Source: Pavona decussata
Lineage: Eukaryota
Direction: 5' to 3'
Assembly: GCA_977016875.1 (NCBI GenBank)
Contig: CDRNST010000167.1
Span: forward strand, 1-64,000
DNA: 64,000 nt
Shown one piece after another: positions 1-64,000 of the stretch. The position numbers were made by a program, and so were the translations under genes. A model generated the notes under the pieces. That model did no database searches, had not been told where the DNA came from, and worked only from the letters and a program-made list of their open reading frames with translations. Numbering within the stretch: position 1 is the first letter of the stretch; every line of letters starts with the position of its first letter.

Positions 1-701
1 TGATTTTAGTTGGGGATCCATTTGGGGAAGTTTTTACGAAAACCTTTCCATGGATGGTCCTGGCTTGGTCATCCACCATGTTTGCTTCGCCTGCCTCAGA
101 TGCAGATGATTGGGTATTGGGTTTTTTCTTTACTGTGGGAGACTCTTCCGAGGATCCCCGCTCTCCTCGTTTCTTCTTCTTGTTATTTGTCATTAACTCC
201 AGCTCTTAAATCTCCAATACATTCTTTTGAGGAAAGGGAAATTGAGCCATTCAAAAAACACGTCTACCTTCACAGACTCTGCATATGTCTATCATTGCTG
301 CAGGCTATTGTTTTTCTGTCTGTTTTTTTTTAGCCGGACCATTACTTGATAATATTGATAAGTGCTGTATTTATATCATTCTTTCAGTAAGTGGATTGAT
401 GTTACTATTTACCTTTTCACTCAATAAGGTTTTGAATTTTTAACAAAAGCTGGTAATAGTGGTATTTTCAGATGTCAGTTCCTGTATTTAGCTCTGAGTA
501 TCCATTTGTCTAGTTCAGTTTTTCAAAATACTTGTAATTTTTTCATAGGCACCTTGAAAATATTGCAACTAATTGTATTTCCATGTCTGGGATAGTCTAG
601 ACTATGAAAAAGATTTTCTAACAATTTATTATATATTTTTGTCTTAGGAGTGTTACCTGGTGTGATTTCTGACAGTTCCTTGAAACACTCCAAAACAGAT
701 C

Positions 702-878
702 TGTTACGATTCCATTTGAAATTATACTCAGACAAAGGTAGTAGGAATCACACTTTAATAAAAGATAGCTATTTTGACTCCAGCGGCGTACAAGAAGCAT
801 AATCGAGCACGGGGAGTTTACTAAACCTGATAGGCTTTCTCAAGTCACGTGACGAATGCATTACATAATAACGTTACA
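702..878 (-). repeat. 3' LTR of Gypsy A (177 bp, TG...CA)
   Basis: Minus strand reads TGTAACG...CGTAACA, preceded by purine tract aagaaggaaagg (879-890). Aligns to 9947-10066 plus 14072-14110 with roughly 13% mismatches by eye. Confidence 0.9.
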
Positions 879-1219
879 CCTTTCCTTCTTTAGAAAACGA
901 AACTGAACTGTAACAAAAGGTAAAAAAATATACGAAAACGCACTAAAATAATTAACAAAAGGAAGATAAGTCTAGCTCTAAACATAGTCTTTCAAGTAGC
1001 TAGGGGGGGCAACTAGAGCGTCCGCCACGAGTAACTGCACTCTTCTTCTGACACTCAGCTGGGAATGGAGCTGGACTGACAACTTGAGGTTCTGGGTCTG
1101 ATTGCTTGCTGGACAATGTGGTTGGGGGACCTGTGCTGTTCTGTGCTGGTTCTTGTTCTGTGTAGACTTTGGGTGGAGGACTGTTCAGAACTGGAATTGG
1201 AATTTCAACTTCAGCATCA

Positions 1220-3797
1220 TTAGCCATGAAGGGTTCTTTCGACTGTCGACTGTCTATGCTTCCTTCGGAACAATCTGCCATCTTCAGTTCTTACAGCATA
1301 GGATCTGACATCAGCTTGTTTCTCAACTTGGGCCTTGGTCCATGTCTTCTTTCCATTTGCGGCTTGCGGCTTCATTCGTACAACATCACCCTCATCAAGA
1401 CTTGGAAGTTCTTTAACATTTCGGTTGAAATAACGTGTCTGAACTTCTTTCCTTTGCAGCTTTCTCTCTCTGACATCCCTGACTAACTGGGGTTCCAGGA
1501 GTTCTTTCGAGGTTGGCAGCAGTATTCTGATACGCCTTCCGAACATCTGCTGTGCAGGTGAACTTTTCGTATCTTCAGTCAGGGTATTCTGCCAATCAAC
1601 CTAGGGCAAGCTGAAACTCTGAGTTGGTACTGACAGCTTTCATCGTCAAATTCTTGGATGTCTTTACTGCATTTTCAACTTTTTCGTTGCTCTGCAAATA
1701 CTCGGGTTAACTGGTGATGTCTTCGAACTCGTACATTGTGGCAAAAGCTGAAAATTCGTTCGAATTGAAGGGTGGACCATTGTCACTGTGGAATGTAACT
1801 GGCATTCCATGTGTGGCGAAGCGTTTCTTTCACTTTCCAATCACTGTGGCTCCTGTCCTTGCCTTGTGTAGCTCATCAATCTCGAAGTAATCTGCATTAT
1901 AGTCGACTGTGCACAGGTATTCGCAGTTATTGGATGTGAATACGTCGCAGCCAATCTTTTCCCAAGGGCGTTGTGGGATTTCATGGCAAATTAAAGGCTC
2001 TTTCTGTTGGGCAGGCTGAAAGGTATTGCAGGTTTCACACCTTGAGATGAATTCTTCCAGTGCTCTGTTCATGTTAGGCCAATATACAACTTCTCGTGCC
2101 CTTCTCAAACAGCCTTGAATACCGATATGGGATCAGTGTAGCTTTTCTTTGATCTTGGGTCTCAGACTTAATGGGATGACACACTTTGGACCCTTGAAAA
2201 TGACACCTTCTTGAGCAGCCAACTCGTTTCTGACTTTGAAGAAGTGGTGGAGCTCTGTAGGTAGGCTTTCTTTATAGCTGGGCCATCCATTCAGTATCAC
2301 TGCTTTCAATGACTGCATGACAGGGTCTTTGACAGTTTCCTCACGGATTTCGTGAATCTGAGGCTCGGATACTGGCAAGAAATTTACAGAATTGATTCTC
2401 TCTACTTCCTGATCTACCTCTCTTGGATGGTGTTCCTGTGGTAGGTATGCTCTGGAAAGTGTATCGGCAAGATACATCTCGGGACCACGCCTGTACTTGA
2501 TTTCTACGCCATACTGCATTAGCCTCATCAACAGGTGCTGTAATCTTTTTGGAGCAGCAGCGAGAGGTTTCTTAGCAATCATCTCCAATGGCTTGTGGTC
2601 TGTGCACAGGGTAACTCTTCCGCCCTATACATATTGATGATTATGCTCCATGCCAAACACTCGCCCAAGAAATTCTTTCTCGATATGTGAGTAGTTTTAC
2701 TCAGCTTTTGTCAAAGATCTGCTAGCATATGTTACAGGTTGACCTTTCTGTATGAGCGCAAAGCCGATTCCTTTCTCTGAGGCATCACCTTCTCCTTCTG
2801 TAGGTTCACTTGGAGTGAAGAACTCCAAAACTGGAGCGGTAGACACAGCTTTCTTGATCTTTACAAAGGAATCTTCTTGCTCTTAAGGTCACTCCAAGGG
2901 AGCATCTTTATGTGCCAGTCTGCAAAGGGGCTCAGCCATATCAGACAGGCCATTTAGGAATCTTGAGAGGTACTTGACTGTGTTAACAAAGCGCTGTACG
3001 GCTTGAACATCTTCAGGTTTAGGCATGTTGCAGATAGCCTCTGCCTTTTGGGGATCGGGTTTCAATCCTTCGCTGGTTAGCAAGTGACCGATGAATGGAA
3101 CTTGGGAGCATTTAAACAGGAACTTCTCTCTATTGAGCTTAATGTTCCTAGGAGGTTTCGTAAGTTCCTATCATGGTCCTGCGATGCTGCTGACAGGGTA
3201 TCACCCTTTCCTGTAATCAGCAGGTCGTCAAAGATTCTGTGTACACCACGTAGCCCTTCTGAATTCTGATCAAGTTTTTGCTGAAACAGCTTGGGGCAGG
3301 TGAAATTCCAAACGGCATTCATTTTCAGCAATAGCGTCCCCACGGTGTCTGGAAAGTGGTCAGCAAAGATGACTTGTTGTCGAGCTTGATGTGCAGAAAA
3401 CCATCTTTAAGATCTGCTTTACTGAAGACGTTCACATCGGCTAATTTGGGAAGAACATCTTCTATCACAGGCAGTGGGTAGTGCGACCGCTTCAATGCCT
3501 GATTCAGATTGATTGGGTCGATGCAGATCCTCAATTTCCATTGGGCTTTTCAACCACTGCGAGACTTGACACCCAGTCCATAGGCTCCTTTACTTTGCGA
3601 ATCATTTCTATACCTTCTCCACGATTTACCTCAGATTTCAATTTCTCTTTGAGTGCAAATAGGACTCGGCGAAGTGGATTGATCACTGGTGTGACTGTCT
3701 TGTCAATTTCAAGGTGAGGTTTTCCTTTCATGCAACCCTGTCCTTTGAACACATCTCCAAATTCATCATTCACTTGATCCAGGGTAAGGCTTCCAGC
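1220..3797 (-). pseudogene. pol: Gypsy A pol (RT-RNaseH-integrase), fragmented
   Basis: ORF pieces 3531-3851, 3325-3534, 2889-3083, 2133-2588, 1830-2108 and 1220-1546 carry RT, RNase H (ADTLSRA), zinc-binding (CETC) and integrase motifs. Confidence 0.9.
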
Positions 3798-3938
3798 TAT
3801 CAAATCGAAGAGACATGATGAGACCATGCATGTAAAACGTTTAATCCACAAGTGAGTTATTTTACATATTCAGTAGTTGTATGAACTCTTAGGCGTTGGG
3901 CACATGGAATTCCCTAATGACATTCCACACATTGTACA
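3798..3938 (-). repeat. 3' LTR of Gypsy B
   Basis: Direct repeat of 8374-8514; adjacent PPT reads aaaggggga on the minus strand. Confidence 0.95.
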
Positions 3939-4023
3939 TCCCCCTTTGCAAAATGAATAACAACACAAACAAACCGAATATAGTCTGTAGAAAACTAATG
4001 ACAAGGAAAGAAAATAAATATTC

Positions 4024-7000
4024 TTAAAGTGCTATCTCAATAGTCAATAAATCTGGTCCTTGAATAGTCAAATACAGTTCAGTCCTTAAATTGTCAAGTG
4101 ACAAAGTCTTTGAACTTTGGGTTCGGTCTTGAAACTCTTCCAGACCTGGTGACGACGACTCGTGGCCTTTCAGCATCGTGATTTCGGGACACAGGAACAT
4201 CTGACGTGGTTGTCCTAAGTTGGGATCTGACAGGCGTCCCTGTAGGGAACTGCTGGGCATTAGAGATTGGTGACTTCTCTGGTGCCGATCTTGGGGGGTG
4301 ACAGGTGGTGAAGGAGGAAATTCAGGAAACGCAGGAACAGAACGCTGAGCAGGAACTGGTTCTGGAACAGCCAGGAGATGCCTGCGGTTTCTGCGGTACT
4401 CTTTTCCTTCAACCAGTACGATGTAAGATCGGAGCAGTGCAGCAGGTTGTTTTATAACGCCAGGCTTCTCATGACCCTTGTTGGTCTGAAGTCTCACGAC
4501 CTGCTGTGCTTTCAGAGGTGGTAGAGGTCGAGCACACTGATCTTAGAAGGTTTTCTGCTGTTGGCGTTTCAACTCTACATGTGAAGATACATGCTTGTTG
4601 TCGAGGGCGGTGGGGGCAAGAAGTTTCTTCCCAACAGGAAGAACACCTCTGGTTCGTCTAGACATCAGTTGCTGAGCTGGAGATCGCAGGGTTTGGTCTC
4701 TAGGGACATTCCTGAGGTTGAGTAGACCAAGCAGGGGGTCAGTCTTGCATTTCTCCAGCAGCTTCTTGGCTTGTTTAACTGAATTCTCCTCAAGGCCATT
4801 GGATTGAGGGAAGTACGAACTGCTAATAATGTGTTCGAAACCCCTTTTGTTGGTGAAGCTTTCAAATTCCCTGCTCGCAAATTGAGGGCCATTGTCGGTG
4901 AGTAGCTTGCATTGAATCCCATGAACAGCAAAGTGACTCTTCATCATCTTAATCACAGTTTTGGAGCGCAAATCACGGAGGGTGTTCATCTCAAACCAAC
5001 CGGAGTAGGAGTCGACAAGAATTAAGTACTGCATTCCATTCCAGTCAAATATGTCTGCGCTCACAAAGGACCAAGGGAGGTCTGGGACCGGGTGAATAAG
5101 AAGCGGTTCTTTCTGTTGGTGGGCATTGGTACTATTACAGGGATGGCATGTGGCTATTGCAGAGTCAATGTCGAGCGTCATGGAGGGCCAATAGACAATG
5201 TCTCGTGGTCTTCTTTTTGTAGCATCTGCGCCAGGGTGTCCCTTGTGGAGCTGTTCGATATATTCTTTACGCAGCGTCTGTGGAACCACAACTCGGAGAC
5301 CTTTCATGATGATTCCGGTGTCAACAATTAACTCATCTTTCATCAGGAAATAGGGTCTTATTTCCGAAGGTATGCTCTTGACTTTTGATGGCCAGCCCTC
5401 TGTGATGAAGTGGGCTACCTTCTGCATGACGGGATCTGCAAGGCTGTGTTTTTGTAGTTGTTCCATGCGTGCAGGAGAGATTGCAGTGAAACACATGACG
5501 TCGAGTTGATTGTGACTTTCAGCGCCAGGCTCTTCATTAATGTAGGCGCGTGACGGCGTGTCTGCCATGTAAAGTTCTGTTCTTTTCTTGTAAATGAACT
5601 TCAAATTGTATCTCTTAAGTTGTAGAAGCATACGTTGAAGATGGGCAGGGGTTGTGTAAGAGGCTTGTTTATGATTGCAGTAATAGGCTTGTGATCGGTT
5701 TCAATGATGGCCTCCCAACCATAGATGAAATCCTTAAACTTTCTGCGTGCAAATGACGCAGCAAGCAGTTCCTTTTCGATCTGCGCGTACGGAGTTTCTG
5801 CTTTGATTAATGCATGTGAAGCGTACGCTACAGGGAACCCATCTTGCAGGCATGCAGCACCAAGATTACTCTTTGAGGCATCAACAGACAGTGTGACAGG
5901 CTTGGAGGGGTCGAGGAACTTCAGGACCGGTGCTTGAGAGATGTCTTCCTTCAGAATTTCAAACGCTTGTTGCTGCAGTGTCTGCCCACTCCAGAGTGTG
6001 TCGTTTCGTAACAATTTACGTAGTGGTGCCGTCTTCTCACTAAAATTGCTGATGAACTTGTGCAGGTAATTAATCATGCCAAGAAATCAGCGCAATGCAT
6101 CTGGGCCGTCAGGGGATGGCATATCTTTAATTGCAGTAACCTTAACTTCATCAGGCTTGAGACCACCCTTTGTAAATGGCCAACGTAGGAAACTCGATTA
6201 AGGCGGAACTTGCATTTCTTTGGAGTTAGCTTCAAATCAACTTCTCGTGCTCTCTCCAGTACTCCCTTTAGATTTGCATCATGTTCGACAGTTCCTTCGC
6301 CCCATACTAGCAAGTCCTCCACAATGATAGCACATGGGTAACCAGCAAACAGTTCTTCCATCGCACGCTGAAAGACTTCTGATGGTGAGGTAATGCCAAA
6401 CGGCATGCGGAGGAATCTGTATCTCCCAAATGGATCCAACTTTATCTGCCAGAAACCACTCCTTGAGTCAAGCGTAGAGAATACCGTGGCATTGGGCATG
6501 CGTGAAGCAACATCTTCAACTGTCCTCATGGGATGATGAGGTCTATTCAGGGCCCTGTTGAGATCTCTATGATCGATGCAGATACGAATGCTGCCGTCCT
6601 TCTTTTTCGTGGCCACCATTTGTGAAACCCATTCGGTCGGCTCGGATACGGGAGTAATTCCTCCAATCTTAACCATCCTCTCGAGTTCTCTCTTGACACT
6701 TTCTTCCTTTGCAAGAGGTAATTTGCAGGCTGGTCTGACAACAGGAATTGCATTGAAATCGAGTTTCATCTTGTAAACGACGGGTAGATTGCCAAGGTTG
6801 CCTTGAAATAAATCCTTGTATTCGTCAAGCATTGTTGTGCGAAATGTGTCAGCAGTCTCAACTTCATGGACTTCACTGTGTAATTGTATGAGATTCAAGC
6901 TTGAAGAATCTACGAGACCAAGTAGCGGTGATACTGGTTTGTCCACGACAGGAAATTCCATGATGCGATCTGTGGACTCCAAATGGCAATCGAAATTTGC

Positions 7001-7150
7001 TGTGTAGTGTTATGAAATTGTCTCCACCATACACAAATAGCTGCTCTGATCCTGACTTATTGATTTCACCACGACGAATCCTTTTGAATAGATCCAGTGT
7101 GATGACATTGCATTTGGTGCCAGTGTCAATTTTCGGCTCAACTTGTTTGC
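4024..7150 (-). pseudogene. pol: Gypsy B pol (PR-RT-RNaseH-IN), frameshifted
   Basis: KIDTGT protease near 7120. RT 6074-6982 (IRICID, MPFGI, IVED in place of IVDD). RNase H 5601-6077 (DASK, YAQIEKE, TDHKP). IN 4543-5631 (H..GH, C..C, VDSYS, TDNGPQF, QSNG). Confidence 0.93.
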
Positions 7151-7399
7151 CATTGATTTCTTTATTGTATAAATCTCAACTCATGTACGTGCAGTTGGGA
7201 ATCCTTCTGCGATAGAGGGCCAGACTGCTAACATCTTGAATTTGCGAACATGACTTTGAGCTTGATGCTCAACGAGTTTGCCTACAAATTCTAAAGGTCT
7301 CTGAAGAGTCTCTTGGCCGAGACGAAACGCCACGTCAGACTAGCCACAAACAATTCACAAGTATTTGGTTTCCATTGTGCAGTAAATTTCACCCTTGGG

Positions 7400-8289
7400 T
7401 TTCGACCTTGGAGATTCAGTAACAGCATCGACAGGATAGACTTTATTGATGTGATGCCTGTGATTTGGTCGTTGAGCGGTGAAGCTTCATCGAGTGCTTG
7501 AATGTCTTGCGAAACGCTTGGAGCGACAGACTTCCTCGAAATGATTGGCCTTTCCACAGTGAAGGCAATCTCTACTGTAAGCTGGGCAGGATTTCTGCCT
7601 GGGTGCATGGTCACCTCCACAATTTTGAGTGTTGGGCTTCGATTTGGCTTGTTTCGGGAAAAATTTTTGGCCTTTGCCATGTTTGCCAATACTGTGAATT
7701 TCTTCTTTAGTAGATGCGGCTTTGCTTGCGAGTTCGATGTTGTTTCTGTCAGATAACTTGTTAAGAATACCGATTTCAATAGCGCGATCAAGTGTGAGAG
7801 CTCTTTCTTTCAAAAGCTGCTTTCTGACATGCGAAGAAGCGACTCCGCATACTATCTTGTCACGAATGAGATCAGCCTTCAAAGTTCCATACTCGCACGT
7901 ATTTGCCAGGATTTTCAGATCGGCTACAAAAGACTGAAACGGTTCGCCTTCTTTCTGCACTCTTGTGTTGAATTTGTGCCTTTCCATAATGACATTCCCT
8001 CTAGGATCGCAGATTTCTGCTAATTTGCGTTTTAGAACGGCGATACTTTTGTGAGATTCTGCCGGGACGTGAACAGTAGTACCGTTCATTATGCGGGCGC
8101 GTAGACGAACAATTTCTCCTTCTCAGTCGCTTCTCTTCCAGCTAGATTCAAGAAGATGTATGCTTTTGTCTTGTTATTCTTGTCTCCATGTGCAGCGGCG
8201 ATAAATATTTTTACTTCTTGTATGAAGTTTTTCCAGTTTAGCGCAATGTTTCCCTTGAAACTGAGTGGCTCGGGTTTTTTGAAGTCCAT
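7400..8289 (-). pseudogene. gag: Gypsy B gag with CCHC knuckles
   Basis: MDFKKPEPLSF..NWKNF start; ERHKFNTRVQKEGE; LIRDKIVCG; CLHCGKANHFEEVC. One in-frame disruption at about 8089. Confidence 0.9.
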
Positions 8290-8360
8290 CTGCTATGTTG
8301 AGGACTGTTGTTATATCCAGGAATGCAACCGGACGATGCGGATTTTACTTCTGATTTTTT

Positions 8361-8373
8361 ACTTCTGACACCA
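8361..8373 (-). promoter_or_regulatory. Primer-binding site, tRNA-Leu(CAA)-like (Gypsy B)
   Basis: Minus strand TGGTGTCAGAAGT abuts the LTR and is complementary to the 3' end of eukaryotic tRNA-Leu(CAA), ...CCCACTTCTGACACCA. Confidence 0.85.
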
Positions 8374-8514
8374 TATCGAATCGAAGAGACATGATCAGAC
8401 CATGCATGTAAAACGTTTAATCCACAAGTGAGTTATTTTACATATTCAGTAGTTATATGAACTCTTAGGCGTTGGGCACGTGGAATTCCCTGGTGACATT
8501 CCACACATTCTACA
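8374..8514 (-). repeat. 5' LTR of Gypsy B
   Basis: Direct repeat of 3798-3938, flanked by the PBS and the TSD CCAGC. Confidence 0.95.
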
Positions 8515-8519
8515 CCAGC

Positions 8520-9863
8520 GATCGTGCTGACTTGTTGAATATTCTCATGCTGCACTGTCACTAGATTCATTTGCTGAGTGAGTGAGTGAGATCCAATCAG
8601 TGGTGTGTGATCTCCCTTCACGACAACAAATTCGACATTGCACTTTTTGTTGTTCTTGGGGTTGCGCATGCTTACTCGACATGTTCCTAAAACTGGCATG
8701 GTAGATTTGCTGTACAACTTCAAGGTACGGTCAGACTCAACAATGTTTGTTCCGGACAGAACAAACTTCTGTGGCAAGACATTACATGAAGCTCCTGTGT
8801 CAATCTGCATTTGGACACTTTTTTTTTTGCAATTTCCATTGTAGCGACGATTCTCTTTCTAGGAAGGCTGTCTTCGTTTACCGTGTGCACTCTTCCTTCA
8901 CTCGAGTCAAAGGTTACAGACAATAATTCTTCTTTGGAGGAATAATCCGGATCGACCATGTTAACACCGTTCCGTGATCGGCCACTTCTACAGGGCACAC
9001 TCTTGCACATTTCGGCAAAATGGTTTGGTTTGCTGCAAGAACCGCACACTCTTCCAAATGCAGGACATTTGTTGCGTTGCTTGATGTGACTTCTACCGCA
9101 GTGTTTACAACACTTCAACAGATCTTCTTTAGGCTTAGTTACGTTCTTGTTTGAACCTTTGTCGTGTCGTTTCGGTGGCGCTTTAGATTTTTTTGCCTGT
9201 CTAAGGCATTCACAGAATCAACTGGCGTGCCGGTACTTGTTGATACTCCGCTGATCACCTTAGATGAGTGCTGGTGGCTTAGGCTGATCTGCAAATAACC
9301 AAACACTTTTCAAGCAACAACTTAGGCTCTTGTAACAGCTTTCGTCGAATTTGGTTCCCGGTGATACCACAGACAAGGTGATCGCGAATCATTTCATCTT
9401 TCAAAACACCAAATTCGCACGTGGCTGCCAAAGCTCGCAGTGCCATTGCGTAGACATTGATGGATTCGTGAGGCTCTTGTTTTCGGTTGTTGAACAGATA
9501 ACGCTCATTAATAATATTTGTCTGGCCAATACAATGAGAGTTCTATAGATCTCGTCTTCAGAGCGAAACAGTAAACCATTGTGTACTTCAAGCACTTCGG
9601 CGCCAATCTGCGTGATAAAGGTCACCACACGAAATTTACTTTCCTTTTCGTTTAGCCTCGTTATGGTTTTTACATACATCCCAGACTTGCTTCCATTTTT
9701 TCCAGTTATCGGAGAGTTTGCCTTTTAATTCCAGCCATCCTAGTGGAGGTACATTCGTTGTAAAAGTCGGCAAAGAAACTTGCTGTGTTGAACCAGCGGA
9801 TGGCAAAGAGACTTGCTGTGTTGAACCAGCAGTCGAGTCAGAGGCGGCAGAGTTTTCCGTCAT
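8520..9863 (-). pseudogene. gag: Gypsy A gag-protease, fragmented
   Basis: NWKKWKQVW N-terminus; knuckles CKHCGRSH and CGSCSKPNHFAEMC; protease QIDTGASCNV. A 33-bp tandem duplication (AGSTQQVSLP x2) lies at about 9771-9831. Confidence 0.88.
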
Positions 9864-9933
9864 TTCTCGATTTTACAGGTCAGTTGTGAAGGTTTCTATC
9901 TGTAGTTCAAGGACAACTTAGATAACTTAGAAG

Positions 9934-9946
9934 ACTTCTGACACCA
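9934..9946 (-). promoter_or_regulatory. Primer-binding site, tRNA-Leu(CAA)-like (Gypsy A)
   Basis: acttctgacacca immediately before the LTR copy at 9947. Confidence 0.85.
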
Positions 9947-10066
9947 TGGCACGATTCCACTTGACATTATACTCAGACAAAGGTAGTAGGAATCAGACTT
10001 TGATGAAAGATAGCCATTGTCACTCCAGTGGCTTACAAGAACGATAATCGAGCACATGGAGTTTAA
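9947..10066 (-). repeat. 5' LTR of Gypsy A, proximal part
   Basis: Matches 702-821 up to gagttta; the remainder resumes at 14072. Confidence 0.9.
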
Positions 10067-12402
10067 GTAATGCTTCGCGTAAGAACTACTGCAAGAACAA
10101 TAGGCTTGGTGAAGCGGAAGCCATTCGAATATTCAGGCTGATCCAATTAGTTGTGACTGTGTTATTGGCTAAAAGGTTGTTAAGCGTGAATTTCAAATTA
10201 TATTTTTAAAATGCTGGGTAATAACAAAGACTTTCTGGTACAAACAGCAGTATGTTTCAATTCAATGTACCCTTTGTTGTCAGGCGACTTTGCGCTGAAT
10301 TTGTATCTGCGGAAACGTTTCAAAATACTTTCCAAGTAGGTTTTGCTCAATCGATCGTGTAAAACTAGACCATTTCTGGCCAGAGTTTGCCACCTCATTG
10401 AAAGAAGATCCTCAAACCGTGAGATAGCGCAAGTGAAAGTTCTGGCCGCAACTGGGAAGGAAACACATGCGTTCTGAGTTTCACTGACGGTGCTGTGGCT
10501 TCATTTCCACGTTAATGGTCCAGTTTTTTATCTTTGTTCACAACCGTCCAGGCTGTCCACTTAAAACAAGAGACATAAGACCAGCGACTTTTGCTTTCCT
10601 TTTCGTTGAAAGCGTCCATTGGAGTCGGCATATGAAGAGAAGAAAAGTGTAAAGAGACCGAATGTTCCTAACACAGTATGTTTTTACTTACTTTATCATT
10701 CATCACGTACATATCTGGCGGTTCTTTCTGCACTAAGCATTGTGCACAGGATTTCAAGACCCATGTCAATATATTCATTTGCCGCCAAATTCTCACATTT
10801 ACTGCTTATGTTTCGCAGGAAACATGTCTAATGCGAATTTACGGAAAAAAATCAGCCATCCAAGGATAGATGCGAGCATTCGAAGTATTGAACTTCAAGG
10901 TAATTTCAATCTCTTTAGGCGTACAAGAAGCCACGGCCGCAGTTTATACGATCAAAGCATTAGCCGCTGGTTCTGCCCTTCTGCCCCTTGATCATACACG
11001 AATGGCAGATAGGCTTCACATAACAAGGGACGCGTTTAAAAGAATCAGGGCAGTAATCACCTCGAACACCGACTAGATTGAGAACGATAAAACAAGAGCT
11101 CACAGAATCTTTTTCGTATAACCAAATTCGTTCGTACTAGCTTGTGTGATAGGGAAACTTGAAATGTAGTAATGTGAGGCTCCATTTAGCACAAGTTAAA
11201 ATATCGTTGGGGATGGGGTGAGAGATAGTAACTTTGCGTACCTTTTTTATTTCACGGCTACTGTACAAGAGTGATTATTTTTAGGTTGTTTGGCTGTATG
11301 TGATCTTTTTTACTCGCGACAAATATAAATCTTAAAAATGGGATGAAGAAAATTTTTTGCGCTTCCTATGTCCCACCCCCTACCCCTCCCCCACCATCGC
11401 CAGTAGTTTGCCTGAGAGTGATTTCATTGTCGTAAATGAAGTAAAAAAATGTAATTCACCCTCAGCTCAGTATTGAAAGAATGAAGCACTTTTGTCGTTA
11501 CCACTTGTCCAGCTGTCCTTATCTTACCTACATGATTGCTATGTAAGTGACATTTTTTTGCTATCATTGGATTGAAATAAAGGAATTTCAGTGTAACTGA
11601 GTGTTTCTTTGGAATGTCTTACACATGAGAAGGGAAAGCGGTTCATGATTACTTTTCATTCCATGCAACGGACACAATCATTTCCACTTTCTAACACAAC
11701 AATTTATTTCATTCACTTACCCTAGCAAATGTTACGATAAAAATGGCCAAATCAGCCAAATTATTTCCTGGTACTTCCATTTCCACAAAAATTAACACAC
11801 ATCAAAATTAGGAATGTGTATGTCCAAAATGTAATATCATTTTCAAAGAAATAAATTTTTCAAAAAGTTGTTCCTTTGAATTTTGTGAATAATTATTCAC
11901 ACTGGACATGACAGCAACCGGCAAAATAACAAGCTGCCGCTGAACACGGTCTGAATTCTCATTTTTGTGGCTGTAATGTTTGACAACATGAAAAAAATGC
12001 ATTTTATGCATATTAGTTCATATATAATTTCCACCTTAAGCAAACTTTCAGCACCATGAAATGCAATCAACACTGCATGTAGGTTCCCATCACAAACAAC
12101 AATTTTGTGTCAAGATGAATTTGCCCTGTTCATCATAGGCCATTGACAGTGACAGTGTTAACAGACTTATAACTCAAATATTTTACAGCTGCAATTTTTG
12201 CTTTCTGTTACAGCTTAGGTACATGTGAAGTTGTATAGAGTGTGTTCATGATGACCGTATTAGAGGAGTAAAACAATAGAATGATTTTTCTTTGGAGAAA
12301 AATTTTGAGTTTTATGCAAATGTCTTTTACTGTTTGGCTCCTCCAATGTGGCCACCATGAAAACACTATAGAAGGGACCTATCAAGCTTATTGTGTGATA
12401 TG

Positions 12403-13680
12403 CAGTTCACATGTAAACAATAGGTGTTACAGAGCAAATTCGTTAATCACATTGCCATGCCTGTTGCATCATAGTCCTCAGCCACTTGGCCAACATTTTT
12501 GCACACCTTGGAGGTCAATAAGCAATTATAACTCCCATGTTTCCATGTTTCTGGCAGTCATCAATCATACATGATCCATCTTGATTTGCAAGGAATAAGA
12601 AACTTCTACCTGTGGTCACAACAACATTACAACTGGATCTCACAGTACGGGATGTACTCAGCATTTCAAATACTGCAGCCAACTGATCCTCACAGTCTAT
12701 TCCAAACAAATCAAAACTTTGTCCAATTGGCTGCACAAAGCATTCATTCCCAGCCATGTCCACAGCATCTTCCACAGAGACATCAACTCCTTCTCCTTCA
12801 AACAATTCCTCATGTATTTTGTTGCCCCTTTCCATTGCTTCATACAAAGCAGACGTCCACTCAGATGAAAGGACGCTATGCACTGGTAATGCAAAATTGT
12901 TGCGTGAGTGAAGGTGTCCAAAGTACAAAGTTATGAACGTGCAGGCATTGCTTCCTCTCCTACCTCCTAGGGATGACTGACAGAAGTTAGCAGAGAATGG
13001 CCACTGCAACACATCTGAAACACCAGGGACAGAGTACCCTGTTAGAAAACTGGTGGGTTGAATACAAGCAGAGCCAGGGGCATGCCCAGAGGTTGGTTCC
13101 AATTCAGGATCAGTGGAGCCCTTTGAGACACAGATGTGGACTGCCGTACAGGAACAGAGGAGCTATTTGGCACAGAGGTGGACAGCCTTACAGGAACAGA
13201 GGAGCCATTTGGCACAGAGGTGGACTGCCGTACAGGAACAGAGGACCTATTTGGTACAGAGGTAGACTGCTGCATTGGAACAGAGGAGCCATTTGGCACA
13301 GGAGTGGACTGCCGTACAAGAAAAGAGGAGTTATTTGGCACAGAGGTGGACTGCCGTACAGGAACAAAGGAGCCATTTGGCACAGAGGTGGACTGCTGCA
13401 CTGGAACAGAGGAGCCATTTGGCACAGAGGTGGACTGCTACACTGGAACAGAGGAGCCATTTGGCACAGAGATGGACTGCCGTACAGGAACAAAGGAGGG
13501 TGTACTATAGGCTGGCTTACAGGAAGGGATTGATACAGCCCCCTTAAATAATCTGCGTTTCCTCTTTTGGTGGTAGGTGCTCCACCAGCTAGTAATTTGT
13601 GCCTCTTTTGGAACTTCCACACCTCGAGATTGCATGCACGCAATTACATCTTTCGGCTCTGCTCGTGCCGAACACCATTT
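12403..13680 (-). pseudogene. Decayed gene: homeodomain-like motif + 14-aa repeats + papain-fold/herpes tegument-like (VTD) deubiquitinase-like domain
   Basis: QITSWWSTYHQKRKR, then SVPNGSSVPVRQST repeats, then ANFCQSSLGGRRGSNACTFITL ... RSFLFLANQDGSCMIDDCQKHG. One stop at 13438, one frameshift near 13110, and stops near the C-terminus. Confidence 0.55.
13129..13498. repeat. 42-bp minisatellite, about 8.8 copies
   Basis: Unit cacagaggtggactgccgtacaggaacagaggagccatttgg starts at 13129, 13171, 13213 ... 13465. Confidence 0.97.
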
Positions 13681-14071
13681 GAAGAAAAAATGAAAGCGAA
13701 AAGAAGACAGCGAAAAAATATTTGAAACTATATACTCTATATACACGATTTGAAAGCACGATAACCAAGGAAAATCTCATGGAAAAAGCGAGAGGAAAAC
13801 TGAGCCAATATGGCCGGCATTCGCAGGTCAACTGGAAGTAACTTCTGAAACTGACCTCCGCACATACAAATGATCGGAAACTTCACCGAACTGTGGCCGA
13901 AACATAAAACAATAGGTTCTTTCCATAAAAGGTCCTTTTTCGGGTATTTTTCGTGTGAAATGGACTTTTGACCAATGAAACCCCTGGACATTAATTATTT
14001 AATCCAATTAAATACAAGCCGATTGCTCATGTGTTGCATTTCGCCCCTTTCCTTCCTGTGCGAATCATGAC

Positions 14072-14110
14072 TTAATAAACCTGACAGGCTGTCTGAAGTC
14101 ACGTGACGAA
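14072..14110 (-). repeat. 5' LTR of Gypsy A, distal part (outer end lost)
   Basis: ttaataaacctgacaggctgtctgaagtcacgtgacgaa matches 818-856. Confidence 0.85.
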
Positions 14111-15171
14111 AATCAAGTAAAAACTGTGCTGTTTTTACTACGATGAGCCACAAGTTTGGTTTAGCATGACCTCGGTGGTATTGAGGAACAAAGGACTGTA
14201 CAAAATCATTTATAAATCCTGACGATGCTATAGGTTTTGCTGTGTCTTCAATGCTCTTTGCATCATCAAACTTCTGAGTGTTTGTTCGCAGTACAGAGTG
14301 CCAAACTTAACTTTTTTCCTGCGATTAGTTTGAGAATGCTTACTTTCTTTGGGCAGTATTCGGGAAGATGTTTGCATTGGTATGCACAATCACTTAAAAA
14401 GGACAGGGTTGATTTATCGTAATGTTTCCTTCTCCAGCAAATGAAAATTATTGCTATTTATGCCATAACTTTGTCATACAACTTTAAGTCACCACTTCTG
14501 AAAATGTTATACTGGTAAACCACCAGCGGCAAAACCAAACTTTTCCAGTACTACTAAGGCAGCAGTCACACAAAGGGATGTCCGAAATGGTTTTGGTTTT
14601 GATGCCAAAGTACCTCCAAACACCCACGAAAACAATTTATCAAAAAAAAATTCAAATTCCAAAACAACATCTTCATAAGCATTAAGACAGACGTGTAATG
14701 GCCCTTCCTTTGGTATTATGCTAATGTTGGGATTCCATCCACCAGCTATCAGCTTTTTGGGATAATACCATCCTGACCAGTCGGCGGCCAGTGGTATAAA
14801 AAATATGTTGCCATGTAACTAAAGTTCAGGACATTTGTTCAGTACACGCTTTAGGGCCATTTTGTAATCTTTCATGCTCTTTAGATCTTGTTGGAACTCG
14901 TCAGTTAACATGCATGTCTCTGGTGTCTCAAGGTCTTGTCTTGCTGGGTCTGAGTACACTCTAAACAACAAAACAGTATTTCAGTAAATAATAATAATTA
15001 TCATTACACTAAATACAGGTCTTGTAGTCTGGGTACTGTACTTAGCAGCCCTGAGTGACATTAAAATTATTGTTGACTAACTTGTTTGAGAGGACTGAAC
15101 ATTTATTTTTTCGCTTGTTACAAAACTATTTTCTGTGAACATACATGACTATACATGTAACAAATTACACT

Positions 15172-15367
15172 TGGATCAATGCTTTGCATGTAAGCTGGTA
15201 GTTGGTCCCAAAACTGTTTCTTCATACCCGTACCCATACGTGACTGTACATGTAACAACTTACACTCGCACGTACCTTAGTTCGTGCAGTGCTGCCTGTA
15301 GTCTTCCTGGATCAATGCTTTGCATGTAAGCTGGTAGTTGGTTCCAAAACTGTTTATTCATACCCGT
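15172..15367. repeat. 60-bp direct repeat pair (15172-15231, 15308-15367)
   Basis: tggatcaatgctttgcatgtaagctggtagttgg...catacccgt occurs twice with 2 mismatches. Confidence 0.9.
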
Positions 15368-15575
15368 TAAGGAATTTGTCAATGTTTGAATGACGGATGT
15401 AACATTTATTCCTCCAACACAATGTCCTGAACAGAGTCCCACATGAAGAGCGCATTTCAAGCGTTCTAATTTTTAATTAAAAAAGGCGTGGCTTTTTTAA
15501 CATTTCGAACTAGTAAAACTCTTGCGTGTAAGTTCCACTTTTTCTGCTTATCTACGCTTGCTTTATACATTTAAT

Positions 15576-16250
15576 TCACTCTTCTGAATCTTCATTGTCG
15601 TAGTCAAGGGGGTTGGCAGAATTGGTGCAGGAAGACCCTTTGCACTGGCCACAGGCTGAGGAACACAGCATGTTGTTCTTGTGGCAGGTGCACCTTAAGG
15701 TGCTACAGTCCAAAGAAAAGTTACATCTGATTAACGGAAGAAGGGATTGTGGGGCAGGAGGCAAACCAGTTGTAATAGGGAGCACTTGATTGCCCGCTGA
15801 CTTTCCAACCCAGTCCTCTAATGACGTCTCTGCGCCCTCTCCTTGCCATTACTTTACCTACAGATACATGCGCAGGCTGTGATATCGGGCCGCTGCTGAA
15901 GTTGGGAGTAGATTGTTTGGCTGTATATGGAATGACTTTATTGCAAGTTTCTCAAAGTATCTCTTATACTTCAGAGCCTCAAGTCCATCTGAAGGCTAAC
16001 CACGGAACAGTGAAACCAGTGCGTTTTCACTTGCAGTAACGATGTCGGACACAGCAGAGTGAGAACTGAATACGTTGGCTTGCTCTTTAAAGTACGGTAC
16101 ATCAAGGAACTTCTTTAATGCTGTTGCCTTTCCAGCGCCATACAGGCGTGAAGTAGTGTCGCAGCCAGTAACGCCGTAAAGAAAAAGCAGACTCCTGCAA
16201 ACCTCCTTACCAAGCTGTTCTTGAACTTTTTTCATAAGCCAGACTCGCGC
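15576..16250 (-). pseudogene. AcademX-type transposon protein C-terminus (XPG-like nuclease + Cys-rich CXC tail)
   Basis: LFLYGVTGCDTTSRLYGAGK (XPG H3TH-like) followed by PPAPQSLLPLIRC...CSTLRCTC..NNMLCSSACGQC..SSCTN. Confidence 0.75.
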
Positions 16251-16469
16251 CGTTTATTCCTGAAAATGTTTGCAATCTGCCTTTTTGGTTTTTCTTAACC
16301 TGATGCAATAATGATGGAGATGTTTCAGGATAGTTCTAAACGGAAACTGAGTTCCTGTTAAATTTATGTCTTTGATTCGAAAACAAAATCGTGTTGTTTC
16401 TGTATATTTCAAGTTACATTCCATGCCAAATACTGCCAAGGACGTGACGCTGAGTGGAGTGCAATTTGT

Positions 16470-17978
16470 ATAGGTGATCACATGACTTTGAAAGTAATTT
16501 GGGATAAATCAGCACAAGTAAATTTTTCAAAGGCTAACCAAATAGGACGAGCCCGTAGGGCGAGTGCAATTTGTAGTCTTTGAAGAATTTACGAGTGCTG
16601 ATTTATCCCAAATTGTACGAGACAAATCATGTGATTACTTGTTAATAATATACATGCAAAAATTAGACTCTGTTTTCCTCTTATCGTGTTTATTTCGTGT
16701 TGCGGCTCACTAATCCTGCCTACATTAAGGTTATTGGTTGACAACCTTGATTGACATGCTAGCACTTGTGGAAACTTACAGACCAAAAATATCCTCTCAA
16801 TCGACAAAGATCAAGTTCTTATAGCATTTATCATTCTAAAGCGTTTACATTTTATGGACCTCAAGGAGAAAAGAGGTGTGAAGGGACGTCAAAACTTGTT
16901 TCTTTAAAGAAATCATCTTGTTATTCAGTTTGTTGTGGAATCTAGTCAAGGCGAAATAGATCAACATTTTCAAAACTTGAAGCCTTTTGAACTTATGAAT
17001 CAGTGAGAAATCCTGTCCTCGCCAGGCGGTGTGGCTGACTGTGGCTTTTCGGGAGCTGCTGTGTTTCCCATGTTGAAAGTGACTTGACATTGGTGGAAAT
17101 GGTTTATGTTCATGAAACACTGACGCTTATCATTCTGGCCAGTGGCCTGTTGCTGCAGTAGGCGGGCTTTTCCCTCCAGAACTTGCTTCGAGCTTTTAAA
17201 CTCTCTGTCGTGAATAATTGAGTGTTTGTTCTCTTTCTTTGTTAGGTATCTGTCAATAGCAGTCACCATCACATGAAGGCTATCAGATTCGTAATCTTCC
17301 CCGTTTTTCTTAGAAACTGTTGCATGAAACTACTCCAGAATTTTGTTCAGGGCCCCCAGTTCATACTTTTCAATAGTTTCTTCATAGCCCTTTTGAGAAG
17401 CCCAAGACTTCAAGACTTTCAGCCAATTATTTGTGCTTTGTTGGGTGTTTTTGTTCTTAGCATTCTCCTTCAAACTCTGAATTTAAACGTTGTTACTTTC
17501 TCGTAACCTGTCCGCCATTTTGTGTTATTGCGCTTTCTCGACTTTCCTGTCAATCAATTTAATTTCACGTTTCTGCACTCAACTTCAACTTTCTGCACGT
17601 TTGGGATTAATTGACGCGCTCTCAGCCAATGAGCATGCTGAAATTTTTGCATGTATATCATTAGATCTGAAATCATGCGCGTGATTTCAAAATCGAATGA
17701 GCTCACAGCACGAGTTGGATTTGAAATCACAGGTATAATTTCAGACTAAAATTGCACAACACGAAGTTCAATTACCACTTCATTACACCTTTTTTGAAAT
17801 CACACAGTTTTATTGTCAGTATTAATCTTTTATTTTTGTGGTATTACATTTCCATTTTGATGGGCTAAAAAAAGGTTGCAATTTAGAGAAAAAATAGTGC
17901 AATTTTGGAATAAATCGCACTGTTGAGAGCCAATCAGATTGCAAGGATCACCAATGATTTCTAAACGGGTGTAATAAA
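16470..17978 (-). mobile_element. Internally deleted Crypton-like element (tyrosine recombinase/DUF3504-family N-terminal fragment) with hairpin-rich ends
   Basis: Minus strand about 17350-17150 reads LNKILE*FHATVSKKNGEDYESDSL..AIDRYL..SIIHDREFKSSKQVLEGKARLL. Hairpins at 16496-16614 and about 17665-17746. Inverted repeats 16643-16664/17642-17663 and 17779-17802/17955-17978. Boundaries approximate. Confidence 0.7.
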
Positions 17979-18499
17979 TCTTGGAATTTACGGGTCGAGT
18001 AAGAATTTTCTTGAATCGCAAAGTATTCATACCATTTCATTTTTTCTGACTCAAAAGTCTCTATTCGGTTCAACTTCGCACCTTGCTTGTAAGACGTAAT
18101 TCAATGCTAAATACTTCACCCAGGTAGCTGACCAGTGTGCCTGTTGTTTTTTTTTAACTCCGCGATTCTCTACTGATAAATCTAATTTAAACTACATATA
18201 TATTATAATTACATGTAATTTGACTTACCTAAATATAATCTCACCAAAATCATTCTTTTAAAGCCTGATCTTGCAGCATGCGTTGAACAACACATGCAAA
18301 ACGACGAGGACTGCGTCTATCCTCGTTTTTATGATGCACTTTAAAGGCTCATGATTAAACCTGTTTTTAGGCGACTTCACCTACTCAGATTTTCTGAGAC
18401 TTTTCATATGTTATAAAGGACATGTGCCTGAGAAAGAAACCGTTTAAAAACCTTCTTTTGCAATTAGTTTGAGGTTTGGCTATTTTTTTTTTTTCGTAA

Positions 18500-18952
18500 A
18501 ATGCCTGGACTATATGCAAAGATGTGAAGTAGAGCCACCACTCTCTGCTCTTGCAGCTGTTTCCTCTTCTCAGTCAGGCTCTTACCTCCTGTAATACAGG
18601 TAAGAGGGTCCTGGAAGAGTCCAGGGCTGTTTTTATCGGTGAATTGTTGCATGGCATCTGGATCATAGATCTTGGTATCAGAGGTGGTGATTTGGTGCCT
18701 GTACAGAGCCTTTTGAAATTCCTCCAACTTCTTGTCAATTGTTGATTCTGAAATGCTATAGGTGCAATGTAAAATAAAGGTTAAAATGTTAAATTTAATA
18801 GCAGCTAGGCCTGGTAAAATAATTAAACCTTTCATTTCTGTGAGCTGTTGTTTCATCATATTCAGTTGTGTTTCCAGCATGTGACATTGTTCGGCCTCCT
18901 GTTTGTAAAGTTGGTAAAACTCTGTCTCCTTTTCTGTTTAACTGGTCGTTGT
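18500..18952 (-). pseudogene. Decayed, probably transposon-derived coding fragments; target of Gypsy C
   Basis: ORF segment ESTIDKKLEEF...QEQRVVALLHIFAY. The frame appears to continue from 36462-36532 across the Gypsy C site. Family not recognised. Confidence 0.35.
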
Positions 18953-19096
18953 TGTCAAAGAATGGAGTACAGAAACAAGTATGACTTTCCTCGAAAATCT
19001 TCTCTGATCGCCATGTGTTCAAGCCAGCGAATGAATACAAAATGTGAAGGGCGTGCATGCCCATATATGGCCTGTCACTATAGACATACTGTGACA
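18953..19096 (-). repeat. 3' LTR of Gypsy C
   Basis: Direct repeat of 36318-36461 and 54578-54721; adjacent PPT tcctcctcttttt. Confidence 0.93.
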
Positions 19097-19286
19097 TCCT
19101 CCTCTTTTTGTTGATAAAAGAGGCCTGATTGCATGCAAATAAATTGGTTGGGAGAACATTTAATCACTCCTAATTAAATCAAACAAATGTCTATCAAACG
19201 ACAACAGAAACCAAGAACAGTTTCATGGGTGTAAGTATGAACCCAATGTCAAGACGTTTCATTTGCAAGTCTATGTTTGTCTCTAT

Positions 19287-21310
19287 TCAGTCTTTGAACC
19301 TGGCTGCAACCTGGGTGACATGCCCTGTGCTGGTAACCTGTCTCTTTGGTTGGTAGCAGGTCCTATCACCGGCTGCAAACGTACTTGCTGGTTCAATATC
19401 AACTCGCTTCTCACTGCAAGGTAGCTTTGAAGAAGGTGACTGTTCAGGTGTTGGTATGATTTTCATAAGGCGATCTTCTGCCAACAGGGGAAGTCTGGTT
19501 ACCCTGTCGTTGGTTGTGTATGCATCTTTGGGGTTGTGCACTGAAGCCACTGCACCCGTGGGTGGAGAGTTATTGCCGGCTGGGGGAGTGGTTTCAGTCT
19601 GGCTTCTTGGTCTCAGGTGTTCCCTAGTTCTCTGGTAGATATTCCATTGAATGTCCATTATTGTTGGACACTCTGTTGGCATGTGGGCTGTACAGCACAA
19701 CTGCTGGCTGCCAGGTTCAAGAGGCCTCTTGTCACTACCAGCCTTTCTGTCATAAAATACTGCCTGCTTCTCTTGTTGTCTCTGGTTAGTTGTTGCCTCT
19801 TGGTGAAGGTCATCATCCGGGTGTTCGGACTTCAGTGTGCTTCTTCTGCTTGGGAGTGTTGTTTGGGATTTCATCCAAATAGCAACTCCTGGGGTGATGG
19901 GGTCTAGTCACCAAGTGGAGTCATGCAATATATCCATAAGGCTGTGTAAGGGCATTCATTGTCCTCTAGTGCCTTCCTCAAGAGTGATTTGCAGGTTCCA
20001 ACTGCTCTTTCTGTTAGGCTGTTTGCTTGATGGTGGTATAGAGAACTGCATTGCAGTGTGATGCTGCTTTGTTTACATTTTGTTTTGAACCTCTCGCTGA
20101 TGTACTGGGATCCGAAGTCAGCGATTATAGTGGCTGGTAGGCGGCACTCTGCCAGGATGCTTGTGACACACGGTGTGACTGGTCATGTCGTAAAGGAGTC
20201 TTATCACAGGGAATCGTGAGTAGTAGTTGACGACCGTCAGATACTTCCTTCCATTGAATTCAAAGATGTCGGTGCCAAGCTTCTCCCGCGGCTGGGTTGG
20301 GAGATCTGGCTGCATGATGGATAGTTTTGGTCTAGCTGGCTGATGCTTGTTACACAAGTTGCAGTTCTACACCATCTGCCTAATATCAGTGGAGATACCG
20401 GGCCAAAACACTGATTCTCTAGCTCGGAGGATACATTTGTTCTCTCCCTGATGTCCCGTGTGGATTGCTTGGAGAACTTGGTTTCTCATGGAAGCTGGTA
20501 TGACAATTCTGCTGTCTTTTCGTACTACGCCATCCTCCAATGTAAGGTCACATCGAAAGTTCCAAAACTCCAATAGTCTTTGTGGGCATTGCTTTCTCTA
20601 GGGAGGCCAGCTGTTGAAGATGGTATTCTTCAGTAAACTCATGGTATGGTCCTGTACTGTGGAGGACTTCACTGCTGTTAGCTCAATGGGGGTGGATATG
20701 AAATGGATGTTACATTGTGATGCCGAGTCTTCTGTAACCTGCTCGGGGTTTTGTCCTGCTTTCCTGTGACACACTCCTAACAGGGCATCAGTAACTGGAA
20801 TGGCTCTCCCTTGCTTGTACTGGACATGGACATCAAATCGCAGGCTTCTTAGGACTAGCTTCTGCAACCGGCTTGGAGCCTCATTGATGTTTTTCTTGAA
20901 CATTTGCTCCAAGGGGTAGTGCTCGGTTTCGACTGTCATGTTCTGACCAAGCAGGTAGTACTCGAACTTTTCCAAGCCATATGTGGCAGCCAATCACTCA
21001 AGCTCAATATTTGAATATCTGGATTTGGCATTGGTGAGTGACCGACATGCCATGGCGACAATGTGTTCATTTCCTTGGGAGTCTGTCTCAGCTAGGCTCC
21101 AATCCCTGTTTGGCTTGTGTCACACTGAAGAATCGTGGGCATAGTTGGATCTGGGTCATAATAGGAGGTGAGCTTGGACGAGCACAGTTCTTGTTTAATC
21201 CCATCAAGTGCCTGTTGATGGTAGGGCTCCCAGCTACAGTGGACATGCTTCTTGGTCAGGTCAGCTAGCCTTGTCGAAAAGTGGTTGAGGTGGGTCATCA
21301 TGCCTAGGGT
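19287..21310 (-). pseudogene. pol: Gypsy C pol 3' half (RNase H, integrase)
   Basis: LQCDTSQTGIGA, GLEKFEYYLLG, IHTGHQGENKC, LGTDIFEFNG, YYSRFP fragments. Confidence 0.88.
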
Positions 21311-21590
21311 GGTCTGGAGTAGCCTGCATAGCTAGCGGTTTTTGTTGGTGGGCTTGCTGGAAAGCGGGGCCAAGCCAGGCCAAAACAAGTGGCAAAGCTG
21401 TGGGGAAATGTAGCAATAGCAATGAGAAACCGCCTGCCGGATTCGGGGCATTTTTGAGTAGTCTTTACGCTGGCGTACGGACCATTTTCATTGTATGATA
21501 TTCTACACATATCAATCCAATGTCTTATTAATCTGCCATGGGATAGTTCTGTTTATAGTTCTGAAGATTTTATCGCGAAAAGCAAGCAAA

Positions 21591-21815
21591 ATGGCAGAAG
21601 AAGCATTATTAAAAGCCTTATCGAACCTTAATATTCAACAACAAAACCGAGAAATTTTCCTGAGACAACAAGAAACAGCCATAAATAATTTGCTTGATGG
21701 GAGAGACATGATGGCCATTTTGCCCACGGGCTATGAAAAGAGTATGATCTTCACAGTGTATGTGCTTGCCAAACAAGAATTGTCCTCAATGAGAATGTGT
21801 GTGTTTGTATTTCAG
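21591..21815 (+). pseudogene. RecQ-like SF2 helicase N-terminal fragment of AcademH
   Basis: QETAINNLLDGRDMMAILPTGYEKSMIF: Q motif plus Walker A (LPTGxGKS with G>E). Truncated near motif Ia. Confidence 0.85.
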
Positions 21816-22566
21816 CACACTGTCAATTTAAGGTGGCTCCCTGGAGTATTTACAAATGACCATGCCTAAATAGGATGAATTACAAAAGAAAATCTAGTTA
21901 TTTTGTCTTTGAACTTTTGTTCCAGAGATTTACCAGTACAAATACCAATATAATAAGGCTTATTTATCCAGTGTCATTTTTTTATTAAGGCCGTTACCAT
22001 GGCAACATGGCATGTAATGACAGGCAGTTATTCTCTTAGTTGTAGCCTTTATTCTGAAACATTTTTATTTTCCTTCGGTGAACTGTCTTTAATTTTTGTC
22101 ACAGTATGGAAATGATATTGCCTGAGATATTTAAGTGGAAAAAACGTGCGGTCGTTCAGATGGTTTTGCCAATATTCCGTAATTTGTTTTTTGTTTTTTT
22201 TTGCAATGGAGCCGATTAGCTCTGACAAATTTTAACAAAAAGGAGATATTTTATGGGTACTGTATCTGTTTACCACTTGGCTGATTTAAAAAAAAATTCA
22301 ACGAAGAGAACGCGAAAAAATTCGCAATTAATTTTTTCCAAGTTTGCTGTCTGACGTCACAAAAATCAGAAAAACATGCGCGGTTCGATGTCCATGTGAG
22401 CGTTCTCTGCGCAAATCATCACGCCCGCCCGCATGCGTACTCAAACAGAAAACATGTGATGATTTCTGCGGAAAGCACGTAAGCGACTTTGACTGAGTCA
22501 TCGATGGTGTTTATGAGTATTAATACCGTAATATCTGGCCAGTTACGAAAGGAGAGAATGAAAGAT

Positions 22567-23520
22567 TCAGTTTTGTACCAAATGCTGGATGTTTTCTTCG
22601 AAGTACTTGACTATTGTAGCTAAAATTCGTGTTGTGGTTGTGATTTGTGGCAATGACAATGGAGATGAAGTGGGAGGTTTTGAGCGGATGGCAATAAGTC
22701 CTTCTTTTCCAAACTTGTTGTACACTGTTTTCAGATTTTTGAATGCCAGCTCACTTCCGGATATTTTTTCAACTATGTTTTTCTTTAGGTATTGCTGATG
22801 GTGGAGATTATCTTTGAACTGCTGCATTAAAATATGACGGCGATCTAGATACATCACGTCCTCAGCTGCATGGCTTGCATTTACAAGGCAGGAGTTCTCT
22901 ATTATTATTTTCGTGGAAAGTTCCAGCCGTGACTCAAAAATTATTTTTCGTAGTGCAAGAACATCTTCTAACGCATTGTGTGCTTCAAAGGGTTTTTTAA
23001 ACAAGAAATTGTACAAGGAAGATTGATTGGTTTTTGGAAAGGTACCATCGGGATTTTGCAAACATGGAACTTTTTTTTCTGATAAGTTCTTTAAGCAATG
23101 TGAGGGAGTCAGCAAACCAAACGTTCATGGCCTCTAATTTTTCTTCGAAGTCACTTCCAGAATTTCTTAACAGGACAGGAGTGTCAAATGTTGAAGCATT
23201 GTGACCAAGAAGTATTGTTGAGACATTTAGTTTATAGTTTGGGACTTGCCCCTGTCCACAGACTGTGAAACAATGGTTAGAAACTTTGACTGCTTCCTTG
23301 AGAGGTAGTGTACTTAGTTCTTTGTTCTTTTTCTGAAGTTTCCTTTCACCATTTATTTTGAGTATTTTAAGTTTGTTCACTTTTGAAGCGAAATAATCAA
23401 TGTCTTGCACAGGTGAAATATACGTTGAAAATTGATGAAGGCCAGATTTGTCGCTAACTGATAATTGACAGAGCTCAGCAGATTTTCCAGTAGTATTTGT
23501 CTAGGTGTCAAAATTAATGT
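22567..23520 (-). pseudogene. DEDDh 3'-5' exonuclease-like domain at the C-terminus of the Kolobok-type protein
   Basis: ExoI-like ..TTGKSAELCQLS (about 23500), ExoII LLGHNASTFDTPVL, ExoIII FEAHNALEDVLAL. Frameshifted. Confidence 0.8.
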
Positions 23521-23582
23521 TACAACTTCTTACTTTTTGACACAAATTTTGTTTTCATTGTATTTGACTTTTTTGCCAGTGG

Positions 23583-25319
23583 TCATGCAGTGTACTGTGG
23601 AACAATGCTCTCAATCTCTTTTAGTGCATTTGCAGTCAGTGTTGTGGACATGATGTTTAGGCCAAGGTTTAATCCAATACCTGTTTCATATGTTTTCCCT
23701 TCTTTTGCCTCTTTTCTTGCAGTTTGTTTACAGTTTTGTCTGTGGGCATTGGCTCTTTCCCGTTTAAAAGTTAAAGTTGATTTTCTAATTTTATCTTTAA
23801 GAACTTGACTGGTCATTTTTTCCCCAAATGTAATGCAAAATTTGCCAGGCTCTATGTTAAGGGCTTCAAGGGTTCTACTTATATAGCCATACCGCAAATT
23901 TGTCTGAGCAACCCCACACACCACTCGAAAATCATTACTTTCACTGCCACCATAAAATCTGATCTTTGGATTTTTGGAGCCTATCACACTGTTCAGAGCC
24001 TCATTTCGCTGGTAGTTTGTCATAGGTGCAAGCTTCTCTGCCACAGCATCAGTGCAGTAATCATGCAGTAGGCAGTAATCAGGTCTTTTCCATATGGCAG
24101 ATCTTTATGCCTGTAGAGTGGTCTCCAAAGGCGTGATGAACAATTGACTTAACTGCAGCCTGAATCTTGTTTTGAGCAATAGCATAAGAAAAACATTTCA
24201 CTAAATAGTTAATCACTTTTTGCGATAAAGGGGGAGCAATTGTCAAATTTTTGATTTAGACCAAGGTTGTATAAACGCGTTGTGAGGGATCTTTTCATAT
24301 GTATAATGTCGCTGAATTTTCAACCTTATAAAACACTTTTTGACGTATGTGTGCCTCTGTTGTGGAGTCATCATCGCCTGTGTAAACTGATAACTTAACA
24401 CTTTGGTTTGGAGCTCTGTTAAACAATTCAACCGCTGCAGCAGGCTCCATTGCTTTTGATGAGGCTTCATGATTTTGTCGGCAGTCGTGAGCTTTAGGTT
24501 TTTTTCCCATGGCTTTTGCACTGTCACAAAATCTACAGCTCTTTGTTCTCGTTGTATAGTCCAGGCTCCAGTTGTTCAAAGGCCGGATAACTTTATCCTG
24601 TGGATAAGCCACTATCCGACAGTTTCAATCTGTGCAAATATTTCAGTATTTCTTCTTGTACAAGCGAATATGCACACTCCAACCACAGTTAAGTTTGGGA
24701 GTGAACTAAAACCTTGGACAACATTTAACGTGAAGCATAGTTTAGACACTGAATAGTGCCTTATCCAGTGGATAAAGTTATCCGGCCTTTGAACAACTGG
24801 GGCCTGTACTTTACCAGAAGTTAAGCTCATAACTGCAGCTTGTCCAGTGCGTGAGTTGTGTCCCTTTCCACGTTTCTGCCAGCCCATGTTAAAGGAACAG
24901 GGCATGGGAACGAGATTACTTTCGTCAACCTGAACTCCATTCTGTAAGGCTTCCTTTCTTTCCATATTCAAAAAATCCTGAAAACTGCTTTTTTCAATAC
25001 CTTCAACAGCTTTCCCGACCTCTCTTTCCCTTAGGTTAAATGTGACACAATTTAGAGTTGGGGCATTTAGCGTGGAGAGCACATTGTTTATATGAGTCTG
25101 ACTAATGCCTGCATGAAGACAGCCGAGTGCCACTCTGATAATGTTAAAAGCAGGTGAACCAAGCTGTCCAGATCTGTGTTGTCCAGAAGTTTTGATGTCA
25201 GTCTTTTTACCACAGAACGGACAAATTATTGCAAATGTGCTGGCGAGGCCATGTTGTTTTTCACTGATCACATTGTAAAATGAAAGTGGACCCAAGTGAT
25301 GCAAGTGAAGTGAAAACAA
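23583..25319 (-). pseudogene. Kolobok/'Mutator-like (PF20700-type)' DDE transposase, interrupted by a MITE
   Basis: GLASTFAIICPFCG; MGWQKRGKGHNSRTG..SGKV|LDY..RTKSCRFC; HDCRQNHEASSKAME; YTGDDDS; QRNEALNSVIGSKNPK. Confidence 0.85.
24565..24803. mobile_element. MITE (239 bp, about 44-bp TIRs, CWG flanks; PIF/Harbinger-like)
   Basis: GCTCCAGTTGTTCAAAGGCCGGATAACTTTATCC... is inverted at both ends. Flanks are CAG and CTG. Splits the transposase motif GKV|LDY. Confidence 0.9.
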
Positions 25320-26324
25320 GCTTTGAGTAAATAATGCATATTTAGAATATTTGATGTTTTGTTGCAGGAGAAGTAGATGTATTTAATGAAAATGATTTAC
25401 TTTTAGTCTCCCTACTCGCTGTTTGCTTATGCCTTTCAAAATGCTTTCTAAAGAGTTGGGCTACAGAAATGAGAGATAAGACATTTTTGTTCTGGATTAG
25501 ATTTCTGCCCATGCATTACTGCTTAATTATATGCCTCAGTACTTTCGTGCTATTCCTCTTACAGTGAAGGTTGTGTGGCATTAAAGGCACTAAATAAAAC
25601 CTTGTGGTAACCAATAAATTGCGGGTTTACAATATGTAACATCAAGAGCGGATACAAGGAGGGAGATTATAATTAAGCTGAAAAGCAGATCCAGAAGTCC
25701 AGTCCAGTTCAATTCATTCTCTATATTTTTAATGAAAACATAATGGTTCACGTTTACCTGATCGTCAGTGAGAGCAGCTTTGGAGACTATTCCGAAATGT
25801 CTTGAGGTCAATGAGACGAGTTTCGTGGGAAATAGCTTCTTCTCTTTCGGCTGTGGCCTGCTATAAGCACAAAAAAATGATGTTTCCTAAATTATTTTGC
25901 GCATGTTGTGTACTGCCGGTGAAAAAAAATTCTTCTAAAGCGATACCGAGTCAGCTGCTTACCTGGATGCTTCTTGTGTTACGTTTAAGGGCTGGTTCGT
26001 TTTCGTCGGTGCAGTTTTCAAACTCCAGTGTCCTTTTTGCGACATAATTTTTATTTGCGTTACTTTCACTGCTTTTGTGAAGTGCCCATTCATGCTGCGC
26101 TTTCCATGGTGCAATGGGGAGGCCAAGGGAGATTGGGAGAAGCTATGACTGCCAAGTGATCTGGGCAGTGAATTTCCTTCTTCCGTATCTTGAGAGCTAG
26201 CTGCAACCATCCCAAAGACTGTGAAAACAATATTAGGAAAGTTCCTGCTTTGTTTACGATACGAATCACTTTCACGAGGATCGATACTTTGAGGCCAATA
26301 ACAGGTAACTTGTATAGAGACATA

Positions 26325-27126
26325 GGGCGCTTTCCATTCAGTCAAAATTTCCGAGATTTCCGGTCAGAAATCCAATGGAACGGGAAAAGTTCCGGAAAGA
26401 ATTTCCGAAAATTTAGGACTACCTTTTGAGCTTACCCTTCTTTCCGAAATTTCCGGAATTACCGAATTTTCTGTGTTCCATTCGCGATGAGTGTCGGATT
26501 TAGTCTCCCCGGCCAGCCGAGCGCGAACGTCATGTAAGCCGAAAGAGCCGCAAACAAAATGGCTACGGAAGTGTATCAATGTTCTGCTTGTGGTTTTTTG
26601 TCTGAGATTTTCGACGTTTTCTTAAACCACGAATGTCACTTACCTACGACCAGCAACGGTAGGTTTACATTCAATCCAGGTCACGCGTAAACAGTATTTC
26701 CAAGAATGAAATGAACATTCGAATTTCTCTTTGTAATGTCCGACGTGTGAATGGAATGTTGGACATTTCTCTGGAAATCGTTCCGAAAAAAGACGCATTA
26801 ACTGAAAAAAAGATTCAAAATACTAGGGAAACAATTGTTATTCTTTAAATAAAAAATTTTGCAATGTAAAGAAAAATTCATAGCTTTATACCGTCAATAA
26901 GCTAGGGAAATTTATAAGGGAACTCTGAAATCTCGTTGGCGATTTTCAAATTAAACTGACATGTAAATTTCTAAACTCCGTTCAAATTTCAAAAATATCG
27001 TTCACGCGTGACCTGGGTTGACTGTAAGCCTCCTCACGTGATTCACAAGTTCAGGGACCCGTTCCATTTGACCAGCAGAAATTCCGAAATCTTGAACCGG
27101 TTTTTTTTGTTGAATGGAAAGCGCCC
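26325..27126. mobile_element. MITE/non-autonomous element (802 bp, 3-bp ATA TSD; PIF/Harbinger-like)
   Basis: TIR GGGCGCTTTCCATTCA / TGAATGGAAAGCGCCC; ATA on both flanks; subterminal inverted aatggaacggg/cccgttccatt. Confidence 0.88.
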
Positions 27127-28215
27127 ATAGTCTCTTTTTCGAAATCTACGACCTATGCGAGCCAAACACCTTGCATTGCGAGCTTCAAGCAAGTTTATGA
27201 AGTTTTTTTCGGACAATGTTACGAAACAGGGAAGCCATCTTTACATTTTTTGCGTGGACGTAGTGCGGATATTGCGCAGATTTTAAAACTCGCGCCATAC
27301 TAGTGCTCAGTTTACGCACAGTCATAAAACTCTAGGGACCGACCTTAAGCTCTTCCTCATAAAAACACCTGTTTATAAATTACACTTCCATAGACAAGTT
27401 GTGTATTCCATCTTCCTAATACTGGTAAGTGAAGACTTTGTTAACTTATATTTCCCTTTCAGTAATACATTATCACAATAAAGTTACACATACTGTTTGC
27501 GATCTTGTTTTCAATTTTTCTGAGTACCGATGAGGAATGTGATGGATGACTACATCTCTCAAGGGATTGAATTTTGGGAGGTATTTGCAGACTATTCTGC
27601 TCACTAGCACTGCCCATCTGTGCTTGAGACATTCTAGTGTTGTTTGGTCGGGAAAAAGATCAATTAAATCAAATGGACTTCTTTAAGGGGATTTTGTGGT
27701 CTTGTAGTGTCTAAATTGGGCTCATTGACCCTGTTCAGGACAGCATATTGCTGTGTCCAGTGAATAGAGCGGTTGCTGCACTTTGAATTCTGGCCATCAA
27801 ATCAATATTGTCTCCCACCAACCTAAACATAATATTAACAATTATATGCCCTAATACGTTTTCTGCAATTAATTTATTAGAATGCATGTTATTCAAAAAA
27901 ATTTAAATCTTCTAATTTATTATACAATAAGCTTATTGCCAAGGGTAAAAAATAAGAAATGAATCCTTAATATCAACTGCAAGTTCTAACTGCAGGTTTT
28001 TTTGGTTCAAAAATTAACCCTCAGCATTGTTGTTGCGGCTTTAGATTTCACAAAATAACCAGTTTGGCAGTTTCTATTGACAACGTAAATATCTGTCGTA
28101 TGGCAGGTTTACTTCGGCAATTTTTGTTGCTACTACCAAATCCTGGTCAGTTAGAACATCTTTTCCAGACGCGTTTTACAGACGCTGAGAAGATTCTCTT
28201 GGCAGAATTTGAAGC

Positions 28216-30969
28216 CACTAGGCTCAAAGAAGTTGTATTTCTTGATGGTTTATCTGAGAATTTGATCTGTGCTCGCATGATCTCGTCCCCATGATGACCA
28301 ACTTGCTTTTCTCTAACTTCCTTCAATAACAGACTCTCTACGTTCACTTTTTCGATCTCCTTCTTCCAATGACACACCTTCAATTCACAGCTCTCACTGA
28401 TCTTCCTCTGGAATTCGACAATCATATATGGAGACATGCAGACACCCAATTTATTTACCAAATGTAGATGGTCATACTTGACACCGCTATGACAGAGAAT
28501 TGCTGAAATGCGGTAAGCAACTGCTGACATAAGGGGGTTTTTTCCTCTAGCAGCAACTGTTATCAAAGCCACTGAGTTGGTTTTCTTGATATCCGGCTCC
28601 GATGGATTTTGCATATTACACGCACCTTTGACACAATTCTTCAAGAATGGACACCAAACTCCCGCCTCATGAACCATTCAAAATTGAAAATTCAGCCAAA
28701 TCTTCGGGTCTGGACTTCTTGAACACTGAATCTGTAACATCATTACAGCACTCTTGAAATTCCCTGCCAACAGTTTTTCTTAGAGGATCCTAATTTCAAC
28801 CCGTACATTTGGATGTGCGAACGCCAAATTGGCAACCGTTTTCCACCTTCTTCTACATAGATTTGCGATCATCGATTTTGTTTTATCTTGAAACGAGCTA
28901 AACATTTCGACACGTCCACTTGGGTTGACAATTACTACTTTCACTTCTGTAGTGGTACTTTCAAGTAAATCTTCCACGTTCAGGTTAGAGGAAGCAATTT
29001 CAGTAGCTTCCTGAGGTGAGATTTCCAGGATTTTGTAACGTTCCAACTTTGAGGGTGCTCCAACTGCACAAGCAAAATTCGAGGAAAAGTTTGGTAGGAC
29101 AAGCTTCAAATGGAATGACATCTACAGATTACTTTTTACAGTAGCTTTGAATACAAAATTTTTTGAACAGATACTTAGTTACAAACACCTTTCTTCACGA
29201 AGTTGGGTTGAAACCGACAGCATTGTGTACGTTTTGTGGTGAAGAGAGCGAAACCCTTGAGCATTTATTCATTTCATGCTGCATAACAGAGAGATTTTGG
29301 CTGGAATTTATTCACTGGTGCAATAATATACACATTGAACTTGAAAAACTATTTGAGGTCGATAAGCTTTTTGCAATTTGGGACAGAAAAGAGGATTTCT
29401 CTTACTTAACCATCTACTTATCATTGCCAGGCAAAATATTTACGATTGTAGAAGCAAACTTATTCACCCGTAGCTGAGATTATTTATCTCTAAAGTTTAT
29501 TATATTTATTAAATAGAATTTAAGATCAACAAATTCACCAAACATGAATCCAGTTTTAACCGGAAATGGAACAAGTATATCACCAGTTTCACTAGGTTCA
29601 AAGAAGTTGTATTTCTTGATGGTTTATCTGAGAATTTGATCTGTGCTCGCATGATCTCGTCCCCATGATGACCAACTTGCTTTTCTCTAACTTCCTTCAA
29701 TAACAGACTCTCTACGTTCACTTTTTCGATCTCCTTCTTCCAATGACACACCCTCAATTCACAGCTCTCACCGATCTTCCTCTGGAATTCGACAATCACA
29801 TATGGAGACATGCAGACACCCAATTTATTTACCAAATGTAGATGGTCATACTTGACACCGCTATGACAGAGAATTGCTGAAATGCGGTAAGCAACTGCTG
29901 ACATAGTGGGGTTTCTTCCTCTAGCAGCAACTGATGTTATTAAAGCCACTGAGCTGGTTTTCTTGATATCCGGCTCCGATGGATTTTGCATATTACACGC
30001 ACCTTTGACACAATTCTTCAAGAATGGACACCAAACTCCCGCCTCATGAACCAACACTTTATTTGAAAATGAAGCCAAATCTTCGGGTCTGGACTTCTTG
30101 AACACTGAATCTGTAGCATCATTACAGCACTTTTGAAATTCCCTGCCAACAGTTTTTCTTAGAGGATCCTAATTTCAACCCGCACATTTGGATGTGCGAA
30201 CGCCAAATTGGCAACCGTTTTCCACCTTCTTCTATATAGATTTGCGATCATCGATTTTGTTTTATCTTGAAACGAGCTAAACATTTCGACACGTCCACTT
30301 GGGTTGACAATTACTACTTTCACTTCTGTAGTGGTACTTTCAAGTAAATCTTCCACGTTCAGGTTAGAGGAAGCAATTTCGCTAGCTTCCTGAGGTGAGA
30401 TTTCCAGGATTTTGTAACGTTCCAACTTTGAGGGTGCTCCAACTGCACAAGCAAAATTCGAGGAAAAGTTTGGTAGGACAAGCTTCAAATGGAATGACAT
30501 CTACAGATTACTTTTTACAGTAGCTTTGAATACAAAATGTTTTGAACAGATACTTAGTTGCAAACACCTTTCTTCACGAAGTTGGGTTGAAACCGACAGC
30601 ATTGTGTACGTTTTGTGGTGAAGAGAGCGAATCCCTTGAGCATTTATTCATTTCATGCTGCATAACAGAGAGATTTTGGCTGGAATTTATTCACTGGTGC
30701 AATAATATACACATTGAACTTGAAAAACTATTTGAGGTCGATAAGCTTTTTGCAATTTGGGACAGAAAAGAGGATTTTCTCTTACTTAACCATCTACTAA
30801 TCATTGCCAGGCAAAATATTTACGATTGCAGAAGCAAACTTATTCACCCGTAGCTGAGATTATTTATCTCTAAAGTTTATTATATTTATTAAATAGAATT
30901 TAAGATCAACAAATTCACCAAACATGAATCCAGTTTTAACCGGAAATGGAACAAGCATATCACCAGTTT
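28216..30969. repeat. Local tandem duplication of about 1.38 kb (28216-29589 / 29590-30969)
   Basis: Transposase segment plus LINE 5' part repeated at offset 1374-1380, with scattered substitutions and small indels. Confidence 0.95.
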
Positions 30970-31281
30970 AAGTGCTTCATAGCGGCACCCAGGTCTTTAT
31001 TTCTCCCATTTAGTTACTTTTGTTATCAATTCTATTGTTATCATCATTTTATTTTGCTGCCATGTAACCTTTAATAATGTAAGAAGGTGTAGCGTCTTTT
31101 AGGTTGTATGATATTTCTGTTAAATACATATTGTATGTGCCACAATTTATTAACTAGCAAGTTTGGTTTTGTGCATGTCTGTGTTTAAGTGTAAAGTATT
31201 ATATTGTAAGTAGCGTAAGCATTATATTGTTAAGTAGTGTAAGTAATATGTTGTGAATAATAATAATAATAATAATAATAG
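30413..31281 (+). mobile_element. 5'-truncated L1/Tx1-clade LINE with (TAA)n tail; partial duplicate at 29034-29589
   Basis: zf-RVT motif CTFCGEESESLEHLFISC, LLNHLLIIARQNIY, TGTAA-rich 3' UTR, (TAA)n tail. Flanked by a 41-bp duplication at 30372-30412 / 31282-31322. Confidence 0.88.
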
Positions 31282-32197
31282 AGCAATTTTGCTAGCTTCC
31301 TGAGGTGAGATGTCCAGGATTTCATTTGGTTTGTGCGAAGTAATGCCCACTGGAGGCACCTTATTAAATGTGAACAATTTCTTTGCTCCTGTGCTTTTTT
31401 CTAAAGTTTTGCGTCCTTTTCTTGCTAGAGGACTTCTGTCTGGCAAAGAAACGGTAGTTGCTAAGAATTGACTTAATCTGCCTGAATCATCATCACTTTT
31501 GATCGCAGTGTTTTCCTTATCTCTTTCCAGCTTCGAGTGGATGAAATTATAAAGTTCGAATGCATTCCTTATTTTTCTTCCACAGGTATGGCATACACGA
31601 TCAGAAAACATGTCTGATCAGGCTATTTTCAATCTGATCCATGACGAAAGTTCTGCTTAAGTCACATTTTGACACCCTTTACACTTCGAAGTCTTGAAGA
31701 GGTTTTGGGTAGAGATACAAGAAGTCTTCTGAAATTCTCTTATTTAATCTTCAGTTAGCAAGAGCACAATCCACAGTTATCATTGACACTTGTTGTGCAT
31801 CGAGAACTGGAAAGCTTTTCTCCCTTGACAGGCTTTTTCAGAGTGTCGGCCTTCGCTGCCATCGAAAAAACGGAATTTCCAGGATATGTTTTGATAGCCA
31901 GCTGCCCCATCACTTTCCCGCCAACTTTGCAACTGAGAAAGTTTCATTTTACCATCTGTCATCTGATTGGTTGAGTTAACTGGATATTGACAGGTTGTCA
32001 AATGTGTAAATTTTGGGGGCATCAGTGGTAAATGACTGGAATCCAGGCTGGTGGTTCCTCGTTGTGAAGCCACACGCTGACGCAGCTTCACTGCAACTGT
32101 CGCAACTCTCACCCCGTATCCCCCGCAGCTGGACCACTCGTTCTAGCCGGCTTTGCCTACCAACAAAAACTGCCAGCTACACAGGCTAAGTCTGGAG

Positions 32198-33552
32198 CTG
32201 TCTTGTGTTTGATGGGGTCTTTGTCATACAGTGAATTGTTTCAAGTTTCTCCTTGGCCGGTTGGGTTCCATTCTCAGTCAGAGCGTGTCCAAAGAAGTCA
32301 ACTAGTGTCTGCTTGAACTGCAACTTTTCAGAGTTCAGGCTGACTTTGTGTTTGTGAGTGGCCTTGAGCATTTCACGGAAGGCTTGGTCGTGCCTTGATT
32401 CGGTTGAGCCACATACCAAGATGTCGTTAGCAATGCCCGTTACATTGGGGATGTCTTTGTACACCTTGTGAAGTTTGCAATGGATGATGTCTTGGGAGAG
32501 CTTGACCCTGAAGGGTAATCGTGTAAAAGGTTCCGTCCAAAGGGGGTGTTAAATATGGATAGCAAGCTTGATACATGGTCCGAAGCTACATGCCAATAAC
32601 CTTTTTTGCTATCGCCGATGGAGAAGAACTTCTTTCCATGCAGCTGCGGCAGGAGCTCATCAATGGTATGGGTGTAATAATGCTCTCGAAGTCTATTCCT
32701 GTTAAGGTCTTTTGGGTCAAGGCAAAGTCTCATCTTCTTTTTGCCTTTTGGGTTTCTTTGATGTTACATACAATCAAGTTTACCCAGTTGGTTGGTTCGT
32801 TCACGACAGTGATGACATCATCTGTGATCATTTTGTCAAGCTCCTCCTTGTAAAGGAATGTGTGTACTGGAACAGTGGCAGCGGGTGAATGACTGGAATT
32901 GGGTCTTCAATTAGTTGAATGTGGTACTTCTCTCCGGGGAAACAACCTAACTTGTCGAAGCAATGTTGGTACTCTTCCAAGACAGTTGGCTTAGATAGCT
33001 GACCGTGGTGTGCCTCAGCTACTGTCCTGGTTGGAGGAATGGTACTAACTTCATCTAAATTTGCTGATATTATTCCCAGGTCTTGCGACTGTCTGCAACC
33101 CAGCATGGATGGGCTTCCTGGGGCTTCCACGGTGTTGAGTTTGATGGTGGCTGACTTGTCCTTAAAGGAGACTTTTAAGATAGCTGCACCAATGTTTCCT
33201 ATCTGAGAGTCTCCATATCCTCTTAAAACATTGCTTCAGGGAAGGATATCAATCGGAGAAGGGAAGTGCTGGAGATCTGTGGTAGTGATCACGCTGGCAT
33301 CTGCTCCAGTATCTACTTTCAGGCTCATGTTGTGGTGTTCATAGATCTTAACCTTGGCCTAAATCTTGTCTGGATGGCTGTCAAGGGAATTGAGTGATAT
33401 TTCTTGCGTTTGCTGGCCCTTTGTTGAGGTGAGGGTTCCAAGGAATACAGTGACAGGTTCAGTGTCGCTTTTTTCTTCTTTTGGTTCCTCTTCATAAGTG
33501 TACCCATCATAATTGTCATCCAAGGGGTACTCATCTTCTAGACAGGGAATCA
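32198..33552 (-). pseudogene. pol: Gypsy C protease-RT region
   Basis: KVDTGAD (about 33310), RLCLDPKDLN, KKGYWH, FNTPFGR, GIANDILV. Confidence 0.88.
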
Positions 33553-35256
33553 TTTTCTTGATCCCAAAAAAATTAAGATCCTCTACTGCTTAAAAACTGG
33601 CGCCCTATCACTCTTTTAAATGTAGATTATAAATTAGCAGCCAAATGTATTGCAAGGTGTTTAGAGAAGGTTCTTCCGCATCTGATAGAGCAGGATCAGA
33701 CAGGATACATCAAAGGTAGTGTATTGGCGAAAACATCCGGGTAATTTCAGATTTAATTGAACAACATGAAAATAAAGACGGTAGGATACTTTTCTTAGAC
33801 TTTGAAAAGGCCTTTGAATGGGGTTACCTTTTCAAGGTGCTAGACCTCATGAACTTCGGCCCTAGTTTCCTTAACTGGATTCACACTTTCTACAAGAACA
33901 TCTCCAGCTGTGTTATTAACAATGGTTACTCCTCAGATTTTTTTCTTTACAGAGAGGAGTAAGACAAGGATGCCCCCTTTCAGGACTACTCTTCGTTCTT
34001 GCGGTAGAACCACTCGGCCATCAGATCAGAATCTCCGAATCTATCAAAGGTCTTGAAAATGGGAATAAGATCACCAAACTCAGCTTGTATGCTGATGACA
34101 CCACCGCTTTTATCCGCGACGATTTATCTGCAGCTTCCTTATTTGATCTGCGCGATCAATTTGGCGACCTCTCCGGCTTGAAAATAAATAAGTCGAAAAC
34201 CAAGGGTTTGTGGCTAGGTGTGTGGAAGTGTAAACTAGGCAAAGGCGAGCCTTTCGGTATTTGAAGGCCAAAGCAGTATGGAAGAGCAAAATCCAATGTA
34301 ATAACCTGATGGGTAGTGAACCATTCAAGTCGCTTGCCGAGAGGGACACTATCCTCTCCACTAAAAGGGCTCGTTTGATACTCAGGGAACATTCTTTCCC
34401 CCCGGCTCGTTTGTTGAAATCAATCTAAGTAAACAGGTGCCAAATGTCAAGGACACCTACGAACTTCCTTTTAAAGTCACTGTTGAAAACAAGTTGACAA
34501 ACTTTGAGTTTAAAATTATACATAACATCTTACCAACCAATCTCTCTCTCTCATTATAAAATGAACATAAAAGAAACACCACAATGCGAGCACTGCCTCT
34601 TTCAAAATGAAAATCTTTTTCATGTTTCTTGAGTGCCCTGTAGTTGAATCATTTTGGAAAGAAGCCGTAAGGTGGTGGAATATAAAGCGTTGAGATAATA
34701 TTAATCCCAACTACTCTGAAATCCTTTATGGCTACAAACCTGAATCTAACAGCTTTTACGCGTAAAATTATTATGTTCTCATTGCTAAATATCATATATT
34801 CCTCACAAGAAATCAGTCAGAGTCTCCGAGTTTAAAGGTCTTTCTTGCCTTACTGGAAAGTAAAATCAAATATGAAAAACAATTGGCCATTAAAAACTAA
34901 GACTGTGGAAAATACGAAGCTAAGTGGACCACTCTCTGCGTATGCGATGTGTAATTTTTTCTCTCTCCTTGTCTATCTTCTTTGCACCTGTCTATTACCA
35001 ACCCTTTTCTATGTTTCCGACATGGTTGTATTGTGTCGTTGTAAATCATGTAATCAGTAATGAACTTAAGCGTATTGTTTGTTTTTATTTTAACGCAGTG
35101 TAATATATAGCAAATAATGTAATGTAAGTAAGTAAATGTAAGTGCAGTGTAATGTAAGATAGCGTTGTAGTGCTTTGTAGATAATCTAAGTATTGTAAGT
35201 ACTGTAGTGTAGTTGTTAGTACTCAAGTACAGTAAGCATTTATTGTAAACGTGAAG
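33553..35256 (+). mobile_element. L1/Tx1-clade LINE fragment (RT core, internal deletion, 3' end)
   Basis: Hand translation across frameshifts: [43 protein letters not shown] zf-RVT remnant and TGTAA-rich tail follow. Confidence 0.88.
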
Positions 35257-35775
35257 TGTGAAGGTCAGATTTCTCGTCACCTTTGGAAATTATCTTCATT
35301 TGTGCTTTCATCAACTTTTGCGAGGTGGTAGACTTGCTTGAAGGTTAGCCCGTTGCCAAGTGCAATTGCATCTTTGCGTACTTTATCAGGCGTTTCTGCA
35401 TGCACACTCTTGGATAATGGCCGGTCTTGTCACAGTGCTTGCACTTGAAATTTTTGGCGGGGCAACTTGCTGTTCTATCATGGGTGTTTCTGCACCTGAA
35501 GCATCCTTTTGACTTGAACTGAAGTCGACAAGGTTTTCTTCCAGTTGAAGCTTTTTGATTTTGGTCGCCGTAAGGAGGTTGATGTTTGAAGCTCTGTCTT
35601 GGTGGGTTTTGGGTCGTCAGTATGCAGATTCTCATTGAACTGTGTGAAGGTCAGATTTCTCGTCACCTTTGGAAATTATCTTCATTTGTGCTTTCATCAA
35701 CTTTTGCGAGGTGGTAGACTTGCTTGAAGGTTAGCCCGTTGCCAAGTGCAATCTTATCTTTGCGTACTTTATCAG
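35257..35775. repeat. About 133-bp direct repeat of a gag segment (35257-35389 / 35642-35775)
   Basis: gtgtgaaggtcagatttctc...gcgtactttatcag occurs twice, nearly identical. Confidence 0.92.
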
Positions 35776-36190
35776 ACGCCACGCTGAATACCAGTGTATC
35801 TCGGAGGGCATTTCTTTAGCAGCAGGATCGTATCCGCCATTTTCAACTAATAGTCGCGCTTCGGCTTCCTACAGTGGTCTATCTCCCTGCTTTAGGCAAC
35901 GAAGTTGATGTCTGGCGAGGATTTGATTACTTTGGGGCTTTATGTAAGCCTCTAGGGCCGCCATAACTGGAGTGATCTTCACCGTCGTTAGCCCATGTGG
36001 GCGTGTTGTAGATCTCGAGGCCTTTGTCGCCTATCCATAACATCAGCAATCTCACCTTTTTCGCCTCTTCGACTTTGTCAAGCGCCCCCGCGAAGATAAG
36101 TTCGCATTTCTGTTTGAAGAGTTTAAAATGCTTGTGGATATCTACTGGAGTGGTCCAGTCCATCGATGGGGGTTTGAATCGATCGGCCAT
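35390..36190 (-). pseudogene. gag: Gypsy C gag
   Basis: MADRFKPPSMDW..FKLFKQKCELIFAG; knuckles CFRCRNTH and CKHCDKTGHYPRVC. Confidence 0.88.
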
Positions 36191-36299
36191 GTTGTTGTTG
36201 AATGCTTGAGATCACTGATGTACTTTTACTGTTAGCACTTGAAGTAACTTATGTTCCAAGGCTTGAACTTTTCAGCCGGAGGATCTGCATCTTTTCAGG

Positions 36300-36317
36300 A
36301 TCCCACTTCTGACACCA
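36300..36317 (-). promoter_or_regulatory. 18-nt primer-binding site, tRNA-Leu(CAA)-like (Gypsy C)
   Basis: TGGTGTCAGAAGTGGGAT on the minus strand, directly next to the LTR. Confidence 0.9.
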
Positions 36318-36461
36318 TGTCAAAGAATGGAGTCCAGAAACAAGTATGAGTTTCCTGGAAAATCTTCTTTAATCACCATGTGTTCAGGCGAGCAAATTAA
36401 TACAAAATGGGAAGGGTGCGCATGCCCATATATGGCCTGTCATGCTAGACATACTGTGACA
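36318..36461 (-). repeat. 5' LTR of Gypsy C (copy 1)
   Basis: Direct repeat of 18953-19096. Confidence 0.93.
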
Positions 36462-36556
36462 ATCGCATTCGTTTTCTACAAGGAATGCAACAAAACATGC
36501 TGGTATTTACAACATGGGTACTGGTAAATGACCTGATAAAATAGTACACACTGCTA

Positions 36557-37112
36557 AGGAAATCGCATATCAGTTATATTTGTAAGAAAATTTCTAAGTC
36601 CGTTGGTATAATGTACAGATTTTGTTTCTTTTTGTCATCAAACACTAAAAAATCTTTGTATTATACCTTAATTTATCCCTATTTAAATTATTGTACTACA
36701 GTTTGGTCTTCTACTTATGTAACTAACTTGAATCGCGTTTTTCGTCTTCAAAAAACGAGCTGTGCGAGCTATGACAAATTCTAATCACCTTGCACCTTCT
36801 GCACCTTATTTGCACAATTGAATATCCTAGATATTTTTAAAGTGAATTCCCTTTATGTTGCAAAATTTATGTTGCCCTCTCACCAAAGTTTGCTGCCCTT
36901 GCCCTTTTTAAATTTATTTCCAACAGGTTGTCAAATTCATAATTATGATACTAGAACCTCAGCTCATTTTTGACGTCACACCTGCCAAACTAATATCAAG
37001 CAATTTACTATACTTTTTAGAGGGCCAAAAATATGGAATGCTTTGCCATTATCAATTACGTCTTCCCCTAGTCTATCCACCTTCAAAAGAAAGCTTCTTG
37101 ATTTCCTCAGTT
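36557..37112 (+). mobile_element. L2/CR1-group LINE ORF2 C-terminal fragment
   Basis: Hand translation: KSHISYICKKISKSVGIM..LYYTLIYPYLNYCTTVW..LQKRAVR..HNYDTR..GPKIWNALP..SLSTFKRKL. Confidence 0.85.
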
Positions 37113-37141
37113 GTATGAAACGTCCGACTCTCTTATGCCTT

Positions 37142-37527
37142 TATTTGACAGATCAAAACTCCAAATTATCTCCCTAATTCATCACGCGACATTGTTAAAG
37201 ACTGAGACCAGACACGTTTGGGCTGAAAATAAAACTTTAATTAATTACAAGCTCGTGTGATTGTCCCCTGGGAGGGCGGGAGGGAATAACAAACTGTTGA
37301 TGGATCACACGCGGCTGAAGCGACGAGCTAACTAAGCACAAGGTCAAAGAGATGCGAACATGAGACGATGGCGCAACGCGATCTCCGTCAATAATTAACC
37401 TATTTGACAAATCAAAACTCCAAATTATCTCCTTAATTCATTATGCGACATTGTTAAAGACTGAGACCAGACACGTTTGGGCTGAAAATAAAACTTTAAT
37501 TAATTACAAGCTCGTGTGATTGTCCCC
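37142..37527 (-). repeat. Split direct repeats: 127-bp B copies (37142-37268, 37401-37527) around a 132-bp spacer (putative A2)
   Basis: tatttgaca...gattgtcccc repeated with few mismatches downstream of the YR, matching the Ngaro B1-A2-B2 layout. Confidence 0.88.
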
Positions 37528-37716
37528 AACAGTATTAAAAGATTGGCCCAAACGTGTCGTGATTGAAAAAGAAAAAAAAAAGAGAAAAATTGGGATGATT
37601 GGTAATGATAAAACTCTTGCTGTGTATAAAAGTGTAAGTATATGTGAATATACAAGCTAACCAATGTATATAAAGAAAGGAAAAAAAAATCTAATCTCAG
37701 CAGTTGGAAAGAGAAC

Positions 37717-38700
37717 TTAAGTGTTTATGAAAAGGCCTGCTGCCATAATGTCAGCCACCTGTGAACAAGTAGACAGGGGCAAAGATAAATAGACTTGGTA
37801 AGCGTCAGACCGCCAATCTCCGTGGAGCTTTATCAAATGTTCAGGAACACCCGCTTGATAGGCATACGTAGCTCCGCCTCGTCTGAAACTGTGTGGGGAG
37901 TAATTGGCTGGATTTAATCCCAAGCTAGCAAGGAGTCTCTTGAGAGAAGTAGTAAAGTAAGAAGCTGTGAGGGGAGTGAAACCTGGACCGCGGCCTGCCG
38001 GAAGACAGAATAACAGCGTGACAGGAGGTGCGGCAACCAAGGTGAAGTAATGGCGAATGGCTGACAAGGGCACAGTGAAGAGTTTGGAATGCTAGGAAGA
38101 GGAATGATGTGAATTCCTTCATGAAACTGCCGTGTTTTAGACCACTTGATACGTAACAGGGCACTGGAGTCAGTGAATTTAATGTCCTGTCGGGTCAGGT
38201 GCATATCGCAGTTGAACAAAGAGGCCAACGCAGCGACCAGATTGGACTTGCGTAAAAATAAGAAGAATGCTGTGGTAAACAACGCCCACAGAGCCGCTTG
38301 TGCTGGTACGGTCAAATCCAAGGATCAATGGATGGAAACCAAGATGTTCGGTGTCATGGGATGTTTTTGGCGTGAAGAGGTACCCAGCAGTCGCTTAAGC
38401 CCTTTCTTAGTGAGAGTTAAATCGAAGTTGTGAAATGACTCCGTAGTGAAACCCTCATAGAGGTTAAGAAGGCGAACGGCGTTCAGATGGTTTAAGATGT
38501 AATTAAAAGAGGACGTCCTCCATGCTAAAACGGAAGCATACGCGGACAGTGTTTGAGGTAAGGCTGGCAGAGGACCCAAAGTGTATTGTTCACAGAAGTG
38601 GTACTAAAATTTCCATTGAGGACGGAGATTGCGCAAAGTTCCCGGAGCATAAGCGTTCGCTTGAATCGAGGCCACAAGATCATCGAGGGCGTGAGGAGGC
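37717..38700 (-). pseudogene. Tyrosine recombinase of the Ngaro element (copy 1)
   Basis: Catalytic R (LRKSNL), K (WSKT), HxxR (HSFRR), W and Y across frameshifted ORFs. Confidence 0.92.
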
Positions 38701-41700
38701 GAGGAAAAGGAGACATTGGCACTGGTGGAGGGCAGTCCTGTGAAGGAAACACAGAAGCGGGAAATTAGCAGCTGATTTGAAACTCGAAGAAGTGAGGTGG
38801 GCAATAAACGTGAGTTGTTGTAAGAGTGGACGTGAGCTCGGAAAACCTCTGCTGGTGCATGGGAGACAAATGCCAGCGGCTTAGATGATCCGCAATGGAG
38901 TTTGTAACGCCGGTAATGTGCGTGGAGACGATTTCCGAGTCCCGGGCTGCTGTGAGAAACCATATTTTGCGTAAACAATGTTGCATTCCTGGGGCGCGCG
39001 AGTGGCCAGAGTTAAGTGCGAGTACACTGTTCTCGTTGTCGCATTGTAAGACCAAATGCTCGGAGGAGCGGAGCCCAGATCTTGAGAGCCACCATGATGG
39101 CCAGTAATTCTAGGGTGTTGATGTCATGGCCAAAACGGTAAAGGACTGAGCTTGGAAAAGGCGTGTGGAAATACTGGCCGTTTGAAGAAGCCACCGGCTC
39201 CCGTGCTGCATGCATCGGTAGAGAGATACATAGGATCGTTGCGCCATGGGACAGTTCTGATGATAGTTACACCGTTATAAAATGGGAGAAAATAGCACCA
39301 ACATCGCAGATCAGCTTTGTTGTCGGGCGAGAGTGGACAGACAGATGATAATTTATGGACGCGTAACGTGTACAAGAGGGTAGACATGAAAACGCGGGCG
39401 GCACGAACACAAGTAGTGACGTAGGACATCATTCCAAGAAGAGACTGCAGTTCGGTTCGAGAGACGTTGTCAATGAGCAACAGCGACGAGCAGCGATCAA
39501 AAAGCTCCTGTACACGTTCAGGAGAAACGGAGACAGTCATGTTAGCAGTGTCGACCAAGACTCCAAGGAAGGCTGGAGGGGACGCTTTTTCAGGTGAGGT
39601 ATCCAGGCCTATCTCTTCCAGTAGGGAACCAAAAGTCTGGAAAGCCTCCGCTGACTTATCAGGAATTTCAGCGCCACCAAAATCATCGATGTAGTTTGTG
39701 CAGTGGAAGCCTAGATCTCGGTACATGAAAGTGATGACAGTAGTGGAGTGTTGGCACATCATGGCGGAGAAGCGAAGGCCAAAAGGGGGGGTGATGTCGA
39801 AGTAAAAGGCGTCGCGGTGACGGAAACCAAGGAGATGATAATCACGTGGGTCACCACGTAACTGTCTGTAAGCTCTGCTGAGGTGCATCTTAAAGAGATG
39901 ACAATGACGGCCTTTTAAACGGATTATGTCCAGAAGAGCATCTACCCATCTGCTTGATGGGAGAGACATGATGGCCATTTTGCCCACGGGCTATGAAAAG
40001 AGTATGATCTTCACAGTGTATGTGCTTGCCAAACAAGAATTGTCCTCAATGAGAATGTGTGTGTTTGTATTTCAGCACACTGTCAATTTAAGGTGGCTCC
40101 CTGGAGTATTTACAAATGACCATGCCTAAATAGGATGAATTACAAAAGAAAATCTAGTTATTTTGTCTTTGAACTTTTGTTCCAGAGATTTACCAGTACA
40201 AATACCAATATAATAAGGCTTATTTATCCAGTGTCATTTTTTTATTAAGGCCGTTACCATGGCAACATGGCATGTAATGACAGGCAGTTATTCTCTTAGT
40301 TGTAGCCTTTATTCTGAAACATTTTTATTTTCCTTCGGTGAACTGTCTTTAATTTTTGTCACAGTATGGAAATGATATTGCCTGAGATATTTAAGTGGAA
40401 AAAACGTGCGGTCGTTCAGATGGTTTTGCCAATATTCCGTAATTTGTTTTTTGTTTTTTTTTGCAATGGAGCCGATTAGCTCTGACAAATTTTAACAAAA
40501 AGGAGATATTTTATGGGTACTGTATCTGTTTACCACTTGGCTGATTTAAAAAAAAATTCAACGAAGAGAACGCGAAAAAATTCGCAATTAATTTTTTCCA
40601 AGTTTGCTGTCTGACGTCACAAAAATCAGAAAAACATGCGCGGTTCGATGTCCATGTGAGCGTTCTCTGCGCAAATCATCACGCCCGCCCGCATGCGTAC
40701 TCAAACAGAAAACATGTGATGATTTCTGCGGAAAGCACGTAAGCGACTTTGACTGAGTCATCGATGGTGTTTATGAGTATTAATACCGTAATATCTGGCC
40801 AGTTACGAAAGGAGAGAATGAAAGATTCAGTTTTGTACCAAATGCTGGATGTTTTCTTCGAAGTACTTGACTATTGTAGCTAAAATTCGTGTTGTGGTTG
40901 TGATTTGTGGCAATGACAATGGAGATGAAGTGGGAGGTTTTGAGCGGATGGCAATAAGTCCTTCTTTTCCAAACTTGTTGTACACTGTTTTCAGATTTTT
41001 GAATGCCAGCTCACTTCCGGATATTTTTTCAACTATGTTTTTCTTTAGGTATTGCTGATGGTGGAGATTATCTTTGAACTGCTGCATTAAAATATGACGG
41101 CGATCTAGATACATCACGTCCTCAGCTGCATGGCTTGCATTTACAAGGCAGGAGTTCTCTATTATTATTTTCGTGGAAAGTTCCAGCCGTGACTCAAAAA
41201 TTATTTTTCGTAGTGCAAGAACATCTTCTAACGCATTGTGTGCTTCAAAGGGTTTTTTAAACAAGAAATTGTACAAGGAAGATTGATTGGTTTTTGGAAA
41301 GGTACCATCGGGATTTTGCAAACATGGAACTTTTTTTTCTGATAAGTTCTTTAAGCAATGTGAGGGAGTCAGCAAACCAAACGTTCATGGCCTCTAATTT
41401 TTCTTCGAAGTCACTTCCAGAATTTCTTAACAGGACAGGAGTGTCAAATGTTGAAGCATTGTGACCAAGAAGTATTGTTGAGACATTTAGTTTATAGTTT
41501 GGGACTTGCCCCTGTCCACAGACTGTGAAACAATGGTTAGAAACTTTGACTGCTTCCTTGAGAGGTAGTGTACTTAGTTCTTTGTTCTTTTTCTGAAGTT
41601 TCCTTTCACCATTTATTTTGAGTATTTTAAGTTTGTTCACTTTTGAAGCGAAATAATCAATGTCTTGCACAGGTGAAATATACGTTGAAAATTGATGAAG

Positions 41701-42824
41701 GCCAGATTTGTCGCTAACTGATAATTGACAGAGCTCAGCAGATTTTCCAGTAGTATTTGTCTAGGTGTCAAAATTAATGTTACAACTTCTTACTTTTTGA
41801 CACAAATTTTGTTTTCATTGTATTTGACTTTTTTGCCAGTGGTCATGCAGTGTACTGTGGAACAATGCTCTCAATCTCTTTTAGTGCATTTGCAGTCAGT
41901 GTTGTGGACATGATGTTTAGGCCAAGGTTTAATCCAATACCTGTTTCATATGTTTTCCCTTCTTTTGCCTCTTTTCTTGCAGTTTGTTTACAGTTTTGTC
42001 TGTGGGCATTGGCTCTTTCCCGTTTAAAAGTTAAAGTTGATTTTCTAATTTTATCTTTAAGAACTTGACTGGTCATTTTTTCCCCAAATGTAATGCAAAA
42101 TTTGCCAGGCTCTATGTTAAGGGCTTCAAGGGTTCTACTTATATAGCCATACCGCAAATTTGTCTGAGCAACCCCACACACCACTCGAAAATCATTACTT
42201 TCACTGCCACCATAAAATCTGATCTTTGGATTTTTGGAGCCTATCACACTGTTCAGAGCCTCATTTCGCTGGTAGTTTGTCATAGGTGCAAGCTTCTCTG
42301 CCACAGCATCAGTGCAGTAATCATGCAGTAGGCAGTAATCAGGTCTTTTCCATATGGCAGATCTTTATGCCTGTAGAGTGGTCTCCAAAGGCGTGATGAA
42401 CAATTGACTTAACTGCAGCCTGAATCTTGTTTTGAGCAATAGCATAAGAAAAACATTTCACTAAATAGTTAATCACTTTTTGCGATAAAGGGGGAGCAAT
42501 TGTCAAATTTTTGATTTAGACCAAGGTTGTATAAACGCGTTGTGAGGGATCTTTTCATATGTATAATGTCGCTGAATTTTCAACCTTATAAAACACTTTT
42601 TGACGTATGTGTGCCTCTGTTGTGGAGTCATCATCGCCTGTGTAAACTGATAACTTAACACTTTGGTTTGGAGCTCTGTTAAACAATTCAACCGCTGCAG
42701 CAGGCTCCATTGCTTTTGATGAGGCTTCATGATTTTGTCGGCAGTCGTGAGCTTTAGGTTTTTTTCCCATGGCTTTTGCACTGTCACAAAATCTACAGCT
42801 CTTTGTTCTCGTTGTATAGTCCAG

Positions 42825-43063
42825 GCTCCAGTTGTTCAAAGGCCGGATAACTTTATCCTGTGGATAAGCCACTATCCGACAGTTTCAATCTGTGCAAATA
42901 TTTCAGTATTTCTTCTTGTACAAGCGAATATGCACACTCCAACCACAGTTAAGTTTGGGAGTGAACTAAAACCTTGGACAACATTTAACGTGAAGCATAG
43001 TTTAGACACTGAATAGTGCCTTATCCAGTGGATAAAGTTATCCGGCCTTTGAACAACTGGGGC
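42825..43063. mobile_element. MITE 239 bp, copy 2
   Basis: Duplicate of 24565-24803. Confidence 0.9.
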
Positions 43064-44584
43064 CTGTACTTTACCAGAAGTTAAGCTCATAACTGCAGCT
43101 TGTCCAGTGCGTGAGTTGTGTCCCTTTCCACGTTTCTGCCAGCCCATGTTAAAGGAACAGGGCATGGGAACGAGATTACTTTCGTCAACCTGAACTCCAT
43201 TCTGTAAGGCTTCCTTTCTTTCCATATTCAAAAAATCCTGAAAACTGCTTTTTTCAATACCTTCAACAGCTTTCCCGACCTCTCTTTCCCTTAGGTTAAA
43301 TGTGACACAATTTAGAGTTGGGGCATTTAGCGTGGAGAGCACATTGTTTATATGAGTCTGACTAATGCCTGCATGAAGACAGCCGAGTGCCACTCTGATA
43401 ATGTTAAAAGCAGGTGAACCAAGCTGTCCAGATCTGTGTTGTCCAGAAGTTTTGATGTCAGTCTTTTTACCACAGAACGGACAAATTATTGCAAATGTGC
43501 TGGCGAGGCCATGTTGTTTTTCACTGATCACATTGTAAAATGAAAGTGGACCCAAGTGATGCAAGTGAAGTGAAAACAAGCTTTGAGTAAATAATGCATA
43601 TTTAGAATATTTGATGTTTTGTTGCAGGAGAAGTAGATGTATTTAATGAAAATGATTTACTTTTAGTCTCCCTACTCGCTGTTTGCTTATGCCTTTCAAA
43701 ATGCTTTCTAAAGAGTTGGGCTACAGAAATGAGAGATAAGACATTTTTGTTCTGGATTAGATTTCTGCCCATGCATTACTGCTTAATTATATGCCTCAGT
43801 ACTTTCGTGCTATTCCTCTTACAGTGAAGGTTGTGTGGCATTAAAGGCACTAAATAAAACCTTGTGGTAACCAATAAATTGCGGGTTTACAATATGTAAC
43901 ATCAAGAGCGGATACAAGGAGGGAGATTATAATTAAGCTGAAAAGCAGATCCAGAAGTCCAGTCCAGTTCAATTCATTCTCTATATTTTTAATGAAAACA
44001 TAATGGTTCATGTTTACCTGATCGTCAGTGAGAGCAGCTTTGGAGACTATTCCGAAATGTCTTGAGGTCAATGAGACGAGTTTCGTGGGAAATAGCTTCT
44101 TCTCTTTCGGCTGTGGCCTGCTATAAGCACAAAAAAATGATGTTTCCTAAATTATTTTGCGCGTGTTGTGTACTGCCGGTGAAAAAAAATTCTTCTAAAG
44201 CGATACCGAGTCAGCTGCTTACCTGGATGCTTCTTGTGTTACGTTTAAGGGCTGGTTCGTTTTCGTCGGTGCAGTTTTCAAACTCCAGTGTCCTTTTTGC
44301 GACATAATTTTTATTTGCGTTACTTTCACTGCTTTTGTGAAGTGCCCATTCATGCTGCGCTTTCCATGGTGCAATGGGGAGGCCAAGGGAGATTGGGAGA
44401 AGCTATGACTGCCAAGTGATCTGGGCAGTGAATTTCCTTCTTCCGTATCTTGAGAGCTAGCTGCAACCATCCCAAAGACTGTGAAAACAATATTAGGAAA
44501 GTTCCTGCTTTGTTTACGATACGAATCACTTTCACGAGGATCGATACTTTGAGGCCAATAACAGGTAACTTGTATAGAGACATA

Positions 44585-45386
44585 GGGCGCTTTCCATTCA
44601 GTCAAAATTTCCGAGATTTCCGGTCAGAAATCCAATGGAACGGGAAAAGTTCCGGAAAGAATTTCCGAAAATTTAGGACTACCTTTTGAGCTTACCCTTC
44701 TTTCCGAAATTTCCGGAATTACCGAATTTTCTGTGTTCCATTCGCGATGAGTGTCGGATTTAGTCTCCCCGGCCAGCCGAGCGCGAACGTCATGTAAGCC
44801 GAAAGAGCCGCAAACAAAATGGCTACGGAAGTGTATCAATGTTCTGCTTGTGGTTTTTTGTCTGAGATTTTCGACGTTTTCTTAAACCACGAATGTCACT
44901 TACCTACGACCAGCAACGGTAGGTTTACATTCAATCCAGGTCACGCGTAAACAGTATTTCCAAGAATGAAATGAACATTCGAATTTCTCTTTGTAATGTC
45001 CGACGTGTGAATGGAATGTTGGACATTTCTCTGGAAATCGTTCCGAAAAAAGACGCATTAACTGAAAAAAAGATTCAAAATACTAGGGAAACAATTGTTA
45101 TTCTTTAAATAAAAAATTTTGCAATGTAAAGAAAAATTCATAGCTTTATACCGTCAATAAGCTAGGGAAATTTATAAGGGAACTCTGAAATCTCGTTGGC
45201 GATTTTCAAATTAAACTGACATGTAAATTTCTAAACTCCGTTCAAATTTCAAAAATATCGTTCACGCGTGACCTGGGTTGACTGTAAGCCTCCTCACGTG
45301 ATTCACAAGTTCAGGGACCCGTTCCATTTGACCAGCAGAAATTCCGAAATCTTGAACCGGTTTTTTTTGTTGAATGGAAAGCGCCC
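44585..45386. mobile_element. MITE 802 bp, copy 2
   Basis: Duplicate of 26325-27126. Confidence 0.88.
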
Positions 45387-46467
45387 ATAGTCTCTTTTTC
45401 GAAATCTACGACCTATGCGAGCCAAACACCTTGCATTGCGAGCTTCAAGCAAGTTTATGAAGTTTTTTTCGGACAATGTTACGAAACAGGGAAGCCATCT
45501 TTACATTTTTTGCGTGGACGTAGTGCGGATATTGCGCAGATTTTAAAACTCGCGCCATACTAGTGCTCAGTTTACGCACAGTCATAAAACTCTAGGGACC
45601 GACCTTAAGCTCTTCCTCATAAAAACACCTGTTTATAAATTACACTTCCATAGACAAGTTGTGTATTCCATCTTCCTAATACTGGTAAGTGAAGACTTTG
45701 TTAACTTATATTTCCCTTTCAGTAATACATTATCACAATAAAGTTACACATACTGTTTGCGATCTTGTTTTCAATTTTTCTGAGTACCGATGAGGAATGT
45801 GATGGATGACTACATCTCTCAAGGGATTGAATTTTGGGAGGTATTTGCAGACTATTCTGCTCACTAGCACTGCCCATCTGTGCTTGAGACATTCTAGTGT
45901 TGTTTGGTCGGGAAAAAGATCAATTAAATCAAATGGACTTCTTTAAGGGGATTTTGTGGTCTTGTAGTGTCTAAATTGGGCTCATTGACCCTGTTCAGGA
46001 CAGCATATTGCTGTGTCCAGTGAATAGAGCGGTTGCTGCACTTTGAATTCTGGCCATCAAATCAATATTGTCTCCCACCAACCTAAACATAATATTAACA
46101 ATTATATGCCCTAATACGTTTTCTGCAATTAATTTATTAGAATGCATGTTATTCAAAAAAATTTAAATCTTCTAATTTATTATACAATAAGCTTATTGCC
46201 AAGGGTAAAAAATAAGAAATGAATCCTTAATATCAACTGCAAGTTCTAACTGCAGGTTTTTTTGGTTCAAAAATTAACCCTCAGCATTGTTGTTGCGGCT
46301 TTAGATTTCACAAAATAACCAGTTTGGCAGTTTCTATTGACAACGTAAATATCTGTCGTATGGCAGGTTTACTTCGGCAATTTTTGTTGCTACTACCAAA
46401 TCCTGGTCAGTTAGAACATCTTTTCCATTACAGACGCTGAGAAGATTCTCTTGGCAGAATTTGAAGC

Positions 46468-49221
46468 CACTAGGCTCAAAGAAGTTGTATTTCTTGATGG
46501 TTTATCTGAGAATTTGATCTGTGCTCGCATGATCTCGTCCCCATGATGACCAACTTGCTTTTCTCTAACTTCCTTCAATAACAGACTCTCTACGTTCACT
46601 TTTTCGATCTCCTTCTTCCAATGACACACCTTCAATTCACAGCTCTCACTGATCTTCCTCTGGAATTCGACAATCATATATGGAGACATGCAGACACCCA
46701 ATTTATTTACCAAATGTAGATGGTCATACTTGACACCGCTATGACAGAGAATTGCTGAAATGCGGTAAGCAACTGCTGACATAAGGGGGTTTTTTCCTCT
46801 AGCAGCAACTGTTATCAAAGCCACTGAGTTGGTTTTCTTGATATCCGGCTCCGATGGATTTTGCATATTACACGCACCTTTGACACAATTCTTCAAGAAT
46901 GGACACCAAACTCCCGCCTCATGAACCATTCAAAATTGAAAATTCAGCCAAATCTTCGGGTCTGGACTTCTTGAACACTGAATCTGTAACATCATTACAG
47001 CACTCTTGAAATTCCCTGCCAACAGTTTTTCTTAGAGGATCCTAATTTCAACCCGTACATTTGGATGTGCGAACGCCAAATTGGCAACCGTTTTCCACCT
47101 TCTTCTACATAGATTTGCGATCATCGATTTTGTTTTATCTTGAAACGAGCTAAACATTTCGACACGTCCACTTGGGTTGACAATTACTACTTTCACTTCT
47201 GTAGTGGTACTTTCAAGTAAATCTTCCACGTTCAGGTTAGAGGAAGCAATTTCAGTAGCTTCCTGAGGTGAGATTTCCAGGATTTTGTAACGTTCCAACT
47301 TTGAGGGTGCTCCAACTGCACAAGCAAAATTCGAGGAAAAGTTTGGTAGGACAAGCTTCAAATGGAATGACATCTACAGATTACTTTTTACAGTAGCTTT
47401 GAATACAAAATTTTTTGAACAGATACTTAGTTACAAACACCTTTCTTCACGAAGTTGGGTTGAAACCGACAGCATTGTGTACGTTTTGTGGTGAAGAGAG
47501 CGAAACCCTTGAGCATTTATTCATTTCATGCTGCATAACAGAGAGATTTTGGCTGGAATTTATTCACTGGTGCAATAATATACACATTGAACTTGAAAAA
47601 CTATTTGAGGTCGATAAGCTTTTTGCAATTTGGGACAGAAAAGAGGATTTCTCTTACTTAACCATCTACTTATCATTGCCAGGCAAAATATTTACGATTG
47701 TAGAAGCAAACTTATTCACCCGTAGCTGAGATTATTTATCTCTAAAGTTTATTATATTTATTAAATAGAATTTAAGATCAACAAATTCACCAAACATGAA
47801 TCCAGTTTTAACCGGAAATGGAACAAGTATATCACCAGTTTCACTAGGTTCAAAGAAGTTGTATTTCTTGATGGTTTATCTGAGAATTTGATCTGTGCTC
47901 GCATGATCTCGTCCCCATGATGACCAACTTGCTTTTCTCTAACTTCCTTCAATAACAGACTCTCTACGTTCACTTTTTCGATCTCCTTCTTCCAATGACA
48001 CACCCTCAATTCACAGCTCTCACCGATCTTCCTCTGGAATTCGACAATCACATATGGAGACATGCAGACACCCAATTTATTTACCAAATGTAGATGGTCA
48101 TACTTGACACCGCTATGACAGAGAATTGCTGAAATGCGGTAAGCAACTGCTGACATAGTGGGGTTTCTTCCTCTAGCAGCAACTGATGTTATTAAAGCCA
48201 CTGAGCTGGTTTTCTTGATATCCGGCTCCGATGGATTTTGCATATTACACGCACCTTTGACACAATTCTTCAAGAATGGACACCAAACTCCCGCCTCATG
48301 AACCAACACTTTATTTGAAAATGAAGCCAAATCTTCGGGTCTGGACTTCTTGAACACTGAATCTGTAGCATCATTACAGCACTTTTGAAATTCCCTGCCA
48401 ACAGTTTTTCTTAGAGGATCCTAATTTCAACCCGCACATTTGGATGTGCGAACGCCAAATTGGCAACCGTTTTCCACCTTCTTCTATATAGATTTGCGAT
48501 CATCGATTTTGTTTTATCTTGAAACGAGCTAAACATTTCGACACGTCCACTTGGGTTGACAATTACTACTTTCACTTCTGTAGTGGTACTTTCAAGTAAA
48601 TCTTCCACGTTCAGGTTAGAGGAAGCAATTTCGCTAGCTTCCTGAGGTGAGATTTCCAGGATTTTGTAACGTTCCAACTTTGAGGGTGCTCCAACTGCAC
48701 AAGCAAAATTCGAGGAAAAGTTTGGTAGGACAAGCTTCAAATGGAATGACATCTACAGATTACTTTTTACAGTAGCTTTGAATACAAAATGTTTTGAACA
48801 GATACTTAGTTGCAAACACCTTTCTTCACGAAGTTGGGTTGAAACCGACAGCATTGTGTACGTTTTGTGGTGAAGAGAGCGAATCCCTTGAGCATTTATT
48901 CATTTCATGCTGCATAACAGAGAGATTTTGGCTGGAATTTATTCACTGGTGCAATAATATACACATTGAACTTGAAAAACTATTTGAGGTCGATAAGCTT
49001 TTTGCAATTTGGGACAGAAAAGAGGATTTTCTCTTACTTAACCATCTACTAATCATTGCCAGGCAAAATATTTACGATTGCAGAAGCAAACTTATTCACC
49101 CGTAGCTGAGATTATTTATCTCTAAAGTTTATTATATTTATTAAATAGAATTTAAGATCAACAAATTCACCAAACATGAATCCAGTTTTAACCGGAAATG
49201 GAACAAGCATATCACCAGTTT
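46468..49221. repeat. 1.38-kb local tandem duplication, copy 2
   Basis: Duplicate of 28216-30969. Confidence 0.93.
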
Positions 49222-49501
49222 AAGTGCTTCATAGCGGCACCCAGGTCTTTATTTCTCCCATTTAGTTTTGTTATCAATTCTATTGTTATCATCATTTTAT
49301 TTTGCTGCCATGTAACCTTTAATAATGTAAGAAGGTGTAGCGTCTTTTAGGTTGTATGATATTTCTGTTAAATACATATTGTATGTGCCACAATTTATTA
49401 ACTAGCAAGTTTGGTTTTGTGCATGTCTGTGTTTAAGTGTAAAGTATTATATTGTAAGTAGCGTAAGCATTATATTGTTAAGTAGTGTAAGTAATATGTT
49501 G

Positions 49502-49540
<39 letters not shown>

Positions 49541-49541
49541 G
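48665..49541 (+). mobile_element. 5'-truncated Tx1/L1 LINE, copy 2 (tail 4 TAA units longer)
   Basis: Duplicate of 30413-31281. Confidence 0.88.
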
Positions 49542-50457
49542 AGCAATTTTGCTAGCTTCCTGAGGTGAGATGTCCAGGATTTCATTTGGTTTGTGCGAAG
49601 TAATGCCCACTGGAGGCACCTTATTAAATGTGAACAATTTCTTTGCTCCTGTGCTTTTTTCTAAAGTTTTGCGTCCTTTTCTTGCTAGAGGACTTCTGTC
49701 TGGCAAAGAAACGGTAGTTGCTAAGAATTGACTTAATCTGCCTGAATCATCATCACTTTTGATCGCAGTGTTTTCCTTATCTCTTTCCAGCTTCGAGTGG
49801 ATGAAATTATAAAGTTCGAATGCATTCCTTATTTTTCTTCCACAGGTATGGCATACACGATCAGAAAACATGTCTGATCAGGCTATTTTCAATCTGATCC
49901 ATGACGAAAGTTCTGCTTAAGTCACATTTTGACACCCTTTACACTTCGAAGTCTTGAAGAGGTTTTGGGTAGAGATACAAGAAGTCTTCTGAAATTCTCT
50001 TATTTAATCTTCAGTTAGCAAGAGCACAATCCACAGTTATCATTGACACTTGTTGTGCATCGAGAACTGGAAAGCTTTTCTCCCTTGACAGGCTTTTTCA
50101 GAGTGTCGGCCTTCGCTGCCATCGAAAAAACGGAATTTCCAGGATATGTTTTGATAGCCAGCTGCCCCATCACTTTCCCGCCAACTTTGCAACTGAGAAA
50201 GTTTCATTTTACCATCTGTCATCTGATTGGTTGAGTTAACTGGATATTGACAGGTTGTCAAATGTGTAAATTTTGGGGGCATCAGTGGTAAATGACTGGA
50301 ATCCAGGCTGGTGGTTCCTCGTTGTGAAGCCACACGCTGACGCAGCTTCACTGCAACTGTCGCAACTCTCACCCCGTATCCCCCGCAGCTGGACCACTCG
50401 TTCTAGCCGGCTTTGCCTACCAACAAAAACTGCCAGCTACACAGGCTAAGTCTGGAG

Positions 50458-53400
50458 CTGTCTCGTGTTTGATGGGGTCTTTGTCATACAGTGAATTGTT
50501 TCAAGTTTCTCCTTGGCCGGTTGGGTTCCATTCTCAGTCAGAGCGTGTCCAAAGAAGTCAACTAGTGTCTGCTTGAACTGCAACTTTTCAGAGTTCAGGC
50601 TGACTTTGTGTTTGTGAGTGGCCTTGAGCATTTCACGGAAGGCTTGGTCGTGCCTTGATTCGGTTGAGCCACATACCAAGATGTCGTTAGCAATGCCCGT
50701 TACATTGGGGATGTCTTTGTACACCTTGTGAAGTTTGCAATGGATGATGTCTTGGGAGAGCTTGACCCTGAAGGGTAATCGTGTAAAAGGTTCCGTCCAA
50801 AGGGGGTGTTAAATATGGATAGCAAGCTTGATACATGGTCCGAAGCTACATGCCAATAACCTTTTTTGCTATCGCCGATGGAGAAGAACTTCTTTCCATG
50901 CAGCTGCGGCAGGAGCTCATCAATGGTATGGGTGTAATAATGCTCTCGAAGTCTATTCCTGTTAAGGTCTTTTGGGTCAAGGCAAAGTCTCATCTTCTTT
51001 TTGCCTTTTGGGTTTCTTTGATGTTACATACAATCAAGTTTACCCAGTTGGTTGGTTCGTTCACGACAGTGATGACATCATCTGTGATCATTTTGTCAAG
51101 CTCCTCCTTGTAAAGGAATGTGTGTACTGGAACAGTGGCAGCGGGTGAATGACTGGAATTGGGTCTTCAATTAGTTGAATGTGGTACTTCTCTCCGGGGA
51201 AACAACCTAACTTGTCGAAGCAATGTTGGTACTCTTCCAAGACAGTTGGCTTAGATAGCTGACCGTGGTGTGCCTCAGCTACTGTCCTGGTTGGAGGAAT
51301 GGTACTAACTTCATCTAAATTTGCTGATATTATTCCCAGGTCTTGCGACTGTCTGCAACCCAGCATGGATGGGCTTCCTGGGGCTTCCACGGTGTTGAGT
51401 TTGATGGTGGCTGACTTGTCCTTAAAGGAGACTTTTAAGATAGCTGCACCAATGTTTCCTATCTGAGAGTCTCCATATCCTCTTAAAACATTGCTTCAGG
51501 GAAGGATATCAATCGGAGAAGGGAAGTGCTGGAGATCTGTGGTAGTGATCACGCTGGCATCTGCTCCAGTATCTACTTTCAGGCTCATGTTGTGGTGTTC
51601 ATAGATCTTAACCTTGGCCTAAATCTTGTCTGGATGGCTGTCAAGGGAATTGAGTGATATTTCTTGCGTTTGCTGGCCCTTTGTTGAGGTGAGGGTTCCA
51701 AGGAATACAGTGACAGGTTCAGTGTCGCTTTTTTCTTCTTTTGGTTCCTCTTCATAAGTGTACCCATCATAATTGTCATCCAAGGGGTACTCATCTTCTA
51801 GACAGGGAATCATTTTCTTGATCCCAAAAAAATTAAGATCCTCTACTGCTTAAAAACTGGCGCCCTATCACTCTTTTAAATGTAGATTATAAATTAGCAG
51901 CCAAATGTATTGCAAGGTGTTTAGAGAAGGTTCTTCCGCATCTGATAGAGCAGGATCAGACAGGATACATCAAAGGTAGTGTATTGGCGAAAACATCCGG
52001 GTAATTTCAGATTTAATTGAACAACATGAAAATAAAGACGGTAGGATACTTTTCTTAGACTTTGAAAAGGCCTTTGAATGGGGTTACCTTTTCAAGGTGC
52101 TAGACCTCATGAACTTCGGCCCTAGTTTCCTTAACTGGATTCACACTTTCTACAAGAACATCTCCAGCTGTGTTATTAACAATGGTTACTCCTCAGATTT
52201 TTTTCTTTACAGAGAGGAGTAAGACAAGGATGCCCCCTTTCAGGACTACTCTTCGTTCTTGCGGTAGAACCACTCGGCCATCAGATCAGAATCTCCGAAT
52301 CTATCAAAGGTCTTGAAAATGGGAATAAGATCACCAAACTCAGCTTGTATGCTGATGACACCACCGCTTTTATCCGCGACGATTTATCTGCAGCTTCCTT
52401 ATTTGATCTGCGCGATCAATTTGGCGACCTCTCCGGCTTGAAAATAAATAAGTCGAAAACCAAGGGTTTGTGGCTAGGTGTGTGGAAGTGTAAACTAGGC
52501 AAAGGCGAGCCTTTCGGTATTTGAAGGCCAAAGCAGTATGGAAGAGCAAAATCCAATGTAATAACCTGATGGGTAGTGAACCATTCAAGTCGCTTGCCGA
52601 GAGGGACACTATCCTCTCCACTAAAAGGGCTCGTTTGATACTCAGGGAACATTCTTTCCCCCCGGCTCGTTTGTTGAAATCAATCTAAGTAAACAGGTGC
52701 CAAATGTCAAGGACACTTACGAACTTCCTTTTAAAGTCACTGTTGAAAACAAGTTGACAAACTTTGAGTTTAAAATTATACATAACATCTTACCAACCAA
52801 TCTCTCTCTCTCATTATAAAATGAACATAAAAGAAACACCACAATGCGAGCACTGCCTCTTTCAAAATGAAAATCTTTTTCATGTTTCTTGAGTGCCCTG
52901 TAGTTGAATCATTTTGGAAAGAAGCCGTAAGGTGGTGGAATATAAAGCGTTGAGATAATATTAATCCCAACTACTCTGAAATCCTTTATGGCTACAAACC
53001 TGAATCTAACAGCTTTTACGCGTAAAATTATTATGTTCTCATTGCTAAATATCATATATTCCTCACAAGAAATCAGTCAGAGTCTCCGAGTTTAAAGGTC
53101 TTTCTTGCCTTACTGGAAAGTAAAATCAAATATGAAAAACAATTGGCCATTAAAAACTAAGACTGTGGAAAATACGAAGCTAAGTGGACCACTCTCTGCG
53201 TATGCGATGTGTAATTTTTTCTCTCTCCTTGTCTATCTTCTTTGCACCTGTCTATTACCAACCCTTTTCTATGTTTCCGACATGGTTGTATTGTGTCGTT
53301 GTAAATCATGTAATCAGTAATGAACTTAAGCGTATTGTTTGTTTTTATTTTAACGCAGTGTAATATATAGCAAATAATGTAATGTAAGTAAGTAAATGTA

Positions 53401-54721
53401 AGTGCAGTGTAATGTAAGATAGCGTTGTAGTGCTTTGTAGATAATCTAAGTATTGTAAGTACTGTAGTGTAGTTGTTAGTACTCAAGTACAGTAAGCATT
53501 TATTGTAAACGTGAAGTGTGAAGGTCAGATTTCTCGTCACCTTTGGAAATTATCTTCATTTGTGCTTTCATCAACTTTTGCGAGGTGGTAGACTTGCTTG
53601 AAGGTTAGCCCGTTGCCAAGTGCAATTGCATCTTTGCGTACTTTATCAGGCGTTTCTGCATGCACACTCTTGGATAATGGCCGGTCTTGTCACAGTGCTT
53701 GCACTTGAAATTTTTGGCGGGGCAACTTGCTGTTCTATCATGGGTGTTTCTGCACCTGAAGCATCCTTTTGACTTGAACTGAAGTCGACAAGGTTTTCTT
53801 CCAGTTGAAGCTTTTTGATTTTGGTCGCCGTAAGGAGGTTGATGTTTGAAGCTCTGTCTTGGTGGGTTTTGGGTCGTCAGTATGCAGATTCTCATTGAAC
53901 TGTGTGAAGGTCAGATTTCTCGTCACCTTTGGAAATTATCTTCATTTGTGCTTTCATCAACTTTTGCGAGGTGGTAGACTTGCTTGAAGGTTAGCCCGTT
54001 GCCAAGTGCAATCTTATCTTTGCGTACTTTATCAGACGCCACGCTGAATACCAGTGTATCTCGGAGGGCATTTCTTTAGCAGCAGGATCGTATCCGCCAT
54101 TTTCAACTAATAGTCGCGCTTCGGCTTCCTACAGTGGTCTATCTCCCTGCTTTAGGCAACGAAGTTGATGTCTGGCGAGGATTTGATTACTTTGGGGCTT
54201 TATGTAAGCCTCTAGGGCCGCCATAACTGGAGTGATCTTCACCGTCGTTAGCCCATGTGGGCGTGTTGTAGATCTCGAGGCCTTTGTCGCCTATCCATAA
54301 CATCAGCAATCTCACCTTTTTCGCCTCTTCGACTTTGTCAAGCGCCCCCGCGAAGATAAGTTCGCATTTCTGTTTGAAGAGTTTAAAATGCTTGTGGATA
54401 TCTACTGGAGTGGTCCAGTCCATCGATGGGGGTTTGAATCGATCGGCCATGTTGTTGTTGAATGCTTGAGATCACTGATGTACTTTTACTGTTAGCACTT
54501 GAAGTAACTTATGTTCCAAGGCTTGAACTTTTCAGCCGGAGGATCTGCATCTTTTCAGGATCCCACTTCTGACACCATGTCAAAGAATGGAGTCCAGAAA
54601 CAAGTATGAGTTTCCTGGAAAATCTTCTTTAATCACCATGTGTTCAGGCGAGCAAATTAATACAAAATGGGAAGGGTGCGCATGCCCATATATGGCCTGT
54701 CATGCTAGACATACTGTGACA
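50458..54721 (-). mobile_element. Gypsy C 5' half, copy 2 (RT, gag, PBS 54560-54577, LTR 54578-54721)
   Basis: Duplicate of 32198-36461. Confidence 0.9.
51813..53516 (+). mobile_element. Tx1/L1 LINE fragment, copy 2
   Basis: Duplicate of 33553-35256. Confidence 0.88.
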
Positions 54722-54816
54722 ATCGCATTCGTTTTCTACAAGGAATGCAACAAAACATGCTGGTATTTACAACATGGGTACTGGTAAATGACCTGATAAA
54801 ATAGTACACACTGCTA

Positions 54817-55372
54817 AGGAAATCGCATATCAGTTATATTTGTAAGAAAATTTCTAAGTCCGTTGGTATAATGTACAGATTTTGTTTCTTTTTGTCATCA
54901 AACACTAAAAAATCTTTGTATTATACCTTAATTTATCCCTATTTAAATTATTGTACTACAGTTTGGTCTTCTACTTATGTAACTAACTTGAATCGCGTTT
55001 TTCGTCTTCAAAAAACGAGCTGTGCGAGCTATGACAAATTCTAATCACCTTGCACCTTCTGCACCTTATTTGCACAATTGAATATCCTAGATATTTTTAA
55101 AGTGAATTCCCTTTATGTTGCAAAATTTATGTTGCCCTCTCACCAAAGTTTGCTGCCCTTGCCCTTTTTAAATTTATTTCCAACAGGTTGTCAAATTCAT
55201 AATTATGATACTAGAACCTCAGCTCATTTTTGACGTCACACCTGCCAAACTAATATCAAGCAATTTACTATACTTTTTAGAGGGCCAAAAATATGGAATG
55301 CTTTGCCATTATCAATTACGTCTTCCCCTAGTCTATCCACCTTCAAAAGAAAGCTTCTTGATTTCCTCAGTT
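54817..55372 (+). mobile_element. L2/CR1-group LINE fragment, copy 2
   Basis: Duplicate of 36557-37112. Confidence 0.85.
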
Positions 55373-55401
55373 GTATGAAACGTCCGACTCTCTTATGCCT
55401 T

Positions 55402-58400
55402 TATTTGACAGATCAAAACTCCAAATTATCTCCCTAATTCATCACGCGACATTGTTAAAGACTGAGACCAGACACGTTTGGGCTGAAAATAAAACTTTAA
55501 TTAATTACAAGCTCGTGTGATTGTCCCCTGGGAGGGCGGGAGGGAATAACAAACTGTTGATGGATCACACGCGGCTGAAGCGACGAGCTAACTAAGCACA
55601 AGGTCAAAGAGATGCGAACATGAGACGATGGCGCAACGCGATCTCCGTCAATAATTAACCTATTTGACAAATCAAAACTCCAAATTATCTCCTTAATTCA
55701 TTATGCGACATTGTTAAAGACTGAGACCAGACACGTTTGGGCTGAAAATAAAACTTTAATTAATTACAAGCTCGTGTGATTGTCCCCAACAGTATTAAAA
55801 GATTGGCCCAAACGTGTCGTGATTGAAAAAGAAAAAAAAAAGAGAAAAATTGGGATGATTGGTAATGATAAAACTCTTGCTGTGTATAAAAGTGTAAGTA
55901 TATGTGAATATACAAGCTAACCAATGTATATAAAGAAAGGAAAAAAAAATCTAATCTCAGCAGTTGGAAAGAGAACTTAAGTGTTTATGAAAAGGCCTGC
56001 TGCCATAATGTCAGCCACCTGTGAACAAGTAGACAGGGGCAAAGATAAATAGACTTGGTAAGCGTCAGACCGCCAATCTCCGTGGAGCTTTATCAAATGT
56101 TCAGGAACACCCGCTTGATAGGCATACGTAGCTCCGCCTCGTCTGAAACTGTGTGGGGAGTAATTGGCTGGATTTAATCCCAAGCTAGCAAGGAGTCTCT
56201 TGAGAGAAGTAGTAAAGTAAGAAGCTGTGAGGGGAGTGAAACCTGGACCGCGGCCTGCCGGAAGACAGAATAACAGCGTGACAGGAGGTGCGGCAACCAA
56301 GGTGAAGTAATGGCGAATGGCTGACAAGGGCACAGTGAAGAGTTTGGAATGCTAGGAAGAGGAATGATGTGAATTCCTTCATGAAACTGCCGTGTTTTAG
56401 ACCACTTGATACGTAACAGGGCACTGGAGTCAGTGAATTTAATGTCCTGTCGGGTCAGGTGCATATCGCAGTTGAACAAAGAGGCCAACGCAGCGACCAG
56501 ATTGGACTTGCGTAAAAATAAGAAGAATGCTGTGGTAAACAACGCCCACAGAGCCGCTTGTGCTGGTACGGTCAAATCCAAGGATCAATGGATGGAAACC
56601 AAGATGTTCGGTGTCATGGGATGTTTTTGGCGTGAAGAGGTACCCAGCAGTCGCTTAAGCCCTTTCTTAGTGAGAGTTAAATCGAAGTTGTGAAATGACT
56701 CCGTAGTGAAACCCTCATAGAGGTTAAGAAGGCGAACGGCGTTCAGATGGTTTAAGATGTAATTAAAAGAGGACGTCCTCCATGCTAAAACGGAAGCATA
56801 CGCGGACAGTGTTTGAGGTAAGGCTGGCAGAGGACCCAAAGTGTATTGTTCACAGAAGTGGTACTAAAATTTCCATTGAGGACGGAGATTGCGCAAAGTT
56901 CCCGGAGCATAAGCGTTCGCTTGAATCGAGGCCACAAGATCATCGAGGGTGTGAGGAGGCGAGGAAAAGGAGACATTGGCACTGGTGGAGGGCAGTCCTG
57001 TGAAGGAAACACAGAAGCGGGAAATTAGCAGCTGATTTGAAACTCGAAGAAGTGAGGTGGGCAATAAACGTGAGTTGTTGTAAGAGTGGACGTGAGCTCG
57101 GAAAACCTCTGCTGGTGCATGGGAGACAAATGCCAGCGGCTTAGATGATCCGCAATGGAGTTTGTAACGCCGGTAATGTGCGTGGAGACGATTTCCGAGT
57201 CCCGGGCTGCTGTGAGAAACCATATTTTGCGTAAACAATGTTGCATTCCTGGGGCGCGCGAGTGGCCAGAGTTAAGTGCGAGTACACTGTTCTCGTTGTC
57301 GCATTGTAAGACCAAATGCTCGGAGGAGCGGAGCCCAGATCTTGAGAGCCACCATGATGGCCAGTAATTCTAGGGTGTTGATGTCATGGCCAAAACGGTA
57401 AAGGACTGAGCTTGGAAAAGGCGTGTGGAAATACTGGCCGTTTGAAGAAGCCACCGGCTCCCGTGCTGCATGCATCGGTAGAGAGATACATAGGATCGTT
57501 GCGCCATGGGACAGTTCTGATGATAGTTACACCGTTATAAAATGGGAGAAAATAGCACCAACATCGCAGATCAGCTTTGTTGTCGGGCGAGAGTGGACAG
57601 ACAGATGATAATTTATGGACGCGTAACGTGTACAAGAGGGTAGACATGAAAACGCGGGCGGCACGAACACAAGTAGTGACGTAGGACATCATTCCAAGAA
57701 GAGACTGCAGTTCGGTTCGAGAGACGTTGTCAATGAGCAACAGCGACGAGCAGCGATCAAAAAGCTCCTGTACACGTTCAGGAGAAACGGAGACAGTCAT
57801 GTTAGCAGTGTCGACCAAGACTCCAAGGAAGGCTGGAGGGGACGCTTTTTCAGGTGAGGTATCCAGGCCTATCTCTTCCAGTAGGGAACCAAAAGTCTGG
57901 AAAGCCTCCGCTGACTTATCAGGAATTTCAGCGCCACCAAAATCATCGATGTAGTTTGTGCAGTGGAAGCCTAGATCTCGGTACATGAAAGTGATGACAG
58001 TAGTGGAGTGTTGGCACATCATGGCGGAGAAGCGAAGGCCAAAAGGGGGGGTGATGTCGAAGTAAAAGGCGTCGCGGTGACGGAAACCAAGGAGATGATA
58101 ATCACGTGGGTCACCACGTAACTGTCTGTAAGCTCTGCTGAGGTGCATCTTAAAGAGATGACAATGACGGCCTTTTAAACGGATTATGTCCAGAAGAGCA
58201 TCTACCCCGGGTAGACGGAGCTTAAAGTCGAGACCCAGATAAGTATGCGCCAGAATCCCTGAGTTGACGGAGGATCCCCGAGGGAAACTGAGATCTACTA
58301 CGACACGTGGTTTGCCTTTACTACTGTAGGCGATTTGAAGAGGGGAAGTCGTGAGATCGTTCGAGAGCGGATTGGACGAGAAAGGACCGCAAGTCGCACC

Positions 58401-59035
58401 AAGTTTGCACTCGCGGGTGAGGTAAGAGTCGATAACATCTGGTCTGGATAATGCGGACCCATGATTTCTGGCTGAGGATACAGGAGTTTCGTCGATGGCA
58501 TAGCCAACGGGCCAGCCAGATTCAAGGGAATTGCAGAGGTGCATGTCGGGGTAGGTTGCTAAGCGACTCCGCCATGTGGGGATGTTGAGATTCGAAGGAA
58601 CGGGAAGACGCAACGTGAAGGCGTTTGGACCAGACGCGCACTGAAGCTAAGCGTGGAGAGCAATGAGATGTGGGAATAGAGAAGATTTCAATGGCAATCG
58701 CTGGACAGGAGACGAGGGGCCGACGCTAGGCGGGTTGGAGGACGGAGAGGGTTGTGGATGAAGTAATATCTGGCTCGAGGATTCAGCGGGAGAAGAGGCT
58801 AGTCAAACTTTGGAAGCTGTGTCCCTACGGCGAAGAGGAACCGGAAACTTCCGTTTTGGACAGGTGAATGCTTGATGGTCAGAGCGCTTGCACACTACAC
58901 AGATGTGGGACTTAGGGCAATCTGGTTTGGCACCGTCATCATACCAGCTCCAGGCGTTGCAGATTTGGTGGCGTGCGATGGCGGATTGAGATTCCTTAGG
59001 GGGGGCTGGTGGTTTTGAACCAGGTTTGGCAGCTT
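55402..59035 (-). mobile_element. Ngaro/DIRS-type retrotransposon, copy 2 (5' end lost at the Penelope junction)
   Basis: B repeats 55402-55528 and 55661-55787; YR 55977-56960; RNase H 57025-57475; RT ORF 57384-58613; gag zinc finger ICNAWSWYDDG..CPKSHICVVCKRSDHQAFTCP at about 58850-58970. Confidence 0.93.
57384..58613 (-). pseudogene. Ngaro reverse transcriptase (409 aa open stretch, frameshift into RNase H)
   Basis: KPRVVVDLSFP, SVNSGI, LSRAYRQL, PFGLR, NYIDDF, LQSLLG. Confidence 0.9.
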
Positions 59036-59558
59036 TCCTTTACTTTCGTCAGTAGTTGTTGTAAAGTGGTTATAGGTTTGTGAGCTACACGGATATTGTA
59101 GGGTTGTAGAATCCGTGCGATAGTCTCAGAAGTTCCCCTTACGTAAGGTATAGTTACAGTAGTTACGGGAGTCGCGTCGTTGTTTGTGACTTTAGGTTCA
59201 GTGTTCTTGTAAGTGTTACGTCTAACAAAGTCCTTGTTGTAGTTGTTCTTGTTGAAAACGTTGTCTAAGTAGTTGTTTTCGTCTGCGAGTCTGTAGGGTG
59301 AGTCACAAACCAGTTGTGCTCGCCTTGTTAAGGTCTGTATAGTCGTTGCTTTGTGAGAAGTAGGGTTGTAGGATGACTGGTCCAGTAGTCTGTCAGTATG
59401 TGTTGGTTTCCTGTAAACCGTAGTACTTAGTTTGTTGTCGTTGTTGCTACGGGTAACTAAGCAGTCTAGAAAAGGTATTTTACAATTTTCTTTGATCTCC
59501 TTAGTAAATTGTATGTCAGCGTTCTGTCTGTTAAGGTGTTCGTGAAAATCGTCGATTT
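59036..59558 (-). repeat. 523-bp inverted copy of Penelope ORF segment 60524-61046
   Basis: Reverse-complement match end to end (tcctttacttt... to ...gtcgattt) with scattered substitutions. Confidence 0.93.
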
Positions 59559-60021
59559 TCGACCGACTGAGGCTATTGTATCTAGTGTTGAGGCAGTTCT
59601 GTGTCGTCAGAGAGAACTATCAGAATCGGCCAAGGATAACATCAGAAGTAGAATTGCTTCTACTATACAATCATCCTCCCTAACTGACAGTAACTTGACT
59701 AAAGACGAACGACAAGCACTGAAACGACTGAAAAGTGACAAAAACATCGTCATACTCCCCGCTGACAAAGGACGAGTGACTGTTGTTATGGACAAGACAG
59801 ACTACTACGACAAAATGGACACTCTAGTTAACGACAAACAGACATACGAAGAACTGAAACGAGACCCGACGCCATCACTTCAACGTAAACTCAACAGTAA
59901 ACTACTTGACCTTAAGAAAACTGACGTTATTGACATACAACCTTACAACAGACTGAGGTGCCGCGTACCGCAACCACCTTAACTCTACGGACTACCAAAA
60001 CTACGCAAACCTAACATACCC

Positions 60022-61401
60022 ATGCGACCCATAGTCTCGTTCTGTGGGTCCCCGACTTACGAACTATCCAAATACTTGACTACTATACTGAAGCCATTGA
60101 CAAACGAATCCCGACACAAACTGCAGTCTACCAAGACCTTTATTGACGCCATCAAGACGGTACAAATACCTGACGACTACAAACTTGTGTCTTTTGATGT
60201 GAAATCACTGTTCACCAGTATTCCACTTCAACTGGCTCTAGACTGTACTGCTACCACCATCGAGAACTCCGCGACAAAACTGCCACTGCCTACAGATAAC
60301 TTAATGGACCTACTGAACCTCTGCTTAACGTCCACGTACTTCTACTACAACGGAAAGCACTACAAACAGTTACATGGAACAGCTATGGGCTCACCAGTTT
60401 CTGTTGTTGTAGCAGAAATTGTCATGCAGAACATCGAGGAACAAGCCCTAGCAACCTACAAACGGACACTACCGCTCTGGTTACGCTACGTAGACGACAC
60501 CTTTACAGCAGTACACAAAGACGAAATCGACGATTTTCACGAACACCTTAACAGACAGAACGCTGACATACAATTTACTAAGGAGATCGAAGAAAATTGT
60601 AAAATACCTTTTCTAGACTGCTTAGTTACCCGTAACAACAACGACAACAAACTAAGTACTACGGTTTACAGGAAACCAACACATACTGACAGACTACTGG
60701 ACCAGTCATCCTACAACCCTACTTCTCACAAAGCAACGACTATACAGACCTTAACGAGGCGAGCACAACTGGTTTGTGACTCACCCGACAGACTCGCAGA
60801 CGAAAACAACTACTTAGACAACGTTTTCAACAAGAACAACTACAACAAGGACTTTGTTAGACGTAACACTTACAAGAACACCGAACCTAACGTCACAAAC
60901 AACGACGCGACTCTTGTAACTACTGTAACTATACCTTACGTAAGGGGAACTTCTGAGACTATCGCACGGATTCTACAACCCTACAATATCCGTGTAGCTC
61001 ACAAACCTATAACCACTTTAAGAGAACTACTGAGGAAAGTAAAGGACAAAGACGAACCTAACCGCAGACAGGGAGCAGTTTACAAGATCAAATGCTGCGA
61101 CTGCCAGGCCACTTATATTGGTGAGACCGGCAGAAATTTAAACGTACGACTGACTGAACACAAACGAGCAACTAGAAATGGTGATATCAACAATCACATT
61201 GCTGAGCACCATTTACAAACGAACCACAGAATCGACTGGGACTCTGCCAAGTGCATTACCTACTGTACAAATTACTATCAACGACTCACTCTGGAAAGCT
61301 GGTTTACTAACTTAGAACAAACGCCACTCAACCGTTGCTTACAACTACCTGCACCATACAAACGACTTATTGACAACAACAACGAAAGAAACAAACAATA
61401 G
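60022..61401 (+). CDS. Penelope RT-GIY-YIG endonuclease open frame (459 aa; 5' part cut off by a premature stop)
   Basis: YVDD catalytic motif and GIY-YIG motifs intact. Upstream in-frame ORF 59509-59982 is separated by TAA. Confidence 0.75.
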   Translation: MRPIVSFCGSPTYELSKYLTTILKPLTNESRHKLQSTKTFIDAIKTVQIPDDYKLVSFDVKSLFTSIPLQLALDCTATTIENSATKLPLPTDNLMDLLNLCLTSTYFYYNGKHYKQLHGTAMGSPVSVVVAEIVMQNIEEQALATYKRTLPLWLRYVDDTFTAVHKDEIDDFHEHLNRQNADIQFTKEIEENCKIPFLDCLVTRNNNDNKLSTTVYRKPTHTDRLLDQSSYNPTSHKATTIQTLTRRAQLVCDSPDRLADENNYLDNVFNKNNYNKDFVRRNTYKNTEPNVTNNDATLVTTVTIPYVRGTSETIARILQPYNIRVAHKPITTLRELLRKVKDKDEPNRRQGAVYKIKCCDCQATYIGETGRNLNVRLTEHKRATRNGDINNHIAEHHLQTNHRIDWDSAKCITYCTNYYQRLTLESWFTNLEQTPLNRCLQLPAPYKRLIDNNNERNKQ

Positions 61402-61581
61402 ACCCACGGACTTTCTGACTAACAAAAGACGGATCGAAATGCACCAATCACTTTTTACAGTCTTCACAGCCAATAACATCACGGCTTACTGACAAACGAC
61501 CAATAACATCTGGACTTCGTTGACCAATCAGGTTAACAACCAGAGATGTATATACCACCTACTGACGTTCCACAATTCACT

Positions 61582-61626
61582 TGACCCTGAAGATGACTTC
61601 CGCTCAGGTTGTCAAAATGTCAGTCA
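61582..61626 (+). ncRNA. Degenerate minimal type I hammerhead ribozyme in the Penelope pLTR
   Basis: tgacc-CTGAAGA-tgac..gtc-AAAAT-GTC-agtca. The core GAAAC has become AAAAT; helix I is tgac/gtca. Confidence 0.65.
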
Positions 61627-61699
61627 CCACAAACAGTCCTTCTCAGGACTACACTCACCCGGATGATCATAATTTACGTACTTATGAGTATCTGATGTG

Positions 61700-61935
61700 G
61701 GTTAGAGAGCCGCAATTTCGGATGTCTTTTGACATGATTTCTCTTTTCTAAATTTAAAAAGTATTTTGTACTTCTTTCACCATACTCATGCCAGCGTGCT
61801 TTTGCACAGTTTTGCATTTGAGGAACTGGGGTCATTTTCAAACAGCCTTGTAGCTTCAAATTCTTGTTGGGTTTCTCATTCCTAAGTTTAGCTGTCTCTT
61901 TAGAGTAGCTGATAGCGTGTGATTTGATATTGCTA
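61700..61935 (-). mobile_element. L1/Tx1 ORF2 fragment
   Basis: AKARWHEYGERSTKYFLNLEKRN linker motif. Confidence 0.75.
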
Positions 61936-62585
61936 AAGATATTGCTAGAGCTAAAGTTATTGCCGCATGATCTCTACGTGTCGCAGGCAGTATTTCAGTA
62001 GAGTTCACAAAATCACAAAGATTGTTGGAAATTAGCCAAAAGTCTAGACGACATAGTACTGTTGGGGATTTTTGACTTCAAGTGTAACTCCTCTTTTGAG
62101 GATTGTTGATTCTCCCAAATATCAACTACAGTAAACACCTGCATATAAGAACAAATGGATTATAAAAACATCAGGCTGAAATTTGGTCAATAAAGCCTCA
62201 TTTTTATAAGCACAAGATCAGCCTGAAAAATTCAGCATGTTCTTATAAAATGGAAAAGGTGTCATTATTACATAAAAAACAAGTGATTTTGTGTTGGCAG
62301 TCATGACTCTATCAGCTGTCAAGTGGTCGTATTTGTGTATTGAGTACTGTACTGATGTTTCTACTTTAATTGATTTTTCTACTGTAAATACACAAAAAAA
62401 ATTGAGTACAGTATAGAAGTTCATTACTGCATCAAGTTTTGTACAATTTGGATCTGTATACTTAATGTTTCAGTGTCCTGCAGTTTCCTCAGGGTTACAA
62501 CAATCAATAAAGAAAATCCAGGAGGAGAAATCATAAACAAAAGTTAATGTCATACCAAATCCTACAAGTACCATACTGAGGGAGT

Positions 62586-62999
62586 TTATTCTTGACACTT
62601 CTGTACGTTGCTCAGTTTACAGTTGAAATTCGACTCGGTTTTTTTCTTCTGTAATTCTCTAAGAAGATTCTTGAGATATCTAGCATTGCCAATTAGTCGA
62701 TAGTCCACAGGAAGTTCTAGACCATCTCCTTGCCTTTTGTTGAATCCACTTCCAATACACTCTGCTTCAATTGTTCCATCCTCTGATAGAAACTTGTTGA
62801 AGATTTTAGAAAGTTCTGCAGAGACATGACCAACAATCTTGTCATCCTCATTTTTGACTGCAACTGCAAATCGACTGTGTGGATTATCTGGTTCCATTTC
62901 ACAGAAAAGGATCTCCCCAATGTAAACCGTATATTCCTTGAAATAAGCATGATAACCCCTTGTACTTGCTTCTAAAAACAGTTCATATTCGTTCGCCAT
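62586..62999 (-). CDS. HIRAN-like domain protein (137 aa)
   Basis: ATG-to-stop open frame; RGYHAY..IGEILFCEMEPDNPHSRFAVAV..IVGHVSAELS..GLELPVDY. Confidence 0.7.
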   Translation of the reverse strand: MANEYELFLEASTRGYHAYFKEYTVYIGEILFCEMEPDNPHSRFAVAVKNEDDKIVGHVSAELSKIFNKFLSEDGTIEAECIGSGFNKRQGDGLELPVDYRLIGNARYLKNLLRELQKKKTESNFNCKLSNVQKCQE

Positions 63000-63044
63000 A
63001 ATAATGCAACAAAAACACTTTATAAAAGTTCACTTTTGACTCTC

Positions 63045-63785
63045 GCAAGCAAAGCAAAGTGCAAAGTGAGAAAGCTATGGTTCAGAAAAAAGAATAAAGG
63101 TCAAAATAGTGTTATGGAAAAGATACTGCTGACAGCTTCAAAGGGAGCGATAACTGGTTCCAGCGGTTTAGAAAGCGGCATGGTATAATACTCGGAAGAA
63201 GAACTAATAATAAGAAAAGCAGTGCTGACGATGGCAGACTTACAATTCAGAAGTTCCACAAGAATTTGAGGAAAGCCCTCAAAACATAGAGGAGGAGAAA
63301 TAAATCAACCTGTATTGACCCAAAATATGGAAGATGGACCCTTGAAAAAAAGTATAATGTGGACCAGGTCCCTCTTCCATTTGTAGTTGACCAAGCGTCA
63401 ACTTATGACACCATCGGCACTAAGCAAGTATGGATTTCACAACCCTCATTGGGCTTGGACAAAAGGCAAGCCACCTTGCAACTTTGTATAAGGGCTGAAG
63501 GAGACCAGAACGTAAAGCCAGCTCTTGTGTTTAGAGGGAAAGGAAATGTAACCTTACTGGAGAAACAAAGCTATGATGAGAGGATGGATGTATATTTCCA
63601 ACAGAATGCATGGATGGATACAGAACTTAACATGCAATGGTGTAACACTACACTTTTTCCTGGAGTTGGAAAAAATGACCAGGAAAATGTCATTTTTGCA
63701 GACAATGTGGGTTTTCAGCAAACTAGAGAGTTCCACGAGGCATGCAGGAACGAAATCAATGCAACTGTATATTTACTACCAGACT
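63045..63785 (+). pseudogene. pogo/CENP-B-family (DDE_1) transposase fragment
   Basis: FKGSDNWFQRFRKRHGI (HTH), NVDQVPLPF, DKRQATLQLCIRAEG, KPALVFRGKG, QQNAWMD, FADN. One stop near 63288. Confidence 0.88.
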
Positions 63786-64000
63786 TCTGGGAAAAATTCA
63801 CCACCTGGTGGTATCACAAAACGAAACAATTTATTTCCTTAACAGAACGCGTCGTCCTATATGGTTGGCACAACAACGTCGAGAATAAAAGACACTTAAT
63901 GTCACTTTACTTATCGCAAAACATCATATCTTCTCAACAAGTTAACTTTTGAGAGCTTTCTGATCCGCTTTAGACACAAATTAGATATTTTAAAAGAAAG
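63786..64000 (+). mobile_element. L1/Tx1-like LINE 3' fragment interrupting the pogo transposase
   Basis: FWEKFTTWW..ISLTERVVLYG..LLIAKHHI pattern resembles the Tx1 3' regions at 30700 and 34650. Confidence 0.6.

Follow-up and report, generated by a model that had tools for sequence, protein, structure and literature searches.

A stretch of minus-strand coding sequence at positions 12403–13680 of the window, by which we mean the whole 64,000 nucleotides of Pavona decussata DNA analysed, raises the question of why a transposon should carry a protease resembling those of herpesvirus tegument proteins. The original prediction had seen there a transposon-borne gene in which a homeodomain-like motif is joined to a deubiquitinase (DUB) of the VTD type, possibly serving as an anti-silencing or chromatin effector. 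The stretch is almost certainly the dead 3′ remnant of a gene in which a VTD domain is fused to the end of a transposase, and its meaning has to be read from intact relatives elsewhere in the genome.

The broken copy and its host element

All three peptides behind the original prediction are present, on the minus strand and in two frames: QITSWWSTYHQKRKRR is encoded at 13599–13552 in one reading frame, NFCQSSLGGRRGSNACTFITL around 12985–12925 in a different one, with the cysteine codon at 12943–12941, and RSFLFLANQDGSCMIDDCQKHG around 12600–12542 in the same frame as NFCQSSLGGRRGSNACTFITL, with the aspartate at 12559–12557 followed by Cys-Gln at 12556–12551. These motifs are not due to chance, since the protease domain has 99 matches in the coral genome (E ≤ 0.001) and, in a set of 1.84 billion cluster representatives, another 874; the named homologues are from stony corals. 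The remnant begins with a truncated homeodomain-like domain from the transposase C-terminus (13549–13668, minus strand), of which helices 2 and 3 are kept and helix 1 is lost, clear homology starting at about 13668. It continues through a linker rich in Ser, Thr, Pro and Val (13105–13498, minus strand), composed of 9.3 copies of a 42-bp tandem repeat, into an inactivated VTD-type cysteine protease domain (12407–13012, minus strand), whose fold is taken from the intact paralogue L003. The frameshift, the stop and the D-C-Q that had been noted are all real, only that the stops number two: one at 13440 in the linker, near the end of which the frameshift lies (near 13112–13131), and a premature TGA at 12517–12515, beyond the point where D-S-H has become D-C-Q. 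The cysteine is kept, in the context G-S-N-A-C rather than G-x-Q-C. With these lesions and no transposase catalytic core, the copy is dead, as had been supposed. Intact counterparts of its parts exist: a 90% identical relative (P0006) retains D-S-H and has a cysteine where the window copy has a stop, and an 86% identical one (P0020) reads from the homeodomain-like part through the linker to the start of the protease in one frame. No Pfam family was matched by the window copy's domain, and a phmmer search of the PDB with this domain as a single sequence returned nothing real.

The remnant lies within an internally deleted, non-autonomous DNA transposon of 4,005 bp (10067–14071, minus strand), which we take to be Sola3-like on the strength of motifs. 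TTAA is found on both sides, with flank comparison placing the target-site duplication at 10063–10066 on the 3′ side and at 14072–14075 on the 5′ side; empty sites exist, and the termini resemble those of intact relatives. The flanks join seamlessly in an uninterrupted copy of the surrounding repeat at 706–856, which identifies 10067–14071 as an insertion of 4,005 bp that duplicated TTAA; seven more uninterrupted copies occur in the genome, and in the four inspected the site reads TTAA once and TTAC three times. This host repeat is short and LTR-like, with its left piece at 9951–10062 (88–90% identical to 706–856) and its right piece at 14076–14110, and it occurs in pairs 5.7–12 kb apart on three other contigs. 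The 3′ TIR, GTAATGCTTCGCG... (10067–10090, plus strand), matches the family pattern exactly and the end of the C132 element at 96%. The terminal pattern itself, derived from the ends of intact relatives, has 32 genome matches, one of them at window position 10063, as against one for a control pattern. The partner terminus at 14059–14075 is degenerate, with two mismatches to the TIR pattern, and belongs to a 5′ end of about 350 bp that also comprises non-coding leader (13720–14071, minus strand), in which 13936–14037 is 70% identical to bases ~40–140 of the intact C132 element. The core was lost through a deletion at about 13670–13720, where the sequence passes from the 5′ end straight to a point halfway through the homeodomain-like domain, and tblastn with an intact transposase core gave no match across the whole window. 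A decayed second gene runs in the opposite orientation (10807–11166, plus strand; tblastn E 1e-9). In intact copies this antisense gene encodes an HTH_40 domain (Pfam PF14493; three of three copies scanned, E 7e-12 to 4e-8), and its position is conserved across five elements (e.g., L031:9562–9933). Between both genes lies a short dispersed palindromic repeat (12234–12370) with at least 38 other loci at 78–86% identity. DNA searches, the results of which are lower bounds, yielded no near copy of this 4-kb derivative, the best other matches being 68–74% identical.

Transposase fragments directly beyond the element (14112–15421, minus strand) were considered as drivers of the VTD gene and rejected: they belong to an unrelated Academ-like transposon, split by a retroelement, that continues at 349–701 and is 86–91% identical to L129, an intact element whose bases 3904–3906 join window position 701 to 14112. 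When intact, this Academ-like family has a VTD of its own. The region 349–19000 as a whole is nested at four levels around the Academ-like element, which is split both by an LTR retroelement (~702–14111) and by an XPG/CXC-type transposon (~15421–18512, presumably AcademX-like), while the Sola3-like element sits inside one end repeat of the LTR retroelement. Further downstream, ~21700–58000 is duplicated in tandem, the near-identical units repeating every 18.25 kb or so and containing Mutator-like and RT fragments; the duplication could be recent or an assembly artefact. At 59036–61046 a 523-bp inverted repeat surrounds part of a Penelope-like RT/GIY-YIG frame (59983–61401).

Gene structure and transposase type of the intact relatives

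Four complete relatives of 9.4–10.2 kb with TIRs of ~30 bp were found, three of them with TTAA on both sides. One family comprises three copies that are 99.98–100% identical, two of which lie on one small contig and are maybe an assembly duplication. A non-autonomous family of ~1.95 kb with TTAA-GTAA termini (G000:C37:108636–110576 and six similar loci) and a 1.5-kb deletion derivative have the same ends as the intact elements, which suggests that the ~1.95-kb family was recently mobilised by this lineage. In intact elements the main gene encodes, in this order, the transposase, the homeodomain-like domain, the linker and the C-terminal protease domain. It contains introns, with splice phases consistent in all four elements and a first junction that creates an S-D-N-G motif. 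The last exon starts with sequence that is found after the catalytic region in related transposases, and it is a single open frame of 535–699 codons comprising homeodomain-like domain, linker and protease. Both introns are skipped at GT..AG in contigs of three of four runs from two samples (X1, X3 and X5, whose RNA status was guessed by the tool), and one contig of 2,756 nt connects the large transposase exon with the last one; the transposase exons of the intact relative are spliced to the last exon. The contigs break at the repeat linker, none being continuous from transposase to protease and further ones covering the protease part, so the continuity of the two rests on the open last exon. 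A metatranscriptome run (X8) covered parts of the intact element without splice joints. The separate gene for a DNA-binding and DUB module had thus to be abandoned: as the splice phases and the spliced contigs indicate, both parts are the tail of a transposase.

The transposase core has 148 matches in the genome, which, once 11 second-exon or fragment rows are dropped, represent 36 close and 101 distant loci. A VTD match within 12 kb downstream accompanies 18 of the 36 close loci as against none of the 101 distant ones; the other 18 close loci, some of them split by large insertions, have no such match nearby. Since these 101 related loci do without it, the VTD domain is not needed for transposition as such. 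Eleven distant loci were fetched and encode transposases of 775–1,020 aa that contain a C2H2-like finger and end in a homeodomain-like domain; long TIRs with TTAA were seen in six, and a VTD match in none of the eleven. The transposase of the VTD lineage is homologous to transposases of ~1,000 aa in the same genome (E 1e-9 to 1e-4), the motifs of which we take to be those of Sola3: DYKMK..REIQRDWYGKRGISLH, SDNGPHYH and FEAGEGK..LD in the VTD lineage correspond to DWAMK..REKQS.WFGKRG.SWH, SDEAGCYH and SEPQSGKD.CD in these relatives. Sola3 elements, reportedly described by Bao et al. in 2009, are said to have a TTAA target-site duplication, 5′-GAG termini and long TIRs. The TTAA duplication, the DDE-type motifs and the C-terminal homeodomain-like domain are shared by the VTD lineage. 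It differs by GTA termini and ~30-bp TIRs, where the ~1,000-aa relatives have GAG, GAC or AAG termini and TIRs of 575–930 bp, and also by its introns, the added VTD, the second antisense HTH_40 gene and the fact that no C2H2 finger was seen before the homeodomain-like part. Because of its termini and short TIRs, we call it a Sola3-like lineage rather than canonical Sola3. Pfam assigned no family to the Sola3-like or Academ-like transposase cores, and the Atlas search with the transposase core gave unnamed clusters only. A Helitron or Helentron carrier, which the original prediction had already discounted, is excluded by the TIRs and the TTAA duplication, and the scanned frames of intact elements gave no Rep or helicase match in Pfam. 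Kolobok elements share the TTAA duplication and an accessory gene, sometimes on the opposite strand, yet by the definition given in the available text on this superfamily their termini are 5′-RR (PMC9587614; for further Kolobok and Sola context, as far as available, PMC5751038 and PMC5199201). A Kolobok carrier was rejected, the termini here being 5′-GT and the transposase motifs lying nearer to the Sola3-like group.

The homeodomain-like motif was read correctly: for the intact version, a three-helix fold (helices 18–34, 40–49 and 57–76) with an N-terminal arm is predicted at pLDDT 83. The top Foldseek rows are homeodomains (probability 0.92–0.99, but E ≥ 0.096), and three of nine members match PF00046, all below the cut-off. 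The best structural and profile matches are homeodomains, all of them weak but consistent, and the W-F-x-N of a homeodomain recognition helix was not found, the helix reading W-W-S or F-F-S. Profile–profile comparison finds the domains of the VTD lineage and of the distant transposases to be homologous (probability 91.3%). Since a homologous domain is present in related transposases without a protease, the homeodomain-like domain is an ordinary inherited part of the transposase, and it likely binds the ends of the element.

The protease domain and the genes that carry it

The intact domain of L003 (L003:1486–2097) was modelled by AlphaFold2 at pLDDT 92 and is predicted to adopt the papain-like VTD fold that had been proposed. 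Foldseek lists 8ADC, 8ADB, 8ADD and 2J7Q as top matches (E 4e-7 to 1e-4), with AvrPphB at rank 4. In VIA-align, 8ADD is nearest (Z 18.0, rmsd 2.9 over 182), followed by M48 (2J7Q, 15.4), the non-DUB protease AvrPphB (14.1), 8ADB (14.0) and the next structure at 11.7. That AvrPphB comes close behind the VTDs has been reported for 8ADD too, in the available sections of Erven et al. 2022 (PMC9741609). By sequence, a profile across carriers finds 8ADB in the PDB at E 2.4e-5, and profile–profile alignment with the Herpes_teg_N-positive domains of the genome (probability 91.7%) places Cys on Cys and D-S-H on D-S-H. The top Atlas matches are Herpes_teg_N clusters (0.94–0.96, family share 11–73%). The Pfam model itself (PF04843) matches one of 15 subfamily members, below its curated cut-off (E 0.0045), and none of the rest, and its six matches in the genome are other loci. 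The K6-specific VTD subtype has an extra C-terminal α9 helix. The L003 model ends with one helix (173–188) and then the last strand, but the best sequence match in the PDB is the K6-specific 8ADB.

Catalysis would rely on a Cys-Asp-His triad, and conservation bears out the prediction on this point: an alignment of 167 proteins (172 rows) retains the Cys in 113 of the 120 rows that reach it, the Asp in 109 of 114 and the His in 110 of 112. Across carriers, Cys and His are kept in 18/18, the middle residue being Asp in 15 and Glu in three. The Cys-to-Asp spacing is 124–128 in most homologues as against 129 in DrT1-VTD2, and a simple pattern match finds the homeodomain-like motif, the Cys motif and D-x-H together in 24 of 42 longer homologues. 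Residues D87-E88 of L003 align with the T-E-L-P motif of the Herpes_teg_N-positive domains, the second position being acidic in 147 of 157; its spacing suggests that this acidic residue is the equivalent of Glu377 of DrT1-VTD2 (D376/E377), which binds the R-x-R tail of ubiquitin.

A complex model of the L003 domain with the genome's own ubiquitin scored 0.77, the best of three controls reaching 0.06, with contact agreement of at least 94% and a partner pLDDT of at least 87; because similar complexes have already been solved, it shows likeness rather than activity, and the score may stem from resemblance to the VTD–ubiquitin complexes 8ADB and 2J7Q. Among microbial pairs, 51 of 78 solved ones and 2 of 108 mismatched ones attain the mark that the model passed, and among eukaryotic pairs 39 of 65 and 2 of 126, respectively; the score does not tell ubiquitin from NEDD8. 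In the model, the ubiquitin tail lies in the cleft at Cys29, with Ub 73–76 against residues 29–30, 83–88 and 134–139 and residue 88 in contact with Ub 74; residues 105–110, a poorly conserved region, touch ubiquitin as a candidate Ile44-patch contact. The intact domain very probably cleaves ubiquitin.

Between element families the domain is under purifying selection, with a dN/dS of about 0.16 (0.23/1.48, 0.15/0.93 and 0.26/1.65); between near-identical copies the ratio is 0.4–0.85, and silent sites have reached saturation in most other pairs.

Members of the same VTD subfamily also form the ends of P-like, Academ-like and KDZ transposase genes and of one Serinc gene in this genome. In the P-like loci (L037, L038 and L128) PF21787 lies in an upstream exon and the VTD is in frame with the last transposase exon; these elements have a convergent second gene of 300–450 codons without a Pfam family (L038:8608–9954, L128:9065–10000). 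The loci that we take to be Academ-like (L039, L041 and L042; further ones are L044, L045 and L129) are single frames of 1,061–1,100 codons in which a RING-like finger precedes the VTD—possibly a ligase-plus-DUB pairing—and some of these elements have TIRs with 9–10-bp duplications. At the KDZ locus L048, PF18758 and CxC3 lie upstream and the VTD in the last exon, pointing to a KDZ–VTD fusion; a second KDZ locus is L040. The Serinc gene carries an intact VTD in one frame of 712 codons (L043:5498–7633, G000:C165:813539 region) and looks like a conserved host gene. Relatives of it occur at wide divergence (P0078, P0088, P0107, P0108 and P0142). A domain tree separates the subfamily from the Helitron-type VTDs of the genome (support 100/99, long branches) and leaves the direction of transfer unordered, the Sola3 group having support of 44/8, the P-like domains not grouping together and the Academ-like ones falling in three places. 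Among side observations, three VTD domains on further transposase types have Glu-x-His in place of Asp-x-His, and further fusions, labelled by eye among P0151, P0162, P0249 and L117, involve a YqaJ-like nuclease motif, endonuclease/phosphatase-like domains and, for a Herpes_teg_N-positive domain, a preceding SWIM-like finger. Genes for divergent ubiquitin-like domains also form large tandem clusters in the genome (G000:C91, C304, C415, C490, C46 and C97), which has more than 100 Pfam ubiquitin matches.

Proposed function and known systems

The best explanation, which we hold to be probable though by no means secure, is that the window preserves what is left of a transposase–VTD fusion whose predicted DUB acted in cis to shield the transposase from degradation. 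The VTD tail, an active Cys-Asp-His deubiquitinase on a flexible linker, would strip the transposase, or the complex it forms on DNA, of ubiquitin, and the deubiquitinated transposase would escape degradation for long enough to transpose. Such action in cis is favoured because the domain is fused to the transposase rather than encoded by a free gene and because protection from proteasomal degradation has been suggested for Helitron VTDs in the available sections of Erven et al. (PMC9741609). The transposase would accordingly be the presumed substrate, and the chance that self-protection from K48-type degradation is the main purpose is nearly even.

The fused protease might instead target proteins of chromatin or repair at the element, removing H2A/H2AX, PCNA or K63-type ubiquitin marks at the donor or target site and thereby countering silencing or influencing how the transposition break is repaired. 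This is the chromatin effector of the original prediction moved to the transposase, and we think it rather unlikely. A long flexible linker on a DNA-binding protein would suit it, the presence of the domain at the end of four unrelated kinds of transposase in this genome agrees with a general role in the nucleus, and Helitron VTDs cleave K63 chains besides K48 and K11 (PMC9741609, available sections); yet the subfamily also occurs on the membrane protein Serinc and so lacks any inherent preference for chromatin, and the homeodomain-like part is older than the protease. That the domain cleaves another ubiquitin-like modifier (NEDD8 or SUMO), or processes a transposase polyprotein, seems improbable: all characterised VTDs cleave ubiquitin (PMC9741609, available sections), and this domain, whose ubiquitin model passed, retains D-x-H and the acidic residue that would bind the R-x-R tail, even if its G-S-N-A-C differs from the G-x-Q-C of herpesviruses and Helitrons, the subfamily has a long branch to itself away from Helitron-type VTDs, AvrPphB-like proteases are near in fold, and BPLF1 and DrT1 VTDs cleave NEDD8 too (same source). 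A captured passenger without any role in transposition, for which one could cite the related loci lacking the domain and the host-like Serinc fusion as a possible donor, is very hard to credit; selection on the domain largely refutes it, the triad is kept in more than 90% of homologues, and in several superfamilies the domain is joined in frame to the C-terminus.

Accounts of how transposons are controlled mostly deal with RNA and chromatin. That selection has maintained one DUB module in the tails of several unrelated transposases suggests a contest at the protein level, fought through ubiquitin. More tentatively, and with considerable doubt, this distinct cnidarian VTD subfamily may be a swappable C-terminal cassette that at least four unrelated cut-and-paste superfamilies of this one genome (Sola3-like, P-like, Academ-like and KDZ) each took up against a ubiquitin-based host defence, the fusions being a counter-defence; if so, they point to a host pathway controlling transposases by ubiquitin. 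The window copy is only a fossil, but intact, transcribed and recently copied elements exist, and a stabilising DUB tail could matter for transposase tools.

Transposons with a ubiquitin- or SUMO-type protease that accompanies or is fused to the mobilising enzyme are the nearest parallel, from which the coral elements differ in that their protease is a VTD. Ulp1 and OTU proteases occur in MuDR, Zisupton, Ginger and Dada elements. OTU, Ulp1/C48 and UCH proteases are known from Helitron-like elements, and Herpes_teg_N has been placed in HLE2 Helitrons (PMC11417382, available text); the activity of transposon OTU domains is regarded as putative in the available sections of Erven et al. (PMC9741609). 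The same work defined the VTDs and showed a 'Cnidaria' cluster; in its available sections, one sentence mentions VTDs fused to several transposon-associated domains in corals and anemones, with no carrier superfamily named and no cnidarian VTD assayed. Beyond this sentence, the literature searched (Repbase Reports and subscription journals lying outside its scope) contained no VTD on a DDE or KDZ transposase. With the VTD DUBs of known structure—Helitron DrT1-VTD2 (8ADD), MCMV M48 (2J7Q) and Waddlia Wc-VTD1 (8ADB/8ADC)—the coral domain shares the predicted fold, the location on transposons (PMC9741609), a catalytic Cys that opens the first helix, the Asp-x-His motif and an acidic residue that would contact the tail of ubiquitin. 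It differs by an identity of 12–14%, by being mostly invisible to Pfam Herpes_teg_N, and by G-S-N-A-C and D-S-H-x-H-G in place of G-x-Q-C and D-S-H-A-R. While Helitron VTDs reside in RepHel, the coral VTD forms the C-terminal end of cut-and-paste transposases. Both the enzyme class and its association with transposons have been published before; the carrier lineage, the gene anatomy and the spread over several superfamilies appear undescribed in the searched literature.
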